Below, piece after piece: positions 1-64,000 of a stretch of DNA of 64,000 nucleotides (position 1 is the first letter of the stretch; the number at the start of each line of letters is the position of its first letter). Source of the stretch: a virus. Location of the stretch: positions 64,001 to 128,000 of the IMG/VR virus record IMGVR_UViG_3300021425_002093. One strand, 5' to 3'. The position numbers and the translations under genes were made by a program. The notes under the pieces were generated by a model. That model did no database searches and had not been told where the DNA came from. It was given only the letters and a program-made list of their open reading frames with translations.

Positions 1-260
1 TTATCACTTTTCTTTATCCACTTAGAAAATCTCTTTCTAGGTCTAATACTATTTAGTAAAAATTCGAATTGTGGACGATTATCCAGATCGCTATACATGT
101 TCATAAGATTAGCATGTAAAACGGTGTCCGGAAAGTAAGACAGTGCGTTGTTTGAAAGCCATGGCTCATAGCCACGTTCAGCAAGTGTGTCGTTTTCAGT
201 ATCACGCATTAAATTTTTCTTCGAATGCGTGATCGAGTTCACATAATCAAAAGGATTCAT
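1..260 (-). CDS. gp62: Clamp loader small subunit (T4 gp62-like), 3' end outside the window
   Basis: Not in the ORF track. Manual translation from ATG at 260 gives MNPFDYVNSITHSKKNLMRD...YEPWLSNNALSYFPDTVLHANLMN...QFEFLLNSIRPRKRFSKWIK, the typical gp62 pattern. ATGA overlap with the upstream gene; downstream of gp44. Confidence 0.9.
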   Translation of the reverse strand, partial: MNPFDYVNSITHSKKNLMRDTENDTLAERGYEPWLSNNALSYFPDTVLHANLMNMYSDLDNRPQFEFLLNSIRPRKRFSKWIKKSD

Positions 261-1084
261 TCCATCACCATAATTTGTTGTTCGCTCACTAACGGATTCA
301 TTGAGTTGTCCGTCTTCAACTTTTTTTTTACTTCGGGTTTAGCAATGATATCACGTTTGAACATTGCTGTCGATACTATCAATAGTATAATCGCCAAGGG
401 GTCGAAAACAAACACAAGTAAAAGAATAACGAAACGAACCGCATTATCGATGTCATAGTTCTCTCCGTAAATTAGTTCTGCTATGTATTTGATTGGGCCG
501 ATTTCTGCTTCAAGTTCAAGAGTTTGTTTCTGCAGGGGCAGAAGTTGTTCTTGGAATCCTGCAATCTGATCATACGCCAATCCGATTGTTCTGTTGAGTT
601 CTGTCCTTTCCTCTGCTTGCGCCTTCCGAACCGCAATTGCTCCATCAGGTCCTCTAATTCGGTCATAGTCTTGCAGTATTTCAACCGCAGAGTCGAGTTG
701 CGCCAAGACCGTTTCGGAGTCATCGATGATCGATTGCTGTCTTTCAATCTTTCTCTCGAGGCCGCTGATAAGTAATTCATTATTACCACCTTGATTTATT
801 GTCTGCTCTAAGTGAGCCTTCGATAGATATCCAAAGATACCCATTGAAGTGATAATCATCAGGACAAATACTGCTGATATTAGATAAGTCCTAATCCATG
901 TACTTATATCTTTCCACTCTAGATGAAGATATGCGGCAGTAACAAGTTTACCTATCTCTAGCACTGTCGCCATAATAACAACAGCCCAGAAAGCACCAGC
1001 AAAGATTGTAGACAATCCAATGATAGAGAAGTATCCCGCTACTGCCGCTATCGCAATAGCTGTAAGCAGAGTTACATACTTCAT
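257..1084 (-). CDS. Membrane protein: three N-terminal TM helices, coiled coil, C-terminal TM helix
   Basis: Hydrophobic stretches at the N-terminus and at FVILLLVFVFDPLAIILLIV; heptad-rich middle region. Overlaps both neighbours by ATGA. Confidence 0.75.
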   Translation of the reverse strand: MKYVTLLTAIAIAAVAGYFSIIGLSTIFAGAFWAVVIMATVLEIGKLVTAAYLHLEWKDISTWIRTYLISAVFVLMIITSMGIFGYLSKAHLEQTINQGGNNELLISGLERKIERQQSIIDDSETVLAQLDSAVEILQDYDRIRGPDGAIAVRKAQAEERTELNRTIGLAYDQIAGFQEQLLPLQKQTLELEAEIGPIKYIAELIYGENYDIDNAVRFVILLLVFVFDPLAIILLIVSTAMFKRDIIAKPEVKKKLKTDNSMNPLVSEQQIMVME

Positions 1085-1293
1085 ATATCAATGAAAGCGG
1101 ACGGATCTGTATTGCTATCAAATGCGGCTTCATCAAAATCTTTTGCACACTCAGTACAAAGATAAAGATTATCATAGCCATCTAGACACCTATATTGGAC
1201 TATGACATACTCACTCGTGGGATCGAGTTTTGTTCTACACAAAAGACAGTGTATTCCAAAGATCCAGCTTTTTATCTTAGCCCATATGCCCAT
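1081..1293 (-). CDS. Small putative zinc-finger protein
   Basis: CLLC...CTEC pairs; abuts the gp44 stop and overlaps the next gene. Confidence 0.6.
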   Translation of the reverse strand: MGIWAKIKSWIFGIHCLLCRTKLDPTSEYVIVQYRCLDGYDNLYLCTECAKDFDEAAFDSNTDPSAFIDI

Positions 1294-2235
1294 TCATTTC
1301 CACTCCATCTCCGCCATAAGAGTTGCGAGAGCCGCTACTCTATTTATCTCGGAGTTTGCAACGAACGCTTCTTTGTACTGATACTCAGCGAGAATCACAA
1401 TTGCGTCAGCTACATTTTGAGTAGACTTGAGTTTGCTGGGTAGCACATCATAGAGTTGGCGGTAGAGTACCGCTGACTCAACATGAGAATTCTCAGCAAC
1501 CCACTTACGAACATCTGTGAAGTTTCTTTCACGCATCCTACTAATCAGGTCATCAATAGACTCGCCTGAAGTTGATACTAATATACCAGCATCAATACGG
1601 CCAGTAGCAGAATAACGCTGTAGTTCATTAAGGACTCGACGCCAATCAGGAAAATAAGTTTTGATAAGTTCAGCAACAGATTTTTCATCATATTCAAGAT
1701 CCTCAGTTTCCAGTATTTTACAGCATCGCTTAAAAAACTGTCCGGCGAGTTTGGTTTTATCAGCACCAGTTACATTGAATTCAACTACACTACAACGAGA
1801 GTGTAAAGGCTCAATGATACGGTTCTTAAAGTTACAAGTTAGGATAAAGCCGCAGTTTTTTGAAAACTCTTCCATAAAGTTTCTAAGTGCAGGCTGAGTA
1901 GAGTTTGCATTCAGATAGTCAGCTTCGTCTAGAATGACATACTTGCGGCCGCCGGAAAAAGAAACACTAGAAGCAAAGTTAGCGATTTCAACACGTAGAG
2001 TATCGATGTTACCATTCATCGAACCGTTGATTGTAATATAGTCAGCGCCAATCTCTTCAAGCATAGCTTTGGCCACAGTAGTCTTGCCAATACCAGCACG
2101 ACCAGTCAATAGAAGATTGGGCACATTATTTTGATCGACAAATTGCTGAAATGTTTTTTTCAGAGAGTCGGGTAAGATAGTATCTTGAATTGTTTTAGGT
2201 CGATATCGTTCAACCCAAATAAAGTTGTCTTGCAT
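1294..2235 (-). CDS. gp44: Clamp loader large subunit, AAA+ ATPase
   Basis: WVERYRP, Walker A GRAGIGKTT, Walker B ILDEAD, SRC motif (PLHSRC), FPDWRR. Confidence 0.97.
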   Translation of the reverse strand: MQDNFIWVERYRPKTIQDTILPDSLKKTFQQFVDQNNVPNLLLTGRAGIGKTTVAKAMLEEIGADYITINGSMNGNIDTLRVEIANFASSVSFSGGRKYVILDEADYLNANSTQPALRNFMEEFSKNCGFILTCNFKNRIIEPLHSRCSVVEFNVTGADKTKLAGQFFKRCCKILETEDLEYDEKSVAELIKTYFPDWRRVLNELQRYSATGRIDAGILVSTSGESIDDLISRMRERNFTDVRKWVAENSHVESAVLYRQLYDVLPSKLKSTQNVADAIVILAEYQYKEAFVANSEINRVAALATLMAEMEWK

Positions 2236-2254
2236 TTGTCACCCCATCATATTG

Positions 2255-2325
2255 TAAAAGAACCCCCAAGCTCATTCCGAAGACATGAGATGGGGGCCGT
2301 GTTATCATTCCCAAGTTGATTGGGA
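2255..2325 (-). terminator. Two tandem hairpins; the second has a cUUCGg loop and U-rich tail (terminator or attenuator upstream of gp44)
   Basis: Minus strand: UCCCAA-ucaac-UUGGGA (2309-2325), then CCCCCA-u-CUCAU-g-UC-UUCG-GA-AUGAG-cu-UGGGGG-UUCUUUU (2263-2296). Confidence 0.65.
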
Positions 2326-2330
2326 GAGGA

Positions 2331-2606
2331 TCATGCAGCTTCGGCTTGTTGAGCCTCCTGTTGCGCTTGCGCTTGCTGGACAAATGCTTGCAAACGATCT
2401 CGCACTTGACCAACTGAAGACATTTCTTCACCACGGATTGCTCCACGTGTTACAAAAACGTCAATGATTTGTACAGCGGCCGCAAGGTCAGCAAACGACA
2501 GTTGTACAGGTTCACCTTCTGGAGCACCGGGTGCGGGGGGTACATCCATCTCAGGCATGGTGGGTGCTTCAGCTACAGCTTCAGCGGTGGTTACGTCTTC
2601 ACTCAT
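2331..2606 (-). CDS. Small hypothetical protein of a type common in T4-like phages
   Basis: SD GGAG; helical core LSFADLAAAVQIIDVFVTRGAIRGEEMSSVG. Confidence 0.75.
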   Translation of the reverse strand: MSEDVTTAEAVAEAPTMPEMDVPPAPGAPEGEPVQLSFADLAAAVQIIDVFVTRGAIRGEEMSSVGQVRDRLQAFVQQAQAQQEAQQAEAA

Positions 2607-2617
2607 AGTCTATCTCC

Positions 2618-4309
2618 TTAAGGGTTTGAGTCATCAACATAATCTACTGTAGTCCAGTAGGTCACATTACTTATATAACTTGTATCTTCTCCGTCAGTCT
2701 CTACTAGGTCCGCTGGATCATTCGGACGTGGATTCGCATTACCCGGTGCGCCAGGGCCAGTAGTATCGTAATCAGCTTCATATGTTTCGCTGTATCCATT
2801 GTTCAAAGCTTCAGCAAGTTCTTCAGCAGGAGTTGGCGCAACATACGTGTATGTACCAGTTCCGCCACTTCCACTTAGATCATTGGCCATGGCTACTAGT
2901 TTTGCATCTCGAAGAGCAAACTTTGCATCTTCAAGCTTTTCATCATTTTCCTGTATATCTAGAGTCTTTTGCTCTTCATACGCCTCGATGTCAGTTTCGA
3001 ATTGTTCGACCTGAGAATTAAATGACGAAATATTTGAATCAAATTCACTTTGATTGTATGTTATATTAACATAAGTTAGCTCACCTGTCAATTGCATTCT
3101 TTCAAATAGGCTCGAAAGAATCAATTCGTAGTCGATCCCAGAAAGTATCTTAGAGAAGAAACTTGCATCAACATAAAACGTAAAGTCATTTACAAACGGA
3201 GTGCCTGGTGCAGGTAAAGTCATTGTCCACTGATCTGATAGTACAGCGCTATCTTTCGCTAGATTAAACGTTACTGTGTTTCCACCAGTAAGACCTCGGA
3301 TTCCTATTTGCAAAGAAGGAAGTTCAGTAACGCTATTTGGATTTGTAGCGTTGTAGTCATCAACAGCTTGAGTGTAGTCGTTAACGGCTTGAGTGTACTG
3401 CTCAGACTTAAATTGAAGACTACTTAGATCTAAACCACTTTCGTTTTCAACTGGAGTAAGTTCAAACGATCCAGAAAAATCGAACTCCGCAGTGACACCT
3501 GATACTGCGCTATCGAGACCTTGCTGGCTTTCTGCTATTTGATATTGACTAACAGCGTTGTTAATCCTGTCAATATCGTTGTTCGTCAGCGTTACAGTAA
3601 CATCTTCGTCAGATGAAATATCTAATTGAGATACATCTGGTTGTGCTGGAATGTCTGCAGCATTTCCATACGGAAACGAGGCTATCTTTGCAGACGATCC
3701 AGATTGGATTTCTGTTATATCAAATTTACTTTGTGGATTAGAAAAAGTGACGAACGGAAGTTCGAAAAGAGTAAACTTTGCCAATAGACCGTTTATATCT
3801 CCCAATGGAGCAAGACTAGCAAACTGTATGGGGATGTTTGCTTGAGCGCTTATTGAGCCGTTAGAGCTATTAGATAGCAAATAGTTTGACGGATACTCAA
3901 TCACTCTTTGTATCGTCAACTCAGTATTTGTAATGTTTTGATTGTCGTTAACTGTGCCAGTATATGTAAGTCCTATGACGTAATTTCCACCTGGCGTTAA
4001 CGATGTAACTTCCCATCGACCGTCGAGGTTGGAATCTCCAACACCACTGATATCAATAAAATTATTGACTTCGAGACGATTAAAGAAATTGAGATAGTCT
4101 GCTGACGGGACTGGAGATACAGCATTGTTCCACTGTAGATTATCAGATCCAATAGTGTTAAGAACAACTCCATTAGAAACGAGCAAGCCCTTTTCATTAG
4201 AGTCGTCTAAAAATAGGTCGAAGTTATTTACGGGATCAAAAAAGATTCCGGAATCTAACTCAGAAAAAGCTTGCAGAATTTCTGTGGTTTCTGTAGTAAA
4301 CTGTGGCAT
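2618..4309 (-). CDS. Divergent sliding-clamp (gp45) paralog with three large insertions; very acidic
   Basis: Colinear blocks align by eye to the gp45 at 6963-7613 from first to last residue (see findings). Preceded by a late-promoter-like ATAAATAGTA. Confidence 0.7.
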   Translation of the reverse strand: MPQFTTETTEILQAFSELDSGIFFDPVNNFDLFLDDSNEKGLLVSNGVVLNTIGSDNLQWNNAVSPVPSADYLNFFNRLEVNNFIDISGVGDSNLDGRWEVTSLTPGGNYVIGLTYTGTVNDNQNITNTELTIQRVIEYPSNYLLSNSSNGSISAQANIPIQFASLAPLGDINGLLAKFTLFELPFVTFSNPQSKFDITEIQSGSSAKIASFPYGNAADIPAQPDVSQLDISSDEDVTVTLTNNDIDRINNAVSQYQIAESQQGLDSAVSGVTAEFDFSGSFELTPVENESGLDLSSLQFKSEQYTQAVNDYTQAVDDYNATNPNSVTELPSLQIGIRGLTGGNTVTFNLAKDSAVLSDQWTMTLPAPGTPFVNDFTFYVDASFFSKILSGIDYELILSSLFERMQLTGELTYVNITYNQSEFDSNISSFNSQVEQFETDIEAYEEQKTLDIQENDEKLEDAKFALRDAKLVAMANDLSGSGGTGTYTYVAPTPAEELAEALNNGYSETYEADYDTTGPGAPGNANPRPNDPADLVETDGEDTSYISNVTYWTTVDYVDDSNP

Positions 4310-4335
4310 GATCTACTCTATGACTAATTACACTG

Positions 4336-4346
4336 TACTATTTATT
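4336..4346 (-). promoter_or_regulatory. Late (gp55-type) promoter-like motif upstream of the gp45 paralog
   Basis: aATAAATAGTA overlapping the upstream stop codon. The same 10-mer ATAAATAGTA occurs at the late promoters at 16642, 18053, 29033 and 31988. Confidence 0.6.
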
Positions 4347-4988
4347 ACTTTTATTTGAGTGCTGATCAGCAAGCGCAAGTTGATCTTCAATCCACCTAGC
4401 ACATTCTTTAGCAGTCATTGTAGGACTGATAAGAGGCGTTCTATCGTCTTTTCCGATTCCACGAATGACAGATGCAGACAACATCATAGCACTAGCCATG
4501 ATCATACAGACCTGATGTAAGCCAGATCCGTCTTCAGCATCATCGTGATCTATGCCTCGCTCGAAGTCATCGATATGTCGTTTGAGGCTATCGATCATCT
4601 GTTGCCATGGAAGTCCCTTCTCCCAATTTCTAGACTCATACTTCTTAGCGCCGTATTCAAAAGATGCGGCTGCTGCAGCAAGTGCTTCTAGCGGAAGGAA
4701 TCTCATGTACGGGACACCGAGTGCTTCTCTTGTTCCGCCTACTTCAGCATCAATCTCAATGTCTTCTGTCATATCCAGCAAATGACTTTCTTGCATCAAG
4801 TCATCTATGTAAGAGGCTGGAGCGGGGTCTACTAGTTCACAGTCGGATGCTAAAATGAAATTGAGATAGCCGTCAGATGATCGACAAGAATACTCTCCAT
4901 TCTGCAAGTCAAATACTTCCCAGTTCTCACCAACCTTAGAAGAATACCATCTGGATCTATCAGGACATTGCGTTATCTTTACTATCAT
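4338..4988 (-). CDS. dATP/dGTP diphosphohydrolase-like protein (DUF5664-type) with an extra N-terminal beta domain
   Basis: FLPLEAL...FEYGAKKYESRNWEKGLPW...DSLKRH...D.DGSGLHQV is the characteristic motif set. Confidence 0.8.
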   Translation of the reverse strand: MIVKITQCPDRSRWYSSKVGENWEVFDLQNGEYSCRSSDGYLNFILASDCELVDPAPASYIDDLMQESHLLDMTEDIEIDAEVGGTREALGVPYMRFLPLEALAAAAASFEYGAKKYESRNWEKGLPWQQMIDSLKRHIDDFERGIDHDDAEDGSGLHQVCMIMASAMMLSASVIRGIGKDDRTPLISPTMTAKECARWIEDQLALADQHSNKSNK

Positions 4989-5221
4989 ATGCTCTTCAAC
5001 TTTATCATTAAACTATCGTCCGAATAGTTTCCAGTGTTACACCACTTTCGAAACGCATCGCACGATAAAAGGTTTGCTTTACATTCAGCGCTTCGCTCAC
5101 AAGGAATGCAGGGACACTCTCGTGCATTGCTCGGTCCGAGATTTTGCTCTTCAGAGGAAGAATACTCTCCCGGCATTCCCTTGCCGTTTAAAGCTTCAGC
5201 GTCATACCATAGTATATCCAT
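4985..5221 (-). CDS. Small Cys-rich hypothetical protein
   Basis: CPCIPC.....C......CDAFRKWC; SD AGGAG; overlaps the next gene. Confidence 0.65.
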   Translation of the reverse strand: MDILWYDAEALNGKGMPGEYSSSEEQNLGPSNARECPCIPCERSAECKANLLSCDAFRKWCNTGNYSDDSLMIKLKSI

Positions 5222-5250
5222 AAACTACTCCTATTGTCAAGAATAAAAAG

Positions 5251-5308
5251 GATGGAACTCGCACCACATAGCAATTAGTAGCAATTTTCGAAAGTACATC
5301 ATTCCATC
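5251..5308 (-). other. Intergenic stem-enclosed element (possible terminator or structured RNA)
   Basis: GATGGAA...TTCCATC 7-bp inverted repeat encloses 44 nt containing the direct repeat TAGCAATT twice; followed on the minus strand by CUUUUU. Confidence 0.4.
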
Positions 5309-5313
5309 AAAAC

Positions 5314-5529
5314 TTAAACTTCGAGAATCACAAAATCCCCAAAGTATGAATCAAAAACTGAGATGAGATGATCATAATCACCATCCATCATCTCTTCTCG
5401 AATGGGTGTAAAGTCGAGACCCAGCTTATGACTAAGATCCCTAGCACACTGAATCAGTACAAAAGCATTTCCATTTGGCCCCGTCAGATCAATGACGATT
5501 GGGGAATTGATCTGCTTTTTACGGATCAT
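5314..5529 (-). CDS. Small conserved phage hypothetical protein
   Basis: IDLTGPNGNAFVL...MMDGDYDHLISVF pattern; coupled to the upstream stop. Confidence 0.75.
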   Translation of the reverse strand: MIRKKQINSPIVIDLTGPNGNAFVLIQCARDLSHKLGLDFTPIREEMMDGDYDHLISVFDSYFGDFVILEV

Positions 5530-5831
5530 TACAAAGGCTCCTTACGCACTTCTTTAGTTAGATTCTCGACACGACCGTCAAAGTCAGTGAAACCCATCTC
5601 AAACGGAACGTGAATCTTGACACCTTCACGACTACCGTTGGTGTCATACTGACAGTGGATGGTGTAACCATCACAGATGTAGACTTCACGACCTTCTTCA
5701 ATCTCAACAAAGATCGGACCTTTCTTCTCAACCCAACCACTGACATAAGTGTCAGGACGATCAGGTATTGGCTCAAAGTCGTAAGCACGAATCAGATCGC
5801 CAATCTCAGCAACATTTTCAAACTTTAGCAT
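5529..5831 (-). CDS. Hypothetical early-type protein
   Basis: Strong SD AGGAGG; IGDLIRAYDF N-terminus, beta-rich. Confidence 0.75.
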   Translation of the reverse strand: MLKFENVAEIGDLIRAYDFEPIPDRPDTYVSGWVEKKGPIFVEIEEGREVYICDGYTIHCQYDTNGSREGVKIHVPFEMGFTDFDGRVENLTKEVRKEPL

Positions 5832-5839
5832 AGCACCTC

Positions 5840-6190
5840 CTAAGCAGGTAAAACATCAATGTCGATGTAGTGACTACAGTGAAAGTAGTCAATCATCGAG
5901 TCGCTCTCATCGAAGTAGTCATCACCGTACATAGCAGCCGTCAACTTCTTCAGCATCTCAACAACTTTAGGACAGTCATACTGATTTTGAAAATGATAAG
6001 GGTTGATTGAAATGCCCCATCTTTTCTGATATTCATCTTTGAACTCAAACATTCCAGCAACATCCTTCAGCTTGAGGACGAGTGTAGAGTGATGTCGAAC
6101 GCTCAGGCTGCCCTTCTGACCGTACTCTTTCAAGATCGCTTTGATCTTGGGTGCACGTTCTGCTTTTCGCTCTTGATTCATATAAGCCAT
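5840..6190 (-). CDS. Hypothetical early-type protein
   Basis: SD GAGGTG; MAYMNQERKA...SLSVRHHSTL...INPYH...DYFDESDSMIDYFH..HYIDI. Confidence 0.8.
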   Translation of the reverse strand: MAYMNQERKAERAPKIKAILKEYGQKGSLSVRHHSTLVLKLKDVAGMFEFKDEYQKRWGISINPYHFQNQYDCPKVVEMLKKLTAAMYGDDYFDESDSMIDYFHCSHYIDIDVLPA

Positions 6191-6191
6191 A

Positions 6192-6455
6192 TTACTTCAC
6201 CTCTCCAAATGATTCCATCCAAGTCTCGGACATTTTCCAGTACAATCCAATGGGAGATCCGTTTACCGAGCGCCAGCCGGGCATACGGATTTCTTTGATG
6301 TTGTACCAGTCAGACGAATCGTCATCCCAGTTAATCAGAACTTGACGCTCCCACACGCCGGGGCACACACGTGTTCCCGCAATGACGCCAACAGAAGGTG
6401 GGATCATCGCACCCCAGTCCGCTTCTACTTGACGACCGATCACTGAATCTTGCAT
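6192..6455 (-). CDS. Hypothetical early-type protein
   Basis: First gene after the sigma70-type promoter at 6485-6513; WGAMIP and SPIGLY motifs. Confidence 0.7.
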   Translation of the reverse strand: MQDSVIGRQVEADWGAMIPPSVGVIAGTRVCPGVWERQVLINWDDDSSDWYNIKEIRMPGWRSVNGSPIGLYWKMSETWMESFGEVK

Positions 6456-6484
6456 ATCAATCTCTCATCTCAAATTACGGAGTA

Positions 6485-6568
6485 ATTATCTCATAGATTG
6501 GGGTAATTTGCAAGCTGTAAGCTATTGATTTATAACGTGTTTTATTTGTTAATAAAATCAATGACTTA
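6485..6568 (-). promoter_or_regulatory. Sigma70-type early promoter with two upstream inverted IHF-consensus-like boxes
   Basis: TTGCAA(6513-6508)-N17-GATAAT(6490-6485). AATCAAtagcTTA (6530-6518, minus) and AATCAAtgacTTA (6556-6568, plus) both match WATCAANNNNTTR. Confidence 0.7.
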
Positions 6569-6604
6569 GGAGTGAAAATATTGAACATTTTTTAGACTTT
6601 TTTG

Positions 6605-6904
6605 TTATTTGCCTATGTGTTCTATATTCTCTTTGGATATAACTTGATACGCTCCCTTGTTGTAAGCGGGAGCTACAGTATAGCCGGAGCTAATCTCAAG
6701 TTTTTCTTCACGAGAAAGCGAGGAATATTCCTCGTGGGAAGATTTGGAATCTGCTGAAGGATAGTATGGTGTTTCTCTATAGTACACTGGTTCAGCTTTC
6801 AGTTCTACGAACGGGGCTTTAGTTTTCCGAGCAGTTTTCCAGTGATTAGTTTTCTTCTTGCGTCCTGTTGATGTATGACGCATAGAACCATAGAGCATTC
6901 CCAT
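6605..6904 (-). CDS. Basic hypothetical protein
   Basis: SD GGAGG; C-terminal YTVAPAYNKGAYQVI motif; has its own promoter. Confidence 0.8.
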   Translation of the reverse strand: MGMLYGSMRHTSTGRKKKTNHWKTARKTKAPFVELKAEPVYYRETPYYPSADSKSSHEEYSSLSREEKLEISSGYTVAPAYNKGAYQVISKENIEHIGK

Positions 6905-6931
6905 ATCTATCCTCCGCAGATTAATGACACA

Positions 6932-6960
6932 ATTCTAGCATAAGAAAAGCTAGTAGTCAA
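6932..6960 (-). promoter_or_regulatory. Sigma70-type promoter
   Basis: TTGACT-N17-TAGAAT with TGn extension. Confidence 0.75.
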
Positions 6961-6962
6961 GG

Positions 6963-7613
6963 CTACCGAGATTCGATTGCGATCCAGTAGTTGACTCCAT
7001 TAGAACGGAAGTGTGCCATTCCCTTGGTCGAAAGGGCTACCTGGTAGTCTTGCTCCAGCAGTTTGAGATAGTCTGTTTTGATAATCATATCAAATGGCTC
7101 AAACGTTTCGTCGGGTGCGGAGATAATGCTGAAAGTATCCGCTGTAGAGTTTTTGCTATCGACGGCTGAAAGTAAGACACCTCGACCAGAACTAGAGAAA
7201 GAAATCTCAGGAAGTCCAAGGACAGCTGCAGCGTCTCGAACCTTCTTGATTTCTTCCCAAGTGATGTTGATGTCAGCAACAATATCAGGAACATTAATAT
7301 CCTTATCGGGTGGAGAAACAATCATGTTCTCTGAAGTGTACGTATACTTAACAGTACTCTTCGCATCACCGATGACAAACTGAGTTTCCTCAAGTGCAAT
7401 CTCCGGCTCATCAAACAAGGAAAGGGTTGCCAGAAAACGACCGAGATTGTATACGCCGACTGACTTCTCGAATGATTCGTCGATTTCGGCTGCAGCCATG
7501 ACTGTCTTCTGGGGCGAGATAGTTCTCAAGACACTTCCAGATCGAAACATAATACTGGGATTGATCTGAGAGAAATTTTTAAGTACTGAAATTGTATTGT
7601 CACTAAATTGCAT
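6963..7613 (-). CDS. gp45: DNA polymerase sliding clamp
   Basis: MQFSDNTISVLKNFSQINPSI...GVYNLGRFL..LSLF...YWIAIE. Start placed at ATG 7613 (SD AAAGGA) rather than 7634. Confidence 0.95.
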   Translation of the reverse strand: MQFSDNTISVLKNFSQINPSIMFRSGSVLRTISPQKTVMAAAEIDESFEKSVGVYNLGRFLATLSLFDEPEIALEETQFVIGDAKSTVKYTYTSENMIVSPPDKDINVPDIVADINITWEEIKKVRDAAAVLGLPEISFSSSGRGVLLSAVDSKNSTADTFSIISAPDETFEPFDMIIKTDYLKLLEQDYQVALSTKGMAHFRSNGVNYWIAIESR

Positions 7614-7646
7614 AAGATATAATCCTTTTTTCAAGATTTAAAAGAG

Positions 7647-7675
7647 AGTTTATCACAAAAATCACTTGATGGCAA
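7647..7675 (-). promoter_or_regulatory. Sigma70-type promoter for gp45
   Basis: TTGCCA-N17-TAAACT with TGn extension. Confidence 0.6.
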
Positions 7676-8369
7676 TAGCTCCGACAAATAAATGATTCTG
7701 CCAGAACGGTTGAATTTTGTCAAACCCAAATCCCGCCGTAGCGAGAGCAGATTGTATTTCTTTCCATGTCATTGGCTTCAACATATTTCGAAGAGTTTGT
7801 TCTTTGTCCAAAATGTCTTTGTCTGAGAAGTTTTCCCGCTTGTAATCGTAATATGTAAACGTCATCATTTCTTGTAGTCTTGGATCTTGAGCAACCGTTT
7901 TCTCAGCAAAGATAAACGCACCATTCTTGTTCAGTGAATTGTAAATCTTCTTGAGTACATCACGACGAGATGTGGGGGGCATGAATTGTAGGGTGAAGAT
8001 CGAAGTGATTAGATTTGCATTCACAAAATCATAGTTGCGAATGTCGCCAATATGAAACTCAACCTTTCCTTCGACACCACCAAACTCTTCACGCATTTGC
8101 TTTTCACGTTCGTCGAGAGCAGGAATAAATCCATCAGCATACTCAATTCCCACGTATGTTGCGTTGGGAGCAAATTCGTTGTTTTGTCTCATCATCGCAT
8201 GAATAGTCTTGCCTGTTGAACAACCAAGATCAATTACGTTTGTATCGTCTTCAACAAAGTATCTACTAAGATTCACTATATCATCATGTAAAACACTATA
8301 GCCACGAATAGATTTGTCGATATGATCATCGAATCCTTCGTCTCTATGTGCAAAGGTAAAATCAGGCAT
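7662..8369 (-). CDS. cmoA: CmoA-like carboxy-S-adenosylmethionine synthase (class I SAM fold)
   Basis: FDDHIDKSIRGY, VIDLGCSTG, FTLQF, GAFIFAEK, YDYKRENFS..I..K: the CmoA family motif order. Confidence 0.8.
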   Translation of the reverse strand: MPDFTFAHRDEGFDDHIDKSIRGYSVLHDDIVNLSRYFVEDDTNVIDLGCSTGKTIHAMMRQNNEFAPNATYVGIEYADGFIPALDEREKQMREEFGGVEGKVEFHIGDIRNYDFVNANLITSIFTLQFMPPTSRRDVLKKIYNSLNKNGAFIFAEKTVAQDPRLQEMMTFTYYDYKRENFSDKDILDKEQTLRNMLKPMTWKEIQSALATAGFGFDKIQPFWQNHLFVGAIAIK

Positions 8370-8904
8370 TGTTCACTCTCCTCAGTTCATCATCTGTCCA
8401 GTTACCAAACTTCTTTGCTACTCGTAAGGGTATCTCTATAAACTTATCGTCTATCCATTCATTATTGAGATAAACTTTCTTTCGCTTCATTGTCCACATA
8501 TACTTTCTTTGCATTTCATCTGTACTCACGAGCGCTTTATCACCTTGCTTGTTAAGTGTACAACCTATGTAGGGTAGTCCCTCTTCTTTCCAGTACTTAA
8601 TCTTTCTTGCGAGTGCGTGACACCATCGATAGTTCTCAGGCCAGTCGGGATCCCACTTGATATAGTAATCGACTTCTATCAGACCGATCAACTCACCATT
8701 TTGCTTCACGCCGAGATCTACTTTGTAATCGCCAAGCGGGTCTTTGCATATCTTAGTGTTTGCTTCATCCGTGATATTAAACTGCGCTTTTATGTACTCT
8801 CGAAATTCATTATCTGTGTGAATCAGATTTACTAATGCGTCTCTCTGATAAGAATCATCATAGCAGTTTTCGCCATTATGCTCTCGTATTCGTTGACTAA
8901 GCAT
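8362..8904 (-). CDS. Hypothetical protein, possible PD-(D/E)XK-type nuclease
   Basis: DYKVDLGV....LIGLIEVD...W...W...RK.KY. Overlaps both the MTase and cmoA genes. Confidence 0.5.
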   Translation of the reverse strand: MLSQRIREHNGENCYDDSYQRDALVNLIHTDNEFREYIKAQFNITDEANTKICKDPLGDYKVDLGVKQNGELIGLIEVDYYIKWDPDWPENYRWCHALARKIKYWKEEGLPYIGCTLNKQGDKALVSTDEMQRKYMWTMKRKKVYLNNEWIDDKFIEIPLRVAKKFGNWTDDELRRVNNA

Positions 8905-10114
8905 TGTAAGGCTTTATCACATTTTCATAGACGGACTTTGCAAGTTCAGCCATCATCTTAGGAGCAACCATTCGACCAATTCGCTCCGCTTTCTGATTGA
9001 AGGTTCCCGTCAGTTGATAGTCCTCGGGCAATCCCATCAATCTCTTGAGTTCTGGTATCGTAAACTTACGATTATAATCATAGTGAAACACTCCGGAAGT
9101 AGTCATCTGTTGACCTAACTGAGTTAGTGTTGGACAAGGATGATAGGGAGAAGGCCGTTTCATATTAAAACACGATCCTGTTGGATTCCAATCAGCGAAC
9201 TCAGGCTGACTTGGGTTCAGTGTCTTATGTGGTCGAAATGGTAAGTTCTCGATAAACTTTTTCTGATAGGTTCTTTGTACGTAGTCGAGCAACATTTGGA
9301 TCTCTTCTGGATCATTTTCAATACCAGATAGTGCGCTTTCCATAGGAATCTTATCAGAGGTTCTCTCTGGAAACACTCGATTCATCGTTAGCACATTCAT
9401 ATCAATTGAATCAAATACATCTTGTCGAATACAAACAAAGATGGTGCGCTCACGATTCTGTGCTGTGCCATAATCAGCCGCATTCATCACTTGATACGTA
9501 ACCTCGTATCCAATTTCTTCAAATGCATTGATAAACTCAACAAGCTTACCTTTTGCTTCGCCCATAGTGATTCCCTTAACGTTCTCAGCGATGATCACTT
9601 TTGGCTGAATATCTTTTGCAATCCGAACAAACTCTAAAAACAGATCTTCAATACCTTCTTGAACCTTGTTGTCTGAGTATTTCTTTACTCCATCCTGTAC
9701 GACTATCTCACCTTCGTGAACAATATCTCCATTCTCATCGAAGTAAGACTTGCGTGTGTCTTTTACGTAACCAGCCCAGCCTTTCTCACGCTTACCCGAA
9801 ACAGAAAACGCAGAACAAGGAGGCGATCCATCTAGGATATCAAGCTCACCCTTTTTAATATTTGCAAGAGAAAGAAAATCTTCTCCAGTATACTTCTTAA
9901 TATCATCAACTAGGATTTTCGTGTCAGTATAGTTTTGCTTGTATGACGCAATCGCTTCTTCAACAAACTCGTTGATTAAAAGAACTTTTCCACCAGCGAG
10001 ACGATATCCAGTGCTACTCCCACCGCCGCCAGCAAAACAACTAATGACACTAAATCTATTTTCGTTAGACGCATTGATTACATCCTCGACTGTATATGGC
10101 TTGTATTCATTCAT
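8897..10114 (-). CDS. C5 cytosine DNA methyltransferase homolog, probable carboxymethyltransferase
   Basis: Motif I FAGGGG, IV GSPPCSAFS, VI ENV, VIII QNRERTIF, IX R.FT..E..RLMGLP; motif X reads ERIGRMVAP instead of G-N-x-V. Confidence 0.9.
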   Translation of the reverse strand: MNEYKPYTVEDVINASNENRFSVISCFAGGGGSSTGYRLAGGKVLLINEFVEEAIASYKQNYTDTKILVDDIKKYTGEDFLSLANIKKGELDILDGSPPCSAFSVSGKREKGWAGYVKDTRKSYFDENGDIVHEGEIVVQDGVKKYSDNKVQEGIEDLFLEFVRIAKDIQPKVIIAENVKGITMGEAKGKLVEFINAFEEIGYEVTYQVMNAADYGTAQNRERTIFVCIRQDVFDSIDMNVLTMNRVFPERTSDKIPMESALSGIENDPEEIQMLLDYVQRTYQKKFIENLPFRPHKTLNPSQPEFADWNPTGSCFNMKRPSPYHPCPTLTQLGQQMTTSGVFHYDYNRKFTIPELKRLMGLPEDYQLTGTFNQKAERIGRMVAPKMMAELAKSVYENVIKPYNA

Positions 10115-11820
10115 GCTACTAACCTACTAAAGTTCTTGACCTTCTCAAAGCGAAGGGTGTTTTCAAATTTTTCATAAAGTTGTTCACTCTTGTGGCTAAT
10201 TATAAACACATTAGAGTCTGCTGTCAACTCATTAATGATCTTTAGGAATTCATCTGTTCCAGAGCTATCCAGCGATGAATCCATGATCTCATCCATAACT
10301 AGTAGATTCGTACTTACTGAGTTTCTCAATTTAGACACCGCTCTCCAAGTAAACATCAAAGACAGATCAATTCTAAGTTTTTCACCCTCAGAAAAAGAAG
10401 CGTAAGAAAACTCGTCACGGAATCGACTCTTAATTGTTTCGTTAAAGCTTTCATCAAGTTCAAACTGAACAAAAAAGTCCATCGCAGCAAGGTACTTATT
10501 TATCAGTTTGTTCATGATTGGAACATACTGCTTGATAATCCTTGTCTTAATGCCACCATCCTTGAGCATTGTACTAACGATTGCCAAGACTTCTCTCTTG
10601 TCCATTAGCTCCTGTTGTTCTGCAATCTTTTCATTGAGTTCGTCCTGCATGGCTTCGATAGTCGTAGTGTCAATTTCTTCAGCCTCTTTTTCTGCTGACT
10701 CCAAATCATTTTTTATTCCTTTTAGCGAGTTCATTGCAAATTTTTGATTCGCAACATGTTCTCTCATTAACAAATGCTTTTTATTAATATCATCTTCAAT
10801 ATCTGATATCTCATCGATACGCTTGTTGAGTTCGTCTAACTTTTCTTGTAAAGAATCTAAGCCATTTTCGAGTTCAATACGCTTCTTATTTTGCACACCG
10901 ACATGACTTTCTTTAAAGTCTGAATCAATGTCTTGCTGACAAGTAGGACATTCATCATGATTCTCATAGAAAGAGATATCTTTCACCAACGTCCGTAACT
11001 TGTTTTTTAGATCTTGATCAATGTTTTGAGCATTCTTTAGCTTTTTCTTAATGCTATCCTTGTCAGATATTGATCCTAGAAGTGACTGTATCTCAACATC
11101 GATTGTATCGGCTAGTTCCCGCTGTTCCTCAACCTGCGACACTTGTTCTTTGATCTTTTCCTTTAGATCGTCAATTTTATTTTCATGCAACTTGCGAATA
11201 GACTCGTTGTGATCTTTTGCGGAGTCAATCTTGTTCTCTACAAGTGAAATCTGATACTTGTTTTCATCAATACCACTCTTGTTTGTAGAAACATGTTCTT
11301 TGAGTAACGTGTTCATCGTAGTGAAGATTTGAATATCAAGAAGATCCTCAATGACCTCACGTCGATCTTTTGCACTTAGTTGCATGAAAGGAATAAACGT
11401 AGAAGATCCAAGTACAACGACCTGTCCAAAAGACTTGTAACTGAGCTTCAGAATCGTATCTTCAAGATACGCTTGATAATCTCTGGCTGCAGCGTCTTGA
11501 TTAAGTAGCTTTCCATCACAGTAAATTTCAAAGATCGCTGGCTTGATACCACGACGAACAAGATATGTTTTACCCTTGTTAGTAAATTCAATCTCGGTCT
11601 CAAGTCCCTTTTTGTTGATGCTGTTCATCAACTGAGGCTTGTTGATCTTTCTAAAGGGTTTGCCATAAAGAGCAAAGCAGATGGCGTCTAGCATTGTAGA
11701 CTTACCCGCTCCGTTCTCACCCACAACAAGAGTAGATTTATTCTTGTTGAGTTGGACTTCCGTCCATACATTCCCTGTAGATAGAAAATTCTTCCATCTA
11801 ACGGTTTTGAATACTATCAT
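10111..11820 (-). CDS. gp46: Recombination endonuclease ATPase subunit (Rad50/SbcC-like)
   Basis: GENGAGKST, CPTC zinc hook, FSEGEK signature, MDE Walker B, ISH. Confidence 0.97.
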   Translation of the reverse strand: MIVFKTVRWKNFLSTGNVWTEVQLNKNKSTLVVGENGAGKSTMLDAICFALYGKPFRKINKPQLMNSINKKGLETEIEFTNKGKTYLVRRGIKPAIFEIYCDGKLLNQDAAARDYQAYLEDTILKLSYKSFGQVVVLGSSTFIPFMQLSAKDRREVIEDLLDIQIFTTMNTLLKEHVSTNKSGIDENKYQISLVENKIDSAKDHNESIRKLHENKIDDLKEKIKEQVSQVEEQRELADTIDVEIQSLLGSISDKDSIKKKLKNAQNIDQDLKNKLRTLVKDISFYENHDECPTCQQDIDSDFKESHVGVQNKKRIELENGLDSLQEKLDELNKRIDEISDIEDDINKKHLLMREHVANQKFAMNSLKGIKNDLESAEKEAEEIDTTTIEAMQDELNEKIAEQQELMDKREVLAIVSTMLKDGGIKTRIIKQYVPIMNKLINKYLAAMDFFVQFELDESFNETIKSRFRDEFSYASFSEGEKLRIDLSLMFTWRAVSKLRNSVSTNLLVMDEIMDSSLDSSGTDEFLKIINELTADSNVFIISHKSEQLYEKFENTLRFEKVKNFSRLVA

Positions 11821-12047
11821 CTAATAATCTCAATGTCAGCTTCAGTCTCAATAACAACACGAGCACCACACGAAAGAATAGGCTTGTCGCTTCCTCCGTA
11901 TCGCACTACCGATTCACCATGAATTTTGACTTCATGACAATATGTGTTACTTCGGCCTTCTTTGATTGTGATCACAGGCTCATCAGTTCCATGCTTTTTG
12001 TTTGCACGAATTTTATGCTGATTTACATGAATATACTTTTTACTCAT
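11817..12047 (-). CDS. Small conserved hypothetical protein
   Basis: IHVNQHKIRAN...PVITIK...LSCGARV.IET; overlaps gp47 and gp46. Confidence 0.75.
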   Translation of the reverse strand: MSKKYIHVNQHKIRANKKHGTDEPVITIKEGRSNTYCHEVKIHGESVVRYGGSDKPILSCGARVVIETEADIEIIR

Positions 12048-13114
12048 TCGATGCTTATCGCCTCATGATACAATTCACCCAAAAGCTTTTCGATTTTTTC
12101 TTTCTTGCCGTTCACATCAATATTGTCAATATAGTTCTTCAAGATAGTTAACGTATCTTGAGCCTCATCAACAAGTTCGTCTTCATCGATGCCGTCCAAG
12201 TTCTTGTGATCTTCAACTACTTTAATATCAGCAGGCCCTACTTCTTGAATCTTATCCAAATACATGTCGAAAAAGTATGGATTGCTCTTAGTCTGTACTA
12301 TAACTTTTATATACGTGTTTGTCAAGTCATTAAAGTCGAGAGCCGCAACATCTTCCATCGTCATGTCTGTATCGTCATAGAATAGCTTATGAAACATCTT
12401 GAGAGGATTCTTGACGTAGCTCATCTCACGGGTGTCTGTATCAAAAACACTAAACCCACGGACTTGATCGTAGTCTGACCAGGTCATCTCATATTGAGCA
12501 CCCAGATACGTAATGTTTCCATGAGAAGACGGATGATGAAAGTGACCAGAATAAACGGAGTCAAACTTTCTAAAGATATCTTTATTGAGGCCATGCTCGC
12601 ACAACATACCTCTCATCATTTCATAGCCAGCGATTTCAAAGTGTCCCATAACAACTTGAGCAGACGTGTCTTCAAGTGCTTTCATTGTAGACTCTTCATT
12701 ATCTGCACAAATCCACGGAGAGAGCAGAATTTTACATCCGTCTAAATCTACCTCCACAGGATCTTGCCAATATAGATGAATGTTATCATACGCTGTGTTT
12801 TGATATAGCTGTCGAATGCTATTGACTTCGTTCGTATTTTTATAGAACGTATCATGATTTCCAGCAATCATATACAGTTCGATATCGTTCTCCGCACAAG
12901 GACGAATGAAATGCTTTTCAAAATTTGCGGCTGTAACAAAGTTCACATACTTACGTCGATCAAAGACATCTCCCAAGTGAAAAATAGTCTTGATATTGTT
13001 TTCGATTAGATAAGGAAAGAACACCTCATCATAGAATCGATGAAAGTAATCGGCAAAGGCTTTAGAGTCATTACGAGCACCCCAATGTGTGTCATTTAGA
13101 ATGGCAATCTGCAT
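12044..13114 (-). CDS. gp47: Recombination endonuclease nuclease subunit (Mre11/SbcD-like)
   Basis: DTHWG, LGDVFD, GNHD, GHF, SGHFH metallophosphoesterase motifs. Confidence 0.97.
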   Translation of the reverse strand: MQIAILNDTHWGARNDSKAFADYFHRFYDEVFFPYLIENNIKTIFHLGDVFDRRKYVNFVTAANFEKHFIRPCAENDIELYMIAGNHDTFYKNTNEVNSIRQLYQNTAYDNIHLYWQDPVEVDLDGCKILLSPWICADNEESTMKALEDTSAQVVMGHFEIAGYEMMRGMLCEHGLNKDIFRKFDSVYSGHFHHPSSHGNITYLGAQYEMTWSDYDQVRGFSVFDTDTREMSYVKNPLKMFHKLFYDDTDMTMEDVAALDFNDLTNTYIKVIVQTKSNPYFFDMYLDKIQEVGPADIKVVEDHKNLDGIDEDELVDEAQDTLTILKNYIDNIDVNGKKEKIEKLLGELYHEAISIE

Positions 13115-13122
13115 AGAAACTC

Positions 13123-13668
13123 CTATCCTATGAATTCACTTAAGTCTACACTCTTCTTATTCTTGGCTTGTGCTTTTTTCTTTTCATCAATTTTCTTTTC
13201 GTATGTTTTTACGAAATCGTTCATGTAGTCGTTCGCAAACTCAGTATTCGTCATGTCAAATGTATCATCAGATCCATCTGAATCGACTACACTGTCGGTC
13301 ATGATTGAATGCTCAATGACTTTGTGTTTGATATAGAGTTGCTTCTTTTCCTTTTCAATTCGTCGAAGGAATGCGAACCAGATAATTTGCGTAAAGTATG
13401 CAAAGGGATTCTTCGATTTGTTTGGATCAAAGTTGTCGAGCGCTTGTACTGCGTTTTCAAGGCCGTCAGAGATCATCTCATCTTTATACGAGTAGCCAGC
13501 AAAATTAGGCTTGCTTGATAGTCTTCTTGAGATCTGTAAAATACAATCTCCGATATAATTAGGAATCTGAGGCTTGTTTTTTCCTTCGCTTTCTGCTTTT
13601 CTACAAACCTCTTTATACGAGATTATCGCTTCAAGGAACTCAGCGTTATTTACATAATTTTTAGACAT
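13123..13668 (-). CDS. gp55: Late-transcription sigma factor
   Basis: NYVNNAEF, PNYIG, PNF.GY.YKDEMISDG.EN, NPFAYFTQI...AFLRRI.KEKKQ. Confidence 0.97.
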   Translation of the reverse strand: MSKNYVNNAEFLEAIISYKEVCRKAESEGKNKPQIPNYIGDCILQISRRLSSKPNFAGYSYKDEMISDGLENAVQALDNFDPNKSKNPFAYFTQIIWFAFLRRIEKEKKQLYIKHKVIEHSIMTDSVVDSDGSDDTFDMTNTEFANDYMNDFVKTYEKKIDEKKKAQAKNKKSVDLSEFIG

Positions 13669-13692
13669 GTTATACCTCTGACATTTTTACAC

Positions 13693-13721
13693 AGTATACG
13701 GGAAAAATAGTGTTGAGTCAA
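13693..13721 (-). promoter_or_regulatory. Sigma70-type promoter for the gp55-47-46-MTase operon
   Basis: TTGACT-N17-TATACT. Confidence 0.8.
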
Positions 13722-13744
13722 TAGCAAAAAGTTTTAATTTTCTA

Positions 13745-13773
13745 TTGACAGATGCTTATATGTTCAGTATAAT
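13745..13773 (+). promoter_or_regulatory. Perfect-consensus sigma70 promoter, antisense to the minus-strand genes
   Basis: TTGACA-gatgcttatatgttcag(17 nt)-TATAAT with an AT-rich upstream tract; no plus-strand gene downstream. Confidence 0.75.
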
Positions 13774-13795
13774 CCTGTTAACGCAGGAAAAAATA

Positions 13796-14173
13796 TTAAT
13801 GTTTTATAGAGTTCTTTGACTCTACCAAGGTGTCGAAGAGTTCACGAATATCATCCATATCCATATCATCGAGACGCTCATGCTTTTTTGCAGACTCATG
13901 GTCTTCTCTCATTAGAACAATTCTATCGTAGAATTCAATTGCATCTTCATTGGCTTCGTTGATATACATCATATCATTGACGGACAACCAAACTTCGTTT
14001 GTCTCTGAGAAATAAAGCCACTCTCGTGCAGAGATACCGTTCCCTGTAGGAATTACTTGAACAGGCTTGCTGAGCAAAAGACATGCTGGTCCTTCTTCGT
14101 CTGCAATCTTTTGATTGATAATGTCTGCAACGAGTTCTTCTCCAGACCGAAGCTTGATGTGCATTAAATTCAT
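13796..14173 (-). CDS. Hypothetical protein, Sm-like fold, typical neighbour of uvsW and gp55
   Basis: IKLRSGEELVA...L.KPVQV...W; position between uvsW and gp55. Confidence 0.75.
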   Translation of the reverse strand: MNLMHIKLRSGEELVADIINQKIADEEGPACLLLSKPVQVIPTGNGISAREWLYFSETNEVWLSVNDMMYINEANEDAIEFYDRIVLMREDHESAKKHERLDDMDMDDIRELFDTLVESKNSIKH

Positions 14174-14175
14174 GA

Positions 14176-15636
14176 CTACTCCTTTATATCAATATCGTAA
14201 ATCTTGTATTGAAAACTTTCATCGTTGTAAATTTTGACTCTTTCAGCAAAGTGTCTAAATGCAAAGTTCACATGACTTTTATATCTAAGATCATCGACAA
14301 TATCATAAAGAGTTGCTTTTGTTTTGCCGTTTCCTTTTCTCAGACCTCTTCCAATAGATTGTAGATTTCTGATTTTTGACTTGGACGGTGATGCAAATAT
14401 AACATTATCTAGCTTCTTAATATTTATACCGGTAGAAAATGTACCATACGAAGCCAAGATAATGTTGTTATCTGTTTCTTCTGTTATCCTTCGTACTTCT
14501 TCCCGTTCTTCTGTATTCACTCCGCCATGAACAAAGTGAACGCTATGCTCTTCGCTATCGAGCATCTTGTGTAAAATCTTTCCATGCTTTTCAACAAACT
14601 GAAAAAGAATCAGCGTGTTGCCCTTTATAGAGTGTGCTAGATTTCGAATGTATTTATTTCTTGCGTCATTTGTTACGATCCAATCTATTTCATCTTGATA
14701 TGATCTACCTTTATTAAGATCACACGTTTCAAGAGGATACTTTAAAACAAGTCCAACAATTTTTAGATTCGCTAGCGTGTTGTCATCCATTAGCTTCTTA
14801 GTAGTAGTGACTTCGTATACGGGGCCAAACACTCCTTCTAGCACAAGTTTGTGCGTTTGAGTTCCGTCGAGAGTTCCAGTAAACCCATAGCGGTATTTAC
14901 AGTTGGGCATCTTCTCAAGAATCTTGGTCAAAGACTTGGCCTTAAACAAATGCGCTTCGTCACCAATCACCATGTCAAACTTATCAAACCAAGACTTGTC
15001 TAGTTTGTAAATTGACTGCCAAGTTGATATTACGACTTTTGCGTCTACGTTTTTGTCAGCACCACCACGAATTTTGTGGATGTCTAGCTTTTCTCCATTG
15101 TTATACTCAATAAAGTCTGATGCCATTTGATCGACTAACGATGTTGTGGGAACAATAATCAGAGTTCTAAGATCATCAGCCATACGAATGCGTGTCAGCA
15201 AGTAGATAATGAAAGACTTACCGGACGCTGTAGGAGAGAGTAAAAGCGCTCTATTTTTCTTGAGCGCATGTACAACAGCATCATTCTGATAGTCTCTAGG
15301 AATAAACGTTGATTTGAAGTATTCCGCAATATTGTATGCTTCTTCTGGATCTACGTTCACCTCGGGATAAAGTGCTTCGTCAATGATACAATCGTAAGAT
15401 CTGTTCATGCAAAACTTTGCTATGTATGCAACAAGACCACCATAGATGATTCCCGTCATTGTATTCAAGAGTCTAATCTTTCCGTCCCAAACCCTAGACT
15501 TATATGCGGGCATAAATTTGTAGCCGGGAACAAAAAAGGTAAAGTACTCAGACATCTCCATCTTGACGCCTGGTTCAGCGACTACACGGACATATACGTC
15601 ATCTACTTTTTCGACTCTGACAGTTTCTTTTATCAA
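14176..15636 (-). CDS. uvsW: SF2 DNA helicase UvsW
   Basis: PRDYQ, SPTASGKS, GDEAH, GFTGT, STGINI, LQSIGRGLR. Confidence 0.97.
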   Translation of the reverse strand: MIKETVRVEKVDDVYVRVVAEPGVKMEMSEYFTFFVPGYKFMPAYKSRVWDGKIRLLNTMTGIIYGGLVAYIAKFCMNRSYDCIIDEALYPEVNVDPEEAYNIAEYFKSTFIPRDYQNDAVVHALKKNRALLLSPTASGKSFIIYLLTRIRMADDLRTLIIVPTTSLVDQMASDFIEYNNGEKLDIHKIRGGADKNVDAKVVISTWQSIYKLDKSWFDKFDMVIGDEAHLFKAKSLTKILEKMPNCKYRYGFTGTLDGTQTHKLVLEGVFGPVYEVTTTKKLMDDNTLANLKIVGLVLKYPLETCDLNKGRSYQDEIDWIVTNDARNKYIRNLAHSIKGNTLILFQFVEKHGKILHKMLDSEEHSVHFVHGGVNTEEREEVRRITEETDNNIILASYGTFSTGINIKKLDNVIFASPSKSKIRNLQSIGRGLRKGNGKTKATLYDIVDDLRYKSHVNFAFRHFAERVKIYNDESFQYKIYDIDIKE

Positions 15637-16070
15637 TTCATTCCACTCTTAAATCTTTCGTAATCAAGAATCGTCTTTAGCTGATAGCCACGATTATTGA
15701 TCATTTTTATTATGGACTCTAGATATTCAATCTTCTGATCTTGTCTTCCAATCTTCAAAGAATGCTCGATTATTTCGGAATCTGAATCCAGATATGTCGG
15801 AATATCTTGACGAAGAATTTTCAATGGCTGAGGGTCCCAACCGTACTCGTTTAATTCTTCGGAACTCAGTTCACCCTTGTAGTACTCTGTTTTGAGTTTG
15901 AGCAACTGCTTATGATCGGCTTTAAGCTTCTTGAGAATGTATCCTTCTCCCATATAAATCTTGAAGTACTTATTATGTAGCTTGGGAATTGATGCGCTTT
16001 CATATGCAATGTTAGTCATATCAATTTCGCAGTCGCCTTCCCATTCACGAACAATATCTTCAATCTTCAT
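15633..16070 (-). CDS. uvsY: Recombination mediator UvsY
   Basis: W..D..ID......S..IP.LH.KY...EYY.G...I.NRGYQ.K; adjacent to uvsW. Confidence 0.9.
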   Translation of the reverse strand: MKIEDIVREWEGDCEIDMTNIAYESASIPKLHNKYFKIYMGEGYILKKLKADHKQLLKLKTEYYKGELSSEELNEYGWDPQPLKILRQDIPTYLDSDSEIIEHSLKIGRQDQKIEYLESIIKMINNRGYQLKTILDYERFKSGMN

Positions 16071-16123
16071 TCACTTCTCCATACCTAATAACTTAAATAG
16101 TATCAATTATAACACAAAAAAGT

Positions 16124-16609
16124 TTACACTACAATATTATATGAATCATACCTAAACGAAACGTCAAATGTGGGCGGAGTTACATCTGCGTTTCTCGTAT
16201 CCATCTGTATACCGCTTATTGATACCGGAAACACGTTAATAAAGTTGATTGTGATGTTAGCATTCTTTGTGCTATCAAGTATTACTAGAGACATGTCGGA
16301 AAGGGTCGACTGCGGAGACTGCTGTAGATCATCGTACTGCTTATACTCTTTGGGGAATGTCAGCGATATAAGCCAATCTGAAACTTCTCGGAATGCTTTG
16401 AGATCTTCATCTGCTATCACACTCACAACGAGATCATCGTATTCAAGCTTTACACTTGGAAAGGGGAGCGTCTTAAACGGAGTTCCTGTGGCCGCAGGAC
16501 TCGTGTTGAAGCCAGGTAGATTTACTGACTGCACATAAAAACGAGTCTCGGGTAATCTATCAATTACAAGTCTAAACTCAATTGGTGATAGAAAATTAGA
16601 AGTAGCCAT
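16124..16609 (-). CDS. gp3: Tail completion / tube terminator protein (gp3-like, tube fold)
   Basis: NFLSP..FRL...P...YVQSVNLPG...YDDL.V....DED....E...W...FP..I...F.V.F.Y; lies between gp23 and uvsY. Confidence 0.8.
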   Translation of the reverse strand: MATSNFLSPIEFRLVIDRLPETRFYVQSVNLPGFNTSPAATGTPFKTLPFPSVKLEYDDLVVSVIADEDLKAFREVSDWLISLTFPKEYKQYDDLQQSPQSTLSDMSLVILDSTKNANITINFINVFPVSISGIQMDTRNADVTPPTFDVSFRYDSYNIVV

Positions 16610-16641
16610 ATTTCTAAAGTCTCAAGTGTTGTTGTATCTAC

Positions 16642-16649
16642 TATTTATA
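16642..16649 (-). promoter_or_regulatory. T4-type late promoter
   Basis: TATAAATA upstream of the gp3-like gene. Confidence 0.8.
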
Positions 16650-16651
16650 AG

Positions 16652-16679
16652 CAAAAAAAAGGGAGGCCGGAGCCTCCCT
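16652..16679 (-). terminator. Rho-independent terminator after gp23
   Basis: GGGAGGC-uccg-GCCUCCC-UUUUUUUU. Confidence 0.9.
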
Positions 16680-16708
16680 CAAAGTGTCCGTTAAGACGGA
16701 TCTTTTTA

Positions 16709-18019
16709 TTATAGCAAGTTGGTGACCAAGCTACGACGATAGTAAACGTTGCTATTATTACTAATAACACCATACGCTTGGTTGGTACCTTCAGCGAAGG
16801 GATTAGCAACCATACCGTAGCGAGTCTTGAAGCCCAGCTTAGATTGGAAGCTGTTCTCACCGACTGCACGAACCATCTGCAGAGGAACATATGGGCAGTA
16901 GAAGATACCAGCGTCAAATGCGCTTGCACCCTTGTAGCCTACTACCATGTAGTTAGAACCTGCATACGGATCGACGTATACACGGAAACGTCCGTTCAGT
17001 ACACCAGCGAATGTATTGCCAGTGTCATCGGGGTTCAGGTTGTTAGCGTTAAGAGCAGGAGTGTAATCCAGAACGCCAGCCATCTGAAGAGCAGAAGCAA
17101 CGTCTGAAGAACAAACGATGATGTTGCCCTTACCACGACGAGTCGCCTTGGCAATTGCGTTTGCTTCTTTCTCGATTTGGAACATCAAGCCCTTGAACTT
17201 CTCTACTGACCAACGACCGTTAGCATCAACGTCCAAGTTGAAAGTACCAGCGGATGCAGTGTCTGCGGAACCAGTTACAGCAGAAGAGTAGATTGTGCGT
17301 ACAACTTCACGGTTGATTTCAGCAAGCAACTCAGCAGAGAGCATGTTAGCAAGCTCTTGCTCAGCGTCAAGACCGTGGATTGCTTTCAGATCTTGAGCGA
17401 GTTCAGAAGTGTACTCAGCTTTCAACGCACGTGACTTAGCAGTTACTGAAACCTTCTCGATTGCAAAAGACATTTCAGCAAAGTTAGTACCAGCACCATC
17501 ACCCAGAGCTTCAGCTTGAGCAGTAGTCATACCAGTTCCAGTGTTAGCGATGTCATCAGATCCAGCAGTACCTGTAGCATTACCCTGTACACCGTCTGCA
17601 GCACCGTTTCCAGAGAAATCAGTATCAGCTTCGTTGTACATTGCTTCTACGTTACGATCATTGCCAGCGGCGTCTGTCTCGTACTCTGAACGCATAGCGA
17701 AGATCAGTCCAGTAGGACCAGTCATAGGCTGAACGCCAGCGATGTCATATGCGATGAGGTTAGGCATTGCACGACGAACGAGAGAGATCAATACGGGATC
17801 GTAAGTACCACGGTTGGCACCAGAACCGAATACGTTTCCGTCAGAAGTAGCAGGTGCTTCCATGAGAGACATAGTAGCGCCGCCTTCTTCACGAATGGCG
17901 TTTTCTGTGTTTTCCAAAAGAGTAGCAGTTACTGCCTGCTTGTGGGAGTTGCCAATTGCAGGAAGAGCTTCATGCTCCAGAACTGGCTTCCACTTTTGAA
18001 GTAATTCTTCATTTCTCAT
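16709..18019 (-). CDS. gp23: Major capsid protein
   Basis: KW.PVLEH, DPVLISLVRRAMPNLIAYDIAGVQPMTGPTGLIFAMR, KSRALKAEY..ELAQDLKAIHGLDAE, GIFYCPYVPL, GFKTRYGM. Confidence 0.99.
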   Translation of the reverse strand: MRNEELLQKWKPVLEHEALPAIGNSHKQAVTATLLENTENAIREEGGATMSLMEAPATSDGNVFGSGANRGTYDPVLISLVRRAMPNLIAYDIAGVQPMTGPTGLIFAMRSEYETDAAGNDRNVEAMYNEADTDFSGNGAADGVQGNATGTAGSDDIANTGTGMTTAQAEALGDGAGTNFAEMSFAIEKVSVTAKSRALKAEYTSELAQDLKAIHGLDAEQELANMLSAELLAEINREVVRTIYSSAVTGSADTASAGTFNLDVDANGRWSVEKFKGLMFQIEKEANAIAKATRRGKGNIIVCSSDVASALQMAGVLDYTPALNANNLNPDDTGNTFAGVLNGRFRVYVDPYAGSNYMVVGYKGASAFDAGIFYCPYVPLQMVRAVGENSFQSKLGFKTRYGMVANPFAEGTNQAYGVISNNSNVYYRRSLVTNLL

Positions 18020-18052
18020 AGTTGTTCTCCTTATTGAGATTTTGTCTATTAC

Positions 18053-18060
18053 TATTTATA
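18053..18060 (-). promoter_or_regulatory. T4-type late promoter
   Basis: TATAAATA upstream of gp23. Confidence 0.85.
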
Positions 18061-18064
18061 AAAA

Positions 18065-19021
18065 TCAGTTCTTAGCTGCAAAGCGGCTGAGAGACTCTAC
18101 GTAAGCCGAAACCGAAGGATCAGTGTAGGCCTTTTCTTCTGTCTCTTCTTGCAGAAGATCATCGGATTCTTCCTCAGAAACAGGTTGAGCTACAGACTCA
18201 GAAACAAACTGATCACGAATAACTTCGATCTTCTGAGTAAATTCTTCTACTGATTCGTAAGAGACTCCTTCTGAAAGAACACGGAGCCTTTCAGCTTGTG
18301 TATCAGTCAGTCCTTCAACAACCTGCTTAAACGCAATGTCACGCTCAAGAGATTCTTTTTCATTTCGAGCTTCAAGTAACTGCTCGAAAATTTCATTGTA
18401 TTCTTCGGTCTGCTCTTTGAGCTTGGCTTCTATTTCCGCAACACGATCAATTTCTTCTTGATCAATATTGAGGTTATGCTCAGAGGCCAAAGCCTTAAGA
18501 CCATCCATCAATGATTCCGCAACTTCAAGCTTGATACCGCTTTCAACCTGAAGTTCGTTTTCGCTCATCCAAGACTCAACTACATAATCGAGATATGCAT
18601 CAACTTTCTCGACTACATCGTTAACTGCTTGATGGACTTGCTCTTCAAGATCTTGCTCAAACTTAGCTTCAAGTTCTTCTTGAACAGCAACAACTTTTTC
18701 TTGTACTGCAGCTTCAAAGATAGCAACAGTGCGTTGCTTGAAATCTTCTGAAAGATCTGAACCTTCGAAAATACCTTCGATAGACTCTTTCATGCTCTTC
18801 TTGTCTGCATGACGTGGAGCGGCTTTTACGCCTTCCTTGCCTTGGGGAGTTTTTACATCGTCTTCGATCTCGTCTGCCTTCATGTCGCCTTGGTGCTTGT
18901 CAGCTTTACGCTTAACACCAGTGCCACCAGCAGGAGCTACGGGATCAGCAGATTCAGAATCCTCACCATCAGCTTTGATCTCGTTGATAAGATCAGCGTC
19001 TTCAATGTATTGTTCACTCAT
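18065..19021 (-). CDS. gp22: Prohead core scaffolding protein
   Basis: LSEDFK.....IFEAAV, VDAYLDYVVESW..EN; acidic coiled coil; between gp21 and gp23. Confidence 0.95.
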   Translation of the reverse strand: MSEQYIEDADLINEIKADGEDSESADPVAPAGGTGVKRKADKHQGDMKADEIEDDVKTPQGKEGVKAAPRHADKKSMKESIEGIFEGSDLSEDFKQRTVAIFEAAVQEKVVAVQEELEAKFEQDLEEQVHQAVNDVVEKVDAYLDYVVESWMSENELQVESGIKLEVAESLMDGLKALASEHNLNIDQEEIDRVAEIEAKLKEQTEEYNEIFEQLLEARNEKESLERDIAFKQVVEGLTDTQAERLRVLSEGVSYESVEEFTQKIEVIRDQFVSESVAQPVSEEESDDLLQEETEEKAYTDPSVSAYVESLSRFAAKN

Positions 19022-19057
19022 ATGAATTCTCCTTACTATTAGTTATAGTTTATCTAT

Positions 19058-19065
19058 TATTTATA
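19058..19065 (-). promoter_or_regulatory. T4-type late promoter
   Basis: TATAAATA upstream of gp22. Confidence 0.8.
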
Positions 19066-19069
19066 AAAA

Positions 19070-19750
19070 CTATATCTTTGTTAAAGATGATAGAAATCTT
19101 TCGAACATGACGCCGGCCTTAGCTTCTAAATCTTTGCTAGACACTTTCGCAGTTTCTTTAATTTCTTGTTCAATTTGATCAAAAGCATTAGCTCTCTCCC
19201 ATGTAGAGGAAGCTATGTCATATACCCAATCAACTCCTTCCATTACACCTTTGACAAATGCATCTGGCGCAGATGGATCAGCAACGATATCACCTGCTGT
19301 AGCAAGCATGAAATCCTTTTGGACTTCCATGATGCCACTTTTATTTTGCTTAAGCGAGCCCATTCCACGAGAAGAAATTCCGATTACAGCGCCTTCGTCG
19401 ATGAGACTTTTAACAATCTCGCCCATCGGAGTTCCCATGACTTTTGCTCGACCAACTACATTGTCACCTTCTGTTCGCAACTCGGTGAACATGTGAGACA
19501 CACGATCCAAATTGATTGTGGGACCAGCGGGATGTCCTAACTCACCGTATGCACGATTCTTTTCTACGTAATTTTTGATATAACGATTCGTTTCGTTAAA
19601 CAAAACTTCAGAAGGATAAATGCGCCCGTTTCTATTCTTGATGTTACCTTGCATGATAACACCTTCGACGAAATACGTCTTACCACCAGACTCGTTTTCT
19701 TCCGTGATATATTGAACTTCTTCAACAATTTCTTTTATGAGTAGTGACAT
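19070..19750 (-). CDS. gp21: Prohead protease
   Basis: KNRNGRIYP, GELGHP, INLDRVSH, GISSRGMGSL, DIVADPSAPDAFV. Confidence 0.98.
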   Translation of the reverse strand: MSLLIKEIVEEVQYITEENESGGKTYFVEGVIMQGNIKNRNGRIYPSEVLFNETNRYIKNYVEKNRAYGELGHPAGPTINLDRVSHMFTELRTEGDNVVGRAKVMGTPMGEIVKSLIDEGAVIGISSRGMGSLKQNKSGIMEVQKDFMLATAGDIVADPSAPDAFVKGVMEGVDWVYDIASSTWERANAFDQIEQEIKETAKVSSKDLEAKAGVMFERFLSSLTKI

Positions 19751-19762
19751 TTATTATTATCC

Positions 19763-20029
19763 TTATGCTCTATATGCAATCGCACTGGCCCAAACAACTG
19801 TAGTGGCGGCTGGAGCATCCAAAGTTTGAGCAGGCTCTTTTTCGATAAAAACAGTTCCATTTGGACTAACGTATATGCCGTTTCCAGTTTCCACTATAAT
19901 AACCAGCGCTGGTGCTGGATCCATGTTTGTTACTGAAACCAAAGTAGCCAAGCTGATATCACTGGCCGCTCCAGAGACTCCGCTTGCGATATCTTCTGCT
20001 GGACTTAATGGCTTGACTACGCTAGGCAT
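19763..20029 (-). CDS. Small hypothetical, probably structural, protein
   Basis: In the head operon, coupled to the upstream stop; beta-rich with IEKEP..TL. Confidence 0.7.
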   Translation of the reverse strand: MPSVVKPLSPAEDIASGVSGAASDISLATLVSVTNMDPAPALVIIVETGNGIYVSPNGTVFIEKEPAQTLDAPAATTVVWASAIAYRA

Positions 20030-20454
20030 TAAGCAGCCTCCCTAGCAAATTTTACAATCTCCTCAAATCCTTTCTTATTCTTCATCATCTTTTCGTGCAT
20101 CTTTTTCTTGCTAGATCCACTCATAGATCCCATTACAGATTTGATTGCCGAGGCATCTTCTTTGCCAATCATTACGGAAGAGCCATCTTGCAAGGTCATC
20201 TTACCGGGTTTGACTGACTCCTCTAAAGAAATAAAATTAGAGAATCCAAGCAAACGCTCTTCGTAAACTGCAGCGTCATTACCCTCTTCTCTGTCTGCCC
20301 GGCGCTTAGCCTTTTTAGACTTAGAAGTGAATTGACTTTCTTCAGCTTCTGGATGATCTTTTTTATCTACAATATGCTTGTCGATAAAACGCTGTTCGTC
20401 TTCTGAACGAGGCTTATCAACAGCTTCCTGTATGATGTCTTGCAAGGTTCTCAT
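20029..20454 (-). CDS. Prohead core-region protein (gp68 positional analogue)
   Basis: Charged protein in the position between gp67-like and gp21; SD GGAG. Confidence 0.6.
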   Translation of the reverse strand: MRTLQDIIQEAVDKPRSEDEQRFIDKHIVDKKDHPEAEESQFTSKSKKAKRRADREEGNDAAVYEERLLGFSNFISLEESVKPGKMTLQDGSSVMIGKEDASAIKSVMGSMSGSSKKKMHEKMMKNKKGFEEIVKFAREAA

Positions 20455-20457
20455 ACC

Positions 20458-20670
20458 TTACTCTCCTTCGATTTCCATTTCTTGTTCTACGTCATCCATC
20501 TCTGACTCTTCAAAGGACTCTTCCTCTGAAGCGGAAGCAAACATTTCGTCATATTTCATATCGACTGCATTTGCAACTTTGTTAGTCATGATATCGTTAA
20601 ACGTATCTTTAAATTCGTCTGGCTTGGAGTTAATAGCCTGTCTCACTAAATCTAATGTAGTATTATCCAT
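20458..20670 (-). CDS. Prohead core protein (gp67-like)
   Basis: Small, helical N-terminus with a very acidic tail; follows a late promoter. Confidence 0.7.
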   Translation of the reverse strand: MDNTTLDLVRQAINSKPDEFKDTFNDIMTNKVANAVDMKYDEMFASASEEESFEESEMDDVEQEMEIEGE

Positions 20671-20692
20671 AATTATTTCTCCTGTAGTATAT

Positions 20693-20700
20693 TATTTATA
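20693..20700 (-). promoter_or_regulatory. T4-type late promoter
   Basis: TATAAATA. Confidence 0.8.
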
Positions 20701-20706
20701 ATAAAC

Positions 20707-21339
20707 TCATATTCTGGCGATATACGAGTTACGCTTTAAGTTATCTTTCAGCTTTTTACCCGTAGATCCTGCTGTTTGATGCGAATTTAATTGCTCATCC
20801 CAAACTTGATCTGCGGCAGCATTTGCAATGTTCGTAATATCCTGATCTGTCAAACTCACACCAACAGCTTCTACAGTAATTAAATCAACGATATTCGATC
20901 TTACAAGCGAAACAGAAACACCTTCCGCAAAGTAAAACGGAGTCTGACCCGCTTCTCGTGTATATAAGTTTCCTTCAATCGTCAATGTATATGATGACTT
21001 TGAAGCAAAGGGCTGTATCCTCCATCCATTCTCAAGAAAGTATGTGACACCAAGATCTCTATCTTCAGTAATCGGGTCACCACCAACAGCAGTAAATGCT
21101 TTATCCCAAACTCTAGCATCGGGTGCTTCCGTCGATGCAATATTCCATTCTTTCCAAGCGGAATACAAATCCGTCTTTACGTCTAACGTTGTCACTCCTT
21201 CATCTACAAATATCGTTCTTGTTGGCCCATCGAATGCAACCTTTTGATTTGGGTATCCACCCTCATCAGCAGGAAGCCAATTCCATCGAGTCCCATAAAA
21301 CTGATGAATCGAAGGCATTACTGAAGTATCTCTTTCCAA
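20707..21339 (-). CDS. Hypothetical virion-type protein
   Basis: Last gene of the insert between gp20 and gp67. FDGPTRTI...LYSAWKEW resembles the N-terminus of the 829-aa protein. True start may be the internal Met at 21318. Confidence 0.7.
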   Translation of the reverse strand: MERDTSVMPSIHQFYGTRWNWLPADEGGYPNQKVAFDGPTRTIFVDEGVTTLDVKTDLYSAWKEWNIASTEAPDARVWDKAFTAVGGDPITEDRDLGVTYFLENGWRIQPFASKSSYTLTIEGNLYTREAGQTPFYFAEGVSVSLVRSNIVDLITVEAVGVSLTDQDITNIANAAADQVWDEQLNSHQTAGSTGKKLKDNLKRNSYIARI

Positions 21340-24005
21340 GTAATGCTAAACATAATTCTAGGATCTTGCATATCCTTAATTTGCTCGTGTGCAAAGAAAG
21401 TCCAAGTCGAGCGAGATCCTGTAAATCCATGAATAACAGGATTCACTGACGCAGGATCGAAAGCAAAATCAGTTGTATCCACAGGAATCGTAAGCAATCG
21501 ATCTTGATACAAATACGCTTTCGTCAAGTTAACAATCTTAATGAAAACAGTTCTTGGGAATGGATTTGCAATACCAGTAGAAGAGATACTATGACAATGC
21601 AATGCGCCATCTGCGGTATTTTCATTCAATGGGAATGTTGCTGTTTGTGGTTCTCTTAACAGCCAACGATCACTTGTTTCTGGTCTACATTCAGCATCAG
21701 TCGGATCAATCGTAACGACTGGTGGTCGAGTCATCGTAAACGTTTCAGCGCCAGAGAACGTTCCGGTTGTTGCTGAACTTAATGTGACTTGAGTTCCACT
21801 ATCCACTGAACGAATTACAGTGTTTGCGGGAATGTTTGTTCCGCTGATCGCACCACCTTCGATTAACTTAATGTGCGTCAGTGTAGTCGCCGCAGGAATT
21901 GCCTTGTTCTGAATTGGCTTAGTTAGCGTCAACACGCTTCCATTGATATCAAGAATGTTTGTTCCGTCAGATGTCAATGGAGTATTATTTGAATCAAGAA
22001 CGGTTACTGATCCACCGATAACAAATCCAGTTGCGTCTGCTACTTCAATTGTAGTAGAATATATTGCGGTTGTTCCGACTGTCGTAGTTGTCGCAGTCTG
22101 ATCGTCAAGTAAAAGCGTAGTGCTATTACCTACAGCATCAACAGCCGCTCCCACTCCTGTCGTTTCAATTGAATTGTCGATATCAGAAATAACTTGTTCT
22201 GCTACACCACCATCATCGGGTCTATTTTTCCAAGCACCGTTTTGTAGATTAATATAGCGATCTGTGAGAATATCTGTAAATTGCCCATTGAACATATCTT
22301 CAAATTCGATGTTCTTTGTATTTCCCAATAAGTTTGTGTCTTCGAATGAAGTACCAGCAGTTGAAATTTGAAAGTTAGTGCCTGGGATGTCTTGAAAATC
22401 GTGGCCGCTATGAACGCAATCTCTACCTATTCGGAAGTGTACAATTGCGTCACGATTTGCTCCCGCAGAAATCTCTCCCTCAGTATCCACATTATTATCA
22501 TATGCATATGCAGTGATCTTTGTAGGAACAAAAAGACTATGATCTACTGAACCCGAAGCAAGCAATTCTTTTGGAGATAGAGTAAACAATGGTCTGAATC
22601 CAGCACCATCTACAGCCAAGTGCCCAGATGTGTAAACTTTTGGACGACCTAGTGACTGTAAATCGATATCTGTTTCCGTCCATACAGATGAACTCCAACT
22701 TCTCATGTAGACGTAGTTAGCATCTTCTGGTCTCGACGAAGTTAAGCCCAAACGAACAAGGTCTGAAGGAAGCGGCCCAAAGTTACCGTCTGTTCCCGAC
22801 CCATCTCCATAAACAGCATGATTTTGCATTTCGCTGTCGCTGTAGTAGTACAGTTGTTGACAAGCCGGAAGTGATGCTGTTGCACTTAATGATTCTGTGT
22901 TGCGATTACCGTGGAAGTATTCATGAATAACGAGACGTTGACCATCATTAAATGTGCCAAATCTTACTCGACCTGCGCCATGCCACTGAATATCAAGCCA
23001 GAAGATATTGTCCTTTGATAAGTCGAAGTCCATCTGACTACGATTGCTCAATGTTCTGGAGCCGTTAATTAAGTCGCCATTGAAGTTATCGAATCCGTCC
23101 GATGTATCCGATGATGCTAAAATATAATTCTTAACAGATCCAGATACACTTGATCTTCTTACGAGATAAAGGACACCCGTTGGGCCGACACGAAACATAA
23201 ATCCATTGTCTGCGTCAAAAAGTCCAAAATTTCTTTCCGTACCTGAATTAGTTGCAGGCAATGCACTTACTTTGCCAGTATCACTAAACAACATTGTTCC
23301 CATGAACAAATGACCAGAGCCGGGTATATAGTGATGATAGGTCTTGCTTGAAGCCGCCGCAAAGTCTTGTTGTTCTTTTACTCTTGGCTCAATGTACTTT
23401 CCAGTATCACTAAAAAAGACATCTGCTTCTCGTTTTGCCCTTGCGCCTGTATTAAGATATGTCAACGAAAAGTTTTCTAAGAGTTCGTCAATATTAGAGT
23501 AAACATACTCACCTAAGTGAGTTGCGCCTGTTGTGCGAAGTTTACCGAACGCATCGAGAGTTGGGCGACCGTCCGCTAGTGTTACGAGTGCTGATCCATA
23601 TGGATCAATGTCGAGCCCATATTCGGGATTGTCATATCCCATGATATTTTGTGCTGGAATATAGACATCGTAAAATCGAACAACTTCACCCACAATTCGA
23701 GTAGCACCGCCATCGTCGGGATCGACGATTGTTTGACCAACGCTAGGCTCGTTATTCTCAAATTTATTTGCTTTTGAGTAGTGAACAGCAAGAACGCCAG
23801 TACCGTCACCTTTATCATAAACACCGTGAAGATGCACCATCCCAAATCCTGTGACAGTGTACATTGAGCCGATCTTCCAGTTGTATCCAATGCTATTTCC
23901 GCCAGTGTTCGTTCCGAACTCAATCTCGGCAGTGTGGATCATGTATACACGATCACCAGTACTCTCTGGTGGAATTCTAGTAAATCTTTTATCTCCGAGC
24001 GCCAT
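21318..24005 (-). CDS. Large beta-rich virion-type protein (895 aa)
   Basis: Late promoter upstream; DAFGKLR...FDADNGFMF...LDIQWHGAGRVRFG core; Thr/Gly-rich inserted modules. Confidence 0.75.
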   Translation of the reverse strand: MALGDKRFTRIPPESTGDRVYMIHTAEIEFGTNTGGNSIGYNWKIGSMYTVTGFGMVHLHGVYDKGDGTGVLAVHYSKANKFENNEPSVGQTIVDPDDGGATRIVGEVVRFYDVYIPAQNIMGYDNPEYGLDIDPYGSALVTLADGRPTLDAFGKLRTTGATHLGEYVYSNIDELLENFSLTYLNTGARAKREADVFFSDTGKYIEPRVKEQQDFAAASSKTYHHYIPGSGHLFMGTMLFSDTGKVSALPATNSGTERNFGLFDADNGFMFRVGPTGVLYLVRRSSVSGSVKNYILASSDTSDGFDNFNGDLINGSRTLSNRSQMDFDLSKDNIFWLDIQWHGAGRVRFGTFNDGQRLVIHEYFHGNRNTESLSATASLPACQQLYYYSDSEMQNHAVYGDGSGTDGNFGPLPSDLVRLGLTSSRPEDANYVYMRSWSSSVWTETDIDLQSLGRPKVYTSGHLAVDGAGFRPLFTLSPKELLASGSVDHSLFVPTKITAYAYDNNVDTEGEISAGANRDAIVHFRIGRDCVHSGHDFQDIPGTNFQISTAGTSFEDTNLLGNTKNIEFEDMFNGQFTDILTDRYINLQNGAWKNRPDDGGVAEQVISDIDNSIETTGVGAAVDAVGNSTTLLLDDQTATTTTVGTTAIYSTTIEVADATGFVIGGSVTVLDSNNTPLTSDGTNILDINGSVLTLTKPIQNKAIPAATTLTHIKLIEGGAISGTNIPANTVIRSVDSGTQVTLSSATTGTFSGAETFTMTRPPVVTIDPTDAECRPETSDRWLLREPQTATFPLNENTADGALHCHSISSTGIANPFPRTVFIKIVNLTKAYLYQDRLLTIPVDTTDFAFDPASVNPVIHGFTGSRSTWTFFAHEQIKDMQDPRIMFSITWKEILQ

Positions 24006-24039
24006 TTAATTATCCCGCTAAAATTGTTCTAATTTTAAT

Positions 24040-24047
24040 TATTTATA
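24040..24047 (-). promoter_or_regulatory. T4-type late promoter
   Basis: TATAAATA. Confidence 0.75.
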
Positions 24048-24051
24048 TCGA

Positions 24052-26151
24052 CTACACTTCAAACGAATCGTAATTTCTATCTAGTGACTGAGAAATAGGA
24101 AAAGACGCATTTTCTGTTGTAATTGTTTGTTCTAATAAGTAAACAGGTAAGCTACCCACTCTATAAATAAGCACATCAATGTCAGTTCCTGACGGCACAT
24201 TAAATGTGTAAGTCGCATCTACTTTTTCTACAGTAACAGTTTCACCAGGCGAATCTACCAGATCTTGTTGCTTAATAGAGCTTTGTCCAACGGCAGTCAC
24301 ACCGATAGTATTTGCAGATATTGAAACTACCTCGAACTCATCAAATAAAGCAAGATTATCTCTATGAGTTACACGAATCACTTGGGGTGGCGTTGTAACA
24401 GCTAATCCAGTAATGTTTGTAAAATCTGTTGTCGTACTATCTATGAACAATACCGGACCGGCACCCTGAGGTACAGTAACGAATTCAATATCAGTTCCTG
24501 TTACAGCAGCCACAGTGTCTTCATTGAACAAAGTAGTTCGTGTTGCTCCGTTTTGACTGTAAGGAGAAGGGCTTTGCATTATCGATACTTCGGAGTTTCC
24601 TAATACACCTGATATTGACACCGAAACATCTGCCTGAATAGTGACTTGACCGCTTCCAGTATTATACACTGAAGGTATCTGACTTGTATTAGATACAGAA
24701 ATTATTAAATTTGTTCCCGATAAAACTTCAACTTCAATAACAGCACCGGAATTTCCTTGCGGGCCTGTAGTTGCTGATTGAACTGCTCCATCATTATATC
24801 CAAGTTGTGCGTTTGGAGTAAATGAATGCCCATCATATATGACTGTTACATCTCCTTGTCCACCAGCAATTTGACCAAGTAATAGCGCTCTACCATTTCC
24901 TGTAAAGTTACAGTTAGTGATCTTAGAAAGATCTGTAGCATTAGTCCCACTAACTTCAATTCCGGATGTTTCCGCCGTGTTGCTTGTCCCATTAACTGTA
25001 CAAGAAGTAATAGTAGCACCATTTTGAATAACTCTTGCTTCAGTGTTTGTTCCAGCCATTGTATTAGATGTAATCGTCGCTGAAGTTGTTCCAAATGTGC
25101 AACGAGTCAGTTCTGTGTTCGCACCACCGCACTGAAGTAATCTAACACCAAAAAAAGAACAAGCTGTAAACTTAACGATAGGATTGTCAGTCGAATTAAT
25201 AAGAATATCAATCGCATCTTCAAGAATAGTTACATTTTCCCATTCAATATCAGAAGAAGAATTGAGTATTTGTATTCTATGTTTTCCGCCGTCGGTTTCA
25301 GTATTTGAATACCAAGGTGTAGCATCATTTTGTCTTCGAATAGTAACACCAGATGTATCACGCATAAAACAAAGCTGAGTTGAACTTCCTAGTCTTACTT
25401 CAGTGTTTAGAATGTATACGCCTCTTCGTTCAGTAAAAACACCTAAGCGACCATTGATGTTGTCACCACCGTCAAATCCCTCTAAGCCCGCAAAAGTAAC
25501 TGGGTTGGCCGTTTCGCCTTCTACAGCATCAATGTATGCACCTCTTCGAATACCTTCAATCGCAAAAGGAGCACCTTTCGTCGGGCCTTGTGTGGGAATG
25601 CTTGCTCCTGCGCCGAAAACACTATAGTTTCCTCCTGCGCCATTTCCGACGGTGGTTAGCGCAAGACCATTTGCGGGAGTAACATTAACGTCAATAGATC
25701 CACAAACCCAGTCAGCACCATAGTCCTGTAAATCTGAGCCGGAAACGGAATATGCGTTATAGTTATTTGTATTCGGCCCAATGATTGCGTGTAGTCCACC
25801 TCGTTGGTTGAGGGGCAATACCGCTGTAGCTAACGAGGCAGGAGCATTAAAGAACATCCAAATATACACGTACTGATTACCGCCAGGATTATTACCTGAT
25901 GCGAGTGTTGTCGCAATATTTCCACCCGCATTTGTATCGTCAACAATACCCTTTTCTTGAGAACCGTTACCAAATGCGTTTTTAGAAATACATTCTGTTC
26001 CAATTAGATAGTAATCTGTTTCTTCGTTAAGACCAGCCTGTCCTCCGCCAACAGCGGCATAATCATTGACAACAAGAGAAGTTCCACCTGTCGCAGTATA
26101 GACTGAGCCGTCTAGTGTAACAATGTCTGTACCGTATGATGGAACTGCCAT
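24052..26151 (-). CDS. Virion-type protein with probable parallel beta-helix (699 aa)
   Basis: Repeating FTACSF / LTRCTF / ITSCTV / ITNCNF beta-helix signatures. Confidence 0.7.
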   Translation of the reverse strand: MAVPSYGTDIVTLDGSVYTATGGTSLVVNDYAAVGGGQAGLNEETDYYLIGTECISKNAFGNGSQEKGIVDDTNAGGNIATTLASGNNPGGNQYVYIWMFFNAPASLATAVLPLNQRGGLHAIIGPNTNNYNAYSVSGSDLQDYGADWVCGSIDVNVTPANGLALTTVGNGAGGNYSVFGAGASIPTQGPTKGAPFAIEGIRRGAYIDAVEGETANPVTFAGLEGFDGGDNINGRLGVFTERRGVYILNTEVRLGSSTQLCFMRDTSGVTIRRQNDATPWYSNTETDGGKHRIQILNSSSDIEWENVTILEDAIDILINSTDNPIVKFTACSFFGVRLLQCGGANTELTRCTFGTTSATITSNTMAGTNTEARVIQNGATITSCTVNGTSNTAETSGIEVSGTNATDLSKITNCNFTGNGRALLLGQIAGGQGDVTVIYDGHSFTPNAQLGYNDGAVQSATTGPQGNSGAVIEVEVLSGTNLIISVSNTSQIPSVYNTGSGQVTIQADVSVSISGVLGNSEVSIMQSPSPYSQNGATRTTLFNEDTVAAVTGTDIEFVTVPQGAGPVLFIDSTTTDFTNITGLAVTTPPQVIRVTHRDNLALFDEFEVVSISANTIGVTAVGQSSIKQQDLVDSPGETVTVEKVDATYTFNVPSGTDIDVLIYRVGSLPVYLLEQTITTENASFPISQSLDRNYDSFEV

Positions 26152-26451
26152 TTAGCCCTCGATCATTTCTTCGTTTGCTTCTCTTACAGCTTTACGGATT
26201 TTAGCATCTCGCTCAGTTTCTTTCTTTTCGTCAAGCACTTTTTTATGCGCAAGAACTTCATCCATCTCAAACTCCCACGTAGACTCAGAATCCCCATCAT
26301 CGACAAAGCGAACGGTTCCGTCATCGTTATAGATCATATCTGTGGGGGGAACGAAATGCGCAGTGAGTTCATCGACCTGCTGAGCTTCCATAAGTAGCTC
26401 ATCTTCCGTCAATGCAAGAATGTCTGCGGCAACTTGAATGTTGATTCTCAT
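26152..26451 (-). CDS. Small acidic hypothetical protein
   Basis: SD GAGGA; abuts the next gene. Confidence 0.7.
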   Translation of the reverse strand: MRINIQVAADILALTEDELLMEAQQVDELTAHFVPPTDMIYNDDGTVRFVDDGDSESTWEFEMDEVLAHKKVLDEKKETERDAKIRKAVREANEEMIEG

Positions 26452-26475
26452 AATAAATCCTCGTAAAGGTTAAAT

Positions 26476-26494
26476 GGGGGAGACTAGCTCCCCC
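26476..26494 (-). terminator. GC-rich hairpin after the 829-aa gene
   Basis: GGGGGAG-5 nt-CUCCCCC with a weak U tract; CATAAATA late-promoter variant at 26503-26510 just upstream. Confidence 0.55.
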
Positions 26495-26505
26495 GTCAAA
26501 GTTAT

Positions 26506-28995
26506 TTATGGAGCATAGTTTCTTTCGAGAGGCGCTACCACAGTAATATTATTAGCGTTACCTTCGTTAATTATGAAGGGCGTTGATACCCACTGTGCTG
26601 TATCAGTACCAACTGCTCTAATTACTGTATTTACCGCAGTATCAGAAAGTCGATTTTCTTCTCCGTTTGCAGAGTTGGGAGTCGTGTCACCAGTGAAAGC
26701 GTAGTCGAATGCGAATCCATTAGCATTGATGCTTCCAGAACCAGAGCCTGATATTTCACTTGTACCATTTGCTTGAAGTACAATAATCGCATCAGGCGAG
26801 TTAACAGGATTAAAACGGAAGTTTTCAGTTCCAGTAGTTTGAGCTTCGTTAGTGACCGCTCCATTTGGATTATCGTCATCTAACTTAGTTGCCGCAAAGG
26901 ATGCAGTTGTATCAGCCGCACTACCAGCTACGATGCTTCCAGTAACTTCCCAAACTCCATTGTTTCCAGCATTAGTGAATCCAGAGAAGTCAAGATAGTC
27001 TCCGACTGTCACTTCTGGCATATTATTAGTACCACCGTCTGTAATTGTAGCAGTTTGACCTGAAGCAGATGTGACGGAAAGTGCCGTAACATCAAACTCA
27101 CGAGTATACTCATAGTAGACTGTAAACGAAGGTTCGCTATCGTTAATTAAGTTGTCGTTGAATGAGATCGTACCAGAAGCAATCTTCGGGAAGAGTTCTA
27201 GCGATCCACCACCACCAGTGTATCGGAATGCTAAGTTACCAATATCTCCACTAGAGAAGTTAATGATAGCAACACCAGCATCGTTTGTAGCGCCGTCAGC
27301 GTGTTCTACAAGCAATGTCTGTAGAGTTGGTCCAACGAATGTCAACAATTCGTCAGAAGTCTTACCAACCTGAACGATTGAATCCGCACCTTCGTCATCG
27401 ACGTTAGTTGTTCTACGTAGACGATACTTAACCCAAGAATATAGCTCTTGAAGTGTAAGATTGCCAGTTCCAGTGCCATTCTCCGCACTGATCGTTACAC
27501 CAAAGTTTCTGGATGTGTTAAGATCAACTCCACCAGAGTAGAGTGTAGCGGAAGAAACGTCAGCGGCGAGATAGTTGATCTCTGGACCATTACCAGCCGC
27601 AACATCATACTTTTCGTTAGCACCATCAGCGGCTTCGATAACCTTGTCAGAAATTGTATAATCAAGATCTCTCAACTCCGCAAGTGGGAATCGGAATACC
27701 TGATAGTTTACAGCCGCACCAGATGCGATACCAATCGACACTGAGTCTGACTTACCAAACGTCTTACCTTCTTCACGAACGAAGAGAGAAAGTTCGTTAG
27801 TTCTGTTATCCGTAGTTCCATCAAACGTTTGAATTGCTTCGTTTACGGCACCAGCATATGTAAAGTCAGCAGTCGTTCCGTAATTAATATTTCGAATATT
27901 AACAACATCAGCTTCAGTTGTGTTAGTCAACGGTGTTCCCGTCAATACAATGTTGTTACTAGCGGCTGTAGCAATTGTAAATTGGCCGTCATTCGTTCCA
28001 CCCGATGTTCCAGAAATGACGATGATATCTCCATTAGAGAACGAATCAAAATCTCCAGCCGCACCTGTAATTGTATTAGTAGCCGTGATAACAAGTCCAG
28101 CTTTTCTGAGAGCGGGACGGAATGCGTAGTAAACAGTGTCACCGCCGCCAATTGTAACGGAAGCACCAACAGTTTCTGCGGTGAATGATGTTGCTGTGTC
28201 TGAAATGTAATCTTTAACTGTAAGTACGTCAGCAGTACCACCAGCACCGTCTGAAGTGACGTTAGTTACAACATATGTACCATCATTTCCGTTTGCGCTA
28301 CCGCTAACAGTGATCGTGTCTCCTGCCACAAAAATACCAAAGTTTTCTCCCGTTGATGTGATATCAGCACCAGAGAAGGAAATATCGGTTGCAGTGATAT
28401 TTGTGATCGCTTTACCATCAACAGTACCCAGTGAGATAACTCCCACATACTCAGCAAGTACAGTACCAGTAGTTGTGATCTCTCTCCATCCAGCAGTACG
28501 AATCAACTTTCGTGTTGCATCTGAGTTTGGAGTCCAATCAAACGAAAATTCAAACTGCTCTGGAGTAATTGCCACGAGCGGGAAAGGATATTCGATCAGA
28601 TGGTTGATAAACGTTACTGTATCTGTGCCAGTAAAGGTTGTATCAATATTTTTGTTTAGTGTTACTGTTGTTCCGCTAACACTAGCAACTTCAGTGGCGT
28701 CTAAAAGAACACCAGAACCAGAAGCGACTATGACAGTCATTCCTGGCAGAATTTCTTCCGAAGAAGGGCCAGCGGCTTGATCGAGTACAAGATCAGCTTG
28801 ACCGGACGCTCCAGAAGTTACGCCAATTGTAAAGTTTCGTACTCGCCACACCTTCTTGAGATATGAGTACATTGCCTGAAGAGTAACACCGTCTGGAGAA
28901 AGACCTCCGGCTAGTGCTAGTGAAATGTCTCTTGTTGCGGCATCTATCTGTAATTCTGTTCTTGATAGATCACCACCAGAAGTAATGATAGCCAT
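26506..28995 (-). CDS. Large virion-type protein with repeated beta modules (829 aa)
   Basis: Late promoter upstream; three GD-x-I-x-x-SG...N(D/N)G-x-(Y/F/W)-x-V modules. Confidence 0.75.
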   Translation of the reverse strand: MAIITSGGDLSRTELQIDAATRDISLALAGGLSPDGVTLQAMYSYLKKVWRVRNFTIGVTSGASGQADLVLDQAAGPSSEEILPGMTVIVASGSGVLLDATEVASVSGTTVTLNKNIDTTFTGTDTVTFINHLIEYPFPLVAITPEQFEFSFDWTPNSDATRKLIRTAGWREITTTGTVLAEYVGVISLGTVDGKAITNITATDISFSGADITSTGENFGIFVAGDTITVSGSANGNDGTYVVTNVTSDGAGGTADVLTVKDYISDTATSFTAETVGASVTIGGGDTVYYAFRPALRKAGLVITATNTITGAAGDFDSFSNGDIIVISGTSGGTNDGQFTIATAASNNIVLTGTPLTNTTEADVVNIRNINYGTTADFTYAGAVNEAIQTFDGTTDNRTNELSLFVREEGKTFGKSDSVSIGIASGAAVNYQVFRFPLAELRDLDYTISDKVIEAADGANEKYDVAAGNGPEINYLAADVSSATLYSGGVDLNTSRNFGVTISAENGTGTGNLTLQELYSWVKYRLRRTTNVDDEGADSIVQVGKTSDELLTFVGPTLQTLLVEHADGATNDAGVAIINFSSGDIGNLAFRYTGGGGSLELFPKIASGTISFNDNLINDSEPSFTVYYEYTREFDVTALSVTSASGQTATITDGGTNNMPEVTVGDYLDFSGFTNAGNNGVWEVTGSIVAGSAADTTASFAATKLDDDNPNGAVTNEAQTTGTENFRFNPVNSPDAIIVLQANGTSEISGSGSGSINANGFAFDYAFTGDTTPNSANGEENRLSDTAVNTVIRAVGTDTAQWVSTPFIINEGNANNITVVAPLERNYAP

Positions 28996-29032
28996 TTAAT
29001 CCTCCGATTATAAACGGGTTGTTGTTCTATAC

Positions 29033-29040
29033 TATTTATA
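29033..29040 (-). promoter_or_regulatory. T4-type late promoter
   Basis: TATAAATA. Confidence 0.8.
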
Positions 29041-29043
29041 AAA

Positions 29044-30262
<1,219 letters not shown>

Positions 30263-30276
<14 letters not shown>

Positions 30277-31948
30277 TTTCTTCTGTTATAAGTTGATCGA
30301 TCATTGATGAAAAATTTTCAATCAATTTTCTATCTTCTTCTTTCAGTTCATTATCCTCTTCTATATCCACCGTCAAAGTTCCATGATCAGGAATGACAGG
30401 AGCTTCTGGCGTGTAATCCATGTTCAGATCTTCTTCTTCCTCAGGCTCTTCCGCCTTTTCTTGTTCGATCTGATCCTTAATCTCTTCCACTTCATCTTCA
30501 GACATATAAAGTACTTGCTTCTGTACCCAATCTTTAGAGAAGTAAGTTCCACGATACTCATCGATGTCTCTCAGAAGCTGTAAGCGATTCTGTAAAATTT
30601 CAGACTGTTTCAATTCTGAGAAATGATTATCAGTTACAAAATCGTATCGAAGGGCTGCTTGAATTGCTGGCCAATCTTCAACAGAAACAATTCCCTTCAA
30701 AATCAATTGCTTTTCAAGTAATTTATCAAAAAGAATTGCAAATCTTGAACGTAGTCGTGCGATAAACTTAGAAAATTTCACCTCATCTCTAGAGATTTCT
30801 GATGCACGTCCAAGCGAGAATCCAGCCTCAGACTCCATTCTAGTGATGGGGACATTCAATGCTTTAAGTAGTCTCTTTTGGAAATACAGAATATCTTCGA
30901 TTTCGCCCAAATTCTGACCACCGGGCAATGTTGTGATTTCAGTTCCCCTTCCACCTTCTCTTCTTGGAAGCCAGAAATCATCTGTCATGGCCATATGTCT
31001 ACGATCATCTTTGATGTCGCCAGTTCCAGCATCGTAGACTAAACGATTCTTATGCTTGACCATCATATCACGTAGATGTTGCTCAGCCTTCAATTTGGGG
31101 AGATTGCCCACATCAATATAAAAGATTCGACGCTCTGGTGCTCGTGAGATACGATAGATAACAACAGCATCCTCCATCATTCTCAACTGATTCAAAGGCT
31201 TGTATGCTTTGTGAAGATAAGATAGTACTAGATTTCCGTTTTCGTTTAGCAAGCCAGACGTGACGTTTACGATAGAGTCTTTTGCAATTTTTAGACCCTT
31301 GATATCCCCGCCGCTAAACTGTTGAACGTGAGACGTGTTTAAATTATTGAATCCACGCTCGTTATAGATGAAATACTCGTTCTTGATTTTCTTAACAATA
31401 AACTTATTTTGATCACTACCAGCAGGCGCTTTATCATACTCACGAACTTTACGAATTTTTCTTGGATCAATATAGCGAAGTTCTTGAATTCCTTTTCTGG
31501 GTGATTTTTCGTCGATCATTACATGATAGTTGATTCTACCATCGACGTACCACTTCTGAAAAGTATCGTATCCAGTATTACCAAAGTCTAGCAGTTTTAT
31601 AACATTGTCAAATTCTTCTCGAATCTTCTTTTTAATATTATCGGGAAGGTCCACATCATCAGTGATACAATCAACTACTTTCTTGTCATCAGTGATTGAA
31701 ATCGCTTCGTTTACAATATCATCTACAGCTTGAGATACTTCGGGTTGCTGAAGCATAGTGCGATATCTTTGTACAAGTTCAGCTTCACTCTTTGCGGCTC
31801 CGTCCAAGTCAAGGAAAGAGCTAGATACTGATCCAGTTACGGCGATATTGACAGCGCCGTCATCATTGGTAGGCTCAACAAAAGACGTGATGTTTTTGTT
31901 TTCATCTTCCTTTCTTTTGATTTCAAAGCCAAACAGTTCAATTGCCAT
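30263..31948 (-). CDS. gp20: Portal vertex protein
   Basis: LFGF.I, WYVDGR, ELRYIDPRKI, NQLRMMEDAVVIYRISRAPERRIFYIDVGNLP, DFWLPRREGGRGTEITTLPGGQNLG. Confidence 0.99.
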
Positions 31949-31987
31949 TACAAGTTCCTTTAAGTGAAAAGTATAAAAGTCTCATAC

Positions 31988-31995
31988 TATTTATA
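31988..31995 (-). promoter_or_regulatory. T4-type late promoter
   Basis: TATAAATA upstream of gp20. Confidence 0.8.
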
Positions 31996-32008
31996 AGACC
32001 TAAAAACC

Positions 32009-32034
32009 AAAAAGGGAGGCCGAAACCTCCCTTT
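32009..32034 (-). terminator. Rho-independent terminator after gp19
   Basis: AAAGGGAGG-uuucgg-CCUCCCUUUUU. Confidence 0.85.
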
Positions 32035-32057
32035 GCTTAGGAATCAAGCTATAAAGA

Positions 32058-32603
32058 TTAGGCGTTTGTGCCAGCGTCTCCAGTGACACCGCCAGAAACG
32101 TTCCACCAATCGTACTCGAATGTAACTTCAAACGTTTGAATTTCTTCAGATTCCCAATCGTTGTTGATTGCACTAAGCGCAACGGGGAACATACCATTGA
32201 AGTTGTACTCACGAATTAAAGATCCGCTCTTAGAGTACTGAAGGACTTGTGCCTGAGACTTATAGTTAACACCAGGTGCCTCTAGATTCAAGTTACCTAC
32301 GTGAGAGTTGATGCTAGACATCCAATCTTCCATAGCATTTCTTACGAGGAAGTCTTCATCATTCATGACTGTTACTGACCACTGCTCAAAAGTTCTGTTT
32401 CCTGCGAACTTAACCTGGCGACCGAAATAAGGAACAATTACAGTTCCGAGATTCGATGCAGGGAGAGTTGTAGCTCTAGCCATGAAAGACAGCTTAATGT
32501 CCCCAGTTGTATTAATTGGGTTAGCCATTCGGACTTCAAACAGGGATGCTCTCGCACCCCCGAATGTCATCTGTTGTCTAATTTCATTGATATTAAAAGC
32601 CAT
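32058..32603 (-). CDS. gp19: Tail tube protein
   Basis: GGAR.SLFEV, A.TLPAS.LG...VPYFGR.VKFAGNRTFE.W..TVMNDEDF..R...E.W. Confidence 0.97.
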   Translation of the reverse strand: MAFNINEIRQQMTFGGARASLFEVRMANPINTTGDIKLSFMARATTLPASNLGTVIVPYFGRQVKFAGNRTFEQWSVTVMNDEDFLVRNAMEDWMSSINSHVGNLNLEAPGVNYKSQAQVLQYSKSGSLIREYNFNGMFPVALSAINNDWESEEIQTFEVTFEYDWWNVSGGVTGDAGTNA

Positions 32604-32622
32604 TTTCGTTTCTCCTTATCTG

Positions 32623-35286
32623 TTATACTGAACCAACGATTTCTTCGAATTCTACACCAGTTCTAACAGCAACGAAGTTTAGCTGAATGAAATTGATCGC
32701 ACGAGCAGGCTTGATGAAGATGTCTCCAACAAACTGATTACCGTCAATTACTTCTGCGGTATTGTTAGTTTCGTCACACACGACCTTGAAGTCGTAAATT
32801 CCACGACGACCCTGTACTTCACGTAAGAAGGGCTCCACGAGATTCTTAAACTGCGCTCTCGTGAACTCATCGTTGAATTCGAACAACAATGACTTAGAAG
32901 CAATCGAGATAGCCTTCTCAAGAACAATGAACAATCTTCGGACATTGATTCTATCGAATGCGCTTGCAGTCGTAGCGAACGTCTTGTCACCAAACAGAAT
33001 TGTTCCAGCGCCAGGCTCTGAGACAACAGGGTTGACATTATTTACGTACAATAAGTCTCTTTCTGCTTTAGTAGGATTGATTCTCAGCTTCACAACATTC
33101 TTGATAACACCTCTATTCAATCCAGCAGGAGAGAACCAAGGATCACGAACTTCGTCTGTTCTCGCACAAAGACCAGCGATATCGCCGTTGAGAGGCACCC
33201 AACGATATACATCGTTGAACTTATCGTATTGATACTTGTATCCAGTATCGACGATCATGTATGTGCTTCCTGTCAATGTGCCTGCAAAGTCAATTACAGC
33301 ACTGACTGTTGTGTCAGACTCTTCGGGTGATACAAACGCAACACAGTCTTTTCTAGACTCTGCAATATTGTTTGTGATGTAATTACCCAGAGTTGTACCT
33401 CTTGCTTTACCTTGCATAACAAGTGCAATGTCAACTGTAGAAGCATCTTTGTACAGATCATAACCTTCAGCAACTTTACCGATGCTGATATTAGCTTCAT
33501 CATCACCGTCGTAACCGAGAGTTAGTGATTGTTGCTCAGAAGTAGCAGTTGCAACAAGCGCTGAAGGGCTAGAGCAAGCAATGTAGTTTGACTTATCAGT
33601 AAGTACGTCAGCAAGATAGTTAACTGAACCATCTGACTTTGTAGCGCCTGGAACAGTGCTTACGTCTTCGTAAACTTCCAAGATCTGATTAACTACACCA
33701 GTAATTGATCCGTCAAGATCTCTTACAACAACGTGTACGTGGCTTGCAGTTGGCTTAGTGAGGAAAAGACCTGCGTCCGCCCACTGTACGCTGAATCCAG
33801 AATCGTAAGTAGTTGCTCCAGTATACACATTTTCGAACGTGACGTTCGCTGACCAGCTATCAGAGATACCAAACGTTTGAGTAACGCCGCCATCGACTCC
33901 ACCGAATGAAGTGATATTGATTGCAGTTCCTGCTTCAGCATTTTCGTATGTTGTAGCCAGCTTGAAGTTATTTGTATCAACTACAATTGCGTAGTACACA
34001 GTTCCGTCTTCAAGACCGTCGATAGCATCGTTATTACCGCCACCTACGTTATACTGAACAGCATCACCTGTTGTCAGACCGTGATTCTTGATGAAGAAAG
34101 TATCAGTAGCCGTGTATACAGATCCGTTAGGCTCACCAGTAATTGTGATTGCGTTTGCGTCACCAGCATCAGCAGTTAGCGTTCCACCAGAAACAGTCAA
34201 GATGTAATTACCTGATCCGCCAGTATCATCTACAGCACTTACGACTGTAAATGTACCGTTGTTACCAGCTTCTGTTGCACCACTAATAACAATTGTTTCG
34301 CCGGGCTGGAAAACTGTAAAGTCTTGAGTTGGAGACGCAATTGTTTCTGGACCTGTAGTAAAAATAAAACCAGTGCCAGTGACAGAATCTACCACGTTCG
34401 CATCGCTATTCACGATGTTCAGAGCAGTAGCACCAATGTTATCTTCTACTTGAACAGCGGCAATACTTTCGATCTTAAGATTTGTTCCGTCTTCCAGAAT
34501 TACATTATCGCCTACATCAGCAAAGTTTTGGGCTTCCGTCTCAGTTGTAAAACCAGAAACGACTGAAGGATTTACAGAATCAAACGGAGTGATAGCAATT
34601 GTGTAGCCTGCATCAACAGCTTCAAATGCACTTGTGCCATTTGCTTGAGTTGAGCAGTAAGAAACAGCAAGACTATTACCAAGACGACCTTGATACTTTG
34701 CTTGGAAATTAGTTGAAAATGCGGCACGAGCGGCACTGTCAACTACAGGACCTTCAGCAAATGTACCTGCGTCTGCGAGATCTTGAGCAATTGCGTAATT
34801 AGAAGTTACGCCTTCTACGATGATTTTAGTTGAGCTAGGAATTGAAGTTACTCTGTAGTAACCATCGTTGCTAGTAGAGCCAGATACTTCAATCTCATCT
34901 CCTACTTGTAGCTTAGTATCGAAATCGGCACCTGTTGCAGAAATAGATGAATCTGCAACAGCAAAATCCATCGTAGCAACCTGAACACGATCACCGCCAG
35001 TTGTACGAACTACGTACAAAGCATTTGAGTAGTTGAGGAAGTTTGATGCAGTGAAAAACGTTTCGTAGTTACGCCACTGACTCGTATATTGTGAATCTTT
35101 GAAATAAGAAGTGGGTTCACCAAAAGTGCTAACCAGTTGCTTCTCATTTGAAATCAGAACCCTTTCGTTCACAGGGCCCCATCGAAAAACGCCAGCGATA
35201 GCACCGACAGAGACCGCTACCGCTGGGACAACGGACGTTAAGTCGATTTCGCTAACATTGACACCGGGACTTACTTGAAATGCCAT
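32623..35286 (-). CDS. gp18: Contractile tail sheath protein, enlarged (887 aa)
   Basis: SPGVNVSEIDL, WGP, PWFSPAG.NRG, FDRINVRRLF, FEFNDEFTR, IKPARAINFI.LNFVA. Confidence 0.98.
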   Translation of the reverse strand: MAFQVSPGVNVSEIDLTSVVPAVAVSVGAIAGVFRWGPVNERVLISNEKQLVSTFGEPTSYFKDSQYTSQWRNYETFFTASNFLNYSNALYVVRTTGGDRVQVATMDFAVADSSISATGADFDTKLQVGDEIEVSGSTSNDGYYRVTSIPSSTKIIVEGVTSNYAIAQDLADAGTFAEGPVVDSAARAAFSTNFQAKYQGRLGNSLAVSYCSTQANGTSAFEAVDAGYTIAITPFDSVNPSVVSGFTTETEAQNFADVGDNVILEDGTNLKIESIAAVQVEDNIGATALNIVNSDANVVDSVTGTGFIFTTGPETIASPTQDFTVFQPGETIVISGATEAGNNGTFTVVSAVDDTGGSGNYILTVSGGTLTADAGDANAITITGEPNGSVYTATDTFFIKNHGLTTGDAVQYNVGGGNNDAIDGLEDGTVYYAIVVDTNNFKLATTYENAEAGTAINITSFGGVDGGVTQTFGISDSWSANVTFENVYTGATTYDSGFSVQWADAGLFLTKPTASHVHVVVRDLDGSITGVVNQILEVYEDVSTVPGATKSDGSVNYLADVLTDKSNYIACSSPSALVATATSEQQSLTLGYDGDDEANISIGKVAEGYDLYKDASTVDIALVMQGKARGTTLGNYITNNIAESRKDCVAFVSPEESDTTVSAVIDFAGTLTGSTYMIVDTGYKYQYDKFNDVYRWVPLNGDIAGLCARTDEVRDPWFSPAGLNRGVIKNVVKLRINPTKAERDLLYVNNVNPVVSEPGAGTILFGDKTFATTASAFDRINVRRLFIVLEKAISIASKSLLFEFNDEFTRAQFKNLVEPFLREVQGRRGIYDFKVVCDETNNTAEVIDGNQFVGDIFIKPARAINFIQLNFVAVRTGVEFEEIVGSV

Positions 35287-35328
35287 GTCTCATTTCTCCT
35301 TGTTGAAATTGCGAATTACCTTATCATA

Positions 35329-35336
35329 TATTTATA
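35329..35336 (-). promoter_or_regulatory. T4-type late promoter
   Basis: TATAAATA upstream of gp18. Confidence 0.8.
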
Positions 35337-35347
35337 ATTTTCGCTAC

Positions 35348-36955
35348 TTAGTACTTAAACCATGTCTTAAATGATTGATCGTCGTCATGGTCGTCATCGT
35401 AGGAATTGAAGCCGATGGGCAATAACGATTCCATCAACTCTTCTTCGTTTCTTTCTTTGAGCATGTTCATTGTATTTATATTTGTGATCTCTTTAAAGAA
35501 CATTTGATCAGTCAACCAACCGAACAAAACCAAACACATTACAAGGTCGTCATGACATCCCGCTTCAGCCTCATAAGAAGAGCGGCGTCTAGAAAAAGTT
35601 GAAAGCTCCCTAATAGATTCAAAATCATTTATTACTAACTGATCCTGCTCAATGAGAAGTTTCAGCATATTACATCCAATTGTTTTCACCGATTTTGTAG
35701 TACGAATACCCCGCTCAACGGCCCCGCCAAATCCACTGCTTATCCGCTTTCCTGCCCTTCCAGCAGTTTCCGTATACATTAAGGATTCTACTTCAAACTC
35801 ATAGTGTAATAGATCTGCTACTTGTCCACCAATATCATTTACTTCCACTAAAACATATGCATCTCGATATCGCCTTGATGCTCGATATAATATTTCAGCG
35901 TAGTTAATGGGAGTGACTGTGTTATCTCTAAACGTACAAACTTGCTCATAAGGCATAGAAGTCACATCAATTACTTGGAAAGCGGAATAGTCGAGTCCTT
36001 TTCCTCTGGAAACATCTGCGATGCAAACATAAACATGATCTTCTATAGCTTCTTTGTATATTGAAAGTCCATTTCCCTCCATAATTGGACTCTTATATAC
36101 AAGCTGTTTGAGCTTTGATCCTTCAATCAGAGTACCAGAACTCCCTAAGAATTGACACTCATATTCTTGCGCAAACTTTTCTTTGTCAAAATCCATTCCT
36201 TGAAGAGTTTCTGTCTTCCACTCTTCATCTCGACCGGGTACATTATACCAAGGGACTTCTACGTATATATATCCGTTAATGTTTTCAATTGCACCATTGC
36301 AAGTTTTATAGAAATGATTCAGGCCATTGGGAGTAGAAGTAAGAAGTATTTTTGTCGTGTTACCAGACGAAATAGTAGGATAAACTGAACTAAAGAATTC
36401 ATCCCATCCTTCGACAAACGCTGTCTCATCAATGTACAAAAAAGAAACTGACTTACCTCGAATTGCGCTCGATGATGTTGATCCAGCAAGAATCTTGCAT
36501 CCATTCTCAAACTCTACAGATCCTTTGTTCCACTCGATAACACCTTGTTGAAGCCACTTTGGAAGTGCTTCATATGCAATCTTAATTCGAGCCAAGATCT
36601 CTCTAGCCGCATCTCCTTTGTTTGCAAGAAGTGCGACAGTTTTATAGTCATTGAAAAGAATGTACCAAAGAATAATAGCGACTGCAGTAGTCGTTTTACC
36701 CGCCTGACGGCTCGTGTTAACCGCCACACGGCGATTTTCAGTGATAGACGTTATAATCTCTTTCTGATAGTCATATAATACAATTGGAATCAATCCATGA
36801 TCTACATGAACAATCTGGATATATTTTTCGACGAAATAGATAGGATCTCTGGAGCATTTAACATACTCTGAAATCATATCTTGGGAGAATTCTATACTAG
36901 CATTCTTTCCCTTTAGATTTGTATTACCTAAGTAACCCTTATCAGTCTTCAGCAT
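35348..36955 (-). CDS. gp17: Terminase large subunit
   Basis: YLGN.NLK, SRQAGKTT, LYIDETAF, STPNGLNHFY, DVSRGKGLDYS, HDDLVM. Confidence 0.99.
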   Translation of the reverse strand: MLKTDKGYLGNTNLKGKNASIEFSQDMISEYVKCSRDPIYFVEKYIQIVHVDHGLIPIVLYDYQKEIITSITENRRVAVNTSRQAGKTTTAVAIILWYILFNDYKTVALLANKGDAAREILARIKIAYEALPKWLQQGVIEWNKGSVEFENGCKILAGSTSSSAIRGKSVSFLYIDETAFVEGWDEFFSSVYPTISSGNTTKILLTSTPNGLNHFYKTCNGAIENINGYIYVEVPWYNVPGRDEEWKTETLQGMDFDKEKFAQEYECQFLGSSGTLIEGSKLKQLVYKSPIMEGNGLSIYKEAIEDHVYVCIADVSRGKGLDYSAFQVIDVTSMPYEQVCTFRDNTVTPINYAEILYRASRRYRDAYVLVEVNDIGGQVADLLHYEFEVESLMYTETAGRAGKRISSGFGGAVERGIRTTKSVKTIGCNMLKLLIEQDQLVINDFESIRELSTFSRRRSSYEAEAGCHDDLVMCLVLFGWLTDQMFFKEITNINTMNMLKERNEEELMESLLPIGFNSYDDDHDDDQSFKTWFKY

Positions 36956-37346
36956 CTTCGTCTTTCATGTTCTTTATCAGTTTTTGAAGATCAGCAGTGC
37001 TTCCGACAAACAGATTGTTGTTTGTCACAGCCTTCTCTTGTTTTGCTTCTTCTTTACGAGTCTTATCTCCCATCGACACAAGATCTTTGTTTGCATCAAC
37101 AAGGGTTTTCATTAGCGTAGAGACAACTTCATATGCTCTAGGATGCTCAGACGCTTTTGCTACGTCTAGCATTTGCTGAAGCGCTTCTGTCCCAGTTTCT
37201 ATGATATTGTAAAAGTTATCTCTCGCATACTCGAAGTCTTTCTCCGCTTCAGAAGGAGCCTTAACGATATCCTTCGTTGGAGATTCGATGAGTTCACCTT
37301 CGATTGGATCAAGTCCTAGAGATTCACTTATTTTGTCTGTAGTCAT
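36942..37346 (-). CDS. gp16: Terminase small subunit
   Basis: DFEYARDN, EHPRAYEV, NNNLFVGSTADLQK. Confidence 0.95.
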   Translation of the reverse strand: MTTDKISESLGLDPIEGELIESPTKDIVKAPSEAEKDFEYARDNFYNIIETGTEALQQMLDVAKASEHPRAYEVVSTLMKTLVDANKDLVSMGDKTRKEEAKQEKAVTNNNLFVGSTADLQKLIKNMKDEDAED

Positions 37347-37352
37347 AAATCA

Positions 37353-38144
37353 TCATTCCACACTCTGCACAATAAACTTCCAATCGTCATCGACACTAAT
37401 GTCTGAGAAAGGAATAGTTTCAGCGATGTCCGTAGTTCCAACGCCGCCTGCTGTCAAACCGGGCTGTGTTGTAAGCGCTGAATCTCGTACTGTATCTTGA
37501 AGATCATCGTAGAGATTTGACTCAACAAATTTGATAATCTTCTTATTCTGTACGGGGCCAAAATAGTAGCCTTTGAGTGTGAAATTAAGAGTCCATATTA
37601 AAGTTCTTCGTGTTAAGAAGTCCGCTTCATATGCATCTTCAAAACTCACACTGTTTAAAATAACAGGTATATCAAGATAAAAGTCAAAGTTATCAATTAG
37701 CCTCACGGACACTGTAACATCGGGTTTAAAGAAAGGAAGAATCTGCTCCAGAATCTTCGTTCCGTCTTCATTATACTTAGCCATGATATTTAGCTGAAAC
37801 TCAATATCGTATGGTGCTGGAGCATAAAGTTTGTTTAAAAAATTAGGATCGACATCTACTTTTGTTTGTCGAGTAAGACTTGTCAACTTTCTTTCTGGAT
37901 TATATGTCATTCCAGTAATTTCAAAAGACATACGAGGAAGCGTCATAGCAGGCGCATCAAACGTAGGATCTTGATCAAGTCTCGACAAAATCTTTTGAAT
38001 AGGTGCATAATTGATAGGAATCAGCATCGACTGTACAGTATCATTGGACGTATTTTTACGTGTGATTTGCATATCATTGAAAAGAGTACCAAATACAGCA
38101 ACGTATCTTCGAGTTGTTTCGTTGTAAAATCTATTACCAAACAT
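37353..38144 (-). CDS. gp15: Tail sheath stabilizer / tail terminator
   Basis: FYNETTRRYV..FGTLFN, LPRMSFE, QILPFF.P. Confidence 0.95.
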   Translation of the reverse strand: MFGNRFYNETTRRYVAVFGTLFNDMQITRKNTSNDTVQSMLIPINYAPIQKILSRLDQDPTFDAPAMTLPRMSFEITGMTYNPERKLTSLTRQTKVDVDPNFLNKLYAPAPYDIEFQLNIMAKYNEDGTKILEQILPFFKPDVTVSVRLIDNFDFYLDIPVILNSVSFEDAYEADFLTRRTLIWTLNFTLKGYYFGPVQNKKIIKFVESNLYDDLQDTVRDSALTTQPGLTAGGVGTTDIAETIPFSDISVDDDWKFIVQSVE

Positions 38145-38803
38145 TAGAAGTCATCCTCACCAAATGGATTTGTTGCTGTAAAGTCAACAATATTGTCGCC
38201 AATTGTTTCGATAGACTGATTGTCTGCAATAGGATCGATTTCTTCCAACTCTTGCAATGTTGTTGCGGATGTGGTATCGTATGCATCGAACTTAGTATCA
38301 ACCTCTTCAATTCCAGTGTCAAATCTTTCATTCGAGTATTCAAATAGCTCACAACGTAGATCATATGTCTGAAGATCGCCAAGCTGATAAAAGATTGATT
38401 CGTGTTCAACATGCATAATCTTGAAGATCTTGTTATTCAGAGGAAAGTAAAGCAAATCTCCTTCTCTTGGTCGAGCCGTATTATTGTATCGAGCGACTTC
38501 TTGCTCGTACTGTCGAATCGATACAGTCATTGTCATCGAATCTCGAATTTGAAGTCCAAACTTAGACAGGAAGTCTCCTTCTCCTTCGAATCCGTCAATG
38601 TTCTTGACATACATTTCCACTGAATACGCTTCATCGTAGATTGGCAAGTCATCTTCGTTAAGTATTGGGTCACGGTTCGTGCTGGAGCGACTAATGTACC
38701 ATGTGTCGATTCCATATATACGAATAGACTCGATTACCAAGTCCTCAATTAAGGCTTGCTCTCCAGAATTCGAATAGTTTTCAAAGTAAAAGTTCTTTGC
38801 CAC
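38144..38803 (-). CDS. gp14: Neck protein
   Basis: EQ.LIEDL..ESI..YG, GFEGEGDFLSKFGL, RPREGDLLYFP, NPFGE. GTG start. Confidence 0.96.
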   Translation of the reverse strand: MAKNFYFENYSNSGEQALIEDLVIESIRIYGIDTWYISRSSTNRDPILNEDDLPIYDEAYSVEMYVKNIDGFEGEGDFLSKFGLQIRDSMTMTVSIRQYEQEVARYNNTARPREGDLLYFPLNNKIFKIMHVEHESIFYQLGDLQTYDLRCELFEYSNERFDTGIEEVDTKFDAYDTTSATTLQELEEIDPIADNQSIETIGDNIVDFTATNPFGEDDF

Positions 38804-38808
38804 GACTC

Positions 38809-39552
38809 TTATCCAATAAGATCATGCACAGGAATAGAGTAAGAGACTATCATTTCTTCTTCAAGTCTCTGTAGCTCTTCTCGTGCATCGTTAAGTATTT
38901 GCTCTCCGTTGAATTGAACCCCGCCAGGTAGTTGCATTCCGGTAAACTTAGTTAGATTGGTCCCCCACTGATATTTGATCTTTGCTGTTGCATAGTTTTG
39001 AAGCCAACGATCTTTCCACATATCAGCATACACTAAAGGATCTAATACTTTATATGCTTCAACAATTACATACTCATCAATATTAAGTTTTTCCCAATTA
39101 GCATCAATGTACAGCTTATTTACATGACGATTATAGCGAATTGGTTGTGCGCCCACTAATAGCTCTTCCATGAACTGCAAGTGATGCATCGTCATATAAT
39201 AGTTTGTCAGATTGTAGTTGACGATATCGTGAATGTTGTTCAGCACAAACTGATACTGAACGTTGAACATGCCAGTACTTGCTGTCAAGCTAGTGCTAAG
39301 CGGAAAGATGTTGACAACGCCGATTACTTCTTCTGGAATCGTAATATACTCGTTATCAATATCTGTTTGAGTAATCTGATGCTTGAGATACGTCTTTTCT
39401 ACACCATCGAAATGATAGTCATTCCAGTATGCGATTGCTTCGTCCACACGATCATCGACTTGATCTTGATCAACATTGACCTCAATAACAGGCTTTCCCA
39501 GCTTTCTGAGACACCATTCTTTAAAATCTTCTCTTGTAGTTGGTTGCGCCAT
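38809..39552 (-). CDS. gp13: Neck protein
   Basis: CLRKLGKPVIEVNVD..Q, YHFDG, QWGTNLTKF.GMQLPGGV..NG. Confidence 0.96.
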   Translation of the reverse strand: MAQPTTREDFKEWCLRKLGKPVIEVNVDQDQVDDRVDEAIAYWNDYHFDGVEKTYLKHQITQTDIDNEYITIPEEVIGVVNIFPLSTSLTASTGMFNVQYQFVLNNIHDIVNYNLTNYYMTMHHLQFMEELLVGAQPIRYNRHVNKLYIDANWEKLNIDEYVIVEAYKVLDPLVYADMWKDRWLQNYATAKIKYQWGTNLTKFTGMQLPGGVQFNGEQILNDAREELQRLEEEMIVSYSIPVHDLIG

Positions 39553-39584
39553 TTTCGCCTCTAAAGACTAAATTTATATATTGT

Positions 39585-39592
39585 TATTTATA
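39585..39592 (-). promoter_or_regulatory. T4-type late promoter
   Basis: TATAAATA upstream of gp13. Confidence 0.8.
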
Positions 39593-39605
39593 AGTACCTA
39601 TATTA

Positions 39606-40181
39606 CTATTCAGGTTTTTCAGGCCAAGTAAAATTTTGAGGAAATCCTGCCTGTTCTGTGATATCTCTAAGAGCTTGACGATAGTCTAGCCAGGCCTGAG
39701 TTGGAGACGGGGTATCTGAAAGCATCATATAATCAGTTTCAGTCAGTCTATTATTTCTATCCCTACGTATAAGATACGTTAATCTTTCTTCTACAACGGG
39801 TATTTCTTCTTCGGTTAAGGGAACTACACTATAAGTTGTTCTGATTTCTGTAGGTGTTTCTACAATACTTTCCTCGACTCTTTCTGTAAAAATATCGTAA
39901 GAAGGATAATCATCAGATACAATGCTTTGTGGAAGCGCATGTGTGTGCGTAGTTGTTATTTCTTCTCCTTCAAAATCAACCGCATCGGGAGCCGCACTTA
40001 TATCATTCCAGTTGGCCACAATCTTTGTCGCATATCGTTCCGCCATTTCTTTTAGCGCTTCTTTTTCCATTGAACTTGCAACAAAGTTTTTTAATTGATC
40101 GGGATGCCCTTCAGCAGAATATCTTATCTGAACAAAAAGATCTTTAGGGCGAATTTTTTCAAATTTGTATGTGTACTCCAT
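39606..40181 (-). CDS. Tail fibre assembly chaperone-like protein
   Basis: C-terminal R..RN..L..TDY....D.....W..YRQALRDIT.Q.GFP....WP..P. Confidence 0.85.
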   Translation of the reverse strand: MEYTYKFEKIRPKDLFVQIRYSAEGHPDQLKNFVASSMEKEALKEMAERYATKIVANWNDISAAPDAVDFEGEEITTTHTHALPQSIVSDDYPSYDIFTERVEESIVETPTEIRTTYSVVPLTEEEIPVVEERLTYLIRRDRNNRLTETDYMMLSDTPSPTQAWLDYRQALRDITEQAGFPQNFTWPEKPE

Positions 40182-40200
40182 TATTGTAATATCCTTTGTA

Positions 40201-41307
40201 CTAAACCGTTATCGTTAACGCCTGACTTGCCCCGGTAATTCCACTGGCGCTCAATGTAGTATCTAAAACACCGTCTACATATACTCTAATTCTTCCTGCG
40301 GCACCTCTTGCACCATTTGTTCCAGTGAATGCAGTCGGGGTTATTTGTGGAATTGAGTTCAATCCTGTTCCATCGTATCTGGCAGAACCGCCACCGCCAC
40401 CGCCAGCGCCGTATGCTCCACCCGCTCCGCCTCCGCCGGATGGGGCTCCTCCACCGCCTCCACCGCCTCCGGAGTCGCTAGCGTCAATAGCATTTCCTCC
40501 AATCCCGCCGTTATATTGAGTACCGCCCGATGATCCGCCAAATGTGTTAGTATTGCCAGCAGAGCTTTCTCCACCTCTTCCGCCAGCGTTAGAAACAAGT
40601 CCTCCTTGAGAAGATACAGCACTTGTGCCAGCGTTTCCAGCATATCGACCAGTTCCTCCACGTCCTCCATCCGTTCTAGTAGATTGCTGTCCTCCTCCTT
40701 CGCCACCTTTAGCCTCCGCTGTAGTGCCACCCAGAGGTCCGAAATTATCCGGTGTGCCGTCATCCGAAAATCCATTTAAGCCGGGACTCAAGTAGTAAGG
40801 ATATGAAGTATATGCAGTCCAGATTCCACTGTATCCAGCACCAAATCCACCTCTTCCTCTATTTGCTGTACCAAGATCAGCATAGCCAGCACCGCCTCCG
40901 CCCCCTGCGACACCTATAGTAACAGCAAAACTACTTCCGAGCATAGTAACGTATGATCCTGCTCCGCCACCGCCTGCTTCGGCTGCTGCATTTCCGTCTT
41001 CTCCACGTCCTCCTGCATACAAATTAAAAGAGCCTGATGCAGAAAGATCGTATGTTAATAATGTTTTGCCCCCGTTTCCCCACTGAGTATTTAAATCTCC
41101 TGCTCCGCCTCTAGCTCCCTCTATATCAAATTGGACAGACTTAGAAAAGCTAGCACCATAAAAGTCATCAAATGAAACTTCTGTGTTCGCAGTAGAAGTA
41201 ATCAACGCTCGAATGTCAGCATCATTTAAACTTGCAGTCGTTCCGGTTACCCCGCCTGCTTCAACGTGTATTTCATTTAAGTCAATTGATCCAGTTAAGG
41301 GTAACAT
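40201..41307 (-). CDS. Glycine-rich fibre-tip / adhesin-like protein
   Basis: N-terminal LP.TGSI.LNEIHVEAGG...SLND..IR...SF.DFYG attachment-like segment followed by polyglycine repeats. Confidence 0.75.
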   Translation of the reverse strand: MLPLTGSIDLNEIHVEAGGVTGTTASLNDADIRALITSTANTEVSFDDFYGASFSKSVQFDIEGARGGAGDLNTQWGNGGKTLLTYDLSASGSFNLYAGGRGEDGNAAAEAGGGGAGSYVTMLGSSFAVTIGVAGGGGGAGYADLGTANRGRGGFGAGYSGIWTAYTSYPYYLSPGLNGFSDDGTPDNFGPLGGTTAEAKGGEGGGQQSTRTDGGRGGTGRYAGNAGTSAVSSQGGLVSNAGGRGGESSAGNTNTFGGSSGGTQYNGGIGGNAIDASDSGGGGGGGGAPSGGGGAGGAYGAGGGGGGSARYDGTGLNSIPQITPTAFTGTNGARGAAGRIRVYVDGVLDTTLSASGITGASQALTITV

Positions 41308-41381
41308 ATTTTGATAATCTTATTATGGTTGAATGCACTAGAACTGCTTGATGTAATTATTGTTTCTTGATATCCCATAGT

Positions 41382-42101
41382 TTACTGTCCTATTTCTAAT
41401 TGAATGTTTGCCTGTCCTATCATAGTAACATCATTGACGAACAATTTAAGACCAATAAGTCTAGTGCCCGCCCCCTGGCCGGAGTTTGCAATTGTAAAAG
41501 TTTTACCTAAAGTTTCATTCTGAGCGACCGCTTGGGATACTCCGCTTGAAGCACTATATGTCCACGTCCCATTGTTTTGTTCAAAAAACGTCTGCACGCC
41601 AGAGGAGCTAATCGTAGTCCAGTTTGCTCGTAGTGTACTTAGACTAAATGGAACTTGTGGAAAAGGAAATGCATTTCGAATATCGCATTGCCCCGCCTGC
41701 AGCCAAGTTGTAGAAAGAGTAGTATTTCCTAACGTACTTTCTATAATTGACGCAGTAGTTGATCCTCTTTGATACTCCATTCGCATTCTCCATGCACTAT
41801 TATCACCTCCTACGAATGAGCCACTAATCCTAAATCGCATCGAAGCTTGAGTACCAGTAGTTCTCACTATCACTTTTGGATTTGTGGTGTCAGTCAATCC
41901 ATTTTGATACGTCATATACCTACGGCATGAGCCGTAAAAGTTATCAAACCCGGGTACACCGTTTCCGATCTGAGGAGAGTCATCGCCATATCCTATAGCA
42001 TATCTAAACTCATCAACACTATCTGGTCTGGATGGATAAGACGGATCATGCTCACTTGCAATTTGATCCAAAGTGATTGTGCCGCTTGTAGCAAGTCCCA
42101 T
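41382..42101 (-). CDS. Fibre-tip-like protein
   Basis: N-terminal L.TSG.ITLDQI..E...F.NFYG related to 40201-41307; coupled to the fibre stop. Confidence 0.7.
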   Translation of the reverse strand: MGLATSGTITLDQIASEHDPSYPSRPDSVDEFRYAIGYGDDSPQIGNGVPGFDNFYGSCRRYMTYQNGLTDTTNPKVIVRTTGTQASMRFRISGSFVGGDNSAWRMRMEYQRGSTTASIIESTLGNTTLSTTWLQAGQCDIRNAFPFPQVPFSLSTLRANWTTISSSGVQTFFEQNNGTWTYSASSGVSQAVAQNETLGKTFTIANSGQGAGTRLIGLKLFVNDVTMIGQANIQLEIGQ

Positions 42102-45100
42102 TACTGTTTCTCCAATAGGTGCTTAACCATTGCTTTCAGTTCGTCAATTTCTTTCTTTTGATCCTTCACTGCTTCAATCAAATATCCAACTAAGTTACCA
42201 TATGATACACTTTTATATTCTCCATCTTGTACTAACTCTGGAGCAACTTCTTCAAGTTCTTGTGCGATAACACCAGAGCCGGATTGTCCATCTTTGATGA
42301 ATGATACACCACGCATATCATAAACTTTCGATCCGTCAAGTGTTTCAATGTCCGTTTTCAAACGAACATCTGAGAATGCGCTTACGTTGCCACTAGCCGT
42401 GATACTGCCTGGGAAAGAAGAGTTTCCTGCCGCATCGTTAATAGTTGCCGTGTTTCTTTGAGACCAAGCGGTAGCAGTGTAAAAATTACTAGCACCGTCA
42501 TTCCAGTTATTAGGATGACTAATTACTTGCAATCCACCTTCCGCTACAACGTAAACAATCTCACCAGTCAAGGAACCACCAGAGCCGTTTGTAATAGCGG
42601 TGTATGATTCACCGCCAGTTATTATTACTTCCTGTCCAGTCGAGTTATCGTAGACTTCAGCGGTGACCCTACCATTGGAGGGTAGAGACAAACTGTTCGC
42701 TGATATTGTTCCTGTGAAAATTGCATTTCCAGTAGCATCAATTCGAAAGGGAACTGCTGTGGTGACCTGAGTACCACCAGTAGCGCCAGTGATCTGCTCA
42801 AATCTAATTTCACCAGTTTCTCTTAGATTCATTGCGCTATAGGCCGTGGCGCTCGGATTCATTTGTCTTAACTCTGCGCCATAGTAGTATCCGCCAGAGC
42901 TAGCAACTAAAGAGCCATTTACATTTCCTATAAAAGAGTTTCCGCTGTTTTCTTCCAAAATATAATGATAGTTTGCTCCACCATAAGTGTAATTTTTTGT
43001 AGCGCTGACCGTAGTTCCGCTGACTATCGAAGTTCCCGAAATTAGCTGTCCATCAGTCTTGAAAGTGGCGTTTCCGCCTCCGCTTCCAGATTGCTTTGTA
43101 CCGTATTCTGTAATATGCTCTAAAGAGTTTCCAACGAAGCTATGTGATCCTGTAAACGTAATTGCTTCATTTCCTTGCGGATGGACTTCAACGGCGATAT
43201 TAGTACTAGATGATGTAGCTTGACCGTGCTTAATCTCTAGTGCAAAATTGTCATTATTATCGCTAGTAATTCTAATAGCAAGTGGAGTATAGAATCCAGA
43301 ATCAGTTCGAATAAAAATATCTTGCGAATGATTTACTATAATGTAAGCAGTAACTGCTACCACAACATTATTAGACGTTCCGGAAAAATTAACTTGCAAT
43401 GCTGAACCATATCCATTTCCGTCACATGTAAACACTGTCGTATAGGTAGTATCATTTACACCAACAGCAGTTGCCCTTGTTCTTAGTGCAGGAGTACTAT
43501 TGTCAGCATATATTATATCATGACCTGAAGTAATCCGGATGTTTTCGTCAACTGTAAAATCACCAGCATCCTCAAAGTATGCGGCGAATTTACCGAGCGT
43601 ATGATTATACCAGCCAAATCCACTAGCGACTGTTCCCGTATTATCTCGGCCCATCCACCACTTATCTGAAGCGTCATCAGCAAAGATAATTGCTCTCTCA
43701 GTGTTGCTTGGCCCGTCAATTAAAATATGGGGATTCGTATTAGAAGTGTTGGTTTTATACAGATGCAATAGGTGATCGGGACTCGTGGTTCCAATGCCAA
43801 CATTTCCATCAGCCCGAATCGTCATAGCATCCGATTGGACTGTAGTTTGTATGAGCCTTGCTGTTGTATCAGTTGTAGTTCCTACTACATTTGTGTTCGT
43901 TGGTCTAGCTAAAAACTGCGTATTTGATGGAACAGAAATGACAGTGTAGCTACTAGCGAACGCACCACCGATTATAGCAATCTTTTGTCCAACTGTAAAC
44001 GATGCAGTCCCATGACTAACAGTAACAATGTTATCACTATCTACTGATATAGACGTTGTGTTTGCTGCAGAAGTTTGTCTACCCACTTCAAAGATAAAGC
44101 TTTGTGAACATTCCTCATTTAATCCCAATGTATTAGTAGAGTTTTCACTTCCCACTTTAATTCTAGATTGACCCGCTGAGTTAGTGTCACTATTCTTAAA
44201 TACAATTGCACTACCAGCAACCGATGCGCCAACATCACCCCTATATGTCTCTATCGTCAGTACGTCAGAAACACCAGAGTTCCCAATGTCAAATACATGA
44301 AATTGCGAATCAGGTTCAACTAAGATGTTTCCACGACCTATTCCAGTATTACCATTACTTCCCTTAATTCTTATGTGGCCTAATTCGTTAGTACCTAAAA
44401 TTAGATCCCTAACATTGCTGTTATGATAGATATGAGCCGCTTCAGCATCTAGAGCAAATCCTAATCTATATCCATTGCCTTGTATTGTAGCTTGTCCAGT
44501 ACCATTGACGTTCATGCTGAGATCAGTTTCATCTTTCACATGAAGTTTAGCTAATGGTACTCTCTCGCCTATACCCACATTTCCTGTTGGTAATAGATTC
44601 ATTCGACTATTATCGTCAACAAATGTTTCACCGTAGCTAAAGGATAATTCATCGTCTTGATTTAATCCAACAAACCAATACTCAGATCCGAGGCTTGTAT
44701 TTCTAATGGCAAGAGCAGGTTCTCCTGCTGTCGCATTATCATTTTCTATCAAAACGCCACCCGTGAAAGTACCGTCACCAGCGCCATTATTGCGCACATG
44801 AAGTTTAAATGCAGGATCGACTTCTCCAATGCCGACGTTCCCGTTGCTCTTCATTCGAAGAACTTCTTGATATGTTGTAAATGAATTTAATCCACTTGTA
44901 GAAATATCAAATCGTAAGTTTCCAGCATCGAGAACTTGTCTCCACCAAACATCCGGATCTTGATCAAGCTCTCCAAAGTAAATATAAGGAGCTGCTGAAG
45001 ATTCTAGTTCTAAGCTTTCCGCATTTACTCGTCCAGAAAATGTGGCAGCATTCGTTTGATAAGAAAGCTCCAAGGCATTCTGGACACCATCGAAGAAAGC

Positions 45101-47050
45101 AAACGAAGTACTGCCCGGCCCAGTTAATCCAAATCTCCAAAGGTTAATTGATCCTTCATCTCTAAATGCAATTTGAGATCGACCTGTAGCGGATGCTCGA
45201 TCAATCGCTAGACCAGCATCTCCATCAGCGAGAGTAATAACAGTAGCATTTTTTGAGGATAGTTTTCTAGCAATTGCAACATCACCATTATTTTCACATG
45301 TTATAAAGCTTGTAAACGCACCAGATACATCCGTATTAGCAGATTGTCCCGTAAATCCAAAAAGACGCATTCCTCCATTACTATACTCAAGATCAATTGC
45401 AGATCCATATGTTGCTGTACTAGTCCAACCATTATTATAATAGACATTGGAAGAAATATGAGCATTTTGAGTAGTTAAGAAAAGCGTGCCCGTACTTCCC
45501 GACCCGAATCCTGCAACAGTTTGAAAGCCTGCTCCAGTTGGCTTTTCGAATAATACATAAGTGCTATCTGGACTAAAGGTGCTTATTCCGTTCGCCTGAA
45601 GTCCTTCAACAGTTGCTGTACCAAGTAGCGACATAGCACCTGATGGCTGAATTATCATTGGATATGTTAATGCACCAATCTCTCCAGTTGCAAACTTGAA
45701 TTTTCCCCCACCTCCAGCATTTGCATTTGAGTGTAAAACAATATCAGAGATACTAGAAAGTACTGTCTTATTTGATCCGTCGATATAGTTTGTTGTATCG
45801 TCATCAAACTCTAAGAAATCATATGTGCCATTTGAAACTAGTTGTGTGGAAACAGTTCCCTCAAAAGTTGCGGCTAAAGATGTGCCACTTATAGTTAGAG
45901 CTAATGCCGAATTTGCTGTTGAGGTGCTATTTGCATCTCCATCAACGTATAACTGAAAATCCCCACGATTGTTTCTGACAACAATTGAGCCTCCGTCATC
46001 AGTTAATAGAAGATCTGCAAACTGATCATTGGCGTTTCCTACAAATAACGAATTTGTTGTATCTGGCGAAACAGTTACCACAGAAATTGTACTGCTAGAA
46101 TTAATATCTGGAGAGTCGATGGATGATGCAGTGAGACTACCAGAGTGAATCGCTCCAGCGACACCAAGTCCTCCAGCGAGAGTCATTGATCCAGTTGTTG
46201 TACTTGTTGATGCTGTCGTATCTGTCATATTGACAGTGCTGTATGCTGTCGTTGGGCCAAACCTATTCCAATCATATCCATAGTTTAGTCGATTTGTATT
46301 ATATGCGACTAAGAAAAGATTATTGATTCTTACAGCGCCACTGACGTTGTTCGGATTTTTAAGTGTGTATCGAACCGCTGTAACACCATTCGCATTGTTT
46401 CCCGCAACTGGACGTACAATGGTGTTTTCAGTTCCGTTTGTAATGTCACACTCAGTTTGCCATGCGCCGTTTCGAAACGTTTCTATTTTTACGTCTCTAG
46501 CACGAAATGATCCTGATCCAAAAGTAATTCCTACAATAGCGGAATATGTTGTAGCGTTAACATCAGTGATTTCTATAACAAGTGGAGTTGTAGATGTCGC
46601 AAGCGTATATTGAGAAGGATTAGAATCACCAAGGAATTGACTGCCAGAATTAGAAACAGTTAGCCCATTGATTGTAGTCGTAACTGTATATTTTTTATCA
46701 GCGCCTGCTAAGACGTTGTAACTAGCGGGATCGATAAATCCCTGATTTTCCATTGCATGTTCAGCAACTACACCTCTCAACACAGTTCCTGTAGAGGTCG
46801 AAGGAAATGTTCCGCTGAAGTTACCTACTCTAAGTTCATCAATTGTCACTCGATTAGCATTGTTGTCAAGTCGAATGATATCACCGTTTGAACCGGAGAT
46901 CGTTAGATTCGCAACTCCAGCTACAATATTAGTATTGAGTGTAATCGTGTCCGCTTCAGTACTAGTTGCTCCAGTAAACTCAATTTTAGGAACATTACTT
47001 GTAGATCCCACATTGGGCGTAATTAAAATGTTTTTATCTTCCCAGGCCAT
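42101..47050 (-). CDS. Long tail fibre with C-terminal S74 autocleaving chaperone (1649 aa)
   Basis: GNVGIG repeats; FSDVRLKTDI...GVIAQELE...L..LIEAVK. Confidence 0.88.
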   Translation of the reverse strand: MAWEDKNILITPNVGSTSNVPKIEFTGATSTEADTITLNTNIVAGVANLTISGSNGDIIRLDNNANRVTIDELRVGNFSGTFPSTSTGTVLRGVVAEHAMENQGFIDPASYNVLAGADKKYTVTTTINGLTVSNSGSQFLGDSNPSQYTLATSTTPLVIEITDVNATTYSAIVGITFGSGSFRARDVKIETFRNGAWQTECDITNGTENTIVRPVAGNNANGVTAVRYTLKNPNNVSGAVRINNLFLVAYNTNRLNYGYDWNRFGPTTAYSTVNMTDTTASTSTTTGSMTLAGGLGVAGAIHSGSLTASSIDSPDINSSSTISVVTVSPDTTNSLFVGNANDQFADLLLTDDGGSIVVRNNRGDFQLYVDGDANSTSTANSALALTISGTSLAATFEGTVSTQLVSNGTYDFLEFDDDTTNYIDGSNKTVLSSISDIVLHSNANAGGGGKFKFATGEIGALTYPMIIQPSGAMSLLGTATVEGLQANGISTFSPDSTYVLFEKPTGAGFQTVAGFGSGSTGTLFLTTQNAHISSNVYYNNGWTSTATYGSAIDLEYSNGGMRLFGFTGQSANTDVSGAFTSFITCENNGDVAIARKLSSKNATVITLADGDAGLAIDRASATGRSQIAFRDEGSINLWRFGLTGPGSTSFAFFDGVQNALELSYQTNAATFSGRVNAESLELESSAAPYIYFGELDQDPDVWWRQVLDAGNLRFDISTSGLNSFTTYQEVLRMKSNGNVGIGEVDPAFKLHVRNNGAGDGTFTGGVLIENDNATAGEPALAIRNTSLGSEYWFVGLNQDDELSFSYGETFVDDNSRMNLLPTGNVGIGERVPLAKLHVKDETDLSMNVNGTGQATIQGNGYRLGFALDAEAAHIYHNSNVRDLILGTNELGHIRIKGSNGNTGIGRGNILVEPDSQFHVFDIGNSGVSDVLTIETYRGDVGASVAGSAIVFKNSDTNSAGQSRIKVGSENSTNTLGLNEECSQSFIFEVGRQTSAANTTSISVDSDNIVTVSHGTASFTVGQKIAIIGGAFASSYTVISVPSNTQFLARPTNTNVVGTTTDTTARLIQTTVQSDAMTIRADGNVGIGTTSPDHLLHLYKTNTSNTNPHILIDGPSNTERAIIFADDASDKWWMGRDNTGTVASGFGWYNHTLGKFAAYFEDAGDFTVDENIRITSGHDIIYADNSTPALRTRATAVGVNDTTYTTVFTCDGNGYGSALQVNFSGTSNNVVVAVTAYIIVNHSQDIFIRTDSGFYTPLAIRITSDNNDNFALEIKHGQATSSSTNIAVEVHPQGNEAITFTGSHSFVGNSLEHITEYGTKQSGSGGGNATFKTDGQLISGTSIVSGTTVSATKNYTYGGANYHYILEENSGNSFIGNVNGSLVASSGGYYYGAELRQMNPSATAYSAMNLRETGEIRFEQITGATGGTQVTTAVPFRIDATGNAIFTGTISANSLSLPSNGRVTAEVYDNSTGQEVIITGGESYTAITNGSGGSLTGEIVYVVAEGGLQVISHPNNWNDGASNFYTATAWSQRNTATINDAAGNSSFPGSITASGNVSAFSDVRLKTDIETLDGSKVYDMRGVSFIKDGQSGSGVIAQELEEVAPELVQDGEYKSVSYGNLVGYLIEAVKDQKKEIDELKAMVKHLLEKQ

Positions 47051-47059
47051 GTGAGTCCT

Positions 47060-50000
47060 TTACTTGTAAATCGCAGACATTAAAAAATCGAGTTTATCAT
47101 TTATATTATTTATTGTCTCTTGCTGATCTTCTATAACCTGCTGTTGCTCTTTGATTGCTTCGATTAGCAAAGGAACAATTCGCTCATAGTCAACAGTAAG
47201 AAACTCGTGATCAGTTCCAGACTTTTGCGTATAGTTTCCGTTAAACGGAGCAATCGATACAGCCTCAGGTAAGACTTCTTGAATCTCTTGTGCGAGAACA
47301 CCCACTTCATGAGGCTTTGTAGGATGGAAGTCGTACTCAGAAGTGATATCATCTATCCAATCATATTCAACACCACGAATCTTCTTGACTTTATCAATTG
47401 GATTAAGTATATTTTGGATATTTGTTTTGAGTCTTGCATCAGACGCATACGCTAAAACATTTCCCGTTGCACATACACTACCCGTAGTAGCATTGAGGAA
47501 TATCCTTGCATTGCCATCAGCCGCTGCATATAGACCCCAGCCATCAGCGTCCGCAAAGCCTATGAATGAAGCATTTGTATTCGTATATCCGATCCCATAC
47601 ATGTTAGATAAAGTTAGTGTGTCTGAAGATGGATTATAATTGCTACCAATTGTATAAATTGGATTTGAACGTGCGGAGTTTTCCCCAATATTATTATATG
47701 ATCCTTCAAGATGTCCAGAGTCATGCGAGCCTCTAGTTAACACATGACCCGAAGCTAAATTTATGTCTTGTTGATGTGTACTGAAATTAGTATACAACCC
47801 AACACCATCATTAAATAAATCCGCAAGTAATGAAATTCTGGTTGAGGTGCCAGTCTGACCACCTATATCTGCTCCGCTAGAATTTTTGATCATTGCCGAA
47901 GATTGATCGGAAATTGGAGAAGGATTAAATCCAGTAGTATATGCTGTGACTACTGACTCTGTATGGAAGAAATAGTTTTCTCCACCACGCAAATAAACGA
48001 TTATAAATCTTTGGTTTCCTGTTGTTCTGTATATTCCGAGAATCGTTTTCTCGGTAGAATCATACACATTATATTCAAAACGATATCCAAACTGCATGTC
48101 TGAATATCCCTGTGGACGTGCCCATCCTACAACCATATTGTTGTTATAAGGATCACTGCCAGACTGAGAGCTTTGAGACATAGTAAATTCATATGTGTTG
48201 TCGTAAGCACCACCTGTGGACTGAGATATCACAACAGGATAAAAATTAGATTGGCTAAGTCCCGCTAGATTAATATTTTGTCGAGTTCTCTGAGGAGCAT
48301 CCACTCCTCCGATTCTCAATGACGTACAATCTACTGTATTAAGGTATGCATTTCTGCTCTGATCCAAAAACAGACTTGCACTCATGTACAGACCAGTTGT
48401 ACCTGTCTGATTATTTCTAAAGTATACATCACCCCCGTCTGCTTGGAAATTTAGCGATGCGTTAGCGCCATTAGTTCTAGCCATGATTTCATTAGAGTCC
48501 ATGATAATGTTAGCGCTATTGCTTGGACCAATCTGCAAAGCGTGAGTAGTGCTGGCCAAAGCCGCATCAGCAGTGCTTGTTAGCACTAATCTACTTGCTG
48601 TAACTTCACCATCGGAAGAGTCAATAATAACATTATCACCACTACCACTATTTGCAATAAACTTAAAGTCTTGATCGACTCGGAAGCGATAGCTATTTTG
48701 ATCGTTTACATCACCTTCACCCCAGCGCTGAAGATTTGTATTTTCATCTCTTTTCTTAATATAAAGCTGAGAAGAATCACTGACAACTGTTCCCGTTGTA
48801 CCAATCGCTAATACTTCTGGAACACTTACAAATCCAGTGTCGCTAACAAATAACTTTGAGTTTGCTATATATTCAGATTGGCCCCCAACTTCATCATATC
48901 CAACAGCCCAACCATTGAAGTTGTTATTGTAGATAATTCCAGAGAACCACTCTTCGCCAGGAAATAAAGTATCAAGATATTTCGTCCCTATTCCACGTCC
49001 TTCATATCCAGTCATTTCAAAGATTGTTGTAGACGCTGGTGCACCTGCCGTATCTGTTGCTTTAAGTCTTAGTACTGCACCTGTGACGTTTCCACCAAAT
49101 GTATGTGATCCACCGGTCGCTGTTATCCCAGCGTCTGTCAGCGTAAGATCCGTAGAACTTAGTGACATTTTGACACTCATACTTACTGGATCAGATTCTG
49201 CAATTACAGGATTACCAGTTCCCTGATACCATTGGAAAATGTCGCCATTAAGCACAAAAGCACTTCTTTCGAGTGCTACTCCGCTAGAACTAACCCAGTC
49301 TCCTCCCCCACCTGTTGTAGCAGGCCAGACTCCATATCCCATAACGGGACCACCGGACGATCTTTGTCCTCCCCAAGTAGCGATAGTGTCTGAATTATAT
49401 CGTCCAGCAAGAATCCTAGATCCTGTTACAGTATCTTCATCTCCAGCGTCAATTAGACCTTGAACTGTGACAGCTTGCGTACTAAAAAGAGTAGCATCAC
49501 CCCGAATATAGTTTAGATACGTTCCAGCAGTGCTGTCATAATATCCGAAGTGTGTGCGATTATCTCCCTGATTTGTTCCATAATCATCTGTTGATAAGTA
49601 TGCTTGTCCGTTCGGTATTGTGAAGGATCCAAACTGAGATATCTGACCACTATTTACTTCCAGTTTTCCGCCAACTCGATAGCTGCCACTTGTGCTTGCG
49701 GACGAGGTTGCAACACTGTTGTCCAATTGTACTTCAGCAAGAAGTGTGTTGGAAGCAGTATAGGGTGCTAAAGCAGATTCAAATGTAGGCGGCTGTTGAT
49801 TCGATGCAGCTCCCCAAGCACTACAGTATAAAGTAAATGCTGATATAGAACTATAAGTTAATTTAATCTGAACATACATGAGTCCGCTAGTATCGTCTCG
49901 AACTACTCGTGCTGCAGCTGCACCTGGCCAGGCACCGTTTTGCGTCCATGTGCTTGCAAGATTGTGAATATATGCGGTGTTTGATGGTCCATATCCCACA

Positions 50001-51895
50001 GTTACAACAAACGTAGATGTAGAGTGAGCGGCGTTTTTCAGTCTAACATAAACGGGGGCATTGCTTTCAGTAACTTCAAATAATGTATACCAACTACCCG
50101 ATACTCCAAATGTTGCAGTAGTATATGTTTTCTGCGATTCACGAGATAGCGGAAATCCGTTATCTTCAAATTGATCTGCGAAAACAGTGCCTGTAACTCT
50201 AACTGGGCGATTGAACGTAAATTCGTTTGCACCGTCGCTAGATGATAGAATCTCGAAGCGCACTGTATGGTCGTTCGTACCTGGCGAAACTTCGTCTTGA
50301 CGATATCTAATATATCCGGTATTATCTGTAGTATAAAGTTCGAAGTGCTGTCCCGCATCTCTACCCGTCCTAAGAATAGCATCACTTTCGCCTGAATAGT
50401 GAAATATGTCACCCCCCGAAGAAATTTCAAGTCTTTTTGTTGCGCCAGTAACAGGATCTGTAGTTCCAGAGTTACTTGTCGTTCCTGTGTAAAACTCAAT
50501 CCCCCCGCCAGTGCCGACATTGCTTATAATTTGAAGTTGATTATCTCCTAAGCGAATCGCTGATTCTGTAATGTCTCCATCTTGCTTAAACCAAATGCCT
50601 GGGTGATCAGCTTCGCCTACATCATCCGTGTCTGCTTCAATAATAAGAAGTGAGCTTCCAGTGCCTCCAGATATATGCAACAACCCGTCCGGATTGTTAG
50701 TACCTATGCCAACTTTTCCCGTAGAGGTGATAATCATTCTCTCAAAAAGACTATCAGCAGGACTATCGTTAGTGTAAAAAACTAAAGATCCTACAGCAGT
50801 ATTACCTGTAGCTTCAGTAACGCCTTTAATGCCTGCTCTTGTAGTTCTTTGCGCACCGTTACCGTCAAAGTAGTTATCGCTGAATGTCAGCAAAGGCCCC
50901 TTTCCTACTGTATCAGATTCCCAGTTGACAAATAAATCCAATGCGGAATGTGTTAGTTGATGTTCATCTCCAAGAACTCTAGTGCTATCATCAATAACTT
51001 GTAGCTGTGTACTAGGATTTGAGGTGCCTACGCCAATTGCGCCGCCTGTAACAAGCGCACCACCCACTGTTACATCTTCGGTTGAAGAAATACTGAATCC
51101 AACGCCGGGTATATCGAAACTTGTATGTTGAGTATTTCCAATTACAATTTCATTTGATGATGTCGCAGAAGTAGGCTCAGCATTCCATCCCAATAATAAG
51201 TTGTTTGATCCTGATGTAAGTGTAGATCCAGTGCCGTGACCTAGCGCAGTGTTTTTGTCTCCTGATGCTAAAAATCCGAAAGCACTGTGTCCAACACCAA
51301 CGTTTTCATCTCCATCAACGTTTTGATCCATTGCACGATAGCCGACCATGACGTTATAGTTACCCGTCTCGTTCAGTTCGAGCGCAGAGTATCCTATTGC
51401 GGTGTTTTGAGCGCCTGTCGTTTGATATCTTGATGCAGACCAGCCAAGCGCTGTATTAGCATCGGTGGTCACAGCGTTTAGCGTAAGATATCCAATCGCT
51501 GTGTTTCGATCTACATTAGTCGCAGTAGATAATGCCTGAGCACCAACAACTGTATTTTCAAATCCTTGTACGTTCGCAGTATTTGCATTACGACCTATCG
51601 CAGTGTTATTTGAAGACGTACTAACAGCATTTGCATTCAGTCCAAATGCAGTGTTTGTGGATGATGTGGTACTCGGGCCACCACGACCTAATATGAGTCC
51701 ATCAACTGACATATAAGTGTCAGTTGTAAGCTGACCGCCCGTTATTGCTAGAGACGTATTAGTTCCATCAAAACTAGTTGTGAGAGTAACAACACTGTTT
51801 GCTGTTGCGTTAGCGCCCGTAAATTCAATCTTAGGATCGTTAGAATTTGATCCTACATTGGGAGTAATCAGTATGTTTTTATCTTCCCAGGCCAT
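47060..51895 (-). CDS. Long tail fibre with S74 chaperone and YadA-like NTA(I/L)G head repeats (1611 aa)
   Basis: NTAFG/NTAIG/NTALG repeats near the N-terminus; ASDARLKTNI...GVLAQE...LLIEAIKE. Confidence 0.88.
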   Translation of the reverse strand: MAWEDKNILITPNVGSNSNDPKIEFTGANATANSVVTLTTSFDGTNTSLAITGGQLTTDTYMSVDGLILGRGGPSTTSSTNTAFGLNANAVSTSSNNTAIGRNANTANVQGFENTVVGAQALSTATNVDRNTAIGYLTLNAVTTDANTALGWSASRYQTTGAQNTAIGYSALELNETGNYNVMVGYRAMDQNVDGDENVGVGHSAFGFLASGDKNTALGHGTGSTLTSGSNNLLLGWNAEPTSATSSNEIVIGNTQHTSFDIPGVGFSISSTEDVTVGGALVTGGAIGVGTSNPSTQLQVIDDSTRVLGDEHQLTHSALDLFVNWESDTVGKGPLLTFSDNYFDGNGAQRTTRAGIKGVTEATGNTAVGSLVFYTNDSPADSLFERMIITSTGKVGIGTNNPDGLLHISGGTGSSLLIIEADTDDVGEADHPGIWFKQDGDITESAIRLGDNQLQIISNVGTGGGIEFYTGTTSNSGTTDPVTGATKRLEISSGGDIFHYSGESDAILRTGRDAGQHFELYTTDNTGYIRYRQDEVSPGTNDHTVRFEILSSSDGANEFTFNRPVRVTGTVFADQFEDNGFPLSRESQKTYTTATFGVSGSWYTLFEVTESNAPVYVRLKNAAHSTSTFVVTVGYGPSNTAYIHNLASTWTQNGAWPGAAAARVVRDDTSGLMYVQIKLTYSSISAFTLYCSAWGAASNQQPPTFESALAPYTASNTLLAEVQLDNSVATSSASTSGSYRVGGKLEVNSGQISQFGSFTIPNGQAYLSTDDYGTNQGDNRTHFGYYDSTAGTYLNYIRGDATLFSTQAVTVQGLIDAGDEDTVTGSRILAGRYNSDTIATWGGQRSSGGPVMGYGVWPATTGGGGDWVSSSGVALERSAFVLNGDIFQWYQGTGNPVIAESDPVSMSVKMSLSSTDLTLTDAGITATGGSHTFGGNVTGAVLRLKATDTAGAPASTTIFEMTGYEGRGIGTKYLDTLFPGEEWFSGIIYNNNFNGWAVGYDEVGGQSEYIANSKLFVSDTGFVSVPEVLAIGTTGTVVSDSSQLYIKKRDENTNLQRWGEGDVNDQNSYRFRVDQDFKFIANSGSGDNVIIDSSDGEVTASRLVLTSTADAALASTTHALQIGPSNSANIIMDSNEIMARTNGANASLNFQADGGDVYFRNNQTGTTGLYMSASLFLDQSRNAYLNTVDCTSLRIGGVDAPQRTRQNINLAGLSQSNFYPVVISQSTGGAYDNTYEFTMSQSSQSGSDPYNNNMVVGWARPQGYSDMQFGYRFEYNVYDSTEKTILGIYRTTGNQRFIIVYLRGGENYFFHTESVVTAYTTGFNPSPISDQSSAMIKNSSGADIGGQTGTSTRISLLADLFNDGVGLYTNFSTHQQDINLASGHVLTRGSHDSGHLEGSYNNIGENSARSNPIYTIGSNYNPSSDTLTLSNMYGIGYTNTNASFIGFADADGWGLYAAADGNARIFLNATTGSVCATGNVLAYASDARLKTNIQNILNPIDKVKKIRGVEYDWIDDITSEYDFHPTKPHEVGVLAQEIQEVLPEAVSIAPFNGNYTQKSGTDHEFLTVDYERIVPLLIEAIKEQQQVIEDQQETINNINDKLDFLMSAIYK

Positions 51896-54800
51896 TAGGA
51901 TTCCTTGCGATCTTTTTCGAGAGCATCAATACGTTGTTGCATATTATTTATTAGCTCTTGTTGCTCTTTTATAGCCTCGATAAGAAGCGGAGTAATTCTC
52001 TCATAGTCAACAGTCAAGAAGTTATAATCTTCTTGCATTGCTTCTCGTTCTTCAATAGGTAATTCTTCAAACTTATTCTTTGCTTCTTCTTTTGTAACTT
52101 CACGGCCAAGCTCTTCTTCCATTTGTCGCTGAATCTTAGACCATCCAGTTTTCTGAGAGTAGATGCCATTGAATGGAGCAGTAGTCACAACCTCGGGAAG
52201 AACTTCTTGTACTTCTTGAGCGATAACACCAACCTCATGCATCGCAGTCGGTGAGAATTCATATTCTGTTTCGATATTATCTACCCAATCATATTCTACA
52301 CCACGAATTTTACAAACTTTATCAAGTGCGTTTTCAATCTTTTTGACATTAGTTTTTAAGCGACCGTCTGATGCGTATGCAGTGATATTTCCTGTTGCAA
52401 AAATGTTTCCATTTGTTGCCTGCAACCATATTCTTGCATCACCATCTGCCGCTACATACATGCCCCATCTAGCGGTGTCATATGGTAAAAATGTTGCGCT
52501 TGAATACGTATATCCAACTCCATAAAAATTACCAAGAGTTGTGGTGCCGGGATACCAACTATTACCAATGCAATAGATAGGACCTGTAGTATTTGTCGTT
52601 CCTGCATTTTCTATATCAGGATAATTGCCGTTTAAAAATCCACGACCAGCGCTAATTCGACGATAAGAATCACTAACAAGTATTCCACCCGTAGCAGAGT
52701 TTGTTGTAGTTTCAGCATTTAAGTCGATGATGACTTTATTGCTTCCGGCCCCTTTGAATCGATACTGATTTCCAGTTCCATACCATTGTAGTCCCCAAGC
52801 ATCAGCCGCTGTAGCATTGCTAGGATAATATCTTTCGCTCAAGCCATGAATATCGTGATCACCATCACCTTGATCGCCTCTTGATATAAATCCTTGTCCT
52901 AGTACGGGTCGATTTGCAATCGCAGTCGGGAATGTGATCTGTCCTGCGGCAGTATCGTCAGTATCCGATCTTAAAAAGATTCCTGAATTACCTGTGTGAT
53001 AAACTTCGTACCAATTTCCCCAAGTATTTGCATTGTGTCTACGAAATGCAAGTCTACCATCAAAACCCGTCATTCCCCATGCTAATTGTCCACCGTATTG
53101 ATTTCCGTCACTCTCTCCGCCTCGATGACGAACATTTACTAAATTATACCAAGCATTTCCAAACGGAGTATTTGCATTTGCGTTAAGCGCTCCAACATAA
53201 GTTGTAACTGTTTGTGTATTAAAATCTCCAGTAGGACCATTTGGAGAGGTGACTACTTTATATCCACTGGTATACATGTCACCAGCAACGGTAAGGTCTC
53301 CAGCACTTGTATCAAAAGTCATTTGGGTTAAGACATTAGAACCACTATTTGTTCCCCATGTAAAGTCCCCATTCATTCTATGCCAAGCATTAGGTACTCC
53401 GGTATTAACCACAGAAGTATCAGCAAAGAAATGTCCCGCTGCAGAATATTGGAGTTCTCCTGCTGATTGCAAGGAAGCGTTATATCCTCCTCCATTACCC
53501 AGAGATCCGGTAAAGCCAATTCCTCCGCTTAAACCGGGGCTACCATCATCTTGAAAAGTAATACGGTGTCCAGTTCCATTATTTTGGTTTCCTGTTAAAA
53601 AAAGTTGTCCATTACCATCAAATCTAGCTTTTTCAGAACCCGCACCATCTCCAAAATATGTTCCGTTTGTAGTGTTAGCATACCAGTTTAAATAAATTCC
53701 ATATCCACCCTCAACACAATCTACGTGTAAGTTTCCGCTGGAAATTGCTATCGATGCTCTGTCTGCGGCCGGCCCCGCATTATTACCCCCTATTCTTAAA
53801 GTGTTTGCCGCTGGATTACTATTCGGGCCAAACGTTAGTGTATTATCTCCAGTTAGTGTTGGACTTACAGAATTTGCACCTTCATGAATAACTCTATACT
53901 GTACAGTATCACCATCAGCGTATATCGGACCAGTTGTTGAAATGCCGCCCTGTGCTATTTGATTTAAGTCCAATCTAGACGCTTCAGTGAAGGACGCCCA
54001 TGCGGATGTTGTTCCGTTTGTCGAATTACTTGCGGTTGAGACATTACCCGGGTCCGTAGCATCTGGTATCCAGTCTTTTAATACCCAACTAGGAGTTTGG
54101 ACGTTATCTCCAACAATAGCGGCTCTAACTTGATTAGAACCATCATCAATATAAATTTGAACTGCGGCTCCATCATATGTACCAAGTTCTTTAATGCGAA
54201 TATATCTAAATGGATTTCCCGCAAAGTAGGAATTCATTAAGCACGTTAAAGTGTTAGACGCATCGGTACCATAATGATGAGCGGCGTAAAACACAACCAT
54301 CTGATGGTCACTACTATTGATATCCCAAATAGCAAATCGAGCGCCCGCTCTACCAGAGCTGACAGTTGCAATTGTGTACCACCCAACAGCTAAATTAGTT
54401 GCTGTAACGTTATCGACATAACTATCGTCAAGGAATTCGTCAACTTGAGCTTGAGTATAGTAACGGGTGTCGGTAGTTGTATTATAATTTGCTGTCGTTA
54501 GAATCTCATTTCCATCGACTGTGGCAATGCCTCCAGTCGGAGATAATCTAACCTCGCCTTCCGTGTTTCTTAGAGTCAATATGTCATTACCAATGCTTCC
54601 AAGGCCAACCCAAGCTGTTTCTGTGCCTTGTCGCTGAAAACTGACATAACCTATTTGATTTGTCTGGGTAGTAGCATTGGTGTCATTCACTTCCAGTACG
54701 GGAGAGCCAGTAGCTATCTCTAAGTTTCCGCTGAGAGATCCCCCCGACAACGGAAGCGCTCCGATTTCAGCTAAACTCCAAGATACATTTGCTCCACCGT

Positions 54801-56019
54801 TGACTGCTTTTCCAGTATTTCCTATAGTAAGAGTTCTTGATGTTGTCCACTGATCTGCGTTTGGATGATAGTCATCCATGAAGATTCTTTGCCAAGCACC
54901 AGGTGCTCCAGTAGAATTATTTCTACCTCTTACGTAAAGAGGAACAGAAGACGTGCTAGTTTTAAATAGATCAAAGTGTCTGCCCCAGTTACTACCATTT
55001 GCTCCACTAATCGGCCTGAATCCCCAAGTTACACCAAACTGACTTGGAAAGTTTGTGCTACCTGTAGTGTTCACGTCACCTGAGATGACGAATTCTCTTG
55101 TGTCGTTTTCATAGCCAGTGAGATATGATGCATCTGCGGCGAGATAAGTATCATAAAAGTCTACGTAGTCATCTGAGCTAAATGCGTTTGTGCCTAGCGC
55201 TCTTGTGCTTACTTGATCTGATCCATTGATCATTAAAGCGGTTGTCTGAGCATCAGCACCAAGACCTGCGATAGTCAATCCGCCTTGAATATATAATCCA
55301 TCAGTCGGAGGTGTAGTTCCATCTGAAGCGGCACCAATCGTTGTACCGCCGTCAATATGAAGCTTTTTACCGACTATGCTTGATCCGCCCCCACCAATGG
55401 CAAACGTTCCGGTTAATCCTCTGTACCAGAGATAATCTGTAGCATCAACATCAGTAAATTGTATACCAGCGTAAGTAGTTCCATTTCCGTTTAGAATTAG
55501 CTGTCTGTCAGAGGAATTAGTAAGCGTTAGGATACCTGTCATAGTATCGTCAGCATCGCTTCGGACAAACTGTGTTGAGTTTAAGGAGTCTAATGTACCC
55601 GCATCAAGAGTTCCTTCGTCTGCTGTTGTAAGTACTCTGTTTCCACCAACGTCCAATTGTGCGTTTGTGTGATCAGCACCATCGCTAGTAAGTTGTAATT
55701 CCGCTCCACCTGTACCCGATACAGTAGCGATCAGTTTTCCGTCATCATTCTGATAGAAAAGCCAATCGAAGCTTGCGAGAGTGTTGTTGAAATCGACTCG
55801 CCCGTTAGTGCCAGTTCCCGTCAACTTTAAATTGTTTCCGTTGAGTAAAAAATCAGCGGCAGCTAACGTGAGTTGAGACTTGGTCGCACTGATATGATCA
55901 ACGGACAGCGTGGCCGTATTTAGCTCTGTACTAGTCGCAGAGGTAAACTCAATTTTGGGATCGTCCGAAGACGACCCTATATTGGGCGTAATTAAAATGT
56001 TCTTATCTGTCAAAGCCAT
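51895..56019 (-). CDS. Long tail fibre with S74 chaperone (1374 aa)
   Basis: LDSLNSTQFVRSDADD, VSWSLAEIGALP; ASDGRLKTNV...GVIAQE...LLIEAIKE. Confidence 0.88.
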   Translation of the reverse strand: MALTDKNILITPNIGSSSDDPKIEFTSATSTELNTATLSVDHISATKSQLTLAAADFLLNGNNLKLTGTGTNGRVDFNNTLASFDWLFYQNDDGKLIATVSGTGGAELQLTSDGADHTNAQLDVGGNRVLTTADEGTLDAGTLDSLNSTQFVRSDADDTMTGILTLTNSSDRQLILNGNGTTYAGIQFTDVDATDYLWYRGLTGTFAIGGGGSSIVGKKLHIDGGTTIGAASDGTTPPTDGLYIQGGLTIAGLGADAQTTALMINGSDQVSTRALGTNAFSSDDYVDFYDTYLAADASYLTGYENDTREFVISGDVNTTGSTNFPSQFGVTWGFRPISGANGSNWGRHFDLFKTSTSSVPLYVRGRNNSTGAPGAWQRIFMDDYHPNADQWTTSRTLTIGNTGKAVNGGANVSWSLAEIGALPLSGGSLSGNLEIATGSPVLEVNDTNATTQTNQIGYVSFQRQGTETAWVGLGSIGNDILTLRNTEGEVRLSPTGGIATVDGNEILTTANYNTTTDTRYYTQAQVDEFLDDSYVDNVTATNLAVGWYTIATVSSGRAGARFAIWDINSSDHQMVVFYAAHHYGTDASNTLTCLMNSYFAGNPFRYIRIKELGTYDGAAVQIYIDDGSNQVRAAIVGDNVQTPSWVLKDWIPDATDPGNVSTASNSTNGTTSAWASFTEASRLDLNQIAQGGISTTGPIYADGDTVQYRVIHEGANSVSPTLTGDNTLTFGPNSNPAANTLRIGGNNAGPAADRASIAISSGNLHVDCVEGGYGIYLNWYANTTNGTYFGDGAGSEKARFDGNGQLFLTGNQNNGTGHRITFQDDGSPGLSGGIGFTGSLGNGGGYNASLQSAGELQYSAAGHFFADTSVVNTGVPNAWHRMNGDFTWGTNSGSNVLTQMTFDTSAGDLTVAGDMYTSGYKVVTSPNGPTGDFNTQTVTTYVGALNANANTPFGNAWYNLVNVRHRGGESDGNQYGGQLAWGMTGFDGRLAFRRHNANTWGNWYEVYHTGNSGIFLRSDTDDTAAGQITFPTAIANRPVLGQGFISRGDQGDGDHDIHGLSERYYPSNATAADAWGLQWYGTGNQYRFKGAGSNKVIIDLNAETTTNSATGGILVSDSYRRISAGRGFLNGNYPDIENAGTTNTTGPIYCIGNSWYPGTTTLGNFYGVGYTYSSATFLPYDTARWGMYVAADGDARIWLQATNGNIFATGNITAYASDGRLKTNVKKIENALDKVCKIRGVEYDWVDNIETEYEFSPTAMHEVGVIAQEVQEVLPEVVTTAPFNGIYSQKTGWSKIQRQMEEELGREVTKEEAKNKFEELPIEEREAMQEDYNFLTVDYERITPLLIEAIKEQQELINNMQQRIDALEKDRKES

Positions 56020-56024
56020 TTGAC

Positions 56025-59000
56025 TTAGCCCTCGTATTCTACATCAAATCTTTCTGTATCTTTTCTCTCCCCAAAGATGGTGTAGAAACAATCGAGTTCG
56101 TATGTTGATTCAATGTAGACTTTATTATCTTCTATTCGATCTACCCACATTTCATTGTATCGTCCACATGCAGTTAAGTTGACCGTGATAGTGTCCTCAT
56201 GGACAAGCCCTGTCCAATAGTCAGGTAGTTCGATAACACGACTTCCCTTGAGTCTACCCCTAACATAAACTCCGTTTTCGGGCCCTTCGAGTGAGCCGTA
56301 TCGTAGACGCATTCCTTCTTTTGTTGGATGCTCAATATCGAAAGATTTTGTCGTTGCTGAAATCGTGCCTTGGAAATCATATGTACCGTTATTGAGACTC
56401 CAAGAAACCATTGTTGTACCAGTGTCAGTTTCAACAAAATCTACAAGATCGTCACTTCCCAGTCCAAGCTGACCATCAGCAATTTGTCTTACATATCCAT
56501 AGCTAGTTCCGGTAACCTCGTTTCCGAAATAAATTCCTCGGTTATTGACATTCGCAAAGACAATATCTCCACTCATTCCAAGACCGCCAGCGACAGTAAG
56601 TGCGCCAGTAGTGCTTGATGTAGATGCTGTAGTGCTACTAATCGAGACATCGCCCCCGATACTAAGTCCACCAGCAAAGTCTACATTATTATTTTGTCCC
56701 TCAAACGTAACTTGATTTGTCCAGGCTGCAGAGTCCAGCCTGCGCTGAATAACAAGAGGAATATCTCCATTCAAATTATCAAACGAAACAATCCTATGTC
56801 CGTATCCATTTCCCGCTGTCGCTGTAACGAATTCTATGCCGCCGTATGCGGCTGGTACTGTCTGACTTCCTCCATTAGCTAGTTTCAATAAGCCACCTTG
56901 CACCGAAGGAGCATTATCTAAATTCTCGCCGATGTTTAAGCGCCCGCTGAACTTTCGAATCGCTCCAGTTTGTGTTGTACCGAGTCCAGCAATCATAAAG
57001 TCACAAAGAGGAATCGCTGTGAGTACAGGATCTGTTGTCGTTGCGCTTACATTTAAGAATCCAGTGGTTGAGGCTGCTGTTAAACCACTAACATCAAAGA
57101 CATAAGTCTGATCTGATCCTACAGCACCAATTTCAATCTTAACCCAAATATTTGCTGTTTCACTACCGACATATTCAGCAAAGACTTCTCCGGTAAGTTC
57201 TGAGAAACCAGAATCACGTTCAAATCTAGAAATATGTACACCGTCGTGATTGTTTCCAGTGGGCGTACTTTCAAAATTAAGAATCGCTGTAATTCTAGCT
57301 CCGTGATACGAAGAGTTTCCTCTTGCGGCAATACGAATGTCATGAATACCTTCTTTAATTTGACAGACTCTTACCCAATAATTGTTGCTCGGACTTAAAA
57401 CTAATACATCATCGTTTCCAGCAATGTAAGTTCTTTGCTGATTACCAAAAACTACTGCGGCGCTAGTCACTTTCAGTTGCGATAATCCACCAGTAGATAT
57501 TGAAACAGTGTCAGCGGCCGGATGGAAAATACCAGTATTAGTATCGCCTGTCCAATACAGTGTTGGGGTTGCTTCTGCTCCACCATCTGTAATAGCGATT
57601 GAGTTTGGAGTGACTACTCCATTGATATCGACGACTGTGCCGCTTGTCGAATCTGCATTTCTAAACGTATGCAAATCAGCATCAAAGAACATGTTGTTTG
57701 CTTGCGTTGGATGCGTTCCACCATAAAGTTCAATGTTAGAACCAGTTCCTAGACCACCCAAGATTGTTATAGAATCAGTGTCAGCGAGAGACTGTATATT
57801 TCCACCAACATTTATCGATCCAGTAACTTCCGCTGTTCCGTTATTATTAAGTCTTAACCATTCTGTTTCGAAAGCAACTGTCTTTGGCGTAGTACCTCCA
57901 CCATCTTCTGTTGTCGATCCGAAGATAAGTTTATCGACACTTTCGTCCCAGAACATTCCAACATTATAGTTTGCCGCAGTTGCTGTAGAATATCTCTGAA
58001 GAAGAATACCTGTGTCACTTGCCGCAGTTGCTTGACCTTTGTTCAGAGTGATTATGGAATCTTCGACATCAAGATTTGACGTATTGAGTGTGATCGTATC
58101 TCCATTGACGGTAAGATTTCCAGTAACAGTAATGTCTGTTCCGACTTCAAGATTCCCACCGACATACAAGTTTTCAGCAACACCCGCACCGCCAGCAACT
58201 GTCAATGCTCCTGTCGAGGTGCTTGTAGATCCAGTAGTTGATAGAACATCGACTGATTGATCTGAGCCAGCAACTGTGATTGCATTTGTCTCTACACCAC
58301 TTGCGTTTGCTGTGCGAATCAGAAGATTTGTTACTGTTGCTCCCGTTGCATGTCCCGCTGTAAGAACAGCATCTGATCCGTTGACACCTAAACCGATGTA
58401 CTCCGAAGATTCGTCTGCGCCTGTAACTCGCAAGATGACATTTGCGTCAGTGCCATTATGGAAATTAGCAAGATTCGTTGCGGATGAAGTACCAACTTCC
58501 AATCGAGAAAGCGCTCGAACTTCTCCAGTAACTTCGATGTCTCCACCAGCGTATACGTTTTCCGCAACTCCGACACCGCCCGCTACTGTGAGTGCGCCCG
58601 TAGCTGAAGATGTAGATGTCGTTGTAGCAAGAACACTAGCATCGAGCGTGACAGTTAAGTCTTGATTAATCGTAACACCATCTGCTGTTGTCGCTAGCAT
58701 GACTGTACCGTCATGACTCAGACTAACTGCGCCTCCATCAACAGCAGTAATCTGTGCGGCGTTTGTCGTAGGTTGATATAGTCTCCAAGTAGCGGCGTCA
58801 CTTCGATAGGTGGCTATTGCTTCCGAAACTTCAAATTGATGATTGATTTGTGTGGTAGATGTCAAAACATTTACAACACCGTCAAAAGTAGATGTACCAG
58901 AAACTCTAAATGCACTTGAGCCTGGGGCAGCGCCATTTACACCAAGATGTCCAGCATCTGTTATCGTGAGCCAAGTATCTGTATATGTTAGGTTGTTGTC

Positions 59001-59573
59001 AGATCCGTCTTCTGCCGTTTTACCTATGATCAAAGAATCCGCACTTTCATCCCAAGAAAAACCAACGTTATAGTTTGTAGCATCCGCAGTTTCATATCTT
59101 TGGAAAAGTAGACCAACGTCATTCAAAGGAGTGACCTGATTTTTGTTCAGTGTTAATACGGCGTCAGTAATATCTAAGTTTGTTGTGCTAACAGTGGTTG
59201 TATTACCTGTTACTGTTAGATCCCCATCAACAGTAATATTTTTAACTTCAAGTGTTGATGTACTAGGAGTCCACGTAAAATCAGCAAGCGTACCAGTAGT
59301 GTCATAGAAGTTTACAACACCAACAACTTCAAGTCCATCTGACGTGATTGTGCCCACGACTTCTAGCGCTGTAGCAGGAGCGGTTGTAGCAATACCAACC
59401 CGACGATTTGCATCATCAAATGATATAATAGAGCCTGAGTCACCATTGATGTCCAAGACATCATTCGCAATCATCTCTACTGTAATTTCGTTTGTTGAAT
59501 TCTCTATGTTATCTGTAAACGTAACATTCTGAGAAAACAAGCCATTTCTGACTTTAAATTGATTATTCGCCAC
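56025..59573 (-). CDS. Tail fibre-like protein (1182 aa)
   Basis: FKVRNGL N-terminus; STSxxTGALTVAGG repeats; C-terminal KSFDIEHP...LRYGSLEGPE.GVY.RG...LPDYW..LV domain. GTG start. Confidence 0.8.
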   Translation of the reverse strand: MANNQFKVRNGLFSQNVTFTDNIENSTNEITVEMIANDVLDINGDSGSIISFDDANRRVGIATTAPATALEVVGTITSDGLEVVGVVNFYDTTGTLADFTWTPSTSTLEVKNITVDGDLTVTGNTTTVSTTNLDITDAVLTLNKNQVTPLNDVGLLFQRYETADATNYNVGFSWDESADSLIIGKTAEDGSDNNLTYTDTWLTITDAGHLGVNGAAPGSSAFRVSGTSTFDGVVNVLTSTTQINHQFEVSEAIATYRSDAATWRLYQPTTNAAQITAVDGGAVSLSHDGTVMLATTADGVTINQDLTVTLDASVLATTTSTSSATGALTVAGGVGVAENVYAGGDIEVTGEVRALSRLEVGTSSATNLANFHNGTDANVILRVTGADESSEYIGLGVNGSDAVLTAGHATGATVTNLLIRTANASGVETNAITVAGSDQSVDVLSTTGSTSTSTGALTVAGGAGVAENLYVGGNLEVGTDITVTGNLTVNGDTITLNTSNLDVEDSIITLNKGQATAASDTGILLQRYSTATAANYNVGMFWDESVDKLIFGSTTEDGGGTTPKTVAFETEWLRLNNNGTAEVTGSINVGGNIQSLADTDSITILGGLGTGSNIELYGGTHPTQANNMFFDADLHTFRNADSTSGTVVDINGVVTPNSIAITDGGAEATPTLYWTGDTNTGIFHPAADTVSISTGGLSQLKVTSAAVVFGNQQRTYIAGNDDVLVLSPSNNYWVRVCQIKEGIHDIRIAARGNSSYHGARITAILNFESTPTGNNHDGVHISRFERDSGFSELTGEVFAEYVGSETANIWVKIEIGAVGSDQTYVFDVSGLTAASTTGFLNVSATTTDPVLTAIPLCDFMIAGLGTTQTGAIRKFSGRLNIGENLDNAPSVQGGLLKLANGGSQTVPAAYGGIEFVTATAGNGYGHRIVSFDNLNGDIPLVIQRRLDSAAWTNQVTFEGQNNNVDFAGGLSIGGDVSISSTTASTSSTTGALTVAGGLGMSGDIVFANVNNRGIYFGNEVTGTSYGYVRQIADGQLGLGSDDLVDFVETDTGTTMVSWSLNNGTYDFQGTISATTKSFDIEHPTKEGMRLRYGSLEGPENGVYVRGRLKGSRVIELPDYWTGLVHEDTITVNLTACGRYNEMWVDRIEDNKVYIESTYELDCFYTIFGERKDTERFDVEYEG

Positions 59574-59611
59574 GGTTCCACACTCCCCTTAGGCTTTAAT
59601 TGTTATTGTAA

Positions 59612-62600
59612 TTATACGATTAGTGTTTCTACTACGGTGTACTCCGTGTTAGCGGCAACTGCGGTTGAAAGAATTCTAACTGTCCCAGCATTGATATTTG
59701 CGATGTAAGTAGCAATCGGATTTGCTGTCGTATGAACGATAGCGTACTCGGTGATTTGTGCTGTAACTCCATCGTGAACAAGAAGCACTTCACTTGCCTG
59801 AACTTCGCCCGTAGCGTCCTTTGCCCGAATGACAAGTTTAGCCGCTGTGAAGTTAGCCGCATCAAACGATGCAATAATTTCAGCGCCTGTTGTCGTTGCT
59901 GTATATTCTTCAGCAAGTTGCTCTACAACATCAACATCCAGGTCAGATCTGAATATGAAACTATCTCTAGAAGTGATATTATTCCTAACATTCAAGTTCT
60001 CAGCAATACCAACACCACCTGCTACTGTGAGCGCTCCCGTTGTGCTTGAAGTGGAAGTTGTGGTATCTATAATATTCAGACTAGGAACAGTCACTAGACC
60101 ATTTGCAACAATCAAAGAGTTAGCAAAGCTAGCACCACCTGCTGATATTTGTATATTATTATCAGTATGGTTATACGCCAGTCTACCAATTTGACTATTG
60201 TTGTCAGAGAAAAAGATTGTAGAGAAGCCGTCGGCAGCAGAAACAATATCTATTGCAGAGTCGCCAAATCCAACACTGCTAGAATCTACTGTAATATTAC
60301 CAACAGTAATAGCATTTGTCGTAGTGTTGCCGTTATCAGTAACCCTATCTAAATTAAACTCAGTCGATTGCAATCCATCAAACAAATCCGCATTCAAATT
60401 TGTGACAAGATCTGTCGATACAACAGTAAATGGAGCAGTTCCTATTGCGTTATTAAAATTAACTGTAGTACCGTCGGCCGCAGTTAACGTTGTACCCGAA
60501 TCGAAGGTAAGTGTTCCATTCGTATAGTTGTCATTTACGTTGCTTCGTAAGAAGTTAGACTGATCAAGATCATCGAGCAAGTCAGCATTTAGATTTGTGA
60601 CTTTTGTTGTAGAGACAACTGTAAATGGTGCTGTTCCAATAGCATTATTAAAGTTAACAGTAGCACCGTCGGCCACAGTTAACGTTGTACCAGAGTCGTA
60701 TGTAAACGTACCGTTTGTGTAATTATTGCTTACATTGCTTCTCAAGAAATCAGTAGAATCTAAGCTATCAAGCAAGTCAGCGTTTAGATTTGTAACAAGA
60801 TCACTAGAAGTAACTATAAGGGGCGGGCCAGATCCAAGTACACTGAGATTGCTATTAACTGTTAAATCACCAGCGACTTCAACAGTTCCGCTATTATCTC
60901 CGTGTGTAGCAGGATCGATGACGAATGTTGCTGGACCTCTAATCTGACCAGTAAGTTCAACATCGTCACTATAAAGAGTATCTATCTGAAGATTCGCTAA
61001 AGCAAAGGACGGATCTCCTGTGTCAATAAAGACAGAAGCATCAGGCTCAGGCGTATACTCGTGGAATAACTTGAATCTCTCATCCGTTGCATCTCTAAAG
61101 ATACCTGCATGAACAACACCAGATCCAGCGTCATACTCACCAGTAATGCCTAAATCTGGATTTGCTGAGATCTTTGCTTTAGAAGTACCACCGCTTGAAT
61201 ACGTGTCAGTAACTGTGCTTGCAATCGTAAACGTATTGCTCGTAACCGCTGTGATAGACGTACTAGCAATATTAAAGCTTGGCGGAGTAACTCCAGTAAC
61301 TTCTACGAGTTCACCGACGAAGTAGTTGTGATCTTCGGTTGTAGTGTAAACTACGTTTACTCCATCTCCAACTGCGTTTGCAATAGATCGCTCTTCAGGC
61401 TCGTTGAGCATGATCATGTTATCAGAGAGTGTTAGATTCGTAGCACTTACTGTTGTTGTAGTACCTGATACCGTCAGATCACCATCAAGAATCAAGTTAC
61501 CGGATATACTTGTATTAGAGTTAACTTGAATCGATCCAGCAATAACAACAGTGCCAGTGTCATCTCCATGAACAGCAGGATCAATAGTAAATGAAGCAGG
61601 TCCTCTTAGATAGCCAAGCGTCTCAATGTTGTCAGCAGTAAGATTTGCTACAGTTGTATTATTCGCATTAATAACGTCAGCAGTAAATGTTGATCCTGTT
61701 GCCGACACATCAACAATTGGAGAATTCGTGTAAATCCCACCAGCAGTAGCATTGAATGTAAGATTAGCAGTAGTCGAAACAGTAATGTCATCTCCAGCAC
61801 CTACACCTAATGTCGTCGTCGCTGTAATTTGTGGAGTTACAACATTCTGAGCAAACAAATCATTATTAGCTGTTATGTCATGATAGCCACTAATCGAACT
61901 AGTAATAGTACCTGTTCCGGTGATTGTCTCAAATGCAGAAATTTCGCTTGCCGCATTCCCAGTTCCAGTAACTAACTGATATCCAGTGATTGCACTTCCT
62001 GTAGCGCTTGTTCCAGTAATAAAATGATAGTTTTCAATCAAACTGGTAGCGGTATTTGTTCCAGAAATAGTTTCAAATGAAGAAATGGTGCTAGGAAGAT
62101 TACCTGTTCCGGTGATAAGCTCATATCCACTAATTTGGCTATTTCCAGTTCCAGTTCCGGTAATTAATTCATAAGCTGAGATTTGACTAGTAGCAGTTCC
62201 TGTTCCTACAATAGTATCATATTGCGTAATCGTGCTAGCGACTACATTTGTTCCAATAAGGTCTTCCGCAGTAACGGACGCCACAGTAATAGAATTAGTT
62301 GTTGTATTTCCGTATCCAGTGACACGATCAAGCGTGAAGTCAGTGCTTGTTAAATCGTCAAATAAGTCAGCATTAAGATTATCGACTTTAGTTGTTGATA
62401 CAACAATAAAGGGGGCGACTCCTATTGCATTATTAAAGTTAACTGTAGCTCCCTCTGCCGCAGTTAGCGTTGTTCCGTTATCAAATGTAAATGCACCGTT
62501 AGTGTAGTTATCGCTTGCATTGCTTCGTAAGAAATCGCTTTCATCAAGACCGTCTAATAGATCAGCGTTTAGATTTATAACCTTAATGTCTGATGCTACA

Positions 62601-63241
62601 ACTAAAGGTGGATCAATTCCATTATCGACTGTTGAAATGATTTGATTAGCAGTAAGATCGTTTACAAGTGTGATTGAACTAACATTAATATTCAGTGTGT
62701 TAACAGTAACAAAGTCGCCTAGTACATCGAGACTACCATGAATCTGTACAAGACCATCAAGAGGATCGTCACCATCAGTGTTTCCAATATAAGGAGCAGG
62801 ATCGATATCAAAGACCGCTGGGCCACGAAGATCTCCATTCGTGACTAGAGTTTCAGCAGTGACTGTTTGACCAGAGAAGCTACCTAGAGCATCACGAAAT
62901 ACGAAAGTGCTTCCTACATTTGTATGTGTGGAGTTTGCATTAATATCCGTTAGAACACCACGGAGAGTCGTTGCGTTTGTGTACTTGTACGCAAGAGGAT
63001 TAATTACGAAAGTGGTTTCATCACCAGTGATAACTCCGGAAGGATCAATCGATAACCCCGTATCGGTCGTGAAAAAACGTCTTGAGCCATCGGCGTTGGA
63101 GCCAATGAGAGAATCGTCAGCAGCAGGGAACCCAAAGTCAGGCTCCGCATTTTCAAGACTAAGGTATTCATATCGTTCGGGTGCTAAATCGCTTCCAACA
63201 TTTTTCTTTGCTCGATTACTGAGCAGACCTATACTACGCAT
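59612..63241 (-). CDS. Large repetitive fibre/structural protein (1209 aa)
   Basis: NLNADLLD repeats, F.IDPA.HGD repeats, 16-aa tandem repeats, C-terminal SEVLLVHDG....EYA domain. Confidence 0.8.
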   Translation of the reverse strand: MRSIGLLSNRAKKNVGSDLAPERYEYLSLENAEPDFGFPAADDSLIGSNADGSRRFFTTDTGLSIDPSGVITGDETTFVINPLAYKYTNATTLRGVLTDINANSTHTNVGSTFVFRDALGSFSGQTVTAETLVTNGDLRGPAVFDIDPAPYIGNTDGDDPLDGLVQIHGSLDVLGDFVTVNTLNINVSSITLVNDLTANQIISTVDNGIDPPLVVASDIKVINLNADLLDGLDESDFLRSNASDNYTNGAFTFDNGTTLTAAEGATVNFNNAIGVAPFIVVSTTKVDNLNADLFDDLTSTDFTLDRVTGYGNTTTNSITVASVTAEDLIGTNVVASTITQYDTIVGTGTATSQISAYELITGTGTGNSQISGYELITGTGNLPSTISSFETISGTNTATSLIENYHFITGTSATGSAITGYQLVTGTGNAASEISAFETITGTGTITSSISGYHDITANNDLFAQNVVTPQITATTTLGVGAGDDITVSTTANLTFNATAGGIYTNSPIVDVSATGSTFTADVINANNTTVANLTADNIETLGYLRGPASFTIDPAVHGDDTGTVVIAGSIQVNSNTSISGNLILDGDLTVSGTTTTVSATNLTLSDNMIMLNEPEERSIANAVGDGVNVVYTTTEDHNYFVGELVEVTGVTPPSFNIASTSITAVTSNTFTIASTVTDTYSSGGTSKAKISANPDLGITGEYDAGSGVVHAGIFRDATDERFKLFHEYTPEPDASVFIDTGDPSFALANLQIDTLYSDDVELTGQIRGPATFVIDPATHGDNSGTVEVAGDLTVNSNLSVLGSGPPLIVTSSDLVTNLNADLLDSLDSTDFLRSNVSNNYTNGTFTYDSGTTLTVADGATVNFNNAIGTAPFTVVSTTKVTNLNADLLDDLDQSNFLRSNVNDNYTNGTLTFDSGTTLTAADGTTVNFNNAIGTAPFTVVSTDLVTNLNADLFDGLQSTEFNLDRVTDNGNTTTNAITVGNITVDSSSVGFGDSAIDIVSAADGFSTIFFSDNNSQIGRLAYNHTDNNIQISAGGASFANSLIVANGLVTVPSLNIIDTTTSTSSTTGALTVAGGVGIAENLNVRNNITSRDSFIFRSDLDVDVVEQLAEEYTATTTGAEIIASFDAANFTAAKLVIRAKDATGEVQASEVLLVHDGVTAQITEYAIVHTTANPIATYIANINAGTVRILSTAVAANTEYTVVETLIV
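61886..62221 (-). repeat. Seven tandem 48-nt (16-aa) coding repeats
   Basis: YDTIVGTGTATSQISA / YELITGTGTGNSQISG / YELITGTGNLPSTISS / FETISGTNTATSLIEN / YHFITGTSATGSAITG / YQLVTGTGNAASEISA / FETITGTGTITSSISG. Confidence 0.85.
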
Positions 63242-63572
63242 TTAGAGACTCCAGTACACTAAGAGTAATCTTCAAAGTGCTATTGACTGATGCACTACCC
63301 TTTACTGAGTCTCCGTCTTCTAAAATAAGTTTTCCGGTAATCGCATTTACAGCATCGTTAGGTGCAACATCAAAATCTTTCACAAGCTCTGTTTCGATAG
63401 CGCCTGTTGTTTTGAAATGAGAAAAAGTCGTGCTGACCGGATTCGCAGTAATGTTAGTTATCTGCGCCATTAGGATAATACCAGTGAATCCTACTGGAGC
63501 AGTATACAATACATCGTTGCTCGTTGTCAACTCAGCCGTGACTGTTCTGAATACATTAAGTGGCGTGGCCAT
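63234..63572 (-). CDS. Small beta-sandwich structural protein
   Basis: N.FRT......YTAP.G...I.L.AQITN...GKLILE.GD...SVLE. Confidence 0.75.
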   Translation of the reverse strand: MATPLNVFRTVTAELTTSNDVLYTAPVGFTGIILMAQITNITANPVSTTFSHFKTTGAIETELVKDFDVAPNDAVNAITGKLILEDGDSVKGSASVNSTLKITLSVLESLNA

Positions 63573-63576
63573 TTTC

Positions 63577-64000
63577 TTATCCTTCTATCGCTAATATGTA
63601 GGGCGTCAACACAGCAAAAAGTGATCTATCGAAGGTCACACCCTCAATAATACCTGCGTCCCTGTTAATTAAAAGTTCTGATCCAATTCTGAAATCACCT
63701 TTGTGATCCGTACTTGTAAAGTACACTTGTCCAGCATTGTTATCGTCAAATACAATTTCGTTCGCTTGAATTGGAATCGCACCTGTTCTCGGAGTATTAT
63801 AGAATACTTCAGTGCCTGTTCCTATATATTCAAATGTAATCGAGCTAGCAACAATCAGACTTCTTTGGAAAAACTCCATTGTAGTCGAATCAACAATATC
63901 CTGATCCAAAGACTCAAGAAGCGTGAGTGTTGCTGTATCACCATCTACTATAATTGTTGTAATTGTCGAAATGCTCGTTGTCACAATAGATTGTGTTGCG
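63577..64000 (-). CDS. C-terminal part of a large structural protein (5' end outside the window)
   Basis: Frame stays open to the window edge; FEYIGTG...G.VYFTSTDH.GDFRIG..L.INR..G.I.G..F..SLFA.LTPYILA. Confidence 0.75.
   Translation of the reverse strand, partial: ATQSIVTTSISTITTIIVDGDTATLTLLESLDQDIVDSTTMEFFQRSLIVASSITFEYIGTGTEVFYNTPRTGAIPIQANEIVFDDNNAGQVYFTSTDHKGDFRIGSELLINRDAGIIEGVTFDRSLFAVLTPYILAIEG

Follow-up and report, generated by a model that had tools for sequence, protein, structure and literature searches.

The 563-aa protein P0001, encoded in the 64,000-nucleotide stretch of viral DNA analysed here (the window), is almost certainly a homolog of the gp45 sliding clamp, and the comparisons support its being a duplicated gp45 that carries three insertions. 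The overall explanation that we favour, at a probability of roughly 45%, is that this duplicate has been neofunctionalised into a repurposed clamp-shaped scaffold; a ring from the replication machinery seems to have acquired a new job. Few replication proteins are as conserved as sliding clamps. gp45 itself counts among the core genes that T4-like phages have in single copy (PMC2988020), and searches of the literature turned up no account of a gp45 paralog in these phages, just as a preliminary description of this DNA had known of none. The features of the locus are collected in Table 1; the ORF itself ends at 4309, the end of 4346 given in the preliminary description having been extended over a promoter-like motif.

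Table 1 The gp45 paralog, its segments and its neighbours, in window coordinates
Feature	Position	Strand	Details
gp44 clamp-loader large subunit	1294..2235	minus	phrog_168 E 1.6e-115, PF21328
Downstream neighbour, small acidic ORF (phrog_13789)	2331..2606	minus	Between paralog and gp44 in every locus
gp45 paralog gene (P0001)	2618..4309	minus	563 aa, ATG start, stop codon included; ORF list and translation
P0001 residues 544-563	2621..2680	minus	Last clamp strand with Y-W pair
Insert 3	2681..3076	minus	Residues ~412-543; long amphipathic helix, two short helices, Pro-rich linker
P0001 residues 332-411	3077..3316	minus	C-domain sheet and fourth pore helix; pLDDT 87-96
Insert 2	3317..3538	minus	Residues ~258-331; family-wide; third pore helix extended, return helix 302-328
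P0001 residues 140-257	3539..3892	minus	Remaining N domain, interdomain connector, first C-domain helix; hhalign columns
Insert 1	3893..4231	minus	Residues 27-139; beta-rich, low-confidence model (pLDDT <50); family alignment
Small beta module	3923..4084	minus	Residues 76-129 inside insert 1; motif F..(v)GD.I.isG..n..(N)DG.Y.V
P0001 residues 1-26	4232..4309	minus	Clamp N domain: first strand, first pore helix, second strand; aligned to gp45 N terminus (BLASTP, HMM, hhalign)
Late-promoter-like motif ATAAATAGTA	4336..4345	minus	Overlaps stop codon of upstream gene; first base 36 nt before ATG
Upstream neighbour, dATP/dGTP diphosphohydrolase-like (PF18909)	4338..4988	minus	Directly precedes paralog in every locus
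Canonical gp45 sliding clamp	6963..7613	minus	216 aa; phrog_223 E 2e-65, PF09116 E 9e-10

The relationship to gp45 emerges from profile comparisons. P0001 matched the profile phrog_223 (E 1.3e-9), as did all seven family members tested (best E 1.6e-19), and a family profile searched against the PDB retrieved T4 and RB69 gp45 (E 2e-5). When a profile of eight relatives was aligned with gp45 using hhalign, the match reached 99.4% probability (E 2.2e-21) over 198 columns and was colinear across gp45 positions 4-201 of 225. Searches that start from the single sequence gave less: pairwise BLASTP of P0001 against the canonical gp45 of the window was not significant (best E 0.036), phmmer against the PDB returned only coiled-coil noise (A118 integrase, E 0.07), and a Pfam search at E up to 0.01 assigned P0001 to no family, including PF09116 (gp45-slide_C), which the window's own canonical gp45 matches at 39 bits. 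The end-to-end colinear alignment with gp45 that had been drawn by hand is therefore unconfirmed at the pairwise level, whereas its overall course is upheld by the profiles, by hhalign and by the structural model.

That model, built with AlphaFold, has a mean pLDDT of 75 and exceeds 90 in the core, gp45 rows in the input alignment having helped it to the clamp fold; prediction from the P0001 sequence alone reached a pLDDT of 32. Residues 2-563 of the model superimpose on T4 gp45 over 220 of 228-230 residues (Z 21.6, rmsd 2.4-2.6 Å), Foldseek and VIA-align each rank T4 and RB69 gp45 at the top (Z 21.2-21.6, against ~18 for PCNA), and a fold search of BFVD returned normal-size clamps only. The preliminary description had proposed comparison with gp45 structures and had held that the lack of a gp45/PCNA fold and of a predicted ring would speak against its reading; both hhalign and Foldseek point to gp45, and the fold was found, albeit with gp45 rows in the input. 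Judging from the model, the whole two-domain PCNA-like clamp protomer is kept, from its first to its last strand. The N-terminal segment forms a helix (residues 6-18) and a strand (22-25) at pLDDT 80-93, and residues 140-260 make up the phrog_223 match region, with segment 140-257 modelled mostly at pLDDT 80-96. According to hhalign, the interdomain connector is about as long as in gp45 and the C terminus is free; the alignment of residues 332-411 runs up to the strand with 'DY.V.LS'. At the C-terminal end, Y551 and W552 are invariant in 31/31 sequences, paralogs and gp45 alike, and the VIA alignment of the model to gp45 extends to residue 561-563.

The three insertions lie within a few residues of the places first proposed, and their removal leaves a core of ~245 aa. 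They differ in age, two being family-wide and one recent. Insert 1 is confined to P0001 and P0003 in the family alignment. Around insert 2 the model places helices at residues 243-270 and 302-328. Insert 3 is present across the family, its first half being the family-wide part, and its helix 420-480 shows heptad spacing at pLDDT 84-95. Searched alone against Pfam and PHROG, inserts 1-3 matched no curated family, and ESM Atlas searches yielded only sub-threshold leads; one of these, an E1_FCCH-like beta barrel for the insert-1 module (PF16190, 0.84), was discarded, since the PF16190 HMM has no match anywhere in the phage record, even at E values as high as 10.

The preliminary description had also ascribed a virion-type module to this protein, and here reciprocal HMM comparisons give moderate support. 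An HMM of the paralog modules finds the tail sheath (E 5.7e-5), and one built from the modules of the sheath and of an 829-aa protein only finds P0001 residues 76-129 (E 1.2e-4), ranking P0001 above all non-structural ORFs of the genome. Module matches also reach a 1246-aa virion structural protein (phrog_1645); phrog_1236 has matches in the sheath and in the 829-aa protein but none in the paralog. On this moderate evidence the module in insert 1 would be shared with the tail sheath and with further virion proteins, the similarity being short (~55 residues) and the E-values moderate. P0006 (domain E 0.006) and, with less support, P0008 (domain E 0.64) have the same module type at other sites, where it was inserted independently. 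The paralog has gained extra modules repeatedly. In overall composition, too, P0001 (3.4% K+R, 39% S/T/N/G/Q) groups with sheath, fibre-like and other virion proteins, not with replication proteins.

Clamp features have meanwhile been lost. The strong acidity claimed for the 563-aa ORF was borne out (pI 4.05; 84 D+E vs 19 K+R; net charge -65), with just 8 K+R in the insert-free core, and across the family net charge runs from -27 to -65, compared with -7 to -11 in gp45. The basic helix residues of gp45 were likewise correctly described as replaced: K12, R59, K179 and K184 hardly vary across 23 gp45 sequences and are replaced or not conserved in the eight paralogs. Between the same phages, paralogs share 26-53% identity, gp45 71-75%, gp44 80-87% and two other neighbours 62-85%, and in the tree the paralogs sit on long branches. 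Because the pore basic residues are lost, the charge is extreme and evolution is far faster than that of gp45 and gp44, P0001 has, as far as its sequence tells, very probably abandoned the ordinary clamp job, and it is probably no processivity clamp.

These results bear on two other explanations. One is that P0001 works as a second sliding clamp on DNA, which gp44/62 would load and which would be devoted to one task such as late transcription, recombination or repair, in the manner of the 9-1-1 complex or of archaeal PCNA paralogs. It would fit the complete fold, a gene that adjoins the clamp loader and the presence of gp55 in the window, but it is improbable for a protomer that has lost gp45's conserved pore lysines and arginines, retains 8 basic residues in a core of ~245, bears a net charge of -65 and diverges several-fold faster than any nearby replication gene. 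The other is a decaying, functionless duplicate whose insertions are junk, as very fast divergence and low-complexity, poorly modelled stretches might suggest. This is very unlikely indeed, given ORFs of 340-581 aa that stay intact in 8/8 lineages at identities down to 26%, fold-core residues that are invariant, two inserts kept family-wide with conserved motifs, and a dedicated promoter motif kept in two lineages.

The eight homologs, the family that a proposed search for homologs and synteny has now brought out, are confined to metagenomic contigs of one uncultured T4-like clade, in which a normal gp45 accompanies the paralog on every contig that extends far enough to show it. The canonical gp45 of the window has 678 close relatives; by tblastn against 50,697 phage records P0001 has no match, and its 340-aa relative P0009 retrieved ordinary gp45 genes only from those records, which indicates that no cultured phage in that collection has the paralog family. 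A word-indexed protein search returned the P0001 query itself only, and a further metagenome scan contributed only a duplicate of L008 plus one ordinary gp45. Another contig, L012, is near-identical (6 differences in 16.6 kb). P0010, a candidate relative from an exhaustive search, is a repetitive protein that matched through a low-complexity stretch and was rejected.

Gene order around the paralog is fixed beside gp44, as dGTP_diPhyd_N, paralog, phrog_13789 and gp44, and the gene stays intact at this place, adjoining the clamp-loader gene, in each phage of the clade. A sister phage, L011, has gp45 itself in the slot of the paralog, with phrog_13789 between gp45 and gp44. A 275-aa membrane protein (257-1084) co-occurs as well, and none of the small ORFs that separate gp45 from the paralog has a V-W ending. 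Two ORFs considered as clamps were dismissed: a 269-aa ORF before gp45 in L011 is not a clamp, and a 216-aa ORF in L003 is not gp45 (15% identity).

This setting lends something to a further alternative, an intracellular clamp mimic that keeps the docking face of gp45 without holding DNA and would therefore titrate or regulate clamp-binding proteins, be it the clamp loader, the polymerase, gp55/gp33 or a clamp-attacking host factor. In known clamps, a hydrophobic pocket docks C-terminal clamp-binding peptides (PMC6212786), and with a connector of gp45 length and a free C terminus the partner-docking face of P0001 could still work. Retention of the clamp fold, loss of the pore basic residues, the fixed place beside gp44, the start-stop overlap with a nucleotide-metabolism gene in several loci and very fast divergence, which would then reflect an arms race, are all consistent with such a mimic. 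We nevertheless consider both the mimic and its regulatory action unlikely: the sheath-type module, the virion-like composition and the late promoter seen here would go unexplained, and no candidate target is known.

As to that promoter, the motif AATAAATAGTA reported earlier is present and begins 36 nt ahead of the paralog ATG. Of the coding-strand ATAAATA sites, 13/18 begin 29-58 nt before an ORF start, where 3.4% would be expected by chance (P ~6e-16), and a late-promoter motif upstream of the paralog is thus credible. With gp55 encoded in the window, late transcription in this phage is expected to depend on the clamp. The closest relative, L003, carries the same motif, also 36 nt upstream of its paralog. 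The motif is absent from the five other paralog loci checked, where the paralog abuts or overlaps the upstream enzyme gene, its start codon in several cases overlapping the stop of that gene, which suggests co-expression with replication-time genes. Repurposing late in infection, as first envisaged, thus has a credible basis here and does not extend to the family, since the motif and insert 1 are restricted to this phage and its closest relative.

The neofunctionalised scaffold remains our preferred reading. The paralog would no longer act as a DNA-encircling processivity factor and would instead form a scaffold in the shape of a clamp, probably a trimer, on which inserts 2 and 3 are displayed as helical arms; in this phage the scaffold would also display a small beta module of the sheath or virion type. 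Since the gene has a late-promoter motif of its own both here and in the nearest relative, the protein of this phage would most likely act late in infection, as a structural component that either associates with the virion or serves during assembly. Taken by itself, a role that is late or structural is a tentative proposal to which we give somewhat less than even odds. More doubtful is its specific form, in which a replication ring would now serve late in infection as a structural or virion-associated part, a trimeric collar or hub bearing sheath-type, adhesin-like beta modules and evolving at the pace of a host-contact protein. Against any late or structural function stands the location of the gene, which lies in the replication module and not in the structural module.

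Compared with gp45 of T4 and RB69 (PDB 1CZD, 1B77, 6DRT; PF09116; phrog_223), P0001 has both domains homologous and colinear, the same fold, an equal connector length, a common N-terminal motif and terminal Y-W strand, and a gene beside that of the gp44/62 clamp loader. It differs in its length (563 aa vs 216-228 aa, owing to the three insertions), in having no Pfam match, in its lost pore basic residues, its charge and its faster divergence, in coexisting with a normal gp45, and in possessing its own late-promoter motif. Duplicated PCNA-fold protomers that stand beside or replace a standard clamp and have special partners are found in the eukaryotic 9-1-1 complex and in the Sulfolobus heterotrimeric PCNA1-2-3, structures of which occur among the P0001 fold matches. 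Those paralogs encircle DNA, keep a basic pore and are without large domain insertions, whereas P0001 has large insertions and is without gp45's conserved pore basic residues. The herpesvirus proteins UL42, UL44 and BMRF1 are viral clamp-fold proteins that, like the proposed scaffold, have departed from the ring-plus-loader mechanism; they have the PCNA fold without a closed trimeric ring and contact DNA directly with a face that is strongly positive (PMC3201878), in contrast to the extremely acidic P0001.

A clamp fold that has been duplicated, stripped of its DNA-facing charges, fitted with extra modules and set on a course of fast evolution would be a clear case of reuse of a replication part. 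Were P0001 a virion or assembly component, the structural repertoire of phages would gain a fold new to it; were P0001 a clamp mimic, it would represent a new kind of regulator or counter-defence. In either event the family provides a defined collection of proteins, 340-581 aa long, whose shortest member would be easy to express and test.

Profile comparisons and a structure model show that P0001, the 563-aa product of a second clamp-like gene, derives from gp45 and has the clamp fold in full. The preliminary description had aligned it colinearly with the ordinary gp45 of the window, a relationship borne out by profiles and not by pairwise BLASTP, which gave only a non-significant match to that gp45 (E = 0.036, N-terminal 22 residues). 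P0001 matched no Pfam model, and a profile search returned phrog_223, the PHROG clamp family, at E = 1.3e-9; all seven family members tested matched it (best E = 1.6e-19). A joint family profile recovered T4 and RB69 gp45 from the PDB (E = 2e-5), and an hhalign comparison of the eight family members with 24 ordinary gp45 sequences gave 99.4% probability (E = 2.2e-21) over 198 colinear columns, corresponding to gp45 positions 4-201 of 225. All 31 aligned sequences keep the last strand and its Tyr-Trp pair unchanged. An AlphaFold model from the joint alignment (mean pLDDT 75; >90 at 215 residues) placed T4 and RB69 gp45 on top in Foldseek, and VIA-align superposed 220 of their 228-230 residues on model residues 2-563 (Z 21.2-21.6, rmsd 2.4-2.6 Å), with PCNAs next (Z ~18). 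Because the input alignment included gp45 rows, this model is not independent of the homology, for which the sequence evidence would suffice without it.

The three insertions proposed to interrupt the clamp core are real and lie where they had been placed (Table). In insert 3, an amphipathic helix of 60 residues, cleanly spaced in heptads, is accompanied by two short helices and a linker rich in proline; the interdomain connector is as long as in gp45, and the C-terminal end is free. Inserts 2 and 3 occur in all eight family members, in shorter form in those of 340-345 aa, and insert 1 is confined to P0001 and its closest relative, P0003; the insertions are thus of differing age. Another sample yielded a near-identical contig with six differences from the window in 16.6 kb. 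Five of the six fall together within 25 nt where insert 2 of the paralog ends (window 3298-3322, residues 330-338; L330I, S332A and three silent changes); this cluster resembles a short patch of recombination or a localised hot spot of diversity.

Table. Coordinates of the clamp paralog, its insertions and associated features (window nucleotides unless stated)
Feature	Position	Strand	Remarks
gp45 paralog P0001	2618-4309	minus	563-aa ORF, ATG start
Late-promoter motif of P0001	4339-4345		reads AATAAATAGTA; starts 36 nt before ATG
Insert 1	P0001 residues 27-139		after second strand; beta-rich, modelled poorly
Insert 2	P0001 residues ~258-331		third pore helix prolonged to residue 270; return helix 302-328
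Insert 3	P0001 residues ~412-543		in last hairpin
Canonical gp45	6963-7613		216 aa
Small acidic ORF (phrog_13789)	2331-2606	minus	4.4% K+R
gp44	1294-2235	minus	late-promoter motif at 1341-1347, inside coding sequence
~265-aa conserved protein	257-1084	minus	between gp44 and gp62; with the 70-aa ORF at 1081-1293
Methyltransferase cassette	7662-10114	minus	C5-cytosine methyltransferase-family gene, 180-aa ORF, CmoA-like methyltransferase (phrog_4752); between gp46 and gp45
829-aa protein	26506-28995		carries module
Tail sheath	32623-35286		carries module
Two further proteins	genome 133886-135226 and 137948-141688 (L018, L019)		carry module

The window, the middle section of a 143,934-bp IMG/VR phage record, has a gene order of T4-like type: UvsW, gp55, gp47 and gp46, a three-gene methyltransferase cassette, gp45, six small ORFs, a dATP/dGTP diphosphohydrolase-like gene, P0001, a 91-aa ORF and gp44, with head, tail-sheath and fibre genes farther along. 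The cassette genes mutually overlap, and the same cassette is found on contigs L012, L013 and L016. When 1.84 billion representative proteins were scanned exhaustively with HMMER, six full-length relatives of P0001 (340-581 aa) emerged, and a scan of viral contigs gave one more. All recovered loci share one order (diphosphohydrolase-like gene, paralog, phrog_13789 ORF, gp44, small ORF, ~265-aa membrane protein, gp62, regA), and a normal gp45 (215-216 aa) lies 2.6-5 kb upstream of the paralog wherever the contig extends far enough. The paralog is missing from a sister phage with a gp45 of 64% identity; there, the diphosphohydrolase-like gene is followed by an unrelated 269-aa gene, gp45, phrog_13789 and gp44, so that the paralog occupies the slot of gp45 in the sister lineage, the normal gp45 of paralog-bearing phages being located elsewhere. 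The paralogs group together in a tree built on the shared core, on a long stem and with long internal branches. The family was absent from cultured phages in a 50,697-record collection, we found no description of a gp45 paralog in T4-like phages in the literature, and the family is so far restricted to one uncultured clade.

Several neighbouring genes deserve mention. The phrog_13789 ORF always lies between a clamp-type gene and gp44, 3' of the paralog in the paralog clade and of gp45 itself in the sister phage, and its sole match among cultured phages is in Agrobacterium phage Atu_ph07. Every paralog-bearing locus has the ~265-aa protein between gp44 and gp62 (61-68% identity), which the sister phage lacks. 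Its N- and C-terminal segments are hydrophobic and probably span the membrane, and the region between them is coiled-coil-like. The protein matches no Pfam or PHROG family, and may be a partner of the paralog or just clade-specific. On the contig carrying P0003 (L003, 8530-9472), gp44 was called in two pieces of 94 and 193 aa, reflecting a frameshift or an assembly error.

The paralogs have departed from the properties of a working clamp. As had been noted from the sequence, P0001 is strongly acidic (84 D+E versus 19 K+R, pI 4.05, net charge -65); net charge ranges from -27 to -65 across the family, compared to -7 to -11 in ordinary gp45. On its four pore-lining helices, gp45 carries basic residues that hardly vary (K12, R59, K179 and K184, window gp45 numbering); among the paralogs these are likewise replaced or unconserved, in agreement with the earlier observation that several basic helix residues had been replaced. 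These charge data disfavour a true second DNA clamp, which we consider improbable. Between the same phage pairs, identity is 71-75% for gp45, 80-87% for gp44, 72-85% for the diphosphohydrolase-like protein and 62-82% for the small ORF, but only 26-53% for the paralog. The gene is nevertheless intact in all lineages and fold-core residues are kept, indicating selection, but not that acting on a replication clamp; such long-term retention makes a dead duplicate very improbable. P0001 falls short of a working gp45 in several defining respects (a Pfam match, the pore charges, compactness and slow evolution). It has probably ceased to be a processivity factor.

When is the paralog expressed? ATAAATA occurs 19 times in the window, 18 times on the coding strand, and 13 of these 18 start 29-58 nt ahead of a non-overlapping ORF start (chance, 3.4% of positions; binomial P ~6e-16), mostly before head, tail and fibre genes. 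The P0001 site has a GTA extension in common with four strong sites, and the closest relative carries the same extended motif 36 nt upstream of its paralog, with a recognisably conserved spacer. Position and enrichment, extension and conservation make a dedicated late promoter for P0001 a credible prediction. The motif behind the proposal of an own promoter is present here and in the closest relative but not at the other five loci, where the paralog begins directly at, or overlaps, the stop codon of the gene before it; the putative promoter is recent and belongs to the same sub-lineage that acquired insert 1. The apparent co-expression with the enzyme gene in most members, together with the place in the replication module, fits the main rival reading, an intracellular clamp mimic titrating clamp-binding partners; we regard this reading as possible but unlikely. 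The partner-docking pocket of the clamp is described in PMC6212786, which gives no gp45 residues for it.

Another late-promoter motif lies within the 3' end of gp44. Comparison across the window, L003, L004, L006, L008 and the sister phage L011 showed that the peptide S-E-I-N-R-V is encoded by GAG ATA AAT AGA in all five paralog-bearing loci, creating ATAAATA 44-54 nt before the next ORF, and through GAA ATC AAT CGT, with no motif, in L011. The motif is set by synonymous codon choice, which suggests a real promoter for the downstream genes.

The claim of a virion-type module in P0001 received moderate support from HMMs in both directions. Built from the paralog modules, one model found two matches in the tail sheath (E = 5.7e-5, 568 ORFs) and a weak one in the 829-aa late protein. 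The reverse model, built solely from the sheath and 829-aa protein modules, recovered two further large phage proteins, one of them a phrog_1645 virion structural protein, and then, ahead of all remaining ORFs of the genome, P0001 at residues 76-129 (E = 1.2e-4), with P0003 at E = 0.02. It also matched P0006 at another position, within insert 3 and ahead of its long helix (domain E = 0.006), and P0008 more weakly, after that helix (domain E = 0.64). These differing positions indicate repeated acquisition of the same kind of small beta module, at least twice and probably three times; it matched no curated family. In the phage itself, a module of ~60-70 aa with the motif F..(v)GD.I.(v)SG..n.(N)DG.Y.V is present in 2-3 copies each in the sheath and 829-aa protein, whose copies match part of phrog_1236 ('head protein'), and in one copy in each of two further large proteins; it is in no Pfam family. 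In composition (3.4% K+R, 39% S/T/N/G/Q), P0001 falls with the tail sheath, two late proteins of 699 and 829 aa and the fibre-like giants (2.9-5.9% K+R, 36-44% polar), away from the replication proteins (8.8-16% K+R, 22-30% polar).

Among known systems, the cellular clamp paralogs 9-1-1 and Sulfolobus PCNA1-3 resemble P0001 only as specialised duplicates, and the PCNA-fold factors of herpesviruses, which bind DNA via a positive face (PMC3201878), are its electrostatic opposite. P0001 is a protein kept beside the clamp loader, highly acidic, devoid of the conserved pore charges, fast-evolving and module-accumulating. It would be a clamp-shaped, probably trimeric, scaffold that displays variable arms and modules. 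For this phage, the single most likely reading, with a probability of roughly 40%, is that P0001 acts late, as a structural protein or in association with the virion; its late-promoter motif, its module of the sheath type and its virion-like composition speak for such a role.

Follow-up and report, generated by a model that had tools for sequence, protein, structure and literature searches.

A probable CmoX-CmoA DNA carboxymethylation cassette with an interposed nuclease-like gene in an uncultured marine T4-like phage

The genome of an uncultured, marine, T4-like phage contains three overlapping minus-strand genes between gp46 and gp45, and the question is whether these constitute a DNA modification pathway and what the gene in the middle contributes to it. 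The initial annotation of the window (the whole 64-kb stretch of DNA analysed) proposed that the phage makes its own carboxy-SAM (Cx-SAM) and uses an arginine-type C5 transferase to write 5-carboxymethylcytosine (5cxmC) on its DNA, and noted that a similar enzyme pair may already be described for a cyanophage. That pair is the CmoA-CmoX(-CmoY) system of Synechococcus phage S-B43, for which the SpCmoX structure is available (PDB 8YF3; Yang et al., Nat Commun 2025, PMC12783734). The two window enzymes align as clear orthologues of the S-B43 pair with the key arginine in register, and the cassette is very probably a DNA carboxymethylation system like that of S-B43, an assessment that covers the explanation as a whole, end mark and nuclease role included. 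The CmoX/CmoA chemistry is already published (December 2025, PMC12783734) and is not new; the cassette is unusual only by the nuclease-like gene between cmoX and cmoA. The features of the locus are as follows.

6963-7634, minus strand: gp45 sliding clamp, downstream flank (gp45-slide_C match)
7662-8369, minus strand: cmoA, carboxy-SAM synthase homologue, 235 aa (TIGR00740, PDB and phrog_4752 matches; identity to SpCmoA)
8362-8904, minus strand: middle ORF (ORF180), PD-(D/E)xK-fold nuclease-like, 180 aa (AF2 model and fold matches)
8897-10114, minus strand: cmoX, C5-carboxymethyltransferase homologue, 405 aa (PF00145, 1.8e-52; PDB 8YF3, 1.5e-110)
8960-8986, minus strand: motif X of CmoX, ERIGRMVAP, residues 377-385 (R381 codon at 8972-8974)
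10111-11820, minus strand: gp46 recombination nuclease subunit, upstream flank (SMC_N/AAA_23 match)
10199-10227, minus strand: putative sigma-70-type promoter, TTGACA-17 nt-TATAAT (perfect consensus match)

The ORF coordinates and the domain matches of the two flanking genes agree with the arrangement first noted. Neighbouring cassette genes overlap by 8 nt at each of the two junctions, the start of cmoX and the stop of gp46 overlap in ATGA, and cmoA lies 0.5 kb downstream of cmoX within a single string of overlapping genes; the overlaps at both ends of the middle ORF suggest translational coupling. The putative promoter lies within gp46, in the 3′-terminal part of that gene and ~85 nt before cmoX begins, and its function is predicted from the consensus match, the sole 12/12 match between positions 6500 and 13500. 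The slot between gp46 and gp45 is the usual place of Cmo cassettes among related phages. The window phage is no close relative of S-B43, its gp46 being ~47% identical to those of cyanophages, and a megablast search of the whole cassette against 50,697 phage records gave no match. Many Cmo cassettes are preceded by an ORF of 170-200 aa, which was considered as a hidden relative of the middle ORF; hmmsearch returned nothing, and with its EGCLS and HEMDH motifs the ORF looks like a peptide deformylase.

The cmoX product is a C5-methyltransferase homologue that aligns with the SpCmoX crystal structure over residues 6-400 at ~50% identity, and by its sequence it is CmoX, the orthologue of the S-B43 enzyme. 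The two proteins have in common (window numbering) F27, E49, F50, D71, S97-P98-P99-C100, E177-N178-V179 and R381; the Cx-SAM contacts of SpCmoX (F25/E47/F48/D69) and the QxRxR motif (Q219-N-R221-E-R223, QNRER) are invariant, and C100 lies opposite SpCmoX C98. The PC and ENV motifs thus occur as first described, in SPPC at C100 and at residues 177-179, and motif X is found essentially where it had been placed (~8960-8987). In HMMER alignments R381 falls opposite both the Asn of M.HaeIII 'IGNAV' and SpCmoX R350, and is the counterpart of M.HhaI N304. R350 binds the carboxyl group of Cx-SAM, as established by the crystal structure and an R350N mutant (PMC12783734). An engineered precedent is M.MpeI N374K, a Cx-SAM-dependent CpG carboxymethyltransferase (as cited in PMC12783734), in which a positive side chain at the equivalent motif X position switches the cofactor to Cx-SAM; there the residue is a Lys and the enzyme is CpG-specific, whereas the window enzyme has an Arg and belongs to a natural family that prefers GpC. 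Of the 80 closest CmoX loci, 78 have GRMV, nearly all of them beside CmoA, so the pattern is not due to chance. By analogy with SpCmoX the target context is likely GpC; the target-recognition region is alignable with that of SpCmoX but diverged, and since identity to the proven enzymes is only ~50-55% the target motif may differ.

The CmoA homologue is 55% identical over its whole length to the biochemically proven SpCmoA. It matches TIGR00740 (1.4e-38), phrog_4752 (3.4e-63) and, at E values of 1e-25 to 1e-27, the CmoA/YecO structures in PDB (1IM8, YecO, 2e-27; 4GEK, E. coli CmoA, ~3e-25), as the initial annotation of a CmoA-like gene anticipated. Its TIGR00740 score (132.9 bits) is below the equivalog cut-off (193.3 bits), but SpCmoA itself scores just 115.6 bits on this model, so the cut-off marks the bacterial tRNA-pathway clade rather than activity. 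Arg199 of E. coli CmoA, which has no Arg opposite it in the HMMER alignment, was considered as counter-evidence; SpCmoA matches the window protein in this region (DKE..LR.MLKP), and the missing Arg is therefore no evidence against activity. As had been noted for the window, a tRNA-directed partner is not apparent: no tRNA gene was found in the 64-kb window, and nothing in the 144-kb record matches the CmoB family.

It is very improbable that the transferase is a conventional enzyme that makes 5-methylcytosine, with CmoA serving another end such as draining host SAM or modifying RNA: the 'dcm' model TIGR00675 and type II methyltransferase models also match strongly, and SAM depletion by CmoA has been raised as an open question (PMC12783734), but Arg replaces Asn at the cofactor position here and in the 78 relatives with GRMV, SpCmoX takes Cx-SAM only and its R350N mutant is dead (PMC12783734), and CmoB and tRNA genes are missing from the sequences searched.

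In the proposed pathway CmoA would convert SAM and host prephenate to carboxy-SAM. CmoX would then flip out the target cytosine, attack C6 with Cys100 and move the carboxymethyl group to C5, with the cofactor carboxylate held by Arg381. The location within an early replication/recombination block and the cassette's own putative promoter suggest that the phage would add the mark during DNA replication. Its presumed purpose is protection against restriction, and 5cxmC does block HhaI (PMC12783734).

In S-B43 a third enzyme, the Asn-synthase-like amide ligase CmoY, leads to a glycine amide, whereas the 144-kb record is without CmoY and 5cxmC is the predicted end product. No homologue of SpCmoY or of the CmoY of related locus L015, and no match to the Asn-synthase, AMP-binding or ATP-grasp families (PF00733, PF00501, PF13535), was found in the 143,934-base record. 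This probably leaves 5cxmC as the end state, although with a record that is ~80% complete a ligase could be in the missing part. It is quite unlikely, in our estimate, that 5cxmC is an intermediate that an enzyme encoded in the missing ~20%, or one of an unrecognised family, converts to an amide or other hypermodified base as CmoY does. Such a conversion would accord with native S-B43 DNA, which has the glycine amide only (PMC12783734), and with the presence of CmoY next to CmoX in most of the 80 closest loci and in three loci that also bear the middle ORF (L015-L017); it is opposed by the empty ligase searches and by the ligase-less CmoX-CmoA pairs of Synechococcus phage S-CRM01 and several metagenomic loci.

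The S-CRM01 cassette is a similar arrangement, a two-enzyme, ligase-free cassette beside gp45/gp44/gp62 with CmoX 50% and CmoA 54% identical to the window proteins. It differs in having the order cmoA-cmoX with nothing between, and its genes are annotated as methyltransferases and known from sequence alone. S-B43 shares with the window phage the same two enzymes with the SPPC Cys, carboxyl-binding Arg and Cx-SAM contacts all kept, a T4-like genome, a location in the replication block and the lack of CmoB; its gene order is cmoA-cmoY-cmoX, compared with cmoX-ORF180-cmoA in the window. The nuclease-like gene is thus extra in the window phage, and the S-B43 paper is silent on any such gene (PMC12783734).

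The middle ORF has no sequence match in Pfam, NCBIfam, PHROG, PADLOC or PDB, including the Vsr and restriction enzyme models, and 43 relatives scanned singly gave no credible family match (Pfam, none at E<=1); ESM Atlas offers a weak PDDEXK_14 lead only, and matches in BFVD are all unnamed phage proteins. The AF2 model (pLDDT 85, pTM 0.82) contains a restriction-endonuclease-like alpha-beta-beta-beta-alpha-beta core, and its top VIA-align and Foldseek matches are all PD-(D/E)xK enzymes: the fusellovirus nuclease D212 (Z 9.0), archaeal Hjc resolvases (Z 6-6.8), restriction enzymes including several of type II (Z 4-5.6) and the homing enzyme I-Ssp6803I (Z 5.2), with Vsr (1CW0) lower, at Z 3.7. 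The 'nuclease-like' label given at the outset therefore stands for the fold, and for the fold only. D17, D63 and K101 are invariant in 43 diverse relatives, position 77 is acidic in 43/43 and position 79 in 41/43, and R100 is present in 40/43. In the model D63 is at the start of one strand, E77-V-D79 is on the next and K101 follows the strand after that. The matches to D212 and Hjc span most of the model and the acidic residues appear to lie at the expected strand positions, but identity is 8-13%, the canonical (D/E)xK Lys position is Asp/Glu in this family, and the invariant Lys101 comes after the next strand. With a complete conserved set of acidic and lysine residues, this PD-(D/E)xK-fold protein is most likely an active DNA nuclease.

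The family is rare: a set of 1.8 billion proteins yields 54 representatives at the 50% identity level, and IMG/VR holds ~11 loci (pattern search with the closer alignment, A1; the broad alignment, A2, is without conserved stretches), compared with >515 CmoX relatives. None of the 80 closest CmoX loci contains the middle ORF, and tblastn against 50,697 isolate phage records found none at E<=1e-3; carboxymethylation evidently has no need of it. In its near clade (99% SH-aLRT), however, all nine of nine loci have the gene directly downstream of a cytosine-modifying transferase, the partners being CmoX of two separate clades, a Leu-type C5-methyltransferase and a TET-associated glycosyltransferase (TAGT). 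More distant relatives are situated between gp44 and gp62, near gp59/gp32 or after the DNA polymerase gene, with no modification gene adjoining.

These distributions bear on three accounts of the nuclease. That it is a general replication or recombination nuclease, such as an Hjc/D212-like junction or flap resolvase that came to lie in the cassette only by chance, through the way the island is built, appears unlikely. The best fold matches are of this type, the entire family is located within T4-like replication gene clusters, and the gp44-gp62 and gp46-gp45 junctions are general insertion spots, but a core resolvase should not be so rare and the near clade would not be expected to lie behind a cytosine-modifying transferase at every locus.

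Also unlikely, if slightly less so, is the view that it is a selfish homing-type endonuclease inserted in the cassette, with no pathway role and at most aiding spread between co-infecting phages. The patchy occurrence among CmoX relatives fits this, as do the at least three gains or losses required on the transferase tree and the incongruence of the two trees, in which the ORFs behind TAGT, the Leu-type methyltransferase and clade-B CmoX group together in a single clade (98%) and locus L020 departs from its CmoX partners. Between CmoX clades the ORF is conserved as much as or more than CmoX (55-59% compared with 50-52% identity), and inside one clade it diverges faster (64% compared with 88%); the distant relatives that stand alone amid core genes (gp44 and gp62, for example), and the PD-(D/E)xK fold of the homing enzyme I-Ssp6803I, are also in keeping with homing. 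A site-specific enzyme is not expected behind non-homologous TAGT and C5-methyltransferases, however, and the overlaps at both junctions and the intact putative catalytic residues in all copies count against this view too.

The third account, which we put forward tentatively as a possibility, is that the 180-aa protein founds an undescribed phage nuclease family coupled to C5-cytosine hypermodification, and this would explain recruitment of the clade behind three different cytosine-modifying transferases. In dcm-vsr and in type II restriction-modification pairs, too, a C5-cytosine transferase gene is overlapped at its 3′ end by a small gene of restriction-endonuclease fold; the likeness to cmoX-ORF180 is positional and at the level of fold only. 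Because the near clade occurs only directly behind cytosine-modifying transferases, we suggest that the protein acts on DNA in a manner linked to the C5 modification. It could form a restriction-modification-like pair with CmoX that degrades host or rival DNA lacking the mark, or be a Vsr-like repair nickase acting at deamination mismatches of modified cytosines.

A separate observation is that CGCG has zero occurrences across the whole genome record. The nuclease was considered as the cause of this loss and rejected, as Melnitz-type DNA also lacks CGCG (0 compared with 10 expected) and has no relative of the ORF, and the ORF-bearing loci L019 and L020 have normal CGCG counts. The absence suggests that the phage lineage counters host restriction in two ways, by avoiding sites and by modifying bases.

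At its core the locus adds another uncultured marine phage to a modification system already described and surveyed at scale (5,615 such transferases, found with SPPC plus R350 as the search criterion; PMC12783734), and in this respect changes little. The window phage is, though, a candidate for plain 5-carboxymethylcytosine as the final mark, which has so far been unseen in native phage DNA, and its middle gene draws attention to a small and uncommon family of nucleases that accompanies genes for cytosine-C5 modification. Should this nuclease indeed distinguish modified from unmodified DNA, hypermodified DNA would have a new type of partner enzyme, one that might also be useful as a reagent.

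The three genes of the cassette, reported in the initial annotation as overlapping and inserted between gp46 and gp45, are arranged as follows, with an 8-nt overlap at both the cmoX/middle ORF and middle ORF/cmoA junctions and an ATGA overlap in which the cmoX start shares the stop of the upstream gene.

10199–10227, (-) strand: perfect consensus sigma-70 promoter (TTGACA—17 nt—TATAAT) in the terminal part of gp46, with cmoX 85 nt further downstream
10111–11820: gp46-type SMC/AAA nuclease subunit (T4), upstream flank
8897–10114, (-) strand: cmoX, C5-cytosine methyltransferase homologue, 405 aa
8362–8904, (-) strand: middle ORF (ORF180), 180 aa
7662–8369, (-) strand: cmoA homologue, 235 aa
6963–7634: gp45 sliding clamp, other flank

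The promoter is identified by its match to the consensus and suggests that the cassette would be expressed early by the host polymerase; a second near-perfect sigma-70 promoter (11/12) is at 12297–12325 (-). The window spans bases 64001–128000 of an IMG/VR virus record that is 143,934 bases long and estimated to be ~80% complete. Its gp46 shares 47–53% identity with the counterparts in T4-like cyanophages and in a Stenotrophomonas phage, and on sequence the phage is therefore placed as a distant, uncultured T4-like. Two extra genes, a 275-aa apparently membrane-spanning protein and a 70-aa Cys-rich protein (translations judged by eye), are inserted at 257–1293 (-) at the junction of gp44 (1294–2235) and gp62 (3–260), a site taken in other phages by far-clade relatives of the middle ORF described below.

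The 405-aa protein matches PF00145 (1.8e-52) and TIGR00675, and its best solved relative is 8YF3 (E 1.5e-110, residues 6–400), the crystallized CmoX of Synechococcus phage S-B43 (SpCmoX; PMC12783734), with which it shares ~50% identity overall. SpCmoX moves the carboxymethyl group of carboxy-SAM (Cx-SAM), the sole cofactor it accepts, onto cytosine C5 in GC motifs; its R350, in place of Asn304 of M.HhaI, touches the carboxymethyl group, and R350N is inactive (Yang et al., PMC12783734). The motif X noted previously as ERIGRMVAP is at residues 377–385 (nt 8960–8986) and aligns with SpCmoX ERVGRMVPP, such that R381 corresponds to R350 and to the Asn of M.HaeIII IGNAV, and the catalytic PC and ENV motifs are retained as described. 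SPPC (C100, SpCmoX C98), ENV, and QNRER are invariant between the two proteins, as are F27, E49, F50, and D71, corresponding to the SpCmoX residues F25, E47, F48, and D69 that contact the Cx-SAM adenine and ribose. Judged by these residues, the window transferase has all of the sequence features by which CmoX is assigned in PMC12783734.

The 235-aa protein matches TIGR00740 (1.4e-38) and the CmoA/YecO structures, and has 55% identity along its whole length with SpCmoA, a fast Cx-SAM synthase by experiment (PMC12783734). Although its TIGR00740 score (132.9 bits) is under the NCBIfam equivalog cut-off of 193.3, the proven SpCmoA scores lower still (115.6 bits), and the cut-off thus delimits the bacterial tRNA clade rather than activity. 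The 143,934-base record has no match to the CmoB family and the 64-kb window has no tRNA genes, in agreement with the first reading and consistent with DNA, not tRNA, as the target.

The proposal that a Cx-SAM synthase and an Arg-type transferase together write 5-carboxymethylcytosine (5cxmC) is thus supported, as both are orthologues of the proven S-B43 enzymes, the transferase with its cofactor residues conserved; the cyanophage pair mentioned in the initial annotation is that published for S-B43 (PMC12783734), and the chemistry is already known from it. No CmoY-type ligase was found in the 144-kb record, which covers ~80% of the genome, either as a match to PF00733 (Asn synthase), PF00501 (AMP-binding), or PF13535 (ATP-grasp), or with SpCmoY or a closer metagenomic CmoY as query, and plain 5cxmC is therefore the predicted end product. 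The cmoA-cmoX locus of S-CRM01 likewise shows no ligase, and plain 5cxmC would be the end product there too.

A published survey reports 5,615 transferases with SPPC and Arg, 4,257 of them with CmoA (PMC12783734). Our scan of IMG/VR with a CmoX protein alignment yielded more than 515 relatives; among the best 80, which were classified, 78 have GRMV, the usual site is the gp46|gp45 slot, and the arrangements include cmoY-cmoX-cmoA, cmoX-cmoY-cmoA, cmoX-cmoA, tandem cmoX-cmoX-cmoA, and cmoX without the other genes. In many relatives cmoY lies between cmoX and cmoA, where the window has the 180-aa ORF. Many related phages (loci L065–L078, L081, L082, and L085) have tandem full-length cmoX genes before cmoA, the second copies forming a separate, deeply branching clade (branch 0.71), a pattern suggesting that the paired carboxymethyltransferases differ in specificity. 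Ten loci have an Arg-type cmoX in the gp46 slot but no cmoA in the 0–4 kb of downstream sequence available (L090–L092, L094, L097, L098, L101, L104, L106, and L108), three of them ending at or close to the cmoX stop; these phages may rely on CmoA from the host or have cmoA at another site. Relatives with 36–41% identity have Leu at the motif X Asn/Arg position (ARIGLMVAP), a third state of this cofactor-pocket residue (L003:4010–6194, Methylophilales phage Melnitz, Melnitz-3; and L011:1521–2750); in Melnitz the Leu-type gene is followed by a Tet/JBP dioxygenase and then a P-loop kinase-like gene. At 41 loci among L029–L108 a ~190-aa peptide deformylase-like ORF (EGCLS, HEMDH; by eye) lies between gp46 and the cassette, ~0.2–0.8 kb upstream of cmoY/cmoX, and is missing from that position in the window.

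The middle ORF was assigned to no family in any library searched. Its own family is small, with 16 close clusters, 54 representatives (50% identity) in a set of 1.8 billion proteins, and no counterpart among 50,697 isolate phage records. AlphaFold, run on the family alignment, gives a high-confidence model (pLDDT 85, pTM 0.82) whose leading structural matches are all PD-(D/E)xK enzymes, bearing out at the level of fold the earlier description of the ORF as nuclease-like. These include the fusellovirus nuclease D212 (Z 9.0), archaeal Hjc resolvases (Z 6–6.8), DpnI, NhoI, PvuII, MspI, and HinP1I, the homing enzyme I-Ssp6803I (Z ~5), and Vsr (Z 3.7). D17, D63, and K101 do not vary across 43 diverse relatives, in which position 77 is always Glu or Asp, position 79 is acidic in 41, and R100 is retained in 40. 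In the model D63 is at the start of one strand and E77-x-D79 on the following strand, which would put them where the PD and (D/E)xK motifs are expected, with an acidic residue at the usual Lys position; the protein is most naturally taken for a putative active, metal-dependent nuclease.

The middle-ORF tree contains two well-supported clades. The near clade, to which the window belongs, comprises nine loci, each with the ORF overlapping the 3′ end of a gene for a DNA cytosine-modifying transferase: a CmoX that groups with that of the window (window, L004–L007), CmoX of another clade (L015–L020, three also with cmoY), a Leu-type C5-methyltransferase (L011) whose relative precedes the Tet/JBP dioxygenase in Melnitz, or a TET-associated glycosyltransferase, PF20691 (L008–L010). 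The order at L008:4449–8758 is DNA polymerase, a 101-aa ORF, the glycosyltransferase, the nuclease ORF, and two proteins of 355 and 455 aa that match nothing in Pfam, the longer one distantly similar to a 427-aa Melnitz protein; this is probably another cytosine hypermodification cassette. Far-clade members have no modification gene beside them and are located between gp44 and gp62, adjoining gp59/thyX/gp32, or after DNA polymerase.

The ORF-bearing transferases fall in three separate clades of the transferase tree, requiring at least three gains or losses of the ORF. The two trees are incongruent, and the ORF is conserved equally or more than CmoX between CmoX clades (55–59% vs 50–52%) but diverges faster within one clade (64% vs 88%), indicating that it moved between cassettes. 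Because most CmoX cassettes lack it, it is dispensable for carboxymethylation.

That the ORF was recruited behind cytosine-modifying enzymes not homologous to one another speaks for a functional link with DNA bearing C5-modified cytosine, and we tentatively entertain either a restriction-like partner cutting unmarked DNA or a Vsr-like nickase acting at deamination mismatches, the dcm-vsr gene overlap being a precedent for the latter. A selfish nuclease of the homing type would account just as well for the patchy distribution and mobility, an explanation that we consider rather doubtful. A general recombination nuclease, which the fold and the far-clade contexts would fit, is unlikely.

CGCG is the sole 4-mer missing from the 143,934-base record (0 vs ~256 expected from base composition and 228 by Markov estimate), with GCGC at its expected level (239 vs 256), and many related marine T4-like loci show the same avoidance, including Melnitz (0 vs 10 expected). 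The middle ORF is rejected as its cause, since Melnitz has no nuclease relative and CGCG counts are normal at two loci that carry the nuclease; a host restriction enzyme is more likely.

With the carboxymethylation chemistry established in S-B43, the remaining interest of this cassette lies in its embedded nuclease family and in possible native, unligated 5cxmC.
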